From assembly GCA_002633005.1 (NCBI GenBank), contig NMRA01000383.1, forward strand, positions 260,951 through 324,950: a DNA stretch of 64,000 nt, given 5' to 3'. Below, one piece after another: positions 1-64,000 of the stretch (the first letter of the stretch is position 1; each line of letters begins with the position of its first letter). The translations under genes were made by a program, and so were the position numbers. This DNA comes from Phoronis australis. Lineage: Eukaryota > Animalia > Phoronida. Under the pieces are notes generated by a model. It saw only the letters and a program-made list of their open reading frames with translations, searched no databases and had not been told where the DNA came from.

Positions 1-1245
1 AATAGTTAACACATCGACTGTCCTCAAAAGAATTCAACTTCATAACTCGCCCGCTTGCCTCATTTTGATGGCGAAGCATTGCTGGTAGCTCTTGGGAAGC
101 TTGATGGTGATGTGACCTTCGAGAACCTGGCTGATTCATTCATGAAAACAGTGCTAAACATAGGATTTCGATATCATAAAATTGACATTGTATTTGACAG
201 ATACAGACAAGAAACTATGAAATACACAACATGAAAACAGCGTAGTAAAGGAATACAGCAAATCAGGTGATTTTTGGAAGGCCGTGGTGTACCTCTTCCT
301 CAAAACTGGTCAAATTTTCGTGCACTGGCTGAGAATAAAGAAGACCTAGCACATTTCTTGTCAGAGGAACTGTGTTTGTAGACACCTGAAGATAAAGAGT
401 TTATGGTTGCTGGAGGGTTCAAAAATGAGCTGGAAGTAAATTAAATCATCTACGGTTATGACTGATTTGAGGACTCTGAAATCCACACATGAAGAAGCAG
501 ATGGAAGATTGGTACTGCAGGCTGTCCACAGTCTGTCGTGTTTTCAGGGACACCCAATGTTCTACTGCTTCTGGTATCGAACTTCCAACAAATGCAAAGT
601 GAGCATATCTGTATGATGTCAGGCACATCAAAGAAATAACGATATATACCTATTGAAGCACTTTTCAACAAACTACTACGAGACTCGGCAACATCCTTGT
701 TTGATTTTCATGCCGTGATCGGGTTTGGCACCAACTCGTACTTTGCCAATCACATGAAACAATCATCATGGAAGGTGTTCCTAGAGCATCACAGATTGCT
801 TAAGAACCCCTGCATTGGTGAACTCACTGAGCAAATTACGATGGCTTCATAAGTATTTGTCTGCAGAATATACAACACGACCTGTAGATGTAGCACGCCA
901 TTTACTATTCTCCAACCCCGTGAACCCAGAAGTCCTTCCCCCTCACCCATAATGCCCGCCGTTTCCATCTGATGAGATTGCACTATCAGGTCAAGGTATG
1001 GCGAAATGATCATTGTTCCATACCTGAGCTCCCAGCACCCTCTGATATGGGAGGGACACACAAACTTATGCTTGCAGCCCATACTGATGACACAGAGTTC
1101 TATCCCAGAAAGCTGCCTGGAGAGGGTATTGTGTGCATGCCAGAAACAAGGCAACAACAGACAATGCAAATGCAAGGCATATGGATTTCAATGCATATCA
1201 TTATGCTCATGCCAGCAGCGCATTCCTTGTATGCAAACAGTTTGA
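1..1245 (+). pseudogene. Decayed ORF of a probably transposon-borne PIN/XPG(FEN1)-like nuclease family with a C-terminal Cys-rich CXC domain (5' truncated by the window)
   Basis: Manual translation across frames gives FDGEALL..TFENLA, KIDIVFDRY, PQNWSNF..NKEDLAHFL, THEEADGRL, FHAVIG (cf. FHA.TGCD), LHYQVKVW and LCACQKQ..CKCKAYGFQCISLCSC. There are in-frame TGA stops and frameshifts. Confidence 0.65.
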
Positions 1246-3980
1246 TTTGCCTGGCTTTAGGCATGTTAAAAAGTACCCGGTAAAGTGAATGCTAAAACTG
1301 TGTTCAGCAGGCCTGAAAATAATTCATGCAACTGAGAATTTAATGTCTTCAATAACAATAACTATATTGATTTTTTATGAATGGAAGATAACGGGATAGT
1401 GTGAACATTTGTCCTATATTCCATCAAAATAGTGACACCTTGCTTGACGAGCATTGCAGATTAACGACTATTTTTTCCACATTCGGAAATTATACGTCTA
1501 TAACCCAATAAATATAAAATATATTGCTCCAAAAATGTTTTAGCATGTTTGTTGACCATGAAAATATAATTATAAACAACTCATTTTTCAAGTTAGCCTG
1601 CAGGAACACAAACTTAAGATGCAAATTACATTGTATGGTAATGGCGGCGCCTAATTTGCATAATTAGTTTTCAGAGTTGCATTTTTTGTATTCATAAGTG
1701 ATGTATTGCTCAAGAAGTATTTATAAGAAGTGTACAGGTGAGACATTTCACCATTTTAAATGGTATATGGTGATTTCTATTACACAAATAGATCTGAACT
1801 TGACAATTTGGCCGCCATTTTGTTTATGCAAATTAGATGGTCAAAAATGCAAAATTCGGCTTGGGAACAGGGTTAGTTGAATTCGCCACACCTTGATTGT
1901 GTGAAAAAGTCTTGTTCCCAACTTTTACTAAAAAATGCTTCTAGAACCTTATACAGGGCTCTTTTCAGGAAATGCGTCTAGACTATGTGCTATGTTTCAC
2001 AGGTCACAATTCTTCGCCATTCAGCTCCCACTCCGGTAGCCATAGAAACACACCCATCGACTCCACCTCTCACCCACCAACCCTTGACAGTGGGCAGATG
2101 AGGTCTACACCCATGAGTTTTGGTGGCTTCCCAACGTCGGAGCCGCAGTGGCCCTCTCACCCCGCCCAAAGCAGCAGACCTGAGGGGGCGGGTATGAACA
2201 CCCTACTGTCTGGAAGTATACAGGTAATATAGCTTGCTATAAAATGAAATTAAAACCAAGACGTGAAACAGGTAAAGCCTGGAATTTAAACAGAACATTC
2301 TGTCTGTAAAGAGACTAGTGGCTTGAGCTAAGATGGGTGATTGACAAAACACTTGATTTTGATCATGAATTTTTCCTGTTTCACTCTGTCCCATGCCGAC
2401 CAAGGTCATTTGAATGTAATAACGGTATTGTGCACTCTCTCAGACTCCTTCACTCGAATAATATCTGTATTCCGGCGGCGTCTGAGTTTTTTCCCCTTAG
2501 ACTCCTGACCAGTTCTCCCTTGAGGACGTCATATAATTATAAATATAATAAATAATGCCTGCTTATCTGTGAGACATTATGTCAACTGTCATTACCAGTC
2601 ATTGTATAGTTGCTGCTTTTTAGTCGTTTTAAACCCAAATACGCTCCTCGGCCTCAAATGATTGTCTTGTTATTTACTTGATATCTTCTTTGGACTTGAA
2701 CGTAACGTCATTTCCTCTTCAGACATTGTGGTCTTCTGGACCCTCGCCATTGGAGCGGCTGTTGGAGCAACAGAAGCACCAGCGACAGACAGACCCACAT
2801 TGAGACCAACACTAGATGTCACCTCGGGTCAGAGGTCAGGAATAAGTTGAGCGTCGACAAATGGCGTGATTTACAAAGAGGTTTCTTGGTGAACCTTTCA
2901 TGACCAGATGTACGAGTGAAAGCCACTGTTTGAGGCAAATCTTTTTGTTGGCCATTGGATGGTTTTTAACCATCTTAATGTTTTGCGTGATGAAATAAAG
3001 AGCTGTCTCGACATGTTAAGTAAGATTAGGTGAAGTTTTTCTACCGCGTGTAGTTTACCTGTCTTGAGCCATTGAGGCAATTCATCTTCTGGAACTAGCT
3101 GGAAAAATATCAAATGACGCTTGCCGTGTTCATAGATATCTTGACAGTTTTTAATTATCGCTCAGTTTAGCTTGTGAGTATACACCTGTTAATTGTTACT
3201 GCAAGTTGATATCAATATCAATGGAGTAAGACCTCGGTCAACATTAGTCTCATTACCAGTATTCATACATTTGATACTGATATCAGTATCAGTTTATTTC
3301 AATGTCTTGCAGTATCTGCATCTATTTCAACACCAGTATCAATGAGCATGAGTAGCAATTTCAGCATGCGCTGATATCATCGATATCAATATCAAAGCTG
3401 ACTGTACTATGACCTCAGAGACTCGTAATTGCTGGTGGAGGGTGCCTAATGCTGTGTAAAGGGATATGGTGTTCTGGTTTAGAACTGCGTATTGTTGGCG
3501 CAAAGTCGATATAAGCTCTATATTCAGGCAAAAGCAGATAACGTAGTCTTACTGCAGGTAGATATTATTTAGCAAGTGTTATTAATTGTTTAACTATGCA
3601 TAGAAGTGATATAAGTACGTTCACAGGCATCATCTTCTGTTGGTGTTTGCTGCTAGGTTAGTATTATTGCTTTTCTCTATTAGCATCTTTGAAATACTCC
3701 ATCTCATGGAATATCACTGAGTTTCGATAGGTCCCTTGGTGTGTTTGGTTTAAGATAAGGATTTTAGTGTGTAGAGCACAAAATAATGCACACATGTATG
3801 GGAGTTTTGGGTTATTCCTGACCGAAATACCACACGGCCGTGCCTTTGTAAGTTAGCAATTACGTTGTTATGGAGTGGTTTAAAGTTAACTATTACATGT
3901 AGATATGAACTTATTGTTACAATGCAGAGCATGGCTGTCTGTAGTAAGACAAGTACAACTCATGTCTTAGATGCTGATGA

Positions 3981-4108
3981 TCACCAACAGGTGGCGTGTA
4001 ATAGACCAACAATACTTAGGCTAGGTGTTGGTTTGGATTGTGGAAGTACGTTCTAAGTCACCAACAGGTGGCATGTAATAGACTAACAATACTTAGGCTA
4101 GGTGTTGA
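3981..4108. repeat. Direct repeat, about 50 bp unit at 77-bp spacing
   Basis: TCACCAACAGGTGGC.TGTAATAGAC.AACAATACTTAGGCTAGGTGTTG occurs at about 3981 and about 4058. Confidence 0.85.
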
Positions 4109-4600
4109 CTTTGATCATGAAAGTGTCTTCAAAGTTATTAGGGTCATTTTCTTTCTCTTTACTGCATGAACTTCTAAGGTATATCCTCCCCTTACAACGG
4201 TGGTATAGTTGTTCAAATGAATAATTACTCTAGACTATGAGTCAAATTTAGACTCGTGAAATATTGTGTTTTCCTCTCAGTCAACTTTTTTCGCGAAGCT
4301 TTGATTGCCACTCCTAAAATAATTTTGTTCATGGTGGCCATTTAAAAGTTTCAGTGTAGAAATTGGTTGCTTGATCTCTGCAAAGACTTCTGCTTTGTGT
4401 TTTACTGCTGTCACTGATGGAATTTTTGTCTTAAGTAATAAAGTGTGGAAAGGTTGTTCACTCGTTGTTGCTTTGGTTTGCTGGAACTATTATGGGATAG
4501 CTTATGTGACAAAAAAGTCGCAGCCTGGTTGACACCCGTTAAGAGTAGGAGTGTTCTGTACTAAAAATTTTGGCTGTTGTTAACTTACCTGTTAGCCATA

Positions 4601-4854
4601 GTGCCTGTTCCAAGAAAACATGTCTTTACGCAAGACAAAATTAATCTTAAATTTAAGTCAATTTTGAGATAATACTGAAATTTGTCTTAAGTACATTCCA
4701 AGAAAGTGATCTTGAGTTTGACGTAAGTTATTGTCTTCATTTTTTGTCTAATTCTGACTTACTAAGGGATATGGAAATTTCAAAGTTTGTAGTTGGGGAC
4801 AAGTCTTAGACCTGAGTAAAAAATAAACTTAAGTCATTTTCTTGGAATGGGCCC
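4601..4854. mobile_element. MITE-like element
   Basis: Imperfect TIR: gtgcctgTTCCAAGAAAA ... TTTTCTTGGAAtgggccc. Confidence 0.45.
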
Positions 4855-7459
4855 ACGGTTTTAATATTCCCACATCAACCCTCCTCCCTTGGGGTTTTTT
4901 TGGTAACAATATCCGGGCTTGCAAGTCAGGTAGTTGCCATTTCTCCTTTCTTCTCATCTCCTCCACGGAAGTTAACAGTGTTGCCTTACAAATCGTGAAG
5001 TATTCGTGGCAAATCATCTTCACCATACAAAATGGCCGTGAGTCTGTAGGAGCTTAGTGACCTCCTCTCAATTATCTACAAAACTATGAAATGTGACTCT
5101 TTAAAAGTATGAAAGTACATGTATTTTATGAAGTAGAAAGTCTACATGGGTTGATTTCTTACTTTCTTCCAGTCTGCCATTGATTCCGTCACGTGACCGT
5201 GTCTTTAGCAAAATCTGATGAAAATTATGAAGCACTGGTGCAGTTTTCTGAATTTTCATTTTGTTTTCGTTACGTGTGAACTTGTTTTTTTTATAAAAAT
5301 CGTAGAAGCCCCGTTTTTTAATAATCTCTTTTGCAAAAGTGGATCATTTTGAAAGTTCCTACACTTTGGAGAACCGTGTATAAAACCTTTACATTATGAA
5401 AGTTTCATTTCAACCGGATCCGCAACTACTGAGATGCGATGTTTCAAAATAAGTATCATTGTTGGGTTCAGTGGATATGGCTTAGATCAGAGCTTTTAAA
5501 ACATCAAAATCCATTGTTTATGTGAGTTTATAAGTAATCGCCGATTTCTGACGTTTGCTTCCAGACATTTGGCAAAATTAGTTGAAATCGAGGCAAGGCC
5601 GTAGCCACGGGTGTTCTATCTTTCCCACAGAAAAGGTCCAGCCCCATCCTATCGGTTAAAGATAAAGATACAGATGGACAACAACAACAAAGCTGTTCCA
5701 GCTACTGGTACAACTAACTACAATGATAACTAAGTTAAGAATAATTTCGAATTTGCTTCCGATTCAAGGCGCTTCTCGTAATCAGCAGGCAGAACCCGGC
5801 GAACTTCGCGTGTGCTGCGTAGATGGCAGGATAGCGCAGACGATTAGGGGAGACTTCATGTTATTAATTGGTGGCTACAACGTAGCGTGACGAGGGAGTC
5901 TAGAAGTGAATGTCTATATCTTTAGTAGTAGCTCGGCTAAGTTATATAGCAGCACCCAAGTAATTGTGCAGTGTGAACATGGGCGGCGCACCATATAGGG
6001 GGCTGAGGGGGCGTGTAATAGTATAAAATTTTCACCCGAGTCCGAAATTTTAGATATTTTCGGTTTAATGAATCTTCAGAATAGTGAAACTTCGGAATAG
6101 TGGGCTGTTCCCATTTTCATCGATGTAAGTAACACGCAAAATACAACCAGATAAAAAAGTTCAAGTCATTCTCCGACTAAATGTTACGTCCGAGTATGTA
6201 ATGAAGTGTAATCGCTCATTTAATCACGCCTGATTTGAAAGTTTGGCATGGGCTAACGCTACAACGTCCTCTTTCTGGACCGGCGAATTTGACTCCCGTT
6301 CTTTGCGAGCAACCGTCACGTCGTTCTCTCATTTCTGTTTCCGTCTCATCTCAAGAACATAGAGCTGAGTCATCGTTGTGTATAAAGATTTCCCTTCCTC
6401 CCTAATTAATATAAGCTACGTCAAGGGCCTTACCGAAAACTCTACAGTGTGTGTCGACGTTTGCAAAGGTACGTGGTTGCAGGAATTCGAACCACCCCCG
6501 CGCAATGCTGGCTACGCGCTTGGAGGAAGGCAACCTATCAGTCAACTACATTTAAAATATTCGGATATTGGGGGCATTGGCTTAAACTTAAAAGCCTATC
6601 TTGAACGGCAACACCTGTAAATTTGGTTCCTGCATCGCTCTGAGCCCACGTACTAGCTGCATAAATTGCCAAATGTAACGAACTGTTTGGCGTATTGGCT
6701 TGCTGTTGTCTACGTTATAGCGAGAATCACCTTTTAATTCAAACAGCTGCGAATAATACCCGCAGCACGCAATGGTGTTCTATTCAGACCTCTATTCAAT
6801 ACAACTGTTATCGGCCTTTGTTGTTTGTGACGAGATCTCGAGGGACATGGCACGGAAGGGCAGTTTCGCGTATCCTTCGACGGGCTTACACTTTTGAGTG
6901 AACGAACTCCCTTTGTTAGGACTAGCTGGTTAGCCCAACACATCTAAAATAACAAAATTCCGTTGAAGTTGGGCTTTAATATCAACGGGTTGAATTGTGA
7001 TTGCTTATAAGTCGTGGGTTCACTTTATAGTGGCATTGAACGTGAAAATAGCTAATTTGCATTATTCAAAGTGGTTCTCTGCCACTCAAAATTGTTCATC
7101 GGAATTTTTTCGGATTGTTTGTAACGATTTTGAATTTCTGGTGATGTCATTTAAAAAAGGACCTCGTTACTTCGTCGATTTTTCTCAAACGCGACAAAGT
7201 ACTTTAATGGCAAGACAGGCCTCCTTTCCCTTACCTGGAAAATGTGACCTTTGACCTAAACAAAATAATGGCGATTTCAAGCAGTAGTCAGTTCGACTTC
7301 TTTGAGCGCGCCGCATATGTATATCTAAGGGCAGAGAATTTGAAAACAGTATTAGGTTGAGAGTTTTTATTTCGTCTGTGTTTCAAAAATAGTGAATCTC
7401 ACGATTTTTTCTGAATTTTTTTCAATTTTCAAAGTGAAGAGCTCACATGTTATCGCAAA

Positions 7460-8330
7460 GTTAATCCAAATAAGTGTGAAGGTCTCCATCTTGGCAAAGA
7501 TAAGGAATGCAACGAAATTTTGTATAAATTAAAATGGTCTGGAAAATAAATCAAATGTTTGGGCATATATTTTGGACACAATAAGGAATTAACAATGACA
7601 GCAATTATGATGACAAAATTAAAAATTTTCTAAGAAACATTAGAGAACCCGCAAAATTTCTTTACTTGGAAGAATTAGGGTGATCAAAACCTTTGCTATG
7701 TCCAAAATAATTTATGATATGAATACCTTAGCTATGCCTCCTAACAAAAGACGGAAGGTAAATAGTATTATTCAGGATTTCATCTGACAAAATAAACCCC
7801 CAAGAGTTAGAAGAGATATTGCTGTAAATACATGTAGCAGGGTAAGAGGGGGCTTAGCTGTTCCAGATGTCAACATTTTGTATAAATCCTTGTTAATTAA
7901 ATGGAATAAATTTTTAGGAGGAAAAAACAAAGAATGGGAAATATTCCCTAGAAAGTATGGAGGTTGTTTAATATTAAAATCTAATTATGCTCGTAAAAAT
8001 TTGCTTAAAGAAAATTTCAACCTGCTGTACTCTGATATGTCTGATATGTTATGGTCCTGGGAGCAAATAACAGACTACTTATTTAAAAATATTGGTTTGA
8101 AAAATCGAGTTGTATGGAATAACAAAAATATTTTGATAAATGGAAAAACTGTGTTCTACATTAGATACTACAATGCTGGAATTGCTTTTGTTCAAGACTT
8201 ATTAGATTTCAAAAATAAATTGTTATCTTGGGAGGATTTCAAAGAAAGGTACGAGTTAAACAATTGGATGAAGTACAACGCTCTGGTCAAGGCAATGAAA
8301 ATTTCAAATAATGCGTCTGTTATACAATGA
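7460..8330 (+). mobile_element. L1/Tx1-type non-LTR retrotransposon ORF2 fragment (C-terminal RT region, decayed)
   Basis: Fragments VNPNKCEGL, IKCLGIYFG, IKTFAMSKIIY, RGGLAVPDV and VWNNKNILINGKTVFY..GIAFVQDL; ORF 7878-8330. Confidence 0.75.
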
Positions 8331-8892
8331 CTACATACAATATTCAACTCATGATGGAGAGATTAAATTTTGTTGTCTCAACGTGATGAAACCTCGTTTT
8401 TTCCGGCGTCGCACTTATTGTATTCGTTTTGTCACCCGTGTCATCACGTGACAAGACAAATAAAAGGCTGTGCACGATGTTAAGTGACTCAGTCTTCACG
8501 GCGATCGCAAAGTTTTTCAACAAGGATGATCTGTCTTGAAAAGAATTCGACATTTTGTTGAAGAAAAATCGTTCGAAAAAATTAGAACTCGCCTCTCATA
8601 TGGGCCATTCCTCTGGTGTCGTATTAATTTGATATAAATATGGATTTGTGTGCAAGCTGATTACAACAACGCGAACGAAAATCTAAAGTGGAGTACTGGA
8701 GTAAAGGAATTTAATTTTTAATGAAGCGTTGCCGAAAAGAGAATTTAATCTCGATCTGCTAGCGTCTCTTATACATTTAACTGATGATGGCGAGATGAGT
8801 ACACGCAAAGACGATAGGTCTACGGTTTCTGGTACACGTCGAAGTTGATTTTTTTGGCGAAAAATAATATCGTCTGTGTCATGTTAACGAAA

Positions 8893-9287
8893 CCTGGGCT
8901 CAGTCTCGAATTTTTTTATTCGAAATGGAATTCGAAATTTTGTTTGGCATTTTTAACTCTACTTTACTGCGAACTCAAGATAAGTGTCTATTACTCTATA
9001 TGATCGAGCACATAATGACTTACATGGATGATTTATTAGTCCTAGTTTGCAGTTGACAAATCCATCATTAAAGCTAAAAGTTCGAGTTTGAACTCGAAAG
9101 TTCTTACTCGAGGTTGTAGCACGGGTTTTTAAGTGCAAACTTGGAATAGGAACTCATATACATTAACTATAATTATTCGAGCACAGTCTAATAACCATTT
9201 TTCTTGAGTTAGCAGAAAAGGAGCATAGATATTTCAAAAATAATTTCGAGTTCGTTTCGAACACAAAGATTAGAGACCGGGCCCAGG
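8893..9287. mobile_element. MITE-like element
   Basis: Imperfect TIR CCTGGGCTCAGTCTC / GAGACCGGGCCCAGG. Confidence 0.45.
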
Positions 9288-10103
9288 ACTATTTCTGAGA
9301 TTATCCTAATTATGATGAAGAAGAAATTGTTTTTAAGGGGATGTTTACTGTAGTGAAGGAATATAATAATTTTTAACGAAGCGTTTCTGAAAAGAGAAAA
9401 TTGAATTCAAACTCGCAACACTAGCGCCTCTTAAGATGGCGAAATGACGCCGAATCTGAATTTTTTGCTCAGCGATCTGTAGCTGTCCAACATGTTGATG
9501 ACGTCCTATCTCGTCGGAAATTGGGGTTAATAAACTAATAAACACGCGTGTAAATTTTCAAACGATATACCGTTATTTTTGTGGATTTTCGCCACGACTG
9601 ACTTTCGAGAGAGTCAGTCAAATGGACTTTGTCGAAAATCGACAACAGTTTTCGAAAACTGCATTGAAAATATCGGCTTGAGGCAAGTCATTTGTTTAAC
9701 AATATTCACAATATTCAAAATTTTCGAACGTGCGCTGAACACAGTATCACAGATCCTGTCTCTAAGTCTACACACTAATTTTAATTAAAAGAACATCAAC
9801 ATACTACGACATCAAACAATATGTTGATATAACTTGGATGTTACGCTCATGAATTGTTGACACACAAAAACACGTGAAGTCGGTCATGCACAAGTCTCGG
9901 ATATTCCCTTATCTCGTACTGAATTCCACGGTACGGTTATTTTAGTTTGTGCGAATTGACGACGCTTCAGTGAAATTAGTTGCAGGCTTAGTTGGGAAAT
10001 CTCTACCATTCGATCCCCAGTTAGCAAAGCACGCTAGACCACACTCATATTCAGATTACCCATATTCATGAGATTGGGATCGTTCTACAGAGTATCTCAA
10101 AAA

Positions 10104-11100
10104 TGTTGTGCGTTATATTGTGTATGAATAAAACTCGAGGTGGTTCGAAGAGAAAAGTTCGTCTCGCAGTTTCGATGTACATCCATACCGCTCTTGGAGG
10201 AGTTGGCGTAGTTAGTGTTGTCGATTGGGAAACCATCCATCAGCAGCGATTTGAGGTATACGAATTTTTGCACTGGTGGCAATGACTGCCAGTTGTGTAT
10301 GCTGGCCTCGTACAGGTCCCAAAACGTTTGATATTCCAGGATATTTCCGCCAAATTTCTGCAGCAGTTGTAACGTTGGCAGGCGAAAGGTGGAAGACGGT
10401 GTAGAACTGCGGTTGGGTGTTGAGGATGTCGCTATTGCTAGTGGAGGTTGCTGTGCTGATGAGAAATTGAATTCAGCTATTGCCATTTGGACGTCTGTCA
10501 CGTAGTATTTATCGGTGAGCATTTCCTCTGCAGCTTGCTCGTCGTTTTCTATTGCTAGGTGAATTTGGTCGTTGAGGTCCTTGACAGCATCCAGATTAGC
10601 ATTCAGGGTATCCAGAACGGTGGCGTTGCTTGATGGGAGTCGTTCGGGAGGTTGGTGAGACGATGGAGTAGCGTTGTGATTTGCCCCTTCTGGGCGTCCG
10701 TTTGGCCTTTAGCCGTTGTACATCCTTGAGACTAGATTTGACGGTCACGGCACCAAAAAGATGTGGGTTATATTGTGTATGAATAAAACCCGAGGTGGTT
10801 CGAAGAGAAAAGTTCGGCTGTTCGGTATGATGTATTTAAAAGCTACTGGTGAGATAGTATAAGGATATAACATATAACATGCAAGTGAACCTATTCGACC
10901 AATCAGAATGTGCCACAAATTTAAAACTAACCAATGGGGAAGATTAGCTAGGGCTGGGATGATTGTAAATACATATCAAGAGGTAGCGATTAATAACTTT
11001 AAACTAAACATGTACAGTAAACACCTAAGCTATTTAACCAGTGAAAACCTGTCAAAAACACATGCCAATAACTGTCCTTCTAATTCAAATGACAGTAAAC
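10104..11100 (-). mobile_element. Internally deleted BEL/Pao LTR retrotransposon: 5' LTR, tRNA-His PBS, gag fragment, end of 3' LTR (right boundary approximate)
   Basis: Minus-strand PBS TGGTGCCGTGACC (10743-10755) lies next to the LTR end at about 10762. Gag is DUF1759-like: LPTLQL..FGGNILEYQTFWDLYEASIH..LPPVQKFVYLKSLL. The last ~55 bp of the LTR recur at 10104-10161 and 10762-10817. Confidence 0.8.
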
Positions 11101-13019
11101 GCAACGTTTATTGACTTAGGAACAAGTTTAGCCGTTTAAATTCACAAACAGGATATCAAAAACGAATTGAAATAAGTGTTAAAGTCAAATTAAACTCGTT
11201 GCTAATTAACTATGGAATATTAGGGCTATTGACGTCTTTGCACTTCATTTATGTTTTTTGTTTTAGTTTCCACTAGTATTGCGCAAATAACAGATTTATG
11301 TTTTCCGAAAATGAGTCGTTTTTTGCCATTTCCTTGCATGCAGGCCTCGGGATGACACACTTCAAAAACGAGGTGTAGCTATATAGTATGCGGACGAGAA
11401 TTGAAGTTGACCCCGGTGTTGCTTTTGGGACACCCTGTGTATCATTTGTCCCTCTGGCCTCAGTTTGTTTAGTCTATGTGAGCTCAGACACAACACTCTT
11501 AGCTAGTTGTGTTTTGACAAAGGATTAGATGAAGCAGTGTCAAACGCAGTGTACCGAGCTCCCCAGACAGTACTGATTTCTTGCATAATACACGTTCAGA
11601 ATAGAATGAACTTTACCGCCAAACCATGGGCGGCCCACCATAGGGAATCATAGCTGAGCTTTGAGTTGGCGTGAGCTGTCAGTTCACTTCAGGCAAACAG
11701 CCCAACTCCTGTGCTGTCCATTGACTGTCTCATCCTCGTTTCTCTGTGAAATCTTGTTGAAACACGGTTACTCAACATCTGTGGCTGCCTCATCGGGGTT
11801 TGCCCCCCCCCCCTCCCCCAACCTAGGGCGTGCGTTTGGGGGATGTCTACAATACTGGCGACAATCTAGAGCAGGGATGATCCCGAAAATGGCGATAAGA
11901 AGGGGGGGGGCAAAAATTTGGCGAAGTCGAATTGGTTTGTGCAACTCTACCCATTTTTTGTCCTCGGCCTACAGGCCTGTCAAGTTTTTCTTTGTTCGAC
12001 ATGATGCGCATTAAGATCAAAATGGTGTTCCAACTTCGACCATTTCTACTGGTCTTGTCCACCACTACAGCTAACACCAAAAAGTTCTATAAGTCCAAAA
12101 CTTGGTGGGCGGGGTTAAAAGATTATGTATTGGCCAATCGTTTTTCACTGGCTCATTACACTAATGAAACGACAGCATTAGCCCTGGCTGTCAGTGAACG
12201 CTGTGTGGAAATTGAAAATCGAAAAAGGTTACTAATTTTGATTTTCTGAACTTTGTTTCGCAAATGAATAAATAGGAAAGACGAAATCGACTAGATTTTC
12301 TATCTATGGATGTAGATGGCGTTTTTAACAAATTAATTAATAACTGACTCAATTTTCCATTTTTCAACAGAAAAACGAAAACTTTCAAAATAAAAAATTG
12401 GCTAGATTTTCTTATTTCTTAATTCGTTTTAATCGAAAATTTGGTCTTCCATACACGGACTTGGCTGGGCTGTACTAGTTTATGATTTATGCTCTCGTTT
12501 TCATTTACCTTATTTTTATCTGCTTCAATTGAACGCTAACCGTAAACCAAATCGGAGATTCCGCATGAGTTAAAAGTAGCAAACTATACTCAACAGTGGG
12601 ACAACGAAGCGGTTATGTAACTTGTTAATCTTAATGTTGTTGTTTTTTGGGGGGTACTGTGCTTACCTGACGAGGTTACAGAATACCAAGTCATTGATCA
12701 GTCACCATTTTGATCAAAAACAAAACCAATATAGTGGAGGAAACCCGTAAATAATCAAATTTGTGAAGGTTCACCGATATGTGGCAAACTCAGAGACCTC
12801 GAAATAGCGAAATCAAACTGGCCGTAGTAAAAGTAAGGATCCCGTGCCGTGATCACAATATCAGCTTGCCTCTGTACAGGAGGAGAAAGACGTATATTTG
12901 TCGCAAAGTTTTCTTAATGAATTATAATTATCGGTCTCTGTCACGTTTTTCCACGTGTGTGAGTGGGCGCAGGATGTTACAGACCGGGTCTAAAGCTTTC
13001 GGTGTCCCACGATAGACTG

Positions 13020-13550
13020 AAGACTGGTTCGACTTAATCCTGTATGAATCTCGACCGTGCGTTCACAAGCCTACTCAAACAAAACGTCCTACGTAATATT
13101 TGTTCTATGCTCCAGCCAGTGCTGCGAAGCCTTGACTTGTGATGAACCTCTGAGACACTTCCAGCAACGTTACACTCGTTGATTCAATAACCTGCTGTCT
13201 CTATAGCTGGCTCTCTATTGACTCTCGCTGTAACTGCTGATTCTCTTCACTACATCTCTTTAACTGCTTAACTGTTTAATTCCGACAGCTGAACTGCTTA
13301 ACTGCTTGTGTATTTATAGACTAATGCAATGTTCTAGAACTTTTCATCAATTCAAGCACATGCCAGAACTTTCCTGAATCTATCCAATCATTCTACATAC
13401 TAGTCTCTAGAATATTCCAGACTGCATTAATCACTGTCATGCTAGAGTCTTCTAGAAAGTTCCGCACTATACTGTAGTAAACAAATTACATCATCAATGT
13501 ACTGAACTCAGGGTCATACTAATCAAACAAAACAAAACAAAATACAACTA
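13020..13550. mobile_element. Possible solo LTR (gypsy-like)
   Basis: Repeated TTCTAGAA/CCAGAACTTTCC motifs and a TATA-like TATTTATAG. Termini and TSD not established. Confidence 0.25.
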
Positions 13551-16043
13551 AAAACTGTAGCGTGTCAGTCTGTATTCTGACGGTCTCGTGTAAGCCCTCT
13601 TTTTATAGCTATTCACTACTTGCACAAATCCGCCTTTGTGCTTGAAAAGGTGTTGTGTCCAAACTCGAATTTTTGGGAATGTGGACATTTTCCAAAAAAA
13701 AACGAAGTACGTTCAGTGCTGTGAATTGTGCGTTCTCTTAACTTTGGTAGTTCCTACCTGTAAAGGACTTTCGTCTCGTTTCTCGGACTTTTTGTTTCTT
13801 TGAGGCAAACCTTTTTGCACCGGGTACGCGCATGCGTTAGGAGGCATTGTGTCCTAAGCAACAAGGCTCAACAATAATTTTTGAAGCGACACCAAAATAT
13901 GCAAGTAGTGAATAGACATGAGTTACAATTCTCAGTACAGCTTTTGGGTATATGACCATAGGGAGGTTAACAGTATTATTATAAATTAATTTCACCAAAC
14001 TCTTCCTCCTGTGGTTTCAAATTTCAGATATCCCCGACCATCACCACGCTCTGGTAGTAGCAGCAGCAGCCCATTTCTCCTCCCCTATAGGAGTGCACGT
14101 TTAGGGAATGATGTTGACCTAAGGGCCGGTGTCAAAATTATGTTACTATGAAAATCAGTCTTTAGGGATCTACAGTAGAAACTTTTACCGGAGATATAGG
14201 GGAAGAATCCAGAGATACGCGGGGAGAAATAACATCACCTCCGAACTGAGTGGACGGAGCATCTTCTCAAAAACGTCGCCGATAGTTTCTTCTATTTCGA
14301 AGATAGAATGTGAGATGTCACTTTATTAGACCCATGCTTTGAAGGTGCGCCTTGAAAGAGTGTGGCACCACGGTCCCTGACATATGGCATTGGGATATTT
14401 AGAAAATCTCTTGTTGGAATACTCGGGTACCCGACTTTCTGTGGTGGCTGCCTCAGGGGGGAGACAAATATTATAGATTTGACCGAATTTCTTCAACGAC
14501 ATTTTTTCAACGTCAAACTTCATAGAAACGAGTTACTAGTTAAACTTGCAATCCAAAAAATGGCACAAATTTTTGTTTGTCAGTACTTTGAGCACCTTTA
14601 TCCTGTCTGGTTTAGATATGTCCACGTACTGTACACGGTCATCAAAAAGCCATGATACTCTCCAAGTTCAATCGATGCTATGTGCCAACCTGCTTTGAAC
14701 AACTCCCTCTTCATTAGCAATGCTTTCTTGAAAACGATCAATGAAGAGAAATTCTTTTATTGGAAGTTTTTGCGGAAAAAGTATCATTTTTATAGTTATG
14801 GTCGGGAATATTGTTTCTGGTAATTCACTGCAAGTGTTCTTCCAATTCTTTAAACTTTTATGTTTTCAACGACGGTCAATGTTATTGCTTTTTTAATGAA
14901 GTCTCACATTTTTGGTTCATATCTTGACGCTGCTGTGGTTCACATAAATTAGGTCCGTGTTTTTTCCACCAATTTGAAAGTTTATGCATTTCGCCTCGAC
15001 CGCGACTCCAAAAACGGAACCTGCTTAAAAAGGGCCCTTTATTATGAAAGGCTACATCTTTATAAATAGAAAATACTGACAGTTAATTCCGTGGTCGTGT
15101 GACCCTCCAAGAAATGATCCCCCGTAACATAAGACGTTGGGAGATTTCACAAAAATGAAAAGAGAGGTTATTGAATGATTGCATCTTAGGAGCCCTCTCC
15201 GTGAGCAGACCTTAGGAGCAAGGATGTAATGGGTGGATATAGGTGACAGCAACGAGTCCCCTCTTAAAGAGCTAGATATTTAATTTCAAAAACATAAAAT
15301 GATCAGCAATTGATGTTATCACCAGAGCCACTATCCGTCATGTTCTCAATTTATATCACGTGGTACACTCTTCCAAAAATAATGAAGAAAGAGAGCGGCA
15401 TAAGCCTCTTTAATTTCTTTCCAGAGAGAGGTTCCTCGACAAATGAAATGTCTTCTTGAATTTAAGGGACATTCTGGACAAGAAAAGTAATTTCAGAAAT
15501 TAACAGTATCACGGAATCTATTAACGAAATCCACAGAGGCTGAGCTAATTCAGTAGTATCAGCGACTTTTACCAGGTATTTGAATGTCATAGACATCGAC
15601 CTTGACCTCAGAGAATGTCTAGCAATGACAAGAATTTAAGACATGTAGTAAAGTAAAAAACACAACACTTTTTGTTGCATTATACCTCTGGTGCGAAAGC
15701 TAAACTTAAAAAGTCTTTCTCATTCAACAATAAGCCCAAAATTGCGTTTTTCGGTAGCAAAAACAATAATGTCCCCTTTAAAATTCTGAGCGGAGCGGCT
15801 GGCAAAGGGAGGAGGGTTAATTGTGACGGGGACCTTCACATCCCCCAAGTCTCTGAAGGCACAGGAGGTTTCCCGTTAGGCGAGCGAGGGCACCATTAAG
15901 GGCTTTTAGGCGATCTATACTGCAAATAATAGCTTGAGTAGAGTTTCAAAAGATAAATACACCACAAGTGTCCTCTTAATTGTCTTCTCTTCTACATCCG
16001 TTCTCTGTCTTTCTTCTCTAGACTGTTCCCTGTTCTCCACCAT

Positions 16044-19000
16044 CACCCCGGCCAACCCGCGATCGAGAACAACCGGAAGACGATCGAGAACGAAATTTGG
16101 CGCAAGAAGCGAAGCCAGGCAAGGTGAGTAAATTTGATGAATTTTCGTTGTTTTCACTTCCAATGTGGAAACAGAGACATGACTTCAAGGCGTAACACTT
16201 TTAGGAAGGGCAGGTAGAGGTTTAGGCGAGTGTCTCCCCAATTATAGGTGAAAAGTTACGTTGACCGAAGGTGATTTGTATGTCATTTTGGCAAATTGCC
16301 GTTATTTTTGGCACTAAATCAATAAATTGACCATGGAGTTATGAAGAAATGACGTGTGAAAGTATAACGCAACGCTTGTTTTTTTTTTGTAGCTTTGTCA
16401 GGATCTCGGATTTTTCGACGCTTTTCTGTTGAAAGATGCGATCGAGAACGCAACGATTAAGCGATCGGGAACGCTAATTTGTGTTTATGCGATCGGGAGC
16501 GCATCGTGGTGCGTCGAATAGTAATGAACTTTAAAACGTGAAAAAGGTTACAAAATAAGTGTGATGCAATGAATTAACCACATTTTGCGTCATTACTGTG
16601 TTACTTTCGTATCAAAACTGAACAACAGCATACTATTTCCATTAAATTGCCATGAGCACTACATATACATGTACATCATTCAAGCATAATTTTAGTTTCA
16701 CAAACTAATTTATTTTCATTGCAGGAAAAAAGTTCACTGTTATTGTGAGGCGAGCTTCAACGAACATGTTACCCACGACGTGAAGGTACACCTTACCAGG
16801 GTTTTGAAACACAGACATCTACTTTTAAACGAAACCACTGAGAACAAGGGGTTCTAAACTGTGAAGACTCGCCCATCAGTTGTTCCATGTGGCCTGTCGG
16901 ACAGGGGTGAAAAATTGTTGCAGCAAATGAAAGCGAGTGTAGAATCTTCTTCTAGAATTGTGACAGCAAAAGGAAAAAAAAAATAAATAGCCAGTGAAGT
17001 CAAAGAATGATGATGAGCTTACCCATGGGGAGGGACTGGAGGAGAGTGCAACAGCACTTAACGAGATGATTCAAAGATTCCCACTCATAAACGTCTGGGG
17101 TCTAAAAATTGGTCAGAAGTTGTGTGTGCTGATAAAAGGGGTGGGATTTTACTTGATGTTTTACTGATAACATTGATAAAGATTGTCTTGTGGCACCCGT
17201 GTGGCTTGAAAGTACATTGTGTTTGACTCTTCTGTTTTGTTGTCTTGGTCCAATGTTCACCTGCATCATCAGTTCATGATCTCCAGTTTAATGTGACATT
17301 GAAAAAGATTGCCAAGACAGTTATAATACACACACTATATTGAGATTTTCTCAAAACGTAGTCAACATGTTGTCATTAACGTCACTTCAACTACATCTGT
17401 ATAGTGATTTACACAGGAAATCAACAACAATATTATAGCACTGCTATTATAATATTAATCTTTTATCACACATATCTCCAAACTTGGTCTTACAAAAATA
17501 TATAAAATATTGCTTTAGGAAAATCAACATTACAAATCCATTGAACATTTCCCACGAATTACTTTTGGAATGTGTTAGACTAAATCATCACTGAATCATA
17601 GACAATGTATTTAGGACTGATTGCTAGTATAATACTCTCTCACTAGGAAATCAACAACAACATCAAAGCAATTTCTACAATAACCATAGACATTTATTTT
17701 CTTCTAAAATACTAACCGGTCGGAACAATTGTATGTAAGTATTGCCCAATGACACTTAGTATGGCCATTTAAATCTACCTAAACACAACAAAAAATGTAC
17801 TGGTTCTGTTAAAGATCCTTTTGAAATAACACAAATATAGAAAGAAACTTGAAGAAAAAAGTTCAAAACAAAACGTCAAAATACTATCAGATCAGACAAC
17901 TAAGAACCACAGACTTTGTAAATCTGAATAAACTACCGTAATCGTTCGGGTTAACGCCCTGGGCGGTTAAATTGGCGAATCCAAAAAATTGGGGGAGGGC
18001 GGTTAACCGAGCAGTGGGCGGCTAAATCGAAAATCCACTTAAAGTCGGGGATGGGCGGTTAACTGAGCATGGGCGTTAACCCGAACTATTACGGTATATT
18101 GACTTAACAACCTTCAGCACTGGACTTAAATGATTTCATTCACGAGGTTTCTGCTTGCTATGCCTGTAGGAGGCATACCTGGCATGCCACATTCACCACA
18201 GAAAGGAATGTCCTCGTGCTGTGACGCAGTGTGGCATCAGGCTTACTCTTTCCGTGAAACGTTGATCACAGATGGGACACTGAATCGACTTGGTTCCTGA
18301 GCACGATGCTTCATGCTGTGTTTTACTATATTGGTAAAAATCTCTTGACGAAAGCAACGCGTCAATCACGTGACTGGTAAAGGTCTTGCTTTGTTGTAGT
18401 GTCACTGTATTTTATTGCCATGTGGTCATACGAAGTCGATTTCTTAGTTCCTGAACGAGGTTCCACAACACACACACACACACTCCGTTGTGACATGCAG
18501 CAGTTGTACTACTCTTTTTTGAAGGAGTGGACGTTAACACCCGGAAGGACTCGTCGTGTGACTACAGTTCAATTGAAAAAAATTAAACACATTTCAGTTA
18601 TGTTTGTTAGACTAAATCTCACTTAGAAATAATGAAAAAACGATGAAATGTAATTAATAATTAACTCATCTAATAATTCAGGTTCCGTATTATTCTAAAA
18701 TTATTGACATAATACCGTAACTTGAACGACTATTCAGGCCAATGCAGAGAAAAAAAATGTACGTTCAAGATCGCTTTTTTGCGTTCACAATCGCCATAGA
18801 GAATTAACGACATATCGTTCCCGATCGCCGTCTCACACAAGGACCTGCTTGTATTGGTAAACATCTCAAATTGTTTCACAAATCATAGCTAACAAAGGTG
18901 AGGGACGATTAAACTATAAACGTCACACGTCTCTTCTTAAGAACCCTGAAATTGCTAATAACAAGGCATTTTACCGAAAAGCCATTGCTTTCTGAGCTCT

Positions 19001-19187
19001 TTATTTTAAAAAATAAGCAAAAGCCAAGTATTATTTCAGATCCACAACGAAGGACGCTTTTCTGTGTGTATTTAAGCAGAAAATGACCCTTTAACTCAAG
19101 GGGTACGCGGCTGTCGTCTGCCATTTTTGGTGCAAGGTCTCGTTCTCGATCGCCTTCCGGGCGTTCGATCGCGGGTTGGCCGGGGTG
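16044..19187. mobile_element. Non-autonomous CMC (EnSpm/CACTA-like) DNA transposon, about 3.1 kb
   Basis: TIR CACCCCGGCCAACCCGCGATCGA ... TCGATCGCGGGTTGGCCGGGGTG with AT on both flanks (2-bp TSD). Subterminal GCGATCGAGAACG repeats occur at 16059-16500 and inverted at 18760-19152. Confidence 0.8.
17936..18094. mobile_element. Tc1/mariner-pogo-type MITE nested in the CACTA-like element
   Basis: TA|CCGTAATCGTTCGGGTTAACGCCC ... GGGCGTTAACCCGAACTATTACGG|TA. Confidence 0.85.
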
Positions 19188-20697
19188 ATTCTTCCCGCCC
19201 GGGAATTTCATAGTTTTTATGAAAGCATGTGTAATTTTCAATATGAAATGTCTTCAAATGGTTTTCACAGTCAACTGTCAAAGAAGCTGTACCGCTGACA
19301 GGCTCAAGGCCGAAACCAATGAGAACTAGAATTCCTCTTTAAATCATATAAATGATAGTATGTTTATTCGATCTGTAAACAGCAAATTACAAAACATTAG
19401 AAACTAATTAATCTAAATAACAATTACTTGTCAAACACTATTTATAATTCCGATATAAACATAAGTTACCGTAATAAGATTCCTAGCTAATTATTTTGGT
19501 AAATCTAAACACATTACTGATCTAATTTCCATGATAACTGCATCATATTCAAACAAACTTGTATTAAACTATTTAAACTTTCGTTATTTCTTATTCACGC
19601 TATTTTTCATAATAGTCAAACATATTTCTGAGCTTTCTATTTGACAATAATTCTAAATAAACCTTATTTTACTTAAAAATTACAATACGAATAATAGTAA
19701 ATAACTACTTACTTCTGTGGAGGAATCAAAGTCCTGCTACATTGGTTTTAACTTCATAAACTGCTTCACTACGTCTTAACCTGTTTACATCTCCGTTCTG
19801 AACTGCTGTAAAATGCCTTCTCATTCAGAATTTATATGATTCTAACCCTATGACTAATCTAGTCACTTTCATGATTTTACTTGCCCTTACCAAATTTGTC
19901 ACCGAATTCTCTTGTCAATAAATAGCTGTACTACGAACATGGCCATATTTAAAGGTTATTTCTTGGAATATATCCAATTATACATAGAATTCACTACAAC
20001 TGCTGCACGGAACTACAATGTATATGAGTAACACTATTACATAATAAGCCATGTTTCCTAGAGTCATCAACCCACACACTGCACTCATGCCATCAGCTGT
20101 AGTCCCATGCCCGATTCTAACGTACACATAAACACAACAGAAGCCTAATCAATTTGATACACGAAATATCGTAATAGGCTATCTCATTCCTAAAGCCAAC
20201 CCCCCATACTCGGTATAGGCAAATCTTTGGTATAGGCGAGCAATCACAAAGTTAAGCAAGTCGTAAATCTCGCTCATCATAAGGCTCAATTCTGTTCGGG
20301 TATCATGCCAACACCTAGACTAAAAATGGGGGGCTCGAATTTATGAGATTGTGGACCTTTTACCAAGATTCACAGGGTACGTTCAGAGCTATGAATTGCA
20401 TGTGCATTCTCCTAATTTTTAGTGGACTTTTGTCTCGTTTTCTACTTTTTTTTTGTTTCTCTGAGGTGGACCTTTTCATTGCCCACTTTGCCGCCTCGAT
20501 TCTCCAGACCGAACCCTCCCCTCCTGAGTGCACTCATGGGTACTAAGTGGAAGCTTAAATTCCCAATGTAGCGTACAGTCGCACGCACATTAGATGTCTC
20601 TCTTGTTGTTGTTGTTGACCCAGCGGTTTACACGCGTATAATAATAATGCCGTAACATTGGCTCATACAACTTTATTTATGATATGATACGAGTAAT

Positions 20698-20800
20698 AAT
20701 ACGATTTTCAATACGGTGAACGATTCACGATACGATACGATACGATTTTCAATACGGTGAACGATTTACGATACGATACGATACGATTTTCAATACGGTT
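20698..20800. repeat. Tandem repeat, about 41-bp period with (GATAC)n
   Basis: ATACGATTTTCAATACGGTGAACGATT.ACGATACGATACG, about 2.5 copies. Confidence 0.85.
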
Positions 20801-21772
20801 AAACCTGAAACAATTAATAAAGATAATACAATATCTAATACAAATTGAAGTACCAAATACACCATACTAAAATACAGAAAATTGCATATCTAATAATATT
20901 ATATCAACTCACAATTTGGCAAAAAATAGTTAGCAGAAACTTGTAGTTACAACAATTTCTATTACAACACTTTCTATGAGTTAATCAAATAATCAAAGAA
21001 CTGAGAATAGTTGTTTCTATGGTCAAAGTTTATAGTAAAACATCAAGAAACAAAGTTGTCTCTTACCAACGCTGGGTATCTGTGATATTTTTTAAGCAAG
21101 CAGCAGCCTCTCTCCAAGCAATATGAATTTTAGAGTAGCTAACAGAATATTTATACTGAACACAAGAAAGGTGGGCGAGATAATTCAAAACATGAAAACC
21201 CACAAACTTCCTCCAAAATGCTACATCTAGTTCCAAAACAATTCTCTGAACAAGGTCGCTGGTTCCAAAACAATTCTGTGAATCAATCTGCTGGACTCCA
21301 GCAATGAACCCAAGTCATTACCAATTATGGTGCAGGACAATCAAGAGTTGAGTAATTCCGATGGACAAATAACAGATTATTGTTGTTGTCGGAAATGCCT
21401 CATCCCAATGCTGACAGGTTTTCAAAGACTTTAAGTTACACAACTTGCAAAACAAGGCACAATTGTTATTATAAACATCCCATAACTGGTAACAGACATG
21501 TGATGAATCACTTCCCATGAACTCCTAGGAGGTTACAAATTTTGGTAAACAACCAATACGTTTAATTAATTATACACTAGTCACTAAAATTGCATAACAT
21601 TGCTTTTAATTAGACTAATTATCTACAGCATCAAAAAATGTACCAACATCCAGCGTTTATTAGGTTATGTAGGACCCAAGAAAACGCCCAGTTTTTTTGC
21701 CAATTTTGGAACATCATATCTCAGAATTGGCTTGTCGGATTCACATGCAACTTTCGGGTACTATGCTCTATG

Positions 21773-21893
21773 TATGGAATTCCAAGTCTGCCTGTACATA
21801 ACGCGTGCAGATTTTACACGTAAGGTGACGCTAGGGGCTTTCCATATAAAAAAGCCTGCACGCGTTACGGACTGACAGGCTTGGAATTCCATA
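21773..21893. mobile_element. Short hairpin MITE
   Basis: About 45-bp imperfect inverted arms: TATGGAATTCCAAG..TAACGCGTGCAG / CTGCACGCGTTA..CTTGGAATTCCATA. Confidence 0.65.
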
Positions 21894-21910
21894 TCTACGC
21901 TCTGCTGTTA

Positions 21911-22606
21911 CCGGGATTTTCCTTAGATAAGCCCATGGGCGTGTATTCGGAAAATGAAAATTCTTAGGCGTATTACTAACACCAAGTAAACGCCCGGGAA
22001 TTTTATTCGGACAAGGGGGCGTATAAACGGAAAGTCATAGTTTTGCTGATTTTGATATTTTTTACTTGAAACTGTGTTTTTCAATTTTATGTTAATAAAT
22101 GCATAGTTCGTCAACATCTTGTTCGTTTTTGTAAATGGCAAATACTCCACACAACTGAATTTGTGACAAAAAGTTGAGTGGGAGTGGGCTTCTCATGCGC
22201 GCGCCCAGCCTTCAATATGGGGGGCTCGAATTCCTGACGATGTGAACCTTTTACTAACAAAAATAGTCAGTCGATTAAAAAAATAAGAAAAAAAAAACAC
22301 GATCGGAGCTGTACGTGCTGTGAATTTGAATTCTGCGTTTGCGTCTTTTTAGTGGACTTTTTATCTCGTTTTCTCGGACTTTTTGTTCCTCTGAGGCGCA
22401 CCTTTTTGCCCACTTCGCCCCTCTGGGTGTGCGCATGCTTCTAAGAGGAAATTTTCCGAATAAACGCCCCACTATCTGGACACTTGACACCAGAAACTGT
22501 AACACCAAATAAACAATAAACGCCCATAGGCGTTTATTCGGCATAATTTTCCGAAAAAGCATCCGTGGGCGTTTCTTCGGATGAGCTTATCTACGGAAAA
22601 TCCCGG
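21911..22606. mobile_element. pogo-like MITE with a nested repeat (about 22190-22440, related to 20325-20545)
   Basis: TA|CCGGGATTTTCCTTAGATAAGC ... GCTTATCTACGGAAAATCCCGG. The internal segment shares GGGGGCTCGAATT..TAGTGGACTTTT..GCCCACTT with 20325-20545. Confidence 0.6.
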
Positions 22607-23879
22607 GAGTGCATTGTTTTCAAAATGTTCCACTTTTCCATGAGGGACTATCAAAATTGGATCTGAATGAAATTTATGAAAGAAAAAACTTTAAATTTGC
22701 ATAAAACGAGAACGAAAGGATACCTTAGCTTCTAGTGATCATATCACGAAGCTTTACAACACACAAAATTTGCTCAGTATTATTGATCCTGTTGCTCAGT
22801 GTTATTGATCCTGTTGCTTCACTACGAATGTACATTTCTTTTTATTAAAGTCTACTAAAAAGCATGGTCACGCGAACTAATTAATGGCAGATTGACATAA
22901 AAAAAATCAAATTCTACGGATTTTCTACTTTCAGAAAATGCATACTTTTTTCCGTGTTACATTCTATAGTTTTGTGGATATTTTGATAAAAGTATATTCC
23001 TGTCGACAAGGTCCTACCATAACCTTATTCAAATATACAACGCCTTGGGACACATGCATTACGGCGTTTTCTCGTTGCCGACAACTTGTTCGATTCTAAT
23101 AGCCCAACAACAAGTTGGGAAGTGACCCCTGCAGCCAATATCTTGCACGACTGATTAACGCTATTCTGACATTTATGTTCGAAAATTGCTCTCAACTCAA
23201 AAAGATCGTATCTAGCCTAACTGGGCTGTGCTGTCAAAAATAAAACTTAATTTATAACATATTTGAACATAAACCAATAGCATTTCCGAATTCCTCGTCA
23301 AATGCTGATCAAGTTTAGTTTTTGAATCGCCAAGATGGCCCAGCTACAACTGAAATTTCGACAATTTATTCTCCCGAACGGACTGTGATTGACTGCGTTC
23401 ATACGTGGTCTATAATAAGCCTGAGCTGAGTTGCATAAAAAAAAGTTATCCGCTGGATAAGTTTGATTGTTGCATGAGTTTATTGTTAAACAACCATTCA
23501 ACAATAACAACGTGACGCGTGATAATGTGACGCCATTGTTGCTATACTGCATATAACTTTTTATGCTTCTGGGCCCCGGTGGATAATTGGCCTGCCTGTT
23601 GTCATACCAGACAAAAGAAGCTAAATGTTTTCACACGCTGACAACCCTTGAAGTCTGAATGGGAGAACGCCGTCATGTCCTGTCCAAGGTCGTCTGAGTT
23701 ATAGCTATTACACAACTCACTCAGAGACTAGAGGAGACTTGTGGCCGGTTGCACAAAGTTGATCCCTAAATCTTCTGCCTGTTTTTGTCGCTCTTTACTC
23801 ACAGATGATAATTTTTTCTATCGGTTTATCTTTATTAGCGTGGCCGTTTTCCCGCCTTCTCCTAGGCGGATTTGCGGGA

Positions 23880-24251
23880 NNNNNNNNNNNNNNNNNNNNN
23901 NNNNNNNNNNNNNNNNNNNNNNNNNNNNNNNNNNNNNNNNNNNNNNNNNNNNNNNNNNNNNNNNNNNNNNNNNNNNNNNNNNNNNNNNNNNNNNNNNNNN
24001 NNNNNNNNNNNNNNNNNNNNNNNNNNNNNNNNNNNNNNNNNNNNNNNNNNNNNNNNNNNNNNNNNNNNNNNNNNNNNNNNNNNNNNNNNNNNNNNNNNNN
24101 NNNNNNNNNNNNNNNNNNNNNNNNNNNNNNNNNNNNNNNNNNNNNNNNNNNNNNNNNNNNNNNNNNNNNNNNNNNNNNNNNNNNNNNNNNNNNNNNNNNN
24201 NNNNNNNNNNNNNNNNNNNNNNNNNNNNNNNNNNNNNNNNNNNNNNNNNNN
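23880..24251. other. Assembly gap (372 N)
   Basis: Run of N followed by a poly-C tract. Confidence 1.
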
Positions 24252-24543
24252 TCCCCCCCCCCCCCCCGCCTTATCGTATCCTAGATTCGCTACTGTTCTC
24301 AGAGGGAGACTTCAGCTCACTGAGAACCCAACTAAGAAGTTTTACGAAAGTTCTACTGTCCAACTCATTTACGTAATCAGGGTAATGTCGTTGCGCCACT
24401 GGTTTGCTCAGAAGTCTAGACCGTTGCATAATGTGGGCTTCACTAATGACATAGGGCCCGTGTACTCTTGTCTCGTAGAATGAGTATTTACCGCTGACAT
24501 ACACGTGGTGTTTGCATTCTGGACTCGTTATGACGACGTAATA

Positions 24544-24668
24544 TAGACTAGCTTCACTGGTACCCGTGGTAGAAGCTACCGGTTACGTAAGCTACTACGG
24601 GTACCAGAGCAGCACCTTGAGGACTCGCTGGTTCCCTACGTGCCGCTAGGAGGTCAATAGCTAGTCTA
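24544..24668. mobile_element. Small TAG...CTA inverted-repeat element just upstream of NR5A exon 1
   Basis: TAGACTAGCT...AGCTAGTCTA termini with an internal hairpin CTGGTACCCGTGGTAG/CTACTACGGGTACCAG (24557-24607). Confidence 0.5.
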
Positions 24669-24934
24669 GGCACGCAGGGGACCAGCAAGCCTTGAGGACA
24701 AAATATGAGTCTGCGCAAACACTTGTCGGTGACCTAAGGTCGACCATTGTCGGCGCAAACGATTTATTTAATCCCAGCGAAATACCTTTTGCGCTTACTG
24801 TCGACCCGACGTGCAACCAGTGAAAGCGGCGACAACATTTTAGAGATTTGGTGATTTTACTAAGAATTCTTCTCATGTAAAGCCAGACTAAGCGTTCTGA
24901 GAGCCGGGTTCATGTGTACGTTTTTCGTATTGAA

Positions 24935-25754
24935 ATGTCAATTGATCGTGGCCAAGGACAAGGTAGGCCTAATGTGAAATTTCCGATGACGATCGCTCAG
25001 TCACGGACTGAGCTGGCGTGTTCGCCTGCACCACAGTTTGCCCACCATGCCCACGTCCATGTGAATGACACCGTTTCACAGGCATCTTACACGTTTCCTG
25101 TATTGGGACTGGCCGGTGAATCGACTTCGGCACTGTCCGAAAGCAGTCGTTTGGATAGTTACAGTGCAATATGCCGAGAGAAATCCTCTATGCCGTGTTC
25201 AGATGAACAGATCTCCCGCCACGAGTCGTGTTTACCTTGGCTCAGTGCTAGCTCAGGAACTTATTTGAACTCGCTGAATACCCAAGGTCATTCGAAGTAT
25301 TCTGCTCAGTCAGATGATGTTGAATTGGTTTCCAATGTCCACTCTTTCCCTAAGGATTTGAATTTACAACAGTTGGAAAACACTGATGGGTTGGGCCATA
25401 TAACAAAATCAAAACGACTCGGGTCAAGTACTCAAGATAACTTAGTGAAAACCGAAATTACCTCATTTTCAGCATTCCGTAGTTGTACTAGTAATAAGCT
25501 GTTGAAAGATGACAAGCACTGGGATCACAGTTGTGATGGTCAATCGCCGTCACTAAGTGGCTCATCTTCGAGGTCTCGGTCACCAACTGAGGTCGCTGAT
25601 CGGAACTCTGTTGTGGCACCATCTAGTACGTCGGATGTGGTGATCGAGGCAAGACATTGTGATACTACGCACATAAACGCTGGAGTTAGAAGTGATTATT
25701 GTTCCACCTCCAGATCCGCGGATTCTCATGGAAATTCAACGGATGCTGATTCTT
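24935..25754 (+). CDS. ftz-f1: FTZ-F1/NR5A nuclear receptor, putative coding exon 1 (Ser-rich A/B domain)
   Basis: Long Ser-rich ORF from ATG 24935 ending at a perfect T|GTAAGT donor. Phase 1 matches the acceptor at 41445. No recognisable motif, so linkage to the gene is inferred. Confidence 0.6.
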
Positions 25755-26389
25755 GTAAGTGACTATTTTCTTATCATAATTTTGTCAGTAATCACTTTTG
25801 TTGGTCACTGCATGGTTTTGAGAACCAAGCAATCAGTTAATAAAGTCCTGTCCATATACACAGGCTATTGGTGAACAACTTACACTTGTGCAACTTACCG
25901 TACTTTTAAGAGGAGTGTCCACACACGCACGCACGCATGCGCGCGCGAACACTCACACACACTCATCCGATAACTGCGGTAAGGCGCAAGTTGTCGCTCT
26001 GTGGATGCGAATACCATGGTGCAAAAGAAGACTAATCTGTATAATTACTGATAATTAGTTCTGCCTTCCCCCAGGTTTGTGATCACACGGTAATTAAAAG
26101 TGGCGTAAGTTTCCCCTGAACGACATACCCCACCTCGATAATGTGTAGTAAGTTGTTACAAGTAGGGAAAGATGCACTAGTTTCAATAGCATCCACATGG
26201 CTCCAACCCTTGCAACAACTCATTTCAGGAGTTCACTGTTGTAGCAGTGTTCTCCACATCTGGAAATCTAAACTGGTCGCACGCGTAAAAACTGCAATGT
26301 GCCGAAACCGCGCAGCGGTCTACGTTCTCCATAAGCTAGTGTGCAGTTTTTTGTGCACCTTATTTTTACCCACGCATTTTAATAGTAAT

Positions 26390-26844
26390 CAGGGCTTGGA
26401 ATTTTCCACGGAAATGCGGATTTCCGCTTTTTTCAAATGTTCTGTCCGCGTATTTTATTATATTTCCGCGTAAAAAAATCGGATTTGATATAAAATTTCC
26501 GCCGCGTTGCCGACGACTTTCACCTCGAAAAGCGGAAGTTGCTCTTTATGTTTCGAAGGAACGCAAATTGTCAACATTGCCGGGGCATCTGGTATAGCGT
26601 GGTGGATTTCCTCAATGGCGGCTTGTTTGATTGTAAACCGCGGTGACAAATACTACGACTCTGCAGCCAAAAATGTTTGGAGGCGGGAGTGGCGGACGAG
26701 CTAAGACAGAAGCAGACGCACGCTTCCAGTCCTCTCGATTTTTGTCGGCAAAAGGTCGACACCGACTTTTTCAAGGCTGACTGCGCGCATGTTTCGGGCC
26801 GTAAAAATTTCCGCGTTTTTCACCATTGGTCATTCCAAGCCCTG
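26390..26844. mobile_element. hAT-like MITE with 6-bp flanking duplication
   Basis: TIR CAGGGCTTGGAAT / ATTCCAAGCCCTG with AGTAAT on both sides. Confidence 0.8.
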
Positions 26845-28026
26845 AGTAATGCACAGTAGTGCAAACAAACTGTGTTTATTCAACTTTTTATTTTTAAAAG
26901 TTGGACTTATTTATAAACATATCACATATGTCATAACCCAGTTGCTTAGTCAATGACTTTGAAATGGAAGTCTACAGTCCTGTTTGATACACTAGTATGG
27001 AGCTTTTAGGCTACTCAATAATTGTGATGTCAAATTGTCAATGTCAACTAAGTACAAAAAGTCTAACACAGAAGTAAACTTTTCACATGAACTAGACAGT
27101 CCAAGTGAAGTGTCTTTGCAAAGTCAGTCACATTTTTATGTCCTGATAGCAGAGTCTACGTTTTCCATCGGTCTGTAAGTGTAATGTCTTGCACAGCATT
27201 CTTATAGTCTGAATTCGATGTTCTGAAGCTGGTACAACATACTGAACTTCTGCACTACCAGAACTCTTGTAAAAACTTCACAATATGTGGGTCCTCCCTT
27301 ATGATTGCAAATTAGGTAGGGTAAACAAAACAATTCACGAGCGTTTTCCATCTACTTGGACGGGAGTGTTGGACCTGTTGATGACAACCAATATTTCTAA
27401 AAAGATATCAATTGAATTATCAAACGCTTGCAACTACAGAATTCCCATAATTTTCAGGATTGTCACAAACTCATTTTTCCAGATGAAAACCATCTATTCT
27501 TAAGTTAAAGCGAATTGTATTCAATTGTAATTTGTATTGCCTATGTTTGACATTGTCGGCAAAAATTCGGTTCACCGTTCGTGACACGGATATTTGCGAT
27601 TCGTTGACCGAGCCCGGCAATATCATCACCGTCCGGCCCTGGATTATCTGTCGTATCTGCATCTGAGTCAACCTTAGTATATGAAACAGACTCGCTTTTT
27701 AAAATAATCCTTAGGTTTAGCTTTGCTTTTGCGCGGCAGACGACATTTCTAAGTATGTAGAATGCGCATGTCAATCGGTCGGGAAGACAGGATAGAATTC
27801 ACTAACGTAAGGACCAAGCTGGGTAAACAAGAGTCTGCGAGAATACGCGAGATATTACTGCTTGATTTCAATGAGATCACGTGATTTTGGCTGCAATTTC
27901 TCAGCTCGAGACACATATATTTTGAACTTTATTCAGTGACGTCACCCGCTGTCCCATATTTCGAAATACTCCACGGAAACGGCCAATGTCACACACGGGC
28001 GGCACGGCTACTATTGAGCTTGCGAA

Positions 28027-28196
28027 TGTTGATTAGAATCGCTTCCATGACCAGACTCTATTTATCATTACAGACTCATATATCACTGCTGAGCATGCGC
28101 AGTGTCTTTTCTCTGCCCTCCACGTTTCATAGTGCGTAGTTTGTAGACGTGTATTTTATAGCTCTCAATAAATCAGTTATGGATCGCAAATCAACA
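28027..28196 (+). repeat. 5' LTR of the copia element (170 bp)
   Basis: TGTTGATT...AATCAACA 8-bp terminal inverted repeat, AATAAA at 28167, directly followed by the PBS. Confidence 0.85.
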
Positions 28197-28210
28197 GGTT
28201 ATGGGCCCAG
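28197..28210 (+). promoter_or_regulatory. Primer-binding site for the tRNA-iMet half-molecule (classic copia type)
   Basis: GGTTATGGGCCCAG is complementary to the anticodon-arm region of initiator tRNA-Met. Confidence 0.9.
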
Positions 28211-31200
28211 AAATCGCCTATACTTTACTGGCAATGCTGAAGATTTCAAAGTGTGGGAAACGCGATTCCTAAACTATTTGTACACACAAGACAAAGGGTA
28301 TTACAACGCCCTTATCGACGATCAACCGGATTTGGATTTCGCCGCAAAGAACCGGGCCGCATATGCAGAACTAGTACAAGTTCTCGACGAACGATCACTC
28401 AGAATGCTGATCATGAACGATAACCCAAATGACGGAAAAGCAGCCTACCAAACGCTAAAAGCGCACTATGACAGTACAGAAAAACCACGAGTGTTAACAC
28501 TGTACGAGGAGCTGACAACATTGGTGATGAAACCAGAAGAAAACATCACCGACTACATAATCCGTGCCGAACGCGCATCAACTGGTTTAATGACAGCAGG
28601 TGAGAACATTTCTGACAATCTTGTGATCGCAATGGTATTAAAACGCCTTCCCGAATCATATCGACCATTTGTTGTTGTGCACACACAACTAGATAAATAC
28701 AAAACACTAGTTGAGTTCAAAACTGCACTCTCAAACTACGTGAACACGGAAGCCATGAGAACCCCTGTACCACAAGCATGCGCCATGGCAAGTTCGCAAG
28801 TCGCCGGCAGACACTCGACTATGCGCTCTAACGTCCAGTGCAACGCGTGGGCCAAATACGGACACACAACTCAAGAATGTCGCTCGAAAGCCAAACTGAA
28901 ATGCACCTACTGTCATAAAATGCGACACAACGAAGAGGCCTGTTTCAAGAAGAAGAGAGACACCTCAACCAACACGGCAAAACTGTCTACAGGGAACAAC
29001 TATTCGTTCACCTCAAACGTAGACGGGTCAACAACTAGAAGCGGAAAATTTCTGGTCGACTGTGGAGCAACCTCTCACATGGTAAACAGCGGCGATTGCT
29101 TCACCAGCTTCGACAAATCTTTTAACCCCGAAAAGCACTACATAGAACTGGCCGATGGTAGTAAGAGCAAGAAACTTGCAACAGCCAAAGGGGAAGCTAC
29201 TTTCACAGTGTTGGATTCAAAGGGGATCGAACGGAAAATTGTTTGCAAAAATGCGCTGCTGGTACGGACGTACCCAGTCAGCCTATTTTCCGTACGGGCA
29301 GCCGTAGCCAAATGGTGCTAGCACAATTCACTCTCACACAATGTGACGAAGTTCAACATTTTGCAACACGGGAAACTCTACTTCCTCGAAAAGGCGGGAA
29401 AAGTGACCGATCACGCCAGCGTATCACGTACCCTGGATGAATGGCACGTCATTCTCGGACACATGAATCACGAAGACATACTTAAGTTACAAACGGTTTG
29501 TCTTGCAATGAATGTGACCAAAACCGGCGATAAGTTATGCGAGACCTGCCAACGCTGCAAAATAACTAAACAGCCGAAGAACAAACATGTCCTCGCTTCG
29601 CTCGCGACACGCCCACTCGAACGAGTCCACACAGATGTCTGCGGGCCACTGTGACCCCTACATCAATAGAAGGTTACAAGTACATCGTTAATTTTGTAGA
29701 TGAGTACTCCAGTATGCTGTTTGTTTACTTCATGCGATCCAAAGACGAAACACATGTCGCACTCAAAAGCTTCATCGCTGACATCGCACCAATCGGACGA
29801 ATATCCGAGATACACAGCGACAATGGTGGCGAATACGTCGGGGCCAATTTCCGTAAAGTGCTCATTGATAACGGCATAAAATAAACCACTACAGCGCCCC
29901 ACACGCCATTTCAGAACGGTAAATCTGAACGCTCTTGGCGCAGTCTGATGGATATGGCTCGTTGTTTGCGCGAAGACGGATCAACTCCAAAAAACCTCTG
30001 GTCATACGCCGTGAAACACACGCATTATTTGCGAAACAGAAGTTTTCAACAGAAAACAAAAACAACAGCTTACGAACTGTTCTGTGATCAAAAACCCGAC
30101 ATGCGACTCATACATGCATTCGGAACACAGTGCACTGCATACATCGAGGGTCACAAGCAGAAATTCGACAATCGCGGGGAACCCGGAATTTACCTTGGCA
30201 TCAACCCAATTAATAAAGGCTACTTCGTTCTCTGCAGGAATGGACGATTTAATGACCTCGCGAAATGTCTTGTTTGGCAAACAAACGACACGTGACGCCG
30301 AACCAGACGGAGATGACACGCCCATCAAGCTGATAAAACCCGGTGCATCAGAACCGACTGGCAGCCGGCACGATGAGGCACAAACTCAGACACCAGATGT
30401 CAAGGAGGAGGAGCCAACTGGCCATGAGCGACCATGTCGAGAAACCAGACCTCCCAAATATTTGGACGATTATCATGTGTATATGTCTGCAACTGTGGAC
30501 TATGCGTACAGGGCGATACATATGATACCGGAGACATATGCAGAAGCTATTAACTCACATGATAGTGATAAATGCAAAACGGCTATGGACATTGAAATTG
30601 AAACTTTACAAGAAAACAACACATATGACCTTGTTGACCTGCCGGAAGGTAGAGCTGAAACAAAAGGTAGATGGGTTTACACCCTAAAACAGGGACGGAT
30701 CCCAAATGACGTGCAACACAAAGCGCGTTACGTCGCGAAGGGATACTCACAAATCACTGGGGTTGACTTCGACGAGACGTTCTCACTCACGACACGTCTC
30801 ACGTCAATCCGCATGCTACTGCAAAAAGCCGCCAATGAACAGTTGGAGCTACACCAGATGGATGTCAAGGGCGCGTATCTTAATGCACCCATTGATAAAG
30901 ACATCTACGTTGAACAGCCGCCCGGATACGAACAATCTGGCACGAACAGCAAACTCACATGTCACTTGAAGAAATCACTCTACGGATTACGTCAGAGCGG
31001 ACGCAACTGGAACGCGACCCTTGCTGATTTCCTCAAGCTCGCGAGATTTCGTGTGAGCAATAACGACCTGTGCGTCTACGTTAACGACGACACAAACATG
31101 TTTGTTTTGTTTTGGGTCGATGACATAATTTTGGCAAGTGACAACACTGAATGCATTAAGCATATGAAGGAACAACTAAGTGAACGCTTCCGAATGGACG

Positions 31201-31734
31201 ACCGTGGACCCCTACACTGGTTCTTGGGAATAGATTTCTATCGCTTACCTGACGGCTCATACATGATGAGTCAAGAACGTTGTGTTGAGACGATACTCAA
31301 ACGTTTTGACATGTACGAGTGCAAGCCTGCACTGACACCTGTAGACACTAGTGCGATACTTGCCAAATCGTCAGACGAGGAACACGCTCAGTTTCTCAAA
31401 CTAGGATTTCCCTACCGTCAAGCCGTAGGAAGTCTAGTTTATCTCGCGAATGCCACACGCCCGGACATCTCTTGGACATTGTCAAAATTGTCACAGTTCC
31501 TCGACAAAACTGGATCGGCACACGTGACCGCTATAAAGCGCGTATTGCGATACCTCAAAGGGACCAAAACGTTGGCGCTTACTTTCAGAACAACGAATAG
31601 TCTGTTAACAGGATACTCCGACTCGGACTGGGCAGGAGACGTCGATGATCGTCGATCTACTTCCGGTTTTATCTTCACGCTTAGTTCGACAGCCACGTGC
31701 TGGGCACAATCTTTGTTTTACTCACGACTTTTCA

Positions 31735-31788
31735 TGGTAGCAGAGCAAGGTTACGATCCTCGGACCTCTGGATTATGGGCCCAGCTCG
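31735..31788 (-). pseudogene. Retro-copied partial mature initiator tRNA-Met (positions ~23-76 including CCA)
   Basis: TGGTAGCAGAGCAAGGTTaCGATCCTCGGACCTCTGGaTTATGGGCCCAGCtCG is the reverse complement of invertebrate tRNA-iMet as I recall it, with 3 mismatches. Lacks the 5' end and A-box. Confidence 0.9.
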
Positions 31789-33014
31789 TGGCTGTCGAAC
31801 TAAGTGTCCAGCCAGTTTTGCCCACATACTGTTTTTGAACACCCCGTGTCAAGAATAGCATAGTTCTTGGTTTCTGTCAGCAAAACTGTGTCATTGTCCA
31901 GTGACCAGTCAGAATATTATGTAACTACAGGATATAAACACATTCTAATATAGTTATCAACATCAGTGCTGTAAGTTCCCACACTGGGTGCATGTTACCA
32001 TGACACCAACACATGATTGACAGGTTACTCATACGTAGGCCCTACCTGCGTGTTGAATCCCGCTGCTTTCTTTGGCCATTAGAAACGAGACACATATTGA
32101 AAGAAGCTCCTATGTTACTTGTCGGCCTTTCCACGTCACGATTGCCTGCCGGGACATTGCGCGCAAACAGCGGGACCGACCAGTGACGCAGTGCGATATA
32201 GTGTAGGTGATATAATAGGATATAATCTAGACATTTTGCATGTAAAATAAATGTGTTTTCCACCACAAAGTTAGTCTACTCAGAATGAATTTAAATGTCA
32301 CTGTTTTGTGACGTTTTTATCACATATTGATGCCGTGGTTCGAACTTTTCTTCTTGATTGACGACTGGCTCATGACCGCTTACCCCCCCCCCCCCGATTC
32401 TTGTCTTACTTCTTTGCCGAGCATGTTTTGCACAACAGGAAGTGAAAATGTTATTGAGTCACGGAGTGTCGACTATAAACATCTCAAACACAAAAAAACA
32501 CTTGAATTAGTTTTTCAAACTTTACAACTAATTTTAAAACTGCTTCTGACTCAGAACTTGAAAGCTAGCCCTTGATATCAGCTGTGACCTCTGCAACACG
32601 TGAAGCTTGCACGCGCACTTTTGTAGTGTGACCGCTTGCAATCCAAATGGAGTGCTGCATGGTCACTGGTCGTCTGCGCACTACAGTTCTAACAAACTAA
32701 CAAGACCGCAGGATGGCATGGGTCTATTACTCAGCAATTTTTTACATTTAATTGTGAATGACTAATCTGAGAGCAACAGAACCTTTGTTGGGATCATCCG
32801 CTGTTCTGAAGTTTTTACCGTCGTTTAGTGACGTGACGTTAAAGCTATTTGAAAAGTGCTACACGTTCCGAGTATGTGTGTCGTGTGAGGACTTAGATCA
32901 CAAGGTAATATTAACTGCCCAGGGCGGTTGTCTGTCGTAATAAGCGCCCATGTTCGGTTAACCACCCACCCTGGATTTCATGAAGTTTCACGTTTAAGCG
33001 CCCATGTCTGATAA

Positions 33015-33260
33015 TAAAAATAAAAAAAATAATTGCAGGCGGTCTGATACACGTTGTACCAGACGTGCGCAGGCCTCGCATGTGGGCCCATTGCACTGAT
33101 CACCTGGAAATATTTTTATGCTTTATTAATATATGGTTAAAACCGAGCTGAGGAGCTAGAAACCTGACTCAAGGGCTTAGCAGTGTAACCTGGTGGGACT
33201 TGAACCCACGACCTCGAGCAAAGAAAGCGGGCACTTATCAACCAGGCCACACTGCCTCCT
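33015..33260 (-). mobile_element. tRNA-derived SINE, copy 1
   Basis: Minus-strand head GGAGGCAGTGTGGCCTGGTTGATAAG...GGTTCAAGTCC (A and B boxes), T-rich tail, 14-bp TSD CCCATGTCTGATAA. A closely related copy is at 56854-57079. Confidence 0.9.
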
Positions 33261-34420
33261 CCCATGTCTGATAAACGTCCACCCCCAATTTTTTGGGTTT
33301 GCCAATTTAACCGCCCAGGGCTTTAACGCGAACATTTGCGGTAGTAGCGTCAACCATGATCCATCATTTCGTTCTTGAAGTCACTTTCTGAGTTTTTAAA
33401 AATCACAACCATATTATTTCGAAGTTACAGCCCTCCAAGCCCGTGAGAGCAAGCACACAATACTGCGTCTTTCGCTCCGTGTCTTTACTGCAAGGAGTCA
33501 ATACTCTGAAAATACAATCTTCGCAGTAATAACCCTTCTGTGTTACAACTCATCCATCTTAAAGTCTTATTTTAAAGGGCATTCTAGTTCTAAATCTTAA
33601 AAATATACCAAATTAAGTAAAAATCAACACAGCATAATGTTCAATCCTTTCTGTTATCAAACGCAAAGCCTTTTTTAGCGCAGTTTTGTACCTCGGCCGA
33701 GATCAGACAATTATCGACTTTTCCCGTCTATTTCTGTGACCTGAGTTCCTGTGTGTCAGTTCATGAATGATTCCTGAATGCCAGCCATGTTGTCCTTGAA
33801 AACGTATTGACGTCACCACGAGCGTAAATGCGTTGTTGATTCCCATTTTGGTTCTTTTTATACAAACTTGATTATTTATTGTTCTAATTTTACCTGTTCT
33901 TTGCGTATGACGAATGGTATTTAATGCATTATTATAAGTTTGATGGACCGTCGCAAAGTCTACCGCATAGCCACCGCTCGGCTACTGAGGTCAGCCCTGA
34001 CTCATCACGAGGGTATGCCAAATTTCAGCAACAGTACCCGGGTAGTGGCGGTGCGATCTTTGGGTCGGAATTGTGAGTGACGTGTTTATTTAAACTTTCT
34101 TCGACTACGGATTGTGTATTGGTCATGGGATAGGTAGTGCTTGGGTCCCTATAATTTATTCTAACCATTCAATAAGGGTTAAAAACGTGTGCTTCTAGGA
34201 CTTTAAAGAAAATAATTGCGTATTCATTGATGGCGTCAAAGATATAGCAGTGTTTAAAAAAAGAATATCATGCCTAATAGAAATGCACACAACATTCAGT
34301 TTAGATTTGCCAGCAGGCCTTACGCAGTGTGTATCCTGGGCTTCGAAATGGACGCCCAGGCACAGGCATCTATAAACACCAAAACGTTAATAAACAATAC
34401 AACTGCTTGGTCAATATTCA

Positions 34421-34505
34421 GATATATTGCGCCCACCATTTTGAGAGCCTGTTTTATCCTCTGAATAACTGGCATTAAACTGGTTCTCAAAATGTTGGCA
34501 TGTCA
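34421..34505. repeat. About 90-bp hairpin mini-element, copy 1
   Basis: CATTTTGAGA...TCTCAAAATG core; homologous to 56451-56538 and 57342-57429 with the loop inverted. Confidence 0.65.
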
Positions 34506-34887
34506 TAAGGGAATACTCAGCGATAACCTTCCCACGATGCCTGTTACTCTATAAAAGTGTCTTTGTATTGTGAACATCATCTAGATACATGTACATATTG
34601 AAGGCAAATAAAATTATCTATAATTACATGTCATTACAAACATCTGTTGAGTGATTATTTCTGACGAGAGCGATTTTCAAATGCAAAATCTTGCCAATTA
34701 TTACTGAGTGTCGTAGCATTTTAGTGTGATGTGTTCTTTCCAAAAAAATAAAAATAAATACATGTGTATGATTCTATTGTAGGCAAATGTTCACTTCTAA
34801 CTATGCTCAATTGGTTACTGTACATCTGATGTCCGGTAGCTAACTGTGCATAGAGCCAATATTACAATAGTCTTTATTTATATCCGT

Positions 34888-34932
34888 CGTTAGCAACCCG
34901 TTAGCAACCTGTTAGCAACCTGTTAGCAACCA
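34888..34932. repeat. 11-bp tandem repeat x4
   Basis: (GTTAGCAACCY)4. Confidence 0.9.
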
Positions 34933-36094
34933 GGAAGAACAGGCAGCCATTTTGATGGCTTGATTACATAAGATTTTACTGTTTTGATTGGAATTTTATT
35001 GCATTTCTTTGATGCAACACAGATTAAAAATGGGGTAAATAGAACGAGCGGAGCAGTGACATGTTGGGTTAGCGAGGGGGAGCAGGAAATAATAGCTTTC
35101 AAAAGCACGGAAGGCAAAATTCCGACATTCAGCAAGGCGCAAGGCAAGGAGTGCGATGACTCAGCCAGTGTCGCTATTGATAACAAATGGTAATTTTCGG
35201 AGGACAGTTCAGGCTATATTATGTCTGACTGTGAGGGAATTGATGACACTTTGCTCATTATGCCGAAATTGATAGCGGTGTCGTTTGCTTACACTTGGCA
35301 CCACAACAACCCAGTTTCTTGTGTCGTTATGGTGTTGGAACTGTAATCGGACTTGTCTTGGACTATGATGTATTGCCTTCATGTGTTTTGGTAGAAAATG
35401 GTTGCTACAACATTGTGGAGTGGATTTATAGTTATCGCCAAAATTTAGTGAAAAACCTCACTAGTTCTATCAAGTCCATTGAGACAGCAGAAATTGTCGA
35501 GCTAGGTTGGCTACCAAAAATAGCAAATTAACACAGCTCAGGAAGATCAGAAAGGAAAAACCTATGGTGCTAGGATGAACATTGACTAAATTATGCTAAA
35601 AAATGACATGAAAATTGTGTTTCATATCATCTATAACAGGATATGATAACGAAAAATGCATTGCTAACTTTTTTCTTGAGAGTTTTTGGGCTAAGAAATG
35701 TTGTAAATAAAAAACTGTGTGAGCTATACTTACGAAATTTGGCGTACACTACCTTTACATGTATATCTACAAAACTACTGAAGCATTTTTTTTTCAAAAT
35801 CTCAACTGAAAAAATTATGATTTCTGAAAAATTGTTTATTCCCGATTATTTTTTTACCAATTTTCAAGACGATATAAAAAATTACTGTTAGGAAATTTTT
35901 AATTTCCTTCTGTAGTTTTGTAGATCCTTACTTTTATTATAATTCAAAGAAAACAGATCAGAAATATGTTAATGAGTTGTAACGTTTCTCGTGGATGTAC
36001 CAATGTTACGTAATTTTTGGCATTGTCATGGCAACCAAATATTTTTTCTCGAAACGATTTTTTGTGATTGCCATATCAAAAGCAACATCCCTGC

Positions 36095-36198
36095 TGGAGG
36101 GGGTGGGTGGTTGAGTTTGGGGGGGGTAAGGGAGGGGGTGGGTGGTGNTTAGGGAGGGGTGGGTAGAGGTGGGTGGGTGTTGGGAGTGGGGGGAGAGG
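36095..36198 (+). repeat. G-rich low-complexity tract
   Basis: More than 10 GGG+ runs with short spacers. Confidence 0.8.
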
Positions 36199-38494
36199 TT
36201 CTCCAAATGATGGAAGGTTTGTGCCATAGACATTTTGACCCAAAGCAGTACCACAACCGGTTAAATAGGTACTATAAAATCTCTCCAGTAAGGGACAGTG
36301 AAAATAACTATTTTGCTCATTAATTAAGAATTTTAATTCGTAAAGAACTTGTACCAAGTTTTAGAAGTAGGCAACATTCACCATCCCAAATTCAAGAATT
36401 ATGATCAACAGCAAACTATTGTTGTCCTCAGGATGCATGGAAAGGTTAATGGCAGCTATTTGTGATGATTTTATGAACTGCCCAATCAGTTTTCAGATTC
36501 TTTTGATACACAACATAAATTCAATGTTGAAATATGACAAATATAATGGTGAACATTAAAATCGACTGTGTCCCAATCCTCAGAGTAAAGAAAATTCAAT
36601 TTCTGCTCGAATTTCTGTGTGACCAATCATTGCCAAGTTTTTTTTCCTGAGGCCAGAAGAGTTCTTTTGTGTTGTTCGTCTGTTTGGTTCATGGTGCAAT
36701 GGCCCAATCCAATAAAAGATTTTCCATATTGGTGATCTCTAGAGAAATTCAATCACTATAGAGGTTCATTACCGTGGTAATTTAAAAGCAGTCAGGAATG
36801 CCACTGTCCGCCCCTCCAATTGTTTAATTATAGGGTCGACCCAGATTGAAATCCTGCGCAGTGGGATGTATATGGAACACGAGTCTTTCATCTATGAATA
36901 TTTCACGAGGTTCTGCCTTTTTTGTAAGCCACATGTCTTGAACACATCCACTACCAAAAGAAATTGTAGGAACACCGCATTTATCCACCTTCACTCTTAT
37001 CAGGCTTCTATTGTGAGTCAGCATGCGTGAATAATTGGCTGATAAGCCACCTCTGGAACCACTTTTGGCCGAATGGATTGAATGGATGACCAGGCCATAA
37101 AATGGTAATTAGTCAAGACCAGTTAATAATGGAACAAAGAATAATGTCGTAGCATCACCTAGCCTTGGTGGAAAGTTGTATACTGTATTGGCTCTAATAA
37201 ACGCTTAGAAAAATTCATTTCACGGGGAGGGGACGCTTATTGTAGCCTACGGCAGTTGAAACCCGGTTTCCCAAACGGGTAAAATCGGAAGCTAGGATTC
37301 ATCAAATTTACGCTCTGTGACGTATTTGTAGCCTATGACAGTCTTTCTACAAAATTGTGGTGCATTGCCATCAACTTCCGTTGTTAAATTACGATAATTT
37401 TTCAAAAAGTTTTGCTCATCACAGGGCGAAAACTTGCCGACTGATGCGTCGCTGAATCGCGATCGTCAATAGAAAAACTTGGAACTCTTGAATAAAAATA
37501 TAGTTTCGACTCAACAAATTACCTGAAGTCTTCCTTATGTTTTACAATTTTTAAAGTACATGTGGAGTCCAGATTAATTGCGATTAAGTCCAAATATGCG
37601 CTACATCGTACCCCACAACACGAGAAAAATCTCTGGATGAACGCACATGTTGTTGTCACGTGACGTTTGTTTTGAAGTTCGTCTGCGTATGAGAGTGAGT
37701 GAGCGTGCATGTGCGGGTCATCGATGACAGACTTTTTTGTTACAAAAGGCGGAGGATTATGCAAGAAAATGGCGTTTACTAGATTGTTTTTCACTTAAAC
37801 GGCTGCAACATGCAAGGTAAGTGCTGGTTAACTCACAGATTTTGTGTGCACAGGCCGACGGTCGTTAGCTCTACCCGGCCGTGGAGTATTAACAGTCCAA
37901 GGCTCGATCTACATCATGTTGGGGACGAGGTGAACTACCCGGGCTGTGTGAAATGTTTGGGTCTAACGGAGACACTGACGCAGTGGTCAGCCAGCTCACT
38001 GTATCAAGACTATAGCCAAAATCCAAATTCGTTTCATCGTGTCCCTGTCAATAATAACGGCCTGCTTAAGTTTCTTAATTTTCGTACTTCAGGAACATAA
38101 CAATCACTTGTTTTGTACACATAACGCGCACGCCGCAGATCACATATCGGAAATTGCCGATTTGACGGATGACAATGAATGAGCTCAGTGAAATTAAACA
38201 ACGTTGTTTTACAGCTTGTAAGATTCATAATAAACGTATTTTGAATATTGAAATGCATGTGTTCCAAAATATAAATAACTTGGGTCCTATATTTTTGCAT
38301 TCGTGCGCGCCAAATGAAAGTAATCGTGAGTGTTGCTGTGTTGCAAAATCTCTTATCCTGGGCCGATTTGAAAAATTCAAAGTTATACTCATATTTGTTT
38401 TCGCTCCTCTTTTCAAATATTACAGTAAAAACTACGTAAAACTCTGTCCATAAAAAGTACAGTCTGCTAGCTAGATTGTAATCAGCTGATCATA

Positions 38495-39194
38495 CAGGCG
38501 TCCTCACCTTCTGATCGTCCCCAATACACTACATATAATACTACAAGGTATGACACTCCCGACTAGAAATTCCACGGGTGCTTCACTTCAGCCGTCCATA
38601 GCAAAAATAAAACTCAATAAATTTACACAAAACAGAGGTTCAACAAACCATGAAGAATTGTTCTTTCTCCCAATACCATTCATGGTGTCCTGTTCTGCCG
38701 ACTTCGTAAGAAATTCGCTGTCAAAGAACAAAAATGTTCACAAAAATCCCCCACACACTTTCATCGTGGGCCGCTCGAGGTCAAGGACGGTACGGAAATC
38801 GCCGGTGAGTTACGGAAGTACTCAGTAGTTATTCTACTGGCGGCTAAGTGTAGAGTTATCGACATTGTGACTTTGTGCGACAAACCGGCAATTTCCGTAC
38901 CGTCCTTGACCTCGAGCGGCCCACGATGAAAGTGTGTAGGGGCTTTTCGTGAAATTTTTGTTCTTTGACTGTGAATTTCTTACGAAGTCGCCGGAACAGG
39001 ACACCGTGAATGGTATTGGGAGAAAGAACAATTCTTCATGGTTTGTTGAACCTCTGTTTTGTGTAAATTTATTGAGTTTTGTATTTGCTATGGACGGCTG
39101 AAGTGAAGCACCCGTGGAATTTCTAGTCGGGAGTGTCATACCATGTAGTATTATATGTAGTGTATTGGGGACGATCAGAAGGTGAGGACGCCTG
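38495..39194. mobile_element. 700-bp foldback non-autonomous DNA transposon (hAT- or P-like, 8-bp TSD)
   Basis: About 320-bp near-perfect inverted arms starting CAGGCGTCCTCACC, a ~65-bp spacer, and TGATCATA on both flanks. Confidence 0.93.
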
Positions 39195-40189
39195 TGATCA
39201 TATCCGCATGAGTGAAGCCAATTATCCTTGCTCGTGACTCTATGACTAGAGCAGCTTGGCAGCATCCGTTTGATCGTGAGCTGAGCGCGACTCAGCCAAG
39301 GTGGATAAATACGGTTTAGTTCAATTTTCCAAGCCCCACCGTTTACCTTGACAAGCGGGGTTAGGACCAATATTATTTAGTGGGAGTGTTTATAGCATGA
39401 TTAGTACACCCCACCACACAACAGTGGAACTTTGGTGGAAATGAATATTAGGAACAGAATGGCCGAGGTAGGGGCATTCTGTTGAAGCTTTTGAACATCT
39501 AAATCTGCGTCATCCATTGATGAATCTGGCAACAAATGGAAAAGTTATAGTGTCCAGACTTGAAAATGTCTGTCTCTTGGTAACCTGTTGATCGATAACA
39601 GCACTCTCATGAGTTTTCGCTCAGGTGTTCTGTACATTGAGTCTTTGTGTCATATTCATGTCTGATGCACTGCAAAAAGTCAGAGGACTTGCACTGTTTT
39701 TTAATTAAAGCCATATTTCTATATTTCTTGATTAATACATTGTCTTTTTATTACTTAATATCGTCTGGTACCTAAAGGAATAAAATTACAACTGGAAAAA
39801 TATAATAAGTTAGTGAAATGCACTTTTAATGATACTGTAGGGTTATAATTACTGTTTCTGCACGGGTATTTGCCACCCTGGGTTCAACACACCCCAGTAT
39901 TCCACCCAGCCCATGGTGCAAGCCATCCTTGAGTAGAAACCACCTCTCGGTCTAATATAAGCCATCCCTAAGTCTAAACCATCCCTGAGTCTAAACCAAT
40001 ATGACACAGGTATGTGGCATATAGTCTCATAAAAATTGTCTTGTTAGCAAATAAAGCGTGGCAACCGTGTAAAAATATGGCATGCCATCATGGAAAGTGA
40101 TATTCTCCACAGAATGAAGAAGAATGTGGTAAATATGTAGAAATATGTTTCAAACTGTACAGATGGAATGTACGATAGAACTCTTCAAT

Positions 40190-40640
40190 AACAGTACACT
40201 GCCTGAAGCTTGGCAATACTGAAAAGACTGTTCGGGAGGAACATCACTTAAGGTGAATAAACTAAACATGTCCAGTATAGGACATAAAAATTTGCAAGAA
40301 ATCTTATCAAAAATCCAAACTGAGTTAGAGTTGGTTTAGCTGTCAGAGAGTGGAGTTGTCAGGTATGTCGTTTATAAAGCATAGTCTTTGAGTGTGTTGC
40401 AGCTCACGTTTGGTCTACATATTCTGCTTGACAGTGACTTGATAAACTTCTCTTACAATGGTCCTTCTTTTATACATGTAAGTTGAAGTGTTACAATAAG
40501 CAAAGAGTGTCAGGTTAGAAATTCTTGATTTTCCAGGTAATATATGGAGTCAGAATGCCCATCCATTGTTTTGGCCTATCATCTTCGGATCCACAACTGG
40601 TTATTAGGAGCTGTTTCTTTGGTTCAATACCATTGAACGC
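40190..40640 (-). mobile_element. Highly decayed CR1/L2-type LINE fragment (pre-RT region)
   Basis: Scattered PWY, SKT..DIP and SDVPP..F..CQ..VLLK-like motifs across frames. Confidence 0.3.
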
Positions 40641-41320
40641 AACAGATTAAATATTATGTAGTGAAAACACTAGATGTATTAGTTAAAATTTAGTAAAGTA
40701 TTTAAAGCTTGCATGTTGAACCATTTTCTTATGTTTGTGATAAGTTTACTCATAGATCATTGATTTTAGATTTTATATTTAGTGACAGTGGTAAGAACTG
40801 TTCAGGTCACCCAGGTGTAATGCTTTCCAACGTTTTCTGGGCCTGAACTCTAATTATTGTAAATTAAAATTTTCATAATAAACAACAAAAACTAAAAAAT
40901 GTTCTGTTAATGATGATTTTAAAGACTCTTTTGTGGCATCACACTTTGAATGTTACATGTTACCGTTACACAATAAATTAGTGACTTAGCGAAGAAATGA
41001 CATTATGGCATAGTATGGAGGCATGGTGCATAATGGCATAGTATGGAGGCATGGTGCATAATATGGGCTATTGTAAACAAGAGCATTATGGTTTGTTAAC
41101 CCTCATGCGAAGTGTAATATTACTACCGTGGCAATTACATGCTAGCATGGCAAAAGTGCCACTGGTTACGCACTATGGTGGCAATGACTTGTTTCATCGC
41201 CACCGTTTACACGCTGACGAGCATGGCCTTTAAGACAATAGATCGCCACGGTTTACGCGCTAAAACACTGATTAGAACAGAAATTACACGTTTTTGCCAA
41301 TTTTGCCAGGACGTCGATAA

Positions 41321-41572
<252 letters not shown>

Positions 41573-42949
41573 TAAATGGGTGAGACACTGTTATTACAGG
41601 ACTGTTAACAATGACACCATCTCTGTCTTGTGTCCTAGTGGATCAGTTGGATACAAATAACTTTCTAAATCTGTGCCTGGGGTCAATCTTTTTACTTGCT
41701 GGTAATAGACTAATGTTTTCTTAAAAGTTTATTTGTCCCAAAATATAATTCCTCTTGTCGGCCATATTGTGAGCTAAAATCACCATAAACTTTATAAAAG
41801 GGTTTTAAACTTTTTTTAAGTTTGGTCTGCACTCCACCTGTCGGCCACTTCATGTTACCTAATTTACATATACGCTATACTTTACATAATACCTACGAAA
41901 GCGTAGTGTTTATGGAACAAAGGTTGACTTTTCCATGGAAGCTTGCAACAAATGGGTCACTTTTTTGGAGTCCACTCTCTAAGTTCACGAGTGTCCTACT
42001 CCTCTAGCAGTGCCCTCGTCAAAAGTATTTTTGCATAATTCCCAGGCTCTCAGTCAGTGATGAAAAGAGTGTTATTAGTTGTGAGCGTCAGGTGCCATTT
42101 GATGCCAGTGGTTGAGTACACGTGTACTGTCTAGTCCATTGTATTGCTATGCTTGCTCAATGTCAATAATGAATACTTTAGGAGACTAGATAGTAAATAT
42201 ATTTTGGCAAAACATGTCAATATTAAGTATAAACATAGGCACTCCAACCATTCTGTATTGCAGGCATTATAGCTCCACTCTTATGTCAACAAATTATTTG
42301 TAATTCATGTTCGTTTTTGGAAATCTGTATGTTTTGCTTCATCATAAAGCAAGTTTTCAGTGAGTTTGGCGTCATAACACGGGACCAATCAAAGTCGCTC
42401 GAGTGAAAGATGAGTATTTCACAAAATTTGCTCGAGTGCTAAAACAAAAATGAAACTGATTTTTTAAGGTTTTGTATGAGCAAGTGTGCATATTCAGTTA
42501 AATACCTGCAATTTTTCTCAGTAAAGTTTATATATCTGTTGTAAAATTCCTGCAGAATTTGATTGTTCATTTTTTACTAAGCGGCCATTAATTGGGTCAT
42601 ATGACCTTGTTTTTAAAGGTACATTGATGGTAAAAGGATGGTAATTTTATTTGATATAAATGTTCAAGATGAGATCTCAAATATGCTACTACAGTTTTCT
42701 AAAATGTCATTGCTTTTCTATTTTATGGAAATTAAACTCATAACAGTCCTATTTTTGATAGACCATTATGCAAGAGCAGAACATTTTCAAAACAATTCCT
42801 AACCTAAGAAAGTTTTGGAGACCGTAAACCATTGTATCTGATCAGCCATTTCTGTGTTATGATATCTAAAGTTAGCCAGATTAGGAATTTTCATATATAC
42901 AAGATTCTATTGGAATATACACATATGGCCATTGTACCAAAGTATGACA

Positions 42950-43184
42950 CAGTGGCAGATCTACGTTTTCAGTAAGGGGGGGTTTAGGATTCGAGCGAAT
43001 CCAAGACGCATAGCGCCGAGAAGAAGGAAGGTCGGGAGGTTTCCCCCCTCCCGTGTAAGATTTTTTGTGGTTTATAGAAGCTGATTTCGTTTTTCTGGCA
43101 AAATTTTTTTTTCAATTTTTATTTTGGATCCTGTCCCGAGGGGGGGTTTGAACCTCTTGAACCCCCCCTGTAGATCCGCCTCTG
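42950..43184. mobile_element. MITE with 5-bp TSD
   Basis: TIR CAGTGGCAGATCTAC / GTAGATCCGCCTCTG with TGACA on both flanks. Confidence 0.8.
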
Positions 43185-43325
43185 TGACAAATACAGGATA
43201 GTAAATTGTGAGGTGAGCCACAAACTGGACAGTTAATTGTGACGCTTGAGAGCACAATGAATGAGTTTTAAATGTGAGAAAATCAAATATAAATAATGCT
43301 GAAGAGTGACAAAGGGACCACTTAA

Positions 43326-43416
43326 GTATTGTGTGTGACACTCTTGGTGGGCACAAACACACTACAATCTGTGGTATTGTGTGTGACACTCAATTGGTGG
43401 GCACAAACACACTACA
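43326..43416. repeat. Tandem duplication, about 48 bp x2
   Basis: GTATTGTGTGTGACACTC..TTGGTGGGCACAAACACACTACA occurs twice. Confidence 0.85.
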
Positions 43417-43550
43417 GTGGTATTTGTCTTCTGGATATTCCAAGTTACACAACTTGTATAACCCATTCAAGTTTCCACCAGGAATATTTGTTGTGTTTCT
43501 AACTAATTTGACCAAGTAATAACAGGAATGAGTGCCTAGGTCCACTTTAA

Positions 43551-44513
43551 ACAGTACACACCATGGAATTTTGCACATTTTGAATTACCGGTGGCCACAG
43601 ACTAAATGTATGACGTAAAATTTAGCTAAACCCATGTTTATTTTGTGTAATTAGCTCGAAATTTTGATTTTTCTTTCAATTTTGCCAATTTTCACATTTC
43701 CCGCCATGTGACGTCATGGGTTGAACACAAGAGATCAGTGACCAGCATTGAACAATGGCGGAGAGCAGTGAATTTGAAAGCGACGACGATTATGAGCAAG
43801 AATTAAATAAATACTATGAAGAAACGTACGGGAATGGTGGCCAGGATGAGGAAATGGGGTTGCACGAAAGCGAGAACAAGTTTGATGTCCTTCCGGCTGC
43901 GTACTTTTCTACTTTGAGCCTTACGAACTGGATCCTCCCGCGAGAGAAGCGGCCTCGGGCTCGGCGAGTCAACCCAGTCATCCAACAGACGATCCTGAAT
44001 TAAGAGCCGATGTTTCTGAATGATAAATATTGTCCTTTATTGAACCAGGCCTTCATCGTAACATCTCCTGTGACTGGAGTTGAAACACGAGTCCTCAAAG
44101 TGGGCAAAACACAGAGTGGCCCCGGACCGAATCGCTTGGTCCACGATGAGGTCCCACACTCTCGTTCGGCGCACGAAGCGATGTCACTTCAGCGCAACTT
44201 TGGTGTCCTTCGGAACACCGAGACGTTCTCCGCCTGTCTGCTGTTGCTGCAGCCTCCGGCAACATATCTTTTGATCCCTCTACGAACCTTCTCGACGCTA
44301 AATGTACTTTGCTTTCACTTCACTCTATACACTTGGTCTCTGATCCGAACAGTATGGCGAACGACTTGGGTTCAACCCATGACGTTGTACATAATTATTA
44401 TTTTTTTCAATTTTTGCGTGTTTCTTTATGAGCTGTGCACTAAAGGCACTGAAATCAAGTAAGATATAATAATAAAATTTATTTTGAGGTACTAGAGTCA
44501 TGTTGTGTACACT
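43551..44513. mobile_element. Internally deleted Kolobok-like DNA transposon
   Basis: TTAA flanks, imperfect TIR (GTACACA.CATG), and inverted internal ACGTCATGGGTTGAAC motifs at ~43711 and ~44369. Convergent remnants: an acidic ORF start at 43755 (+) and a decayed THAP domain on the minus strand (YVAGGCSN..K*HRFVRRTRVW..LCFAHFE, ~44090-44275). Confidence 0.65.
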
Positions 44514-45624
44514 TTAAGGTCTTCTAGTATTGTTGTGAATTCTCACATTTTTTCAAAATATTTTCTGAATTCAGCTATGGTACAAACCTTGAACATGGTA
44601 AAGCATTAATTTGATGCCAAGTATCTTTTATTAAAGAATGAGAAATGAAATTTCACGTATTGTGTCATAAATTGGTGAGATTTTACTGTACGTAATGAAG
44701 TGTTGGTGTGGCGGCCATGTTGGAAAATATGGCAAACAACTGACAGACTCAAATAAGAATTCAATAACTCCATACGTTATAAAAAAGGGACCTGAACTCT
44801 TTTAGATTGTAATATATAAAAACCTGCAAAACATTTCCTTATTCAAAGGAGACAAATGTGCCAAGACTTTGGTTGTCTGTCAACATTATCAGAAATCTGA
44901 GTATCGGTTCATTTTATTTTTCTCACACCTTTTTTAAGAATCACTTTTTGAGTTGTTTTAATATTTTATCATATTTTATTATTATCTTGTCATGCTAAAA
45001 CCATAATCAGCTCAATAATGACCATTGCATATATGTCTTTGAAACAAAGATTTCCAATTTCGTTTGCTATGTTCAAAATCACTTGTATTTGCATGGTTAT
45101 AATGTAACATATAGAATGTCCTTCAGAAGATAGTGCCCGCTACGTAAACAAAAGTCATGGTATCACTTGCGTTCAACTTCATGCAGGAGTTGTCTCACAT
45201 CACCAAGCGCTCATTTGTTTAGGGCATTTATATTCAAGTTGGACGCTTATTTAAGGCCGATTGCTTATTCAACAATCCCAGTTTTGCGGACCTGGCGCTA
45301 ACGTCTTTCCATATACAGGAATATGCGTAGCAGATCTAAAATGACAAAAGCGAATTTCTGTGGTTTTCTTACCTTTATATGAGCACCCAAGTTAATTTAT
45401 CTTGTGTGTCACCTGTGATGTAATGACAAATCGTTTATGTTCTGAGCAGTGCTCATTTCAATAGGGCTGTCTGGGATCACACAGTGACACTCGAGCCTCC
45501 CTGTATTTACCCACAATGCTGTAATCATCCATCCTTTTCATGCCACTTCAATTTCACGTGCTATTTGTCGTTTGATTCTTTACAAGTTTTTCTCGGTTGC
45601 ATTACTCTGTTCGTCCTGCCAATA

Positions 45625-45735
45625 CCAACGAAGTATTACTGCTTCGCTGTGGGCTGCAATTCCGACGTGAGAAAGTTTGATAAACTGGACAAATGTGCCT
45701 GGATGTGTGATCTGAATTTGTTCGCCTTCCCGACA
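45625..45735 (+). mobile_element. THAP-domain N-terminal remnant of a DNA transposon
   Basis: PTKYYCFAVGCNSD...LFAFPT. Confidence 0.5.
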
Positions 45736-48257
45736 TCAGTGAGAGATTTCGAAAACAAGATTATGTGCTTTCTTATGTCTGGGATTAAGGAGAGTTCTAT
45801 CGCCGTGTAATAGGGGACGACCTGATTGACAACCCATATTTTTCCTGACCTGAGTGATAGACTGGCTATTGCTTGTTTCAAGCATTTTTAATACAAGATT
45901 GCAACTGCTATTTATTCGTTGTTTTCCATGCATTATTTAAAATCGTTTGGTGATTTACGTTAACAGCAGACACTAGACTATCACGGAAAACAGTGAATAA
46001 TGGCCACAGTTGTTTTTCAATCTGTTGTGAATTATACCCTGGCTCTTATCTGAAAGGTATTCAAGACTGGTGGTTTTAAAAGGACTGGTCGCTTATATAT
46101 GACATTGCGGTAGTACCGAATTGGAAAGTTTGGTAAAAATTTTCAAATTTGGGACAAAAATGATTGGTAAAATTGTTGTAATTCTTTGCAGAGATTTTGG
46201 TCATGATAGACCGGCCCAAAAATCCTCCCCTCATTTTCGGGTCAGTCGAAATTCCTGAGTTCACCACATGCCTTTATTTGGCCTGTAGCATGCATTTCAC
46301 GCTAATACTCATTAGCTGATGGAGTAAGATAAGAGTTGCCTAGGGAAACAACACGTTTGTTTCACATTTTCACTCTTCTGATGGATTTAAACTACTAGAA
46401 GATTAGAAATCTTCCTAAAATTTTGACCTCCGTACGTGCTCTCTCCATAAATATCGGTGAAGTTTTAGCTGAGATCGCTTCGATGAGATCAGCCGAGTTT
46501 GAAGTAACTTTTGGTATTACTACCTGGTAAAGCAGTTTCCTTTGTTTTAGATTTTTTAAACGTTAAGAATTTAATTTACACAAATAATTTCAAAGTAAAT
46601 TCACAGAAATTGAAGTGGTGGAATGTCAGTAAACCTGAGTTAAAATTCTTGAGAAAATAACGAATTTCATGAATTTACTAATTCGCAACGGTCTAATTTG
46701 CGCAGTGCCACAGTATTCTAAGTAATCTGTTCTCGTAGGTGTCGTGACCACATGTGTGAGGTGTGAAGTTTCGTCGTTTTTTGTCGTTTCAAAGTGAGAG
46801 CAACGGGTAACCGTGTTCAAGCACATTATACATTTTTGTCGTAAAGTGAAAATCCCGATGAAAATTGGACGAAAAATGACGCTAATTTCAAGAGTTAATG
46901 ATTTTTAACGGAGGTCGGAAGGAAGTTGGATGGAAATGACACTAAAATTATTGAAAATTTACCGAAAATTTTTGCTTCAAGATTCCAACTATTTTCCACA
47001 AGAATTATCATGAACTTTTTAAGACCACCACATTACTGTCAATGCTGAATGGCGGTTCAACCGCAAAATAGTTATTTGGTGGTTGTACCACCCACAAACA
47101 TGCATGTGTTAGAAGTTCTGCATCTGTGTTCGTTAAAAACAAATTGTTGAAAGAGTATATTGGAGCGATCGAACTTTATAAACGACAGGTACTTGTACGT
47201 TAGAATGCAATTCGATTTCCTGAACTTTCTAATTCTGTAGATATTGGATTAACTAAGCAGACTTGTCGAAAAGTGCTGTACTTAATGTTGCGCGGTGTTA
47301 TTGAATCGTAAGTTTGGCTGCCGAAACAAGTTTCATATATGAATGTTGTGTTGACCTTCAAGGCATGTCTCACCATTCATGTAAAAGTAATTCCTTTGCC
47401 AAACCTGAGGCATAGTTATCATGTTTCTTGCCCCCCCCGTCAGCTGAATTCGTATGGAACTATTGAAATCCCTGATCATGGTGTCAAGTTTCCCTGTAAC
47501 ACCTGAGATTCTATCGCGATCATTTCGCGATATGACATTGTTGCAAATGCCAAAAATTTTACCAGATATTTGGCAATTATTACACTATGTAAACTAAACT
47601 AAAAGCAGAATATCGTAATGCATGAAAATAGCTCAGCTTTATTTTCGGTTTTGAAGAAATCAGTTGGGGCACCAAAGATTTCTCAGTCATTTCCATACAG
47701 TACTGGTTATTCTGTACATTATGGCCACCAGAATTTTACGAGTGCACAATCCTGTCTTCTCATCTATGAGGTCATTGAAACAAACATTGGGTAATAGTTA
47801 GATACAACTTCCCTCATTTTGAGAACCAAATGAATTTTCTCAGGATCCACGGAATAACTGGTATGAAACTGGTTCCCAAAATTTGAGCACATTTAATACC
47901 CGACTGTTTTGGCAGCAGACGTATTCTGTGCTTGGACTGTACTTTTCATTCCCAGTTGAAAACTGTTCTATGTAATCTATTGGCTCTGACATCTCTGTTA
48001 TGTATAAAGTAACACCTCTCAGTATCACAAGTGAGGTATAAATCTACTGTTTACAAGATGTTAGCTCATTTCCACTGACTAAACCACAAGTTCAAGCTCT
48101 TCTCAGTGAACCTATAAGTACTAGTTCAATCCACCAAGCTTGACCTCATTTGAGGCTGTACCAGTGCACCACTGATCACCATATGTATTTTTAGCTGTCA
48201 GTGTGTCACATTAAAGCCAGCTAGTGTATTGCATCAGCCCTCATGTTATCAAGTTGA

Positions 48258-48400
48258 TTATTATGCGGCCATATATTGATATGTGGACGCATTATGCTGT
48301 CATCTCCGTCAGTCCATCCCGCATCCGCTGCTCTATTTCCAAAACACTTTTGACTTAGTTTCATGAAAATTAGCACATAATGTTCCTTTTTCAAACATGA
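48258..48400 (+). mobile_element. Helentron-associated (HINE/DINE-1-like) element fragment
   Basis: TTATGCGGCCATAT..ATGTGGACGCAT palindrome plus a GTCC-like microsatellite; same head as at 52591, 62132 and 63028. Confidence 0.55.
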
Positions 48401-48419
48401 TTTTCCACAATTTTGTTAA

Positions 48420-50110
48420 TTCGTCATTCCAAAAGTGCCTGTTTGCTTTTAATCTTTTTCTTAAATTTTTGTTCATCTTAAATGCTATTCCATTTCTGTT
48501 TTTATGATTTCGAAGAGGGAGTTACAATCTCATTGACTTCATATTGTGTTTGACAGTCATTTGTTAATATTAAAAGCAACTCTCTAATCGCCCTTTTAAA
48601 AATCTCCTCCATGAATTCCCTTAGCATGGAATTAAATTTGAACCGCTTTCTAAATCGCATATCAAAAGAATTCTCTGTGTGCCATGATTTTCTACGTTTT
48701 CTTCAATCATGGTATTCACTGGAACTTGTAGCATAATTTCTAACCAATAATTCAATATAGTCGGGCGCTTTTGACTTTTCAACAATAGCCCATGTACATT
48801 TTGTTTGTCAAGTCTGTACAAATATGGACCTCAAATTTAAGACAAGACTGAATTGACTCATGAGAGACTATAAAGTAGTCTACAACGCCAGCTCTTCCTC
48901 TATGACTTATTGAGGTGCAGCTATCTTTACTTATATATCTCTTTCTCACCATTCACTATGCAAGTTTTAGAGCCGAGCAAAAAGTCAATCAAACTTTACC
49001 ATGACTGTTTACGGCTTTGTCTATTACGACTCACTTAGCAATCAATATCTGGAATGTAATCATTCAAGTTACCCACTCTATACCCACTCTACCCACTGTG
49101 CAGTTTAAATCTCCACAAATCATCTGATTTATCCCACACGTGTTGAATTTGTTGAGGGAAATACGGCCGTGTAATAAAGTTTTCCGTGTTCACCTCTCGC
49201 ACTCAACTTCAACAGTGACCTCGGACATAGAAAGTTCAAAAGGTAGGTCAATGTCGACTCGATGTCGTTAGCCAGTTCGATCACAAAACTTTTGGCAAAT
49301 AGTTTGAAGTAATATAATTATGGCAGTGTAAATAATAATCAACATACAACCGGGTCTCAATCATAACATCTGGAACAGGACTGTTGATTATATGACAGTT
49401 CTGTCAGTTTTCATTTGCTTAATATTTTATCTTCTGCAACTCAGGCGCCAACTCCTTGGTAACTACAATATCAAATATTGCTGTTTTTTAACTATTTTCA
49501 GGAGGTGTTACAAGTTCAATGAAAAGTTAACCTTGTTTTCATCTTTGTTATCTCTTTTCAAGCAATAAATCGTCACATTTAAAACTATTTCTTTTAGTAG
49601 AGAAAACTTGCAGCCTGACGTGCGAGTACATACATTTAGGATGTGATCCACCACGTGCACAGTCTGAGTGAAGTATTTAAAAAATATGTGGAAAAAATGA
49701 AAGAAACTTAGGAATTCGAAGCATATGGGATAAATACAAAACGTACCTCAATTGGCATTCATGAAGTAATATCCCACTCGACATTATTCCACGTATCGAC
49801 CGAGACTGAAGTTCTCGGTCGATACGCGGAATAATGTCTCTCGGATATTACTCCATGTACGCCACTCTCTGTACGTTTTGTGTATATATCTGCGTATAAA
49901 TATAACTGGCGTAATAGATGGCAATGGATACTGTCCGCATCACAACCCCTTGATGATTTCTCAGGTGGTAAATAGCAACAAACTATAATTATACAATATA
50001 CTGAAAGTCTATGAGTTAATCTTAAAGCTATTATGCCATCACAACTTGTAAATAATGTCAATTTTAATGTATTAAACAAATCATTCTTAACACATATTCC
50101 CAGCCCACTT
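48420..50110 (-). mobile_element. LINE APE-endonuclease fragment (CR1/L2-like), decayed and interrupted
   Basis: GLGICVKN..DGII..CYLPPE (49870-50110), then IFCGDLN, VNSHG..LIDFL..CIVNG and VVDYFIV (48860-49130). Confidence 0.75.
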
Positions 50111-51942
50111 TAAGAGGGCTTATCTTTGGTAGTGTTTTTGGCATACTTGTTCCTGGGATTTGCTTCTTTCTTGGCAATTTTTCATGCTCCAAAGGTGGTA
50201 AAGTTTTGGTTATGGCTAAAAATGCTGTGGGGTAATATCAGAACCATTTGTAGAACTTCATGATTGAAAGTAAAGGGAAATATAGAAAACACAAAAACTG
50301 TCTTTTGGCCTTAATCCTAACTGAGCACCATGCATGGTGAGAAGCTACCTAGTATTCACTTAGATGTGCTAAATTGGAGAAAGAAATAATTTTGCTTTAG
50401 TCAGCAAAGTGATCCCTAGTGTGATGTACACTAGCTGCTGTACACCATCTGAAGACGTGCCTTCAGGTATTAACATAGCAATCCTTTACTGGAGGCTGAG
50501 TGCAATGCTTCTCATTGTGAAGAAGACTGCCTAATTGATGTTGTAAAATTCACTTGCAAGATATTTCTGAATATGGTAGTTATTCTACTGTTAAGATGAT
50601 GAAAAGTTGTGTAGCAGTTAGTAATGGTGTTTAATCCTGCCTTTCACCCTGTTTTTTCAGGCTAAGGAAATAAGCAGTAGACCTTTTAAGCTTATAAATT
50701 GGTCCAATGTGTAAATTTCATGTCATTGAAAACGAAGAAAAACTTAGAAAACCTCACGGCAGAGTGGCAAAATTTCATTTTCTAAGTAATAAATTCCATT
50801 GCCAACCACTTGCCACCAGAAAAAAACATATATTTTTTAACATGCAATATTGAAAGGGGCTTTGATTGGGTGTTTTGAGCAGTGAGGTTATGAAAACATA
50901 CCACTATTGACAATGGCAAGTTAGTACTGCCGATATCACCACTTATGCGATGATAATGACAAATTGGATTTTGTGTTATTTGGGTTAAAGCCTACCTTTG
51001 AAATTTCACCCAAAACTAACTTGCCATAATTGATTTTATCATTTCTTCTGTAAACGGTTATCTCTGAATTAATTTTCAAAAGTGTGCATTAAAACTTTAG
51101 GCCAGCCTTTTGTTCTTTGAGTTTCTATGTTGAGACACCCTGGATGCTAGTGTAAATGAAAAATGACAATTTTTCTTTTAGCTGAGATGGCTAAAATGAA
51201 ACTCGTCGCTCTTATTATGATGATGTAGTGATCATGATATTGATAGTTATAGCAGCCATTTTTCTTTCGTGTTAAGGCTTATAGTGGTGTTGAGAGATGA
51301 CAAGTGCACAGATCAAACTATAGTCCTTTTGAAGTACACAAGTTCTTTTGCAGATATTTTCAAAAAGAAATTCTGTGTGACTTCCAAAACAGACCTCTTT
51401 TCTGCTTGAGATAGGCACTCAAGACTGTACATAAAATTTCATCAAATGCCGTAGCACGCGCTGTGAAAAAATAGTTCAATTCTGCTTCTCCGATGTTTTT
51501 CTGTATTGTGGCAATTTCGCGCTCGTTGGATGTATTCTATGCTGAGCAGTGTGCATTTTTCAATTTGAAAAACCACATCAAGTTGTGCGGATATGCTAGT
51601 GGGGGACATTTCCAGCACCTGTATTAAAAGCGTTTGAATTCATAGTTGTAAGACTTTTCTCCATCAGACTTTCTTTTCAGCTCCACTTGGCCATATAGTT
51701 ATATCTTTACAGGCATTAGTTCACGTCTCCTGGTGGTTCTCTGGTCCAACGGCAATAAGCGTCTCAGTGGGAAAACCACTGGGACATCGACAAAAAGGAG
51801 AGCATTGAAAAACCTCGACATCGGTGTTAGTGCAATACATAAAGGTAGAAGTTCCTGCCTCTATTCAGCAAATTATCAGCAAACATTTGGGACAAGTTTC
51901 GGGAGAATCGTTATCCTAGTCATGAATGCATGTTTATTTCAG

Positions 51943-52083
51943 GCTTCTTCAAGCGCACGGTCCAGAATAAGAAAATATATTCATGCGCGGACAGCCAAGC
52001 GTGTAAAATTGAAAAATCTCAGCGAAAACGATGTCCAAGTTGCCGCTTTCAGAAATGTATTCAAGTTGGCATGAAAGTGGAAG
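51943..52083 (+). CDS. ftz-f1: FTZ-F1/NR5A coding exon 3 (second zinc finger)
   Basis: tttcag| GFFKRTVQNKKIYSCADSQACKIEKSQRKRCPSCRFQKCIQVGMKVE |gtatgt. Confidence 0.97.
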
Positions 52084-52590
52084 GTATGTTTATTCTTCAA
52101 ACTGAACTCTTCATAAATTAAGCCAATTGTTGGTAATCTGTGTTATCATAAATACGCACGCATTTTTTAATAACACTGGGTTACTGTTATTGTGTGTCCT
52201 CATTAATTCTTGATAATCGGCCTGTGAAGGTCAACACATTTATGTTCTTAAAGCAATGCAGTTGTTATTAGGATAGGGAATAGGCTGGTTCCCTGTCAAA
52301 ACACTAGATGGAGCCCTTGCATCATGATTATGAGTATTTGTGAATTCAAAGGCCTGGTTGCGTGAAAGATGTACACTGGATAAACTGCACAAGAAGTTTA
52401 AAATAATACGCTAGAATTTCTAAAGTTTGGGAAGCGAAAATTAATTATTTTGCTCTAGGTTGGAGCTTGTTCCAAAGTTTAGAACTTGACATTATTTGTA
52501 GTTCTAAATTAAAAAAAATGCAATCAATGACAATCATTTGCTTCGATGTTACACAAAATAGGTACTCGTGAAAATATTTCATCAGAGGTT

Positions 52591-52730
52591 GTTTTTTATA
52601 CGCCCACATATTAATATGTGGACGCATTGTGCCGTCATTCTATTAAAGAAGCAATGATATGTTCCCGTTTTTGGATGGAGTGTACTTTTTTGCGCCATCT
52701 AGTGGCCATTTTTATGACGCAAATAAACAA
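52591..52730 (+). mobile_element. Short HINE-like element copy
   Basis: TTTTTTATACGCCCACATATTAATATGTGGACGCAT head and GCGCCATCTAGTGGCCATTTT core motif. Confidence 0.55.
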
Positions 52731-55009
52731 CCTTAAAAGCGCACCGTTTGCGATGCATTCGTGGGCGCATTTCAACACTCTGTGTTGCTCTGGTATGAAC
52801 ACTAAATGCAGCGTCTGATAATTTCAGATATGAGATGAATGCCAAAGGCGCTCATGTCCCATTCTTCAATAGAGACCCTGATTTCTGTTTTCAAAAAAGG
52901 GAAATCCATTTTAGCATAATGAAAAATATGTTTTCCATGTAAATTATCAAAGTTCGTTTTATTATCTCAAAGGAACGAATGAGCTGTATTTTACTGATAA
53001 TTTTTTGCACATAATTTTTATTATTTCTAAAATCTCAAAATTCTAATCACCACCTGTAGAGAGAATGGACTACTTGACTATGTCCACTTCAAAACAGTCG
53101 TTGGCCAGAATATGTTGAATTTGATTGATTGTATTCTTCGTTATGGTAATTAAAAGTCAAGAATATTTAGAATTAAGGTATCTGGTACTGAAGTATGGAA
53201 TTTTTGCGTGTAATCTGTATTTCTGTGATAGAAATTAGATGCTGTTAATTCTGCTGTTTTTTAGTTGAATCATGGAAAACTAGTCTCTACTTCAGAAGAA
53301 AATTCAATTTCGGCATATATTTTATTGTGCAAAATTTAAAGCCTGTACCAAACTGGAGAGTTATTACTGTATATAGTACTCTGTTGCATATTACATTGAA
53401 CTTAACATATTGCTTCTGTTGTTCAACAAGTCAACTACTTGAAGGATAAAACTTTCTACAAAGTTCAACTGCAGGTCCATTATTGATCATTTATATAACC
53501 AGTTATTTGACCTTTTTGCTCAAGGGTAAAATGAATCCATTTTGTTTCCTGTCACTCGATCACCTGTGATATAACTATATGCTTGACTTCAGCAAACCAT
53601 TTTGTCTGTAGTCTGAGCAAATGAATGTTTTTTCATTGGTTAAAGTGAAATTATAGGCTTTATTTGCAGTAAAACTTACGGCCCTGCAACAAAAAATGAA
53701 AAACCTATTAAATATTTTACTAACCTACAAATCCATCCCAGGAAAGGTCAAGGTCAGGTGAGGGAAAATGACGGTCTTACAAACATGGTTTTTGGCCTGT
53801 TGTTTAAAAGTACAAGATACAGCCAAAACTATCAGTTTGCTTTTCATGAATTTAGCTGAAATTACCAATTCTTGCTGTTGTTTGCCATTTGCTAAAATCC
53901 AGGGTGGAAACTTCACCAATTAAAGGCGCTTAAAATTCTCTGCCATTTATCTAAGGATTAAGCTCCACCACAAGAGTTTGGCAGTATGATTGCTGAGCTT
54001 CTGTGGGTTTGATTCTGCGTTTAGTCGAGCAGAAAATCACTTTTTTCCCTGATGATGTCACTTCAATAGATGCATTTTCTAGCAAAAAGTGTGTAAAGAC
54101 CCGTATACTATTCCGTTGATAAATGACTAGAATCTACTACACATAATGGTCAGATGAATGAATTTCTAGCTCAGATTTTTTGTGCCAGCATACACACGTG
54201 GGTGCATATTGCCATCAACAATGCCAGTGTGTCCTGTGACTGGCGTCTACCTCTGTTTCTCTGCCTTGCAGGACCTTGATGAGATTTGGCCAATGAAAGA
54301 CGAGTTTTTAACAGCTCCAGCAACCGAGGTTCCCCTAATGACAATTTTAATTTGCCTCGGTGTCTTCAGATTTCTTTGATTGCTTTGTATTAAGGATACG
54401 ACAACCCACTTCCATTTTAGGACAGATTAGACATTCTACACCACCTGGTGGCCATTTTTATTATTTTCTAGTCTCAAACCACCAAAAGTGCTCAAAGAAA
54501 GTGCTTAACACCACCATTTACCTTGTTTTGACAAGTGAATATTTTCAGTATCATTAAACCTTCCATTATAGCACTACATATCACGACCCATTTACCGTTG
54601 ATTCAATATCTCAAAAATGAGAAAATGGAAGAGCTTACCCAGTGCCAGAGTGTCATGTCCACCATTACACTAATTTCTTGAATAAGCTTGTGCCTTATCC
54701 ACGCTTTTTTGATATTCTATGGGAAATTGAAGAGGGCCACAGCGTGTTCAAATACGCAGTAGTAACCGCAGCCATAACAGCCTTGCCTACCTTTGTTATA
54801 CCATAAACCATGGGTAAACGAGCAGCAATATCTTATGACTTTTCACACTAGGCACAATGGAGGATGGCTAGTGCTGCGATTGATTGTCCCAATTTTATAT
54901 TGTATCTGTTGGCTAATAAATGCTCACAACGAGATATAAGCTAATTAAGGTATCGTCAGATATTTTGAACGGGCGTTCTAATTTGACTGGGGTTGTTTTC
55001 TTTGTATTT

Positions 55010-55445
55010 TTGATATGAAATTGGCAAATCCTTACCTACAGACATGTACCAACACGATTGATGTTGAGTTTTGGATGGGTCCAACACCTGTAGCTCCCCT
55101 AGTGGCAGTTTTTTTGCATCCACAGCTGTAACTTCCTTTAGCCCTTACAAGTGTAACCATGTAAGCGCTGTAACCGATGGCAACTTCTTTCAGATGGACC
55201 CAAGTCCTGCTTCTATATCTATGTAGTTCCTGCATGGATTTTCATGAAATTTGACGTAGGTTTCTAATGGAGAAACAGTCATGAGATTTTCCTGTTTTCG
55301 GACGGGTTTGACTTATTTGCGTCACGCCCAAATATAGGACAATTGTTGGACTTCATATTTTTGTAATAAACATTAAAAATACATATGTATTTTGTGTCAC
55401 CTAGTGGCCATTTTTATGACACCAATATGCAGCCCTACAGGCTTA
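55010..55445 (+). repeat. HINE-like tandem core units
   Basis: GAAATTTG/CTAGTGGC motifs shared with 62132-64000. Confidence 0.5.
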
Positions 55446-55765
55446 CTGTGTGTGGTGCAGCCAGGGGCACACTTCAATGGTTTGCACTGGCCTTGTTATT
55501 GAAATTTGTTGACCAGATAAATGCCTTTCTGTGTTTAGGCTGTGAGCCATAGCTACGATCATTATAACTATGAAGAGGTCAATTTTGGCTGTTCTTTTGT
55601 TGGAAATTGGTGAGACTCTGGCATATGCCACAAGCTCAGCATGACTAAGCTGGACGACAAATCACCTTGTGGGGTTGATTAATATTTTCTTAATTACGTT
55701 TGATAGATTTTATGTTCGTGTGTATGTCCACTTGTTCGATTATTGAGTCCCGTCTTTACTTGTAG

Positions 55766-56217
55766 CTGTAAGAACAGACCGAATGCGTGGTGGTCGCAAC
55801 AAGTTTGGTCCTGTCTATAAGCGTGACCGTGCCATGAAACTGCAGGCAGTTCACAAATACAGCCCTGACGTGTCGCGGGGACAACATGTGCCACCTGGTG
55901 ACAGCAGCAGAAGTTGCGATGACGACCACAAAGATATATTCCGTCCCATGTGTAAGCCAGACACACAACCTGAAGTCAACACAGCTCTGCTGGGTCATGC
56001 CCGTAGTGCACGTGTGCTGCCCCCTATTATCAAAGACCTGATTGATAATGAGATTGACACCAACCAGTTGGTGATGTTTGTCCAATGCCAGCTGGAGAGT
56101 CACAGCAGGGTTACTACAAACTTTGAGCTGCAGTCCTTATTTTGCCTGACCCTCAACCAAATGTTGCTAACACTCGTGGAATGGTTGCGATCCGCGCTCT
56201 ACTTCAAAGACATCAGT
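55766..56217 (+). CDS. ftz-f1: FTZ-F1/NR5A coding exon 4 (FTZ-F1 box, hinge, LBD H1-H3)
   Basis: tgtag| [27 protein letters not shown] ... [15 protein letters not shown] |gtaagc. Confidence 0.97.
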
Positions 56218-56450
56218 GTAAGCATACCTTCCGTTCTCCTATTGGCTGAAACGCAGTGTGTGAAACTGCTATGAAGTAATGTCGACTGGCAAGGTGTGGT
56301 ATATTTTAACTGTTCATTCTTGCCGCCCGGATGTCAGATGATGTTGTTTGTGATCTGACCAATCACAGGCTGCACAAATGATAATGATGGCGATACATCA
56401 AAGTTGGGAAAAACACCAATCTAATAAGAGATGAAAAATGCAAGAGAAAA

Positions 56451-56538
56451 GATATAATGTGCCTGCATTTTGAGAACCAGTTTGATGCCAGTTACTCAGT
56501 GGAGAAAACTGGTTCTCAAAATCGGGCTCGTTGTATCA
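56451..56538. repeat. About 90-bp hairpin mini-element, copy 2
   Basis: ATTTTGAGAACCAGTTT...AAACTGGTTCTCAAAAT perfect 17-bp arms with extended imperfect arms. Confidence 0.75.
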
Positions 56539-56853
56539 GACCATTACCAAAACAAGCATGGTCCGCTCCTGGAGACATATCAGGCCTATCTGTCTGATAG
56601 AGTGGAAACCACTTAATGTCATACCTGTGGGTTTGCCGTAAATTATCATAAAAAGCAGGATTATCCAGTAAGTGGGTTTTGACAGTGCTGTGACCGTAAC
56701 CACAGCTAATCGAGCTAAGTGGAGAGTTTCCGAGTAAGACAGTCATGTAAACAGGAAGCAACTGATTTATACCCCTGGCGCGGAGATCCGAGAGGGCAAA
56801 TGAACTGATTAGTTTTAACATAGAAATACAAATTGTACCCATGCTGGTAAGCA

Positions 56854-57079
56854 AAAAAATTGCAGGCGGTCTGATACACGTTGTACCAGACGTGTGCATT
56901 CCTCGCATGTGGGCCCATTGCACTGATCACCTGGAAATATTTTTATACTTTATGGTTAAAACCGAGCTGAGGAGCTAGAAACCTGGCTCAAGGGTTTAGC
57001 AGTGTGACCTGGTGGGACTTGAACCCACGACCTCAAGTAAAAATTTGGGCACTTATCAACCAGGCCACACTGCCTCCTC
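56854..57079 (-). mobile_element. tRNA-derived SINE, copy 2
   Basis: Same family as 33015-33260; TSD TGCTG(G/A)TAAGCA. Confidence 0.9.
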
Positions 57080-57341
57080 TGCTGATAAGCAGGTGAGAAT
57101 TAATTTTACCGATTTTTTAATGACAATATTGGCAAATATGACAATAAGTCATGACATTATGCAGGTTACTTTACATGGGTTTTTTGGGAAACGATTCGTT
57201 TTTTGATATTTCATGACAATAACCAGAATATGCTATTATCCTATATAACATTAAGTGGACTCTGCTCTGGTATTAGTATCAACATCAGTTTTCTACTGGT
57301 AAGCCCAGTTGGCAAAGGCGACGGGATGACGATAATAGTCT

Positions 57342-57429
57342 GATATAACGTGCCCTCATTTTGAAAACCAGTCGATGCCTGTTATTGAGTGGAGAAAATT
57401 GGTTTTCAATATGCGGGCATATCATATCA
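57342..57429. repeat. About 90-bp hairpin mini-element, copy 3
   Basis: Diverged homolog of 56451-56538. Confidence 0.65.
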
Positions 57430-57937
57430 GCCTATTGCCGATTAGGTATAACAATCCTAAAGACTTTTTGTTGATGAGATAAAGCCGTTTAGAGCCCAGG
57501 ATTTCCTACAGCCACACTATCGAAATCCACATCTCGGAGAAAGTACGCCAGTGACTAAACAGTAAACTCTCTTTTTACGAAAACTTAATCTTGTGGTCTG
57601 TCTCATGAAAAGTGACTTGTGTCTGGAATTTTGACTTCCAGTCCCAGTTCACTTCTTTGGAAGTATGTGGTGGGCGATTTTGTTTGCATATATTGTACCA
57701 CTACAGTACATGCCAGAAGTATTCAGACAAAATATGATGGCAAGGCAGAAGCCAAATTTACTGTCAGGTCTTTCTCGTTACCTAGAATGAAGGAATATTC
57801 TCGGGAATGTTAGTAAGATGGCATTATGTAATTGATAGTTTTGCTGACACGATAATTTTTACTGTCAACAGAATGTATGTAGCTGTCATGACAGAGACTA
57901 CTTTTGTCTTGTACCGTAGTGATTGTCTCCCCTGTAG

Positions 57938-58045
57938 GTGGATGACCAGATGAAAATTCTTCAGTCGACCTGGTCAGAGCTGGCCATAATGGAGATTCTG
58001 TACTCCTTCCTGGATGAGGAGTCATGGAGCTGGGTGTTCCTGAGG
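57938..58045 (+). CDS. ftz-f1: FTZ-F1/NR5A coding exon 5 (LBD H4-H5)
   Basis: cctgtag| VDDQMKILQSTWSELAIMEILYSFLDEESWSWVFLR |gtatgt; phase 0/0. Confidence 0.92.
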
Positions 58046-58059
58046 GTATGTACGGTAAA

Positions 58060-58655
58060 GGCGGTGCTGGTGGTTGTGGTGATGATGGTGTCAGTGATGG
58101 CAATGATGATAATGGTGATGGTAGCGATTGTTATGATGACAGTGGCGGTGATAGTGATGGTGATGGTGGTAGCAGTAGTGGGGTGAAAGTGTCTGAGATG
58201 GCAGTGCTGGTGGTAATGGTGATTACGGTGATGGTGATAGTGGTGGTGATAACGTAGAAGTGATAGTGGTGATTTTTTCTTAAATATGAGTGCACCCCCA
58301 GAAAGTGTTTTCGCATTACATACAGATTCTCATTCATTCCCTTGCATACACTCACTAGTAAGACCAAAGCTCAGAGGAGTAGGAGACACTTTTGTACAAT
58401 GCTCAGTTGTCAGCCCGTAAAGCCAGGATTTGAACACGGGTCTCACTGGTGCTCAAACCACTGAGCCACACTGTATCCTGTGGTGATGGCGATGGTTGTG
58501 GTGATGACGGCGGCAGTGATGGTGGTGGTAATGATGGTGGTGGTGGTGATGGTAGGCAGTAATAGTGAGGGTGTTACCTAGTGGTGGTGGTGGTGGGGGT
58601 TGCAGTGATGATGATGGTGGTGGTGGTGGTTGTGGGGGTTGTGGTGGTGGCGCCA
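58060..58655. repeat. Compound (GGT/GAT)n microsatellite, split by a SINE
   Basis: Degenerate GGT/GAT triplets at 58060-58272 and 58478-58655. Confidence 0.9.
58290..58474 (-). mobile_element. Second tRNA-derived SINE family
   Basis: Minus-strand A-box TGGCTCAGTGG (58458-58468) and B-box GTTCAAATCC (58426-58435). Confidence 0.65.
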
Positions 58656-59482
58656 GCATTAGAGCTATGACATTGAGTGCGAACTCCAAGTCTTGTGTTT
58701 TGTAGCTGGAATTTAGGGGTCATCATGTGCAAACATAAACTGGAAACTTTTTTGCAAACCATAATGTATTCCAGTATTGGATAAAAGATGATCTATTTTT
58801 AGTTTGCAAAGACTGTTGTAAATTGGAAAAGTTCAACAATTTCTATTACAAAATGTACAGCCTTGGCTTTTGCTGAGTTACATGTGATAGCGATACAGAA
58901 GTATACCAATCGTTGCTATCTCATTCAATGTCTACGTCTTATCTCTGCCACGTGCACTCGCTTTGTGTAGGAGCAAGTGATATACGAAGTTTATCCTTCC
59001 AAGTGATGACCTTGTGAAAATTTTGCGCAGCACTACCTGTCAAGTAATCAGGCGTGATTATGCCAAATTTTTGTAACCTTGAGAACAGGAAATGTGACAA
59101 GTGTTTTCGTAACTTTACCAGGTTACCTGAAAAGTGTGCTTACCGCAGTATGAAAAACAAAGTCATTATTACTAAAACAATGAAAAGTAATTGCAATGAA
59201 TTTTACTAACCTAGTACCAGTCTCGGAGGAGAGAGGATACGGTGAGGGGAAACAAAAAATAGATTAATGATGGAAACTAGTCCTTATTTCTGGCTTTGTT
59301 GGAGTGATAACTCTTACTTTTACCATAGCTTTGTATGGTAGTGATACCTAAGTATGTACTGTAGCTGTGTATTGTAGTGACACCTAGCGTGTACCATAGC
59401 TGTCTATGGTAGTGACACCTATGTACCAATCATTTTTTATTTCTGTTGTTCACTGAGTTCCGCTCTCTCATGTCTGTTACAG

Positions 59483-59642
59483 TTATGTGCTTGCAAGAGT
59501 GATAATGACGCTCAACAGGTGGAGCCCAGCTTTGTCAGTAATATTGTGTCAGACGTCAGCAAACTGGTGCCGAAACTTCATATGCTGCAGTTTGACAATG
59601 TGGACTACTCGTGCATGAAGTATTTGATTGTGTTGAATCCTG
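59483..59642 (+). CDS. ftz-f1: FTZ-F1/NR5A coding exon 6 (LBD H7-H8); not in the ORF track
   Basis: ttacag| LCACKSDNDAQQVEPSFVSNIVSDVSKLVPKLHMLQFDNVDYSCMKYLIVLNP G|gtgagt; matches the FTZ-F1 pattern LxFDxxDYxCMKxLIxLNP. Confidence 0.92.
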
Positions 59643-62131
59643 GTGAGTAAGCCAGGCTTAGTTTGGTCTAGGCTACCGTAAATCTTTGGACTGTGTCTAG
59701 TAACTGAATGCCAATATGTCAAAAAATTTTTAAAGTTTACTACTTCGTGACGGTAAACAATTCTCCTATTTGGGACAGAAAAAATTAATTATTTTGCTTA
59801 AGGTCGATCGCATGTCCCAAATTCAAGAAATAAGCAATATTGGCCATCCCAGTTTCCAGAATCGAGAATATTCTATTTCTGCGTGATTTTCTGTGTCCCA
59901 AATCCTAGAGCCTCTGTCAAACTGGAGAATGCTTACCATATTAATGTGTCAGATGGCAATGAGTGATTCTGGTCTTCTTGATTGTGGGTCAGTCAAAATA
60001 CAGTCCTCTACGCTGTTGATTGAGTCCGCATTTGGAATTATTTTGTCTTGTTCGAACCTGCATTAGAACCTTAGATGCTTGGTTCCCATACCACTCATAT
60101 CCATCCAAAATGTCTGATTCGTCCGACAAGTCCGTCTGTGACGTACAATCAGCGGAGTCAAACATTGTCTGATAAGGAAGACAAATTGTTAATTTTCAAC
60201 ACTGAAATTGATATTCTTTAAAAATCTATAGGATATTTATGGTATAGTTTTACTCATCAATATCATCTTAATTTTATTATCTTCTCTGGAATCTTAGACT
60301 GGATTTTAAATTGTGTAGTTTATACCGCAACCTGGAATATAAGGTCATAGACTTAAGGTAGAGTATGGCCTAATACTCGAATATAAGGCCAATTTGGCCT
60401 TATAGCATGGGTCATTTGCATTTTCAAGTGCTCTGTACCCAGACAGAAAGTGTTCAGTGTTCGCCATTTTGGAATTCACTACACATTTTTTTATATTTAT
60501 TCAGTATTAAATTTGTATAAAATGCTTTTTGGAGAAGTGATATTCTGTGATATAAGCCTTCACCTAACATTTTGGTCGTGACTTGTTACTGTAGCAGAAA
60601 CAAAAAAACAGCCTTATATCCAATCGGTTTGGCCTTATTTCGAATATAAAGCCATTGCCGTATTGTATGGGTCATTCGCATTTTTAAGGTTTCTGAAAAA
60701 AAAAACGCATTATTTTGGCTATTAAAGACCACGTTCTTATAATCCAGGTACCACGGTAAGCACCACCTGAAACTTGTGCTAGGATCAAAAACACATTCCA
60801 CCAAATCCCCCCATCATCACCTCAGTACGTTGATATCAAAAAACATGCCGTTGACATCAGACACCGTCTAAGCTGAAGGAATTCCCCCATTATTGTGACT
60901 GATGCCGTAGGCAACAAAGAATACACATGGACTAATGAAAATTTTGTCTCTTCCTGATCTGACATGATAAGATTCTACTAAGCTGTCTGTTTATAGAACA
61001 TGATGCTGGTGAGCTGTCTCATTGGTTTGAGGTTTGTGTATGTAACCTCTTAATTATACTTTAGGGGTGCATTACCTTGCTGCCACTCTATTAAATAGAG
61101 GTCTGGTTCCCTCTTAATTCTTTGCACGATTCAAACCTATCCTTTACAGGAGACCAGCGTAAAACCTCAGTCAGTGGGTACCTACCACTGCTGTAAATTC
61201 CAATTATATAATAGAGCCACTAGCTGGTATTGGGGACTGGGCAGTTATTAATTTCAACACTAAATGTTGTGTTTATTTGTGATACTGGCTTTAGTGTTGC
61301 ATCACTTTTCCTGATGGCTATTTATGTCCGTTGCAAGCATAACTAGGTACACAACGTACTGCTTTAATTGTGAGAAATTCCTAAGTTGTGTTTCAACATG
61401 TCGTACTTCTTGTAGTTTTGAATATCTCTCGGGAAAACGCATAGTTTTTACTTGTTCCTTCATGCTCTGTCTAAATATGGCGAAAATAAGTTCCATACAT
61501 GTAAAATAAAGGGTAGAAAGTCGTGCGTGGAAAATTTCATAAATAGCTGGAAAAAAACAATCGTTTTTTAATTTTCATTGGTTCTTATCATTAATTCATG
61601 TGTTCAATTTTGTTTGGCTGGAGTAGTAAGCAAGGATTAGTATGGTTAGAATTCTCCATGTTTCTTACAGTCTCTGAAATTTGGGACTTAGGAAATTAAT
61701 TCAAAATTAATTGTACTTGATTCTGATGATTGGGACGTGGCTAGTTTTAGCGTTCATTATCTTTCTCGAGTATCGGAAACTGTATTTTATTATGACAGTC
61801 TGAGTTAAAATTGTGGAAAATAGCTGTAAAAGACGCAATTTTTTACTAAACGAGGGTTTTACCATAGTGCCAAATGAATATACCTTCTGTGAAGAAAATA
61901 ATTCGTGCAAAGTGGTACCTATTCCCTGGAAAATTAGTGACAGTATGAGTGGGAGTGTTGCCATGGTACCGTTTTTTACACTCTGGTATTGATTGCTGTC
62001 TCTGGCATATTATATAAGTGATTTTTCTGTTCTGAACTGGAGGACATTAACACCTGCGCTCAGTGGACTGGACGCAGGTGTGTTCTGAATACTGCCTGTC
62101 AGAGCTAATGATTACCTGAGGTTCCAACTAA

Positions 62132-62800
62132 TTTTTATGCGCCCACATTTTATATGTGGTCGCATATTGCCGTCATCTCTGTCTGAGCGTGCGGAGTCCG
62201 CAGCTGTATCTCCTATTTAACCCCTTGCAGGATCGTATTGAAATTTGGCAGGTGTGTTCCTGGTGTTTTGGGGTCTACTAGAGAGGGCGACGTTGACTTT
62301 GACTACTGTGGCGCCTCCTAGTGGCAGTTTTGTTTGTTTTTGCGCCCATGGCTGTATCTCCTAAACGTTCTACAGTATCTTTATTGAATTTAGCTAATGA
62401 ATTTATATGAATTTGACAACAGACGACGACGACTTTCGGACAGATCGGTGTACCGGTGTGCCCCTTAGTGGCAATTTTAGTTTTTTTACGTTTATCGCTG
62501 TATCTTCAAAGGTACTCAACAGATTTCCATAAAATTTGGCACATAGATATCCATTAGTGAGTTGACGCTAGCCATTCATTTTTGGATTGATTCAAGTTTT
62601 TTTTCGCCACCTAGTGGCCATTTTTGTTGTTTTTGAGTGTGTTTTGTGGCGTTCGTCCCTTTGTCAACCAAACCACTCTAAGGATGATAGTGAAAGTTGG
62701 CATGTATGTACTTTCTATGAAAGGGACTGTTGCCGATGATTTTCTGATGACTGACCAAACCTTGATATCAAGCCTAACCTTTGAAACATATTGAAAAATG
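62132..62800 (+). mobile_element. HINE/DINE-1-like element with ~147-bp tandem core repeats
   Basis: T-run plus palindrome TATGCGCCCACAT..ATGTGGTCGCATA, a GTCT-like segment, and a core motif at 62311, 62459 and 62605. Confidence 0.65.
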
Positions 62801-63027
62801 TCATGAATATCATTATTTTTGTACCCTACAGAAAAAAAAAATAATTGGTTCTAGTGTGTAACCGACTTGAAAAAATGCCTGCCAGCATTAGTTTTAGCCT
62901 AAGTGTGGTGCTTTTTTGAAAGCTGCACAAAAGCATGTAGGCAAAGTTTTAAACAAGATTTGAAATACCAGGATTTGTCAATCGATGAGTAAAAAGCAAA
63001 TCTATATATTACTTTTGCATGTCAGAA

Positions 63028-64000
63028 TTTTTTATTCGCCTACATTTATATAATGTGGATGCACATTGTCGCCATCTGTGGCTGGTCATCTGATGTCCAC
63101 TACAGTATCTCCTCAACCCCTTGTGGGCTCTTATTGATATGTGACATATTTGTTGTTATGAACCAGACAACAGACGAGGAGTTGGAGACCCACTACTACT
63201 GTGTCCCATGTTTGGATGGCTCTAAGGTATTCTGCGCCATTTTGTAGTAGTCTTGGCATCCACCTCTTTATCTATGAAACCACTTGAAGGTCAATATGAA
63301 AATTGGCAGATGTGGCCGATGAGAGGATTATGGTTGGATTTGGTTTTTGAGTGTGTTTGGCTACTCTGGCGTCCGCTAGTTGCTATTTTGTTTTTGCGTC
63401 TGCGGCTGTATCTTAAACCCTCAACCATGTGAAAAAATTTGGTAGATGTACTCCCTCCGGAGGTGACAACAGTTGATGAGCTACAATCCTGGGTCCGACT
63501 TCCACTGTGTCCTTTAATGTCAAATTTAGTTTTCCTATGTTTATCGCTGTATCTTCAGAGTTTATTTTTGGATTTTCATCAAATTTGGCTAATTAGTTTC
63601 TATTATTGTAAGAAGACAATGGTGCGTTCCCGTTTTCAGCTAGATTTAAGGTGTTCTGTGCCACTTGAGTTGTCAGGTTTATTATTAAAAGTCCATTTTT
63701 TAGCCAAACCACTCAAAGGATCATTATGAAACTTAGCAGAAATGTCCCTGATATGAGGGCCATAGGTGATTTTCGTGCGGGTCTGACTACATTGGCGTAC
63801 CCTAGTGGTGATTTTGTCTTTTTGGGATCCTCATCTGTATCTCCGTAACCCTTTGCAGGCTCTATGTTTTGCAGTTAATATTACATCTATCTTCAACTTT
63901 TCAGCAACTCTGACTATTGTTATGTCCCCTAATTTGCAATTTTAGTTTTTATGTTTGTCCCTGTCATAATCTTCAGAGTTGCTTGGGGTTGTTATTTGTG
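63028..64000 (+). mobile_element. HINE/DINE-1-like element, diverged copy running off the window
   Basis: Same head and repeated GCTGTATCT/GAAA.TTGGCA units. Confidence 0.6.

What the first reader, a model, noticed from the sequence alone, without database searches (positions are those of the whole stretch)
31680..31804. Fossilised reverse-transcription intermediate: copia RNase H joined to a foreign U5-like 29-mer, a cDNA of mature tRNA-iMet, and a snap-back inversion
Seen: copia homology stops after ...SSTATCW (~31705). A 29-nt unrelated segment ending in CA follows (31706-31734), then the reverse complement of initiator tRNA-Met starting at the CCA end (TGG, 31735). After that, 31779-31804 is a 25/26 inverted copy of copia 31680-31705. 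The tRNA (positions 23-32, CGTGCTGGGC) and the RNase H sequence share a 10-nt microhomology exactly at this switch. Read on the minus strand, the order is tRNA-CCA, TG-start 29-mer, copia minus strand, which is the geometry of a tRNA-primed minus strand. Established: eukaryotic tRNA genes generally do not encode CCA, and LTR plus-strand synthesis normally copies only about 18 nt of the primer. Inference: a full-length tRNA primed on another element's PBS (TGGTAGCAGAGC, GalEa-type), and RT switched onto this copia RNA. The primer was then copied into DNA, and the strand folded back via the microhomology before integrating without a 3' LTR.
Basis: partly seen in the sequence, partly recalled or inferred. 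Interest (0 to 1): 0.85.

Follow-up and report, generated by a model that had tools for sequence, protein, structure and literature searches.

The report
Jumping gene over-copied its tRNA primer
A broken jumping gene is joined to a scrambled piece of a second, unrelated jumping gene whose copying enzyme likely ran past its normal stop into the tRNA that primes it, left one wrong letter exactly where such tRNAs usually carry a methyl mark, and folded back on itself; it is a single dead copy, and no sequencing read at hand spans it.

Summary
The left copia stops at 31681, not 31705. 31682-31734 is the LTR end (U5) of a second, multi-copy, GalEa-like copia; 31735-31752 is simply that family's 18-nt PBS, so CCA alone proves nothing. 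The window leaves the family at exactly 31753 (tRNA position 58), runs on along the tRNA to position 23, and has T for the A found in 60 of 60 tRNA-iMet genes, the error reverse transcriptases make at m1A58. Best reading (0.65): a plus-strand strong-stop cDNA that read through its primer, folded back and jumped, later joined to an independent copia by deletion or break repair. No contig (0 of 59) or RNA read (0 of 50) from other samples spans it. Retroviral and yeast precedents exist, and this scan noted similar A58T over-copies on other DNA before (unreviewed).

The parts
28027..28196 (+). 5' LTR (170 bp, TG...CA) of the left copia; no second copy in the window
   Evidence: X4 record 24 starts to match exactly at 28027 with other letters before it; no second hit
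28197..28210 (+). PBS of the left copia, complementary to tRNA-iMet positions 27-40 (anticodon-arm priming)
   Evidence: against fetched tRNA genes; priming at the anticodon loop described for Ty5 and Drosophila copia in PMC10886601
28179..31681 (+). decayed gag-pol of the left copia (several stops and frame changes), cut just after the start of RNase H
   Evidence: Pfam gag, protease barrel, integrase, RVT_2; tblastn; intact-copy contigs leave the window at 31681
31682..31734 (+). 3' end (U5, ends in CA) of a second, multi-copy LTR family; 31681 is shared with the left copia
   Evidence: contigs at depth 84-785 against 7-54 on the left copia; several different flanks behind 31734
31696..31699 (+). 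4-letter patch equal to tRNA positions 23-26, where the LTR family has one letter; it perfects the inverted repeat
   Evidence: 3 letters left out at 31696/31697 in the displayed contigs of all 3 DNA runs and in 12 of 13 RNA reads (tables 3-4)
31735..31752 (+). the donor family's normal 18-nt PBS (tRNA-iMet 76-59), GalEa-type
   Evidence: X2 record 6 matches 31706-31752 with 0 differences and then goes elsewhere; 20 RNA reads do the same; first 12 letters equal the GalEa PBS in PMC3587641 and PMC5445492
31753..31788 (+). over-copied tRNA-iMet, positions 58 to 23; wrong letters at 58 (31753), 39 (31772) and 25 (31786)
   Evidence: A58 in 60 of 60, T25 in 60 of 60, C39 in 58 of 60 tRNA-iMet-like gene copies
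31789..31803 (-). inverted copy of the U5 stretch 31681/2-31695; doubles as the homology to the protease gene
   Evidence: at 31799-31800 the window has the U5 letters, not those of the family's protease (table 3)
31791..31898 (-). aspartic protease fragment (DTGC motif) of a GalEa-like copia, inverted relative to U5
   Evidence: HMM from copia polyproteins, iE 1.3e-11; tblastn; family contigs on 31789-31850 at the same depth as the PBS-gag contig in X2, 42.0 against 42.1
31899..31992 (-). unresolved: decayed gag linker and zinc knuckle of the donor, or LTR-related sequence; right end of the insert not defined
   Evidence: weak tblastn extensions only, no HMM hit; 18 of 19 letters of 31959-31941 match one X4 contig directly before U5 (read by eye)

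Best explanation
This is a single dead chimera: the end of a GalEa-like copia LTR, its primer-binding site extended 36 letters into tRNA-iMet, an inverted copy of the LTR end and an inverted piece of the same clade's protease gene, likely made when reverse transcriptase read through m1A58 of its primer, folded back and jumped templates, and likely joined afterwards to a separate, truncated copia. Steps: (1, inferred) plus-strand strong-stop synthesis copied U5 and the 18 primer letters, did not stop at position 58, put A opposite m1A58 and went on to position 23; (2, inferred) the overlong end could not pair with the PBS for the second transfer and paired instead with its own U5, which matches tRNA 27-35 at 8 of 9; (3, inferred) after about 15 letters it moved to the protease region, which shares a 10-letter block with this part of U5, and copied it backwards for at least 100 letters; (4, inferred, weakest) this dead-end cDNA reached the chromosome and was joined to the left copia without a target-site duplication, either as a patch at a break or through a deletion ending at the foot of the hairpin; the 4-letter tRNA patch in the left arm would come from one arm being copied off the other (or from a brief hop of the minus strand onto its primer).
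For: All four donor pieces (U5, PBS, tRNA, protease) are things found together in one retrotransposon particle (established biology of LTR elements). The window leaves the family at the exact base where the 18-nt PBS ends and that base is position 58, A in 60 of 60 genes and T here; background divergence on the left copia is 118 of 6393 letters, 1.8% (12 displayed contig pieces), so a chance change at this one base is about 2 in 100 (about 8 in 100 at the local rate of 3 in 36). m1A58 makes the plus-strand stop, and minor products run further (PMC8599865, PMC13191261 passages); m1A causes misincorporation, with low C in the m1A-A context (PMC4787781 passages). PBS-gag and protease contigs have equal depth in X2. 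Left copia and protease relatives are separate RT groups, 23-33% identical, split with support 100 in a quick tree of 31 rows. No target-site duplication found between 28022-28026 and the candidate right ends. cDNA intermediates are captured at breaks in yeast (PMC11372161), and 5-34 bp fold-back inversions form at breaks (bioRxiv 2024.03.07.583931).
Against: No independent read support: depth over 31772-31787 is zero in X3, X4 and X6, and in X2 comes from one 83%-alike contig starting at 31738, so 0 of 59 contigs and 0 of 50 RNA reads span the tRNA part; these are other samples (share of words at most 0.40), and human-like tRNA sequence is filtered out, so this is absence of support, not refutation. 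The organism's own tRNA-iMet gene was not read: X3 contigs cover 31756-31769 at depth 63-95 but their letter at 31753 is not displayed. Two further differences (25, 39) are not at position 58 and are unexplained (chance of 2 or more in 35 at background is 0.14). m1A58 in this organism is assumed, not measured. That U5-PBS and protease come from one family rests on depth and clade, not on one contig. The right end is unresolved.
Confidence: 0.65

Rival explanations
1. One reverse-transcription event made the whole 4-kb chimera: the minus strand primed on the GalEa-like PBS copied 53 letters of U5 and switched onto the left copia's RNA; the plus strand later over-copied the primer, folded back and jumped to the protease. 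One tRNA-iMet could bring the two RNAs together, since the two PBSs pair with different parts of it (59-76 and 27-40).
For: Polarity fits (tRNA, U5 antisense, copia antisense on the minus strand). Both elements use the same tRNA at non-overlapping sites. The left arm carries the true tRNA letter at position 25, as a hop of the minus strand onto its primer would give. The U5/copia joint lies right at the foot of the stem.
Against: The clades are distant and would need co-packaging; the left copia has a complete LTR start, needing a further strand transfer; only 1-2 letters are shared at the joint; no target-site duplication was found for the unit.
Confidence: 0.15
2. DNA-level template switching during break repair: a genomic LTR-PBS switched onto a genomic tRNA-iMet gene through the 15 shared letters (59-73), then back to U5 and on to a neighbouring protease copy; no RNA template was involved.
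For: The PBS supplies CCA, so no mature tRNA is needed for it. Short fold-back inversions with imperfect microhomology arise at breaks by host polymerases. tRNA-gene-like contigs exist in the DNA runs.
Against: Does not predict the wrong letter at position 58; needs a tRNA gene and a retrotransposon brought together in trans, where a particle supplies both.
Confidence: 0.1
3. Assembly or library artefact: a chimeric clone or read (for example from extrachromosomal cDNA or amplification) was assembled into the scaffold.
For: No spanning record; the window is a gapped assembly (N runs); both flanks are repeats.
Against: An assembler cannot invent a tRNA copy continuing in register from a PBS with an error at position 58; the four joints are base-precise with short homologies; the laid samples differ from the window throughout.
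Confidence: 0.1

Closest known systems
Over-extended plus-strand strong-stop products of HIV-1 (P1, P3-P5; PMC13191261 and PMC8599865, passages read)
   Same: Synthesis runs past the 18 primer letters when m1A58 fails to stop it; the long products cannot complete the second transfer.
   Different: Those are minor or in vitro products stopping at positions 55, 54 or 37; here the copy reaches position 23, folds back, jumps, and is fixed in an animal genome assembly, from a Ty1/copia element.
Reverse-transcribed tRNA-Gly beside deleted HIV proviruses (PMC12220202, abstract and passages); MMLV circle with a tRNA between the LTRs (Colicelli and Goff 1986) and HITME recombination (Konstantinova 2006), both seen only as cited there
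   Same: A cDNA of a mature tRNA sits at the breakpoint of a truncated LTR element, without target-site duplication.
   Different: There the tRNA is a non-primer species, nearly full length; here it is the element's cognate primer, in register with its PBS, with an error at position 58 and a fold-back.
Ty1 cDNA intermediates captured at double-strand breaks and fold-back inversions in yeast (PMC11372161; bioRxiv 10.1101/2024.03.07.583931; passages)
   Same: LTR-end cDNA with extra letters found only in cDNA is patched into chromosomes; short inverted duplications form through imperfect microhomology.
   Different: Laboratory events at an induced break; the passages read do not describe read-through of the primer past position 58.
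GalEa clade of Ty1/copia (PMC3587641, PMC5445492, PMC11889832; passages)
   Same: PBS and DTGC protease motif of the donor.
   Different: Only about 160 letters of the donor are present, rearranged; no RT to place it on a tree.
Helenus/Ajax/Cassandra small-RNA-derived TRIMs (PMC10886601, passages) and tRNA-derived SINEs
   Same: tRNA-like sequence linked to LTR sequence.
   Different: Those are multi-copy mobile families with the tRNA-like part inside the LTR; this is one copy, lacks tRNA positions 1-22 and has no second LTR.

Membership tests
GalEa clade (donor) | PBS of 12 conserved letters complementary to the tRNA-Met 3' end right after the LTR | tested here: met
   31735-31746 equals the PBS printed in PMC3587641 and PMC5445492
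GalEa clade (donor) | DTG(C/A) protease signature | tested here: met
   minus-strand translation; HMM hit 31898-31791
GalEa clade (donor) | RT motifs KARLVA and YVDD, and placement on an RT/RNase H tree with named GalEa elements | tested here: inconclusive
   donor RT not in the window; among 24 long relatives of a protease hit 17 have KARLVA, most have HVDD rather than YVDD; no named reference element was in the tree
GalEa clade (donor) | LTRs bordered by TG(T)...CA with a 5-bp target-site duplication | tested here: inconclusive
   3' CA at 31733-31734 met; LTR start absent or unresolved; no duplication found
Ty1/copia superfamily (left element) | LTR, PBS, gag, protease, integrase before RT/RNase H | tested here: met
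Hydra clade (left element) | RT/RNase H groups with Hydra1-1/1-2 | not tested
   label recalled; no named Hydra reference among the hits; only shown to be far from the donor's relatives
Over-extended plus-strand strong-stop cDNA | tRNA complement continues in register beyond the 18-nt PBS of the family | tested here: met
Over-extended plus-strand strong-stop cDNA | misincorporation opposite m1A58 | tested here: inconclusive
   T for A at 58 against 60 of 60 genes of other eukaryotes; this organism's own gene and its modification were not read
tRNA-derived SINE or TRIMp3 | dispersed multi-copy family with an intact internal Pol III promoter (boxes A and B) | tested here: not met
   positions 1-22 (box A) are missing; no record continues from U5-PBS along the tRNA to 31788 (human-like filter may hide some)
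Genomic tRNA-iMet gene | complete cloverleaf without encoded CCA, followed by a T-run | tested here: not met

The most novel reading that the evidence does not exclude
One initiator tRNA bridged the RNAs of two distant copia clades, its 3' end on the GalEa-type PBS and its anticodon arm on the other element's PBS, so both were packaged together; reverse transcriptase hopped from U5 onto its own primer, back, across clades onto the second RNA, and later read through m1A58, leaving a germline record of inter-clade recombination and of tRNA methylation in one insertion.
Probability: 0.12. Interest if true: 0.8.

Novelty: new variant of a known kind. Interest (0 to 1): 0.47.

Why it matters
If real, the locus is an in vivo germline record of a failure known mainly from retroviral test-tube work: read-through of m1A58 with its typical error. 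It means over-extended PBSs in animal assemblies can report tRNA modification and how particles rescue dead-end cDNAs (fold-back, jump, capture), which can be counted in any genome. It also shows a U5 that resembles both its primer and its own protease gene, a built-in trap for template switching. As a single, non-functional, read-unverified copy whose theme the scan has already met elsewhere, its own weight is moderate.

Tried and rejected
No whole genome is held, so genome-wide counts were impossible. ARAGORN and Rfam at E up to 1: no hit. Exact-pattern scans: junction 22-mer in viral contigs 0; LTR end plus PBS in prokaryote genomes 0; PBS 16-mer in viral contigs 10 matches, none continuing as tRNA or preceded by a like LTR end. 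Among 103 matches to tRNA 40-57 in metagenomes, 60 were within 6 differences of the commonest gene and were counted; the other 43 (chance matches, other Met-tRNA variants, rows shifted by one letter) were dropped; none of the 60 is an over-copy. Rejected: SSTATCW as RNase H; CCA as proof of a mature tRNA (PBS supplies it); SINE; 31959 or 31962 as a proven integrase end (the stretch also reads as decayed gag linker, and no duplication was found). P0124 (a mucin-like hit) is a chance match and was not used. The careful tree did not finish; the quick tree is cited. Colicelli and Goff 1986 and Konstantinova 2006 are not held. Searches listed no paper on an over-copied primer with a position-58 error in an animal genome assembly (listings only; subscription papers and supplements not seen). 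The scan's index held no look-alike of 31681-31960 and nothing for the GalEa fold-back words.

Full report
Observation. The letters described are in the window. The arms 31680-31705 and 31779-31804 match at 25 of 26, far above resampled sequence (best 14 in 60 trials), and the strand folds at z -8.8. To get a tRNA reference from data, I scanned metagenomes for an 18-letter stretch of the window: 96 loci, 103 matches, 60 of them within 6 differences of the commonest tRNA-iMet gene. The window equals the closest genes from position 73 to 23 except at 58, 39 and 25. Position 58 is A in 60 of 60, 25 is T in 60 of 60, 39 is C in 58 of 60, and 0 of 60 are followed by CCA.

The left element. It is a decayed Ty1/copia with gag, protease, integrase and RT, a 170-bp 5' LTR from 28027 and a PBS complementary to tRNA-iMet 27-40, the anticodon-arm priming described for Ty5 and Drosophila copia (PMC10886601, passages). 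No second LTR lies in the window. The label Hydra clade is recalled and untested.

The donor. From 31681/2 to 31734 the window matches a multi-copy LTR end: depth rises from 7-54 to 84-785, and several different flanks follow 31734. The family has one letter where the window has four (31696-31699), and these four are tRNA positions 23-26. After the LTR end the family has an 18-letter PBS: X2 record 6 matches 31706-31752 without a difference and then goes elsewhere, as do 20 RNA reads of X6. Its first 12 letters are the GalEa PBS (PMC3587641, PMC5445492, passages). So the TGG is ordinary PBS and is no proof of a mature tRNA. The informative fact is that the window parts from the family at 31753, tRNA position 58, with a wrong letter, and follows the tRNA 35 letters further.

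The right side. The minus strand reads as an aspartic protease with the DTGC motif. A search of cluster representatives gave 7 hits, 6 of them with this motif region; one of them found 34 longer relatives, mostly copia polyproteins, and an HMM built from the knuckle-bearing ones among 31 of these hit 31898-31791 at iE 1.3e-11. Their RTs are 23-33% identical to the left element and form a separate group in a quick tree of 31 rows. Family contigs match 31789-31850; at 31799-31800 the window has the U5 letters instead, so the arm is U5 first and protease after, switching within a 10-letter block that U5 and the protease share. In X2 the PBS-gag contig and the protease contig have depth 42.1 and 42.0, which fits one family but does not prove it. 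Beyond about 31900 the evidence conflicts: weak gag-linker and knuckle likeness against an 18-of-19 match to letters lying directly before U5 in one contig. I leave the right end open.

Mechanism. In LTR elements the plus strand stops after 18 primer letters because of m1A58; without the stop, the extra letters cannot pair for the second transfer (PMC8599865, passages), and minor products reach positions 55, 54 or 37 (PMC13191261, passages). Reverse transcriptases that pass m1A often insert a wrong base, with little C in the m1A-A context (PMC4787781, passages). I infer that such a product reached position 23, paired with its own U5 (8 of 9 letters shared with tRNA 27-35), copied about 15 letters, jumped to the protease region and copied it backwards. 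A chance change at exactly this base has a probability near 0.02 at background divergence (118 of 6393 letters in 12 displayed pieces) or 0.08 at the local rate. How the piece met the left copia is least sure: there is no target-site duplication and only 1-2 shared letters at the joint. A patch at a break, as for Ty1 cDNA in yeast (PMC11372161) with short fold-backs (bioRxiv 2024.03.07.583931), or a later deletion ending at the foot of the hairpin, needs fewer rare steps than a switch between distant clades. The four tRNA letters in the left arm show that one arm was copied from the other or that the minus strand hopped onto its primer; the data do not tell which.

Against. The runs found hold at most 0.40 of the words and differ from the window throughout, so they are another individual or other copies. 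No record spans the tRNA part: 0 of 59 contigs and 0 of 50 RNA reads, with the caveat that human-like tRNA sequence is filtered out and the tables are cut. The organism's own tRNA gene was not read, and the letter at 31753 in X3 contigs that cover 31756-31769 is not displayed. The differences at 25 and 39 are unexplained.

Comparison and novelty. tRNA cDNA at the breakpoint of a truncated LTR element is known from HIV (PMC12220202, abstract and passages, which also recounts the MMLV and HITME cases that I could not read). Six paper searches listed nothing on an over-copied primer with a position-58 error in an animal assembly; these are listings of an open library, supplements unseen. This scan's notes hold two unreviewed findings of the same A58T kind in other genomes, which I did not check; I had reached the reading before the look-up. 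What this locus adds is a copia donor, read-through to position 23, a fold-back onto U5, a jump into protease, and a partner element that uses the other half of the same tRNA. Verdict: new variant of a known kind, interest 0.47.

Noticed in passing
window 28179-28210: The left copia's gag start codon lies inside its 5' LTR and the reading frame runs through the PBS; many relatives share the same peptide there, so the PBS is also coding sequence.
   Followed up: partly
run X2, record 7: A 1452-letter contig holds tandem tRNA-iMet-like pieces, the second starting at 31734 (with TGG) and running 32 letters, past position 58; an X3 contig also starts at 31734 with other letters before it. Possibly further over-copied primers or CCA-bearing tRNA copies in this species.
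   Followed up: no
window 31700-31752, run X6: The donor family is transcribed; first mates lie on + about 10 to 1 over U5-PBS, which in most stranded libraries would mean antisense RNA; library strandedness is not on record.
   Followed up: no
window 31956-31962 and 28027-28033: The first 7 letters of the left LTR recur inverted at 31956-31962, like an element end, but no target-site duplication flanks the pair.
   Followed up: partly
window 27000-28004 and 32150-33000: Both flanks are high-copy repeats (depth 10 to several hundred times the left copia), unclassified; 33026-33261 has a 91% copy at 56853-57079.
   Followed up: no
window 38494-39195: Nested long inverted repeats (257-nt arms, 94%), like a fold-back or MITE element.
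   Followed up: no
window 24881-25762: A 293-codon serine-rich open frame without a Pfam match, probably an exon of a host gene.
   Followed up: no
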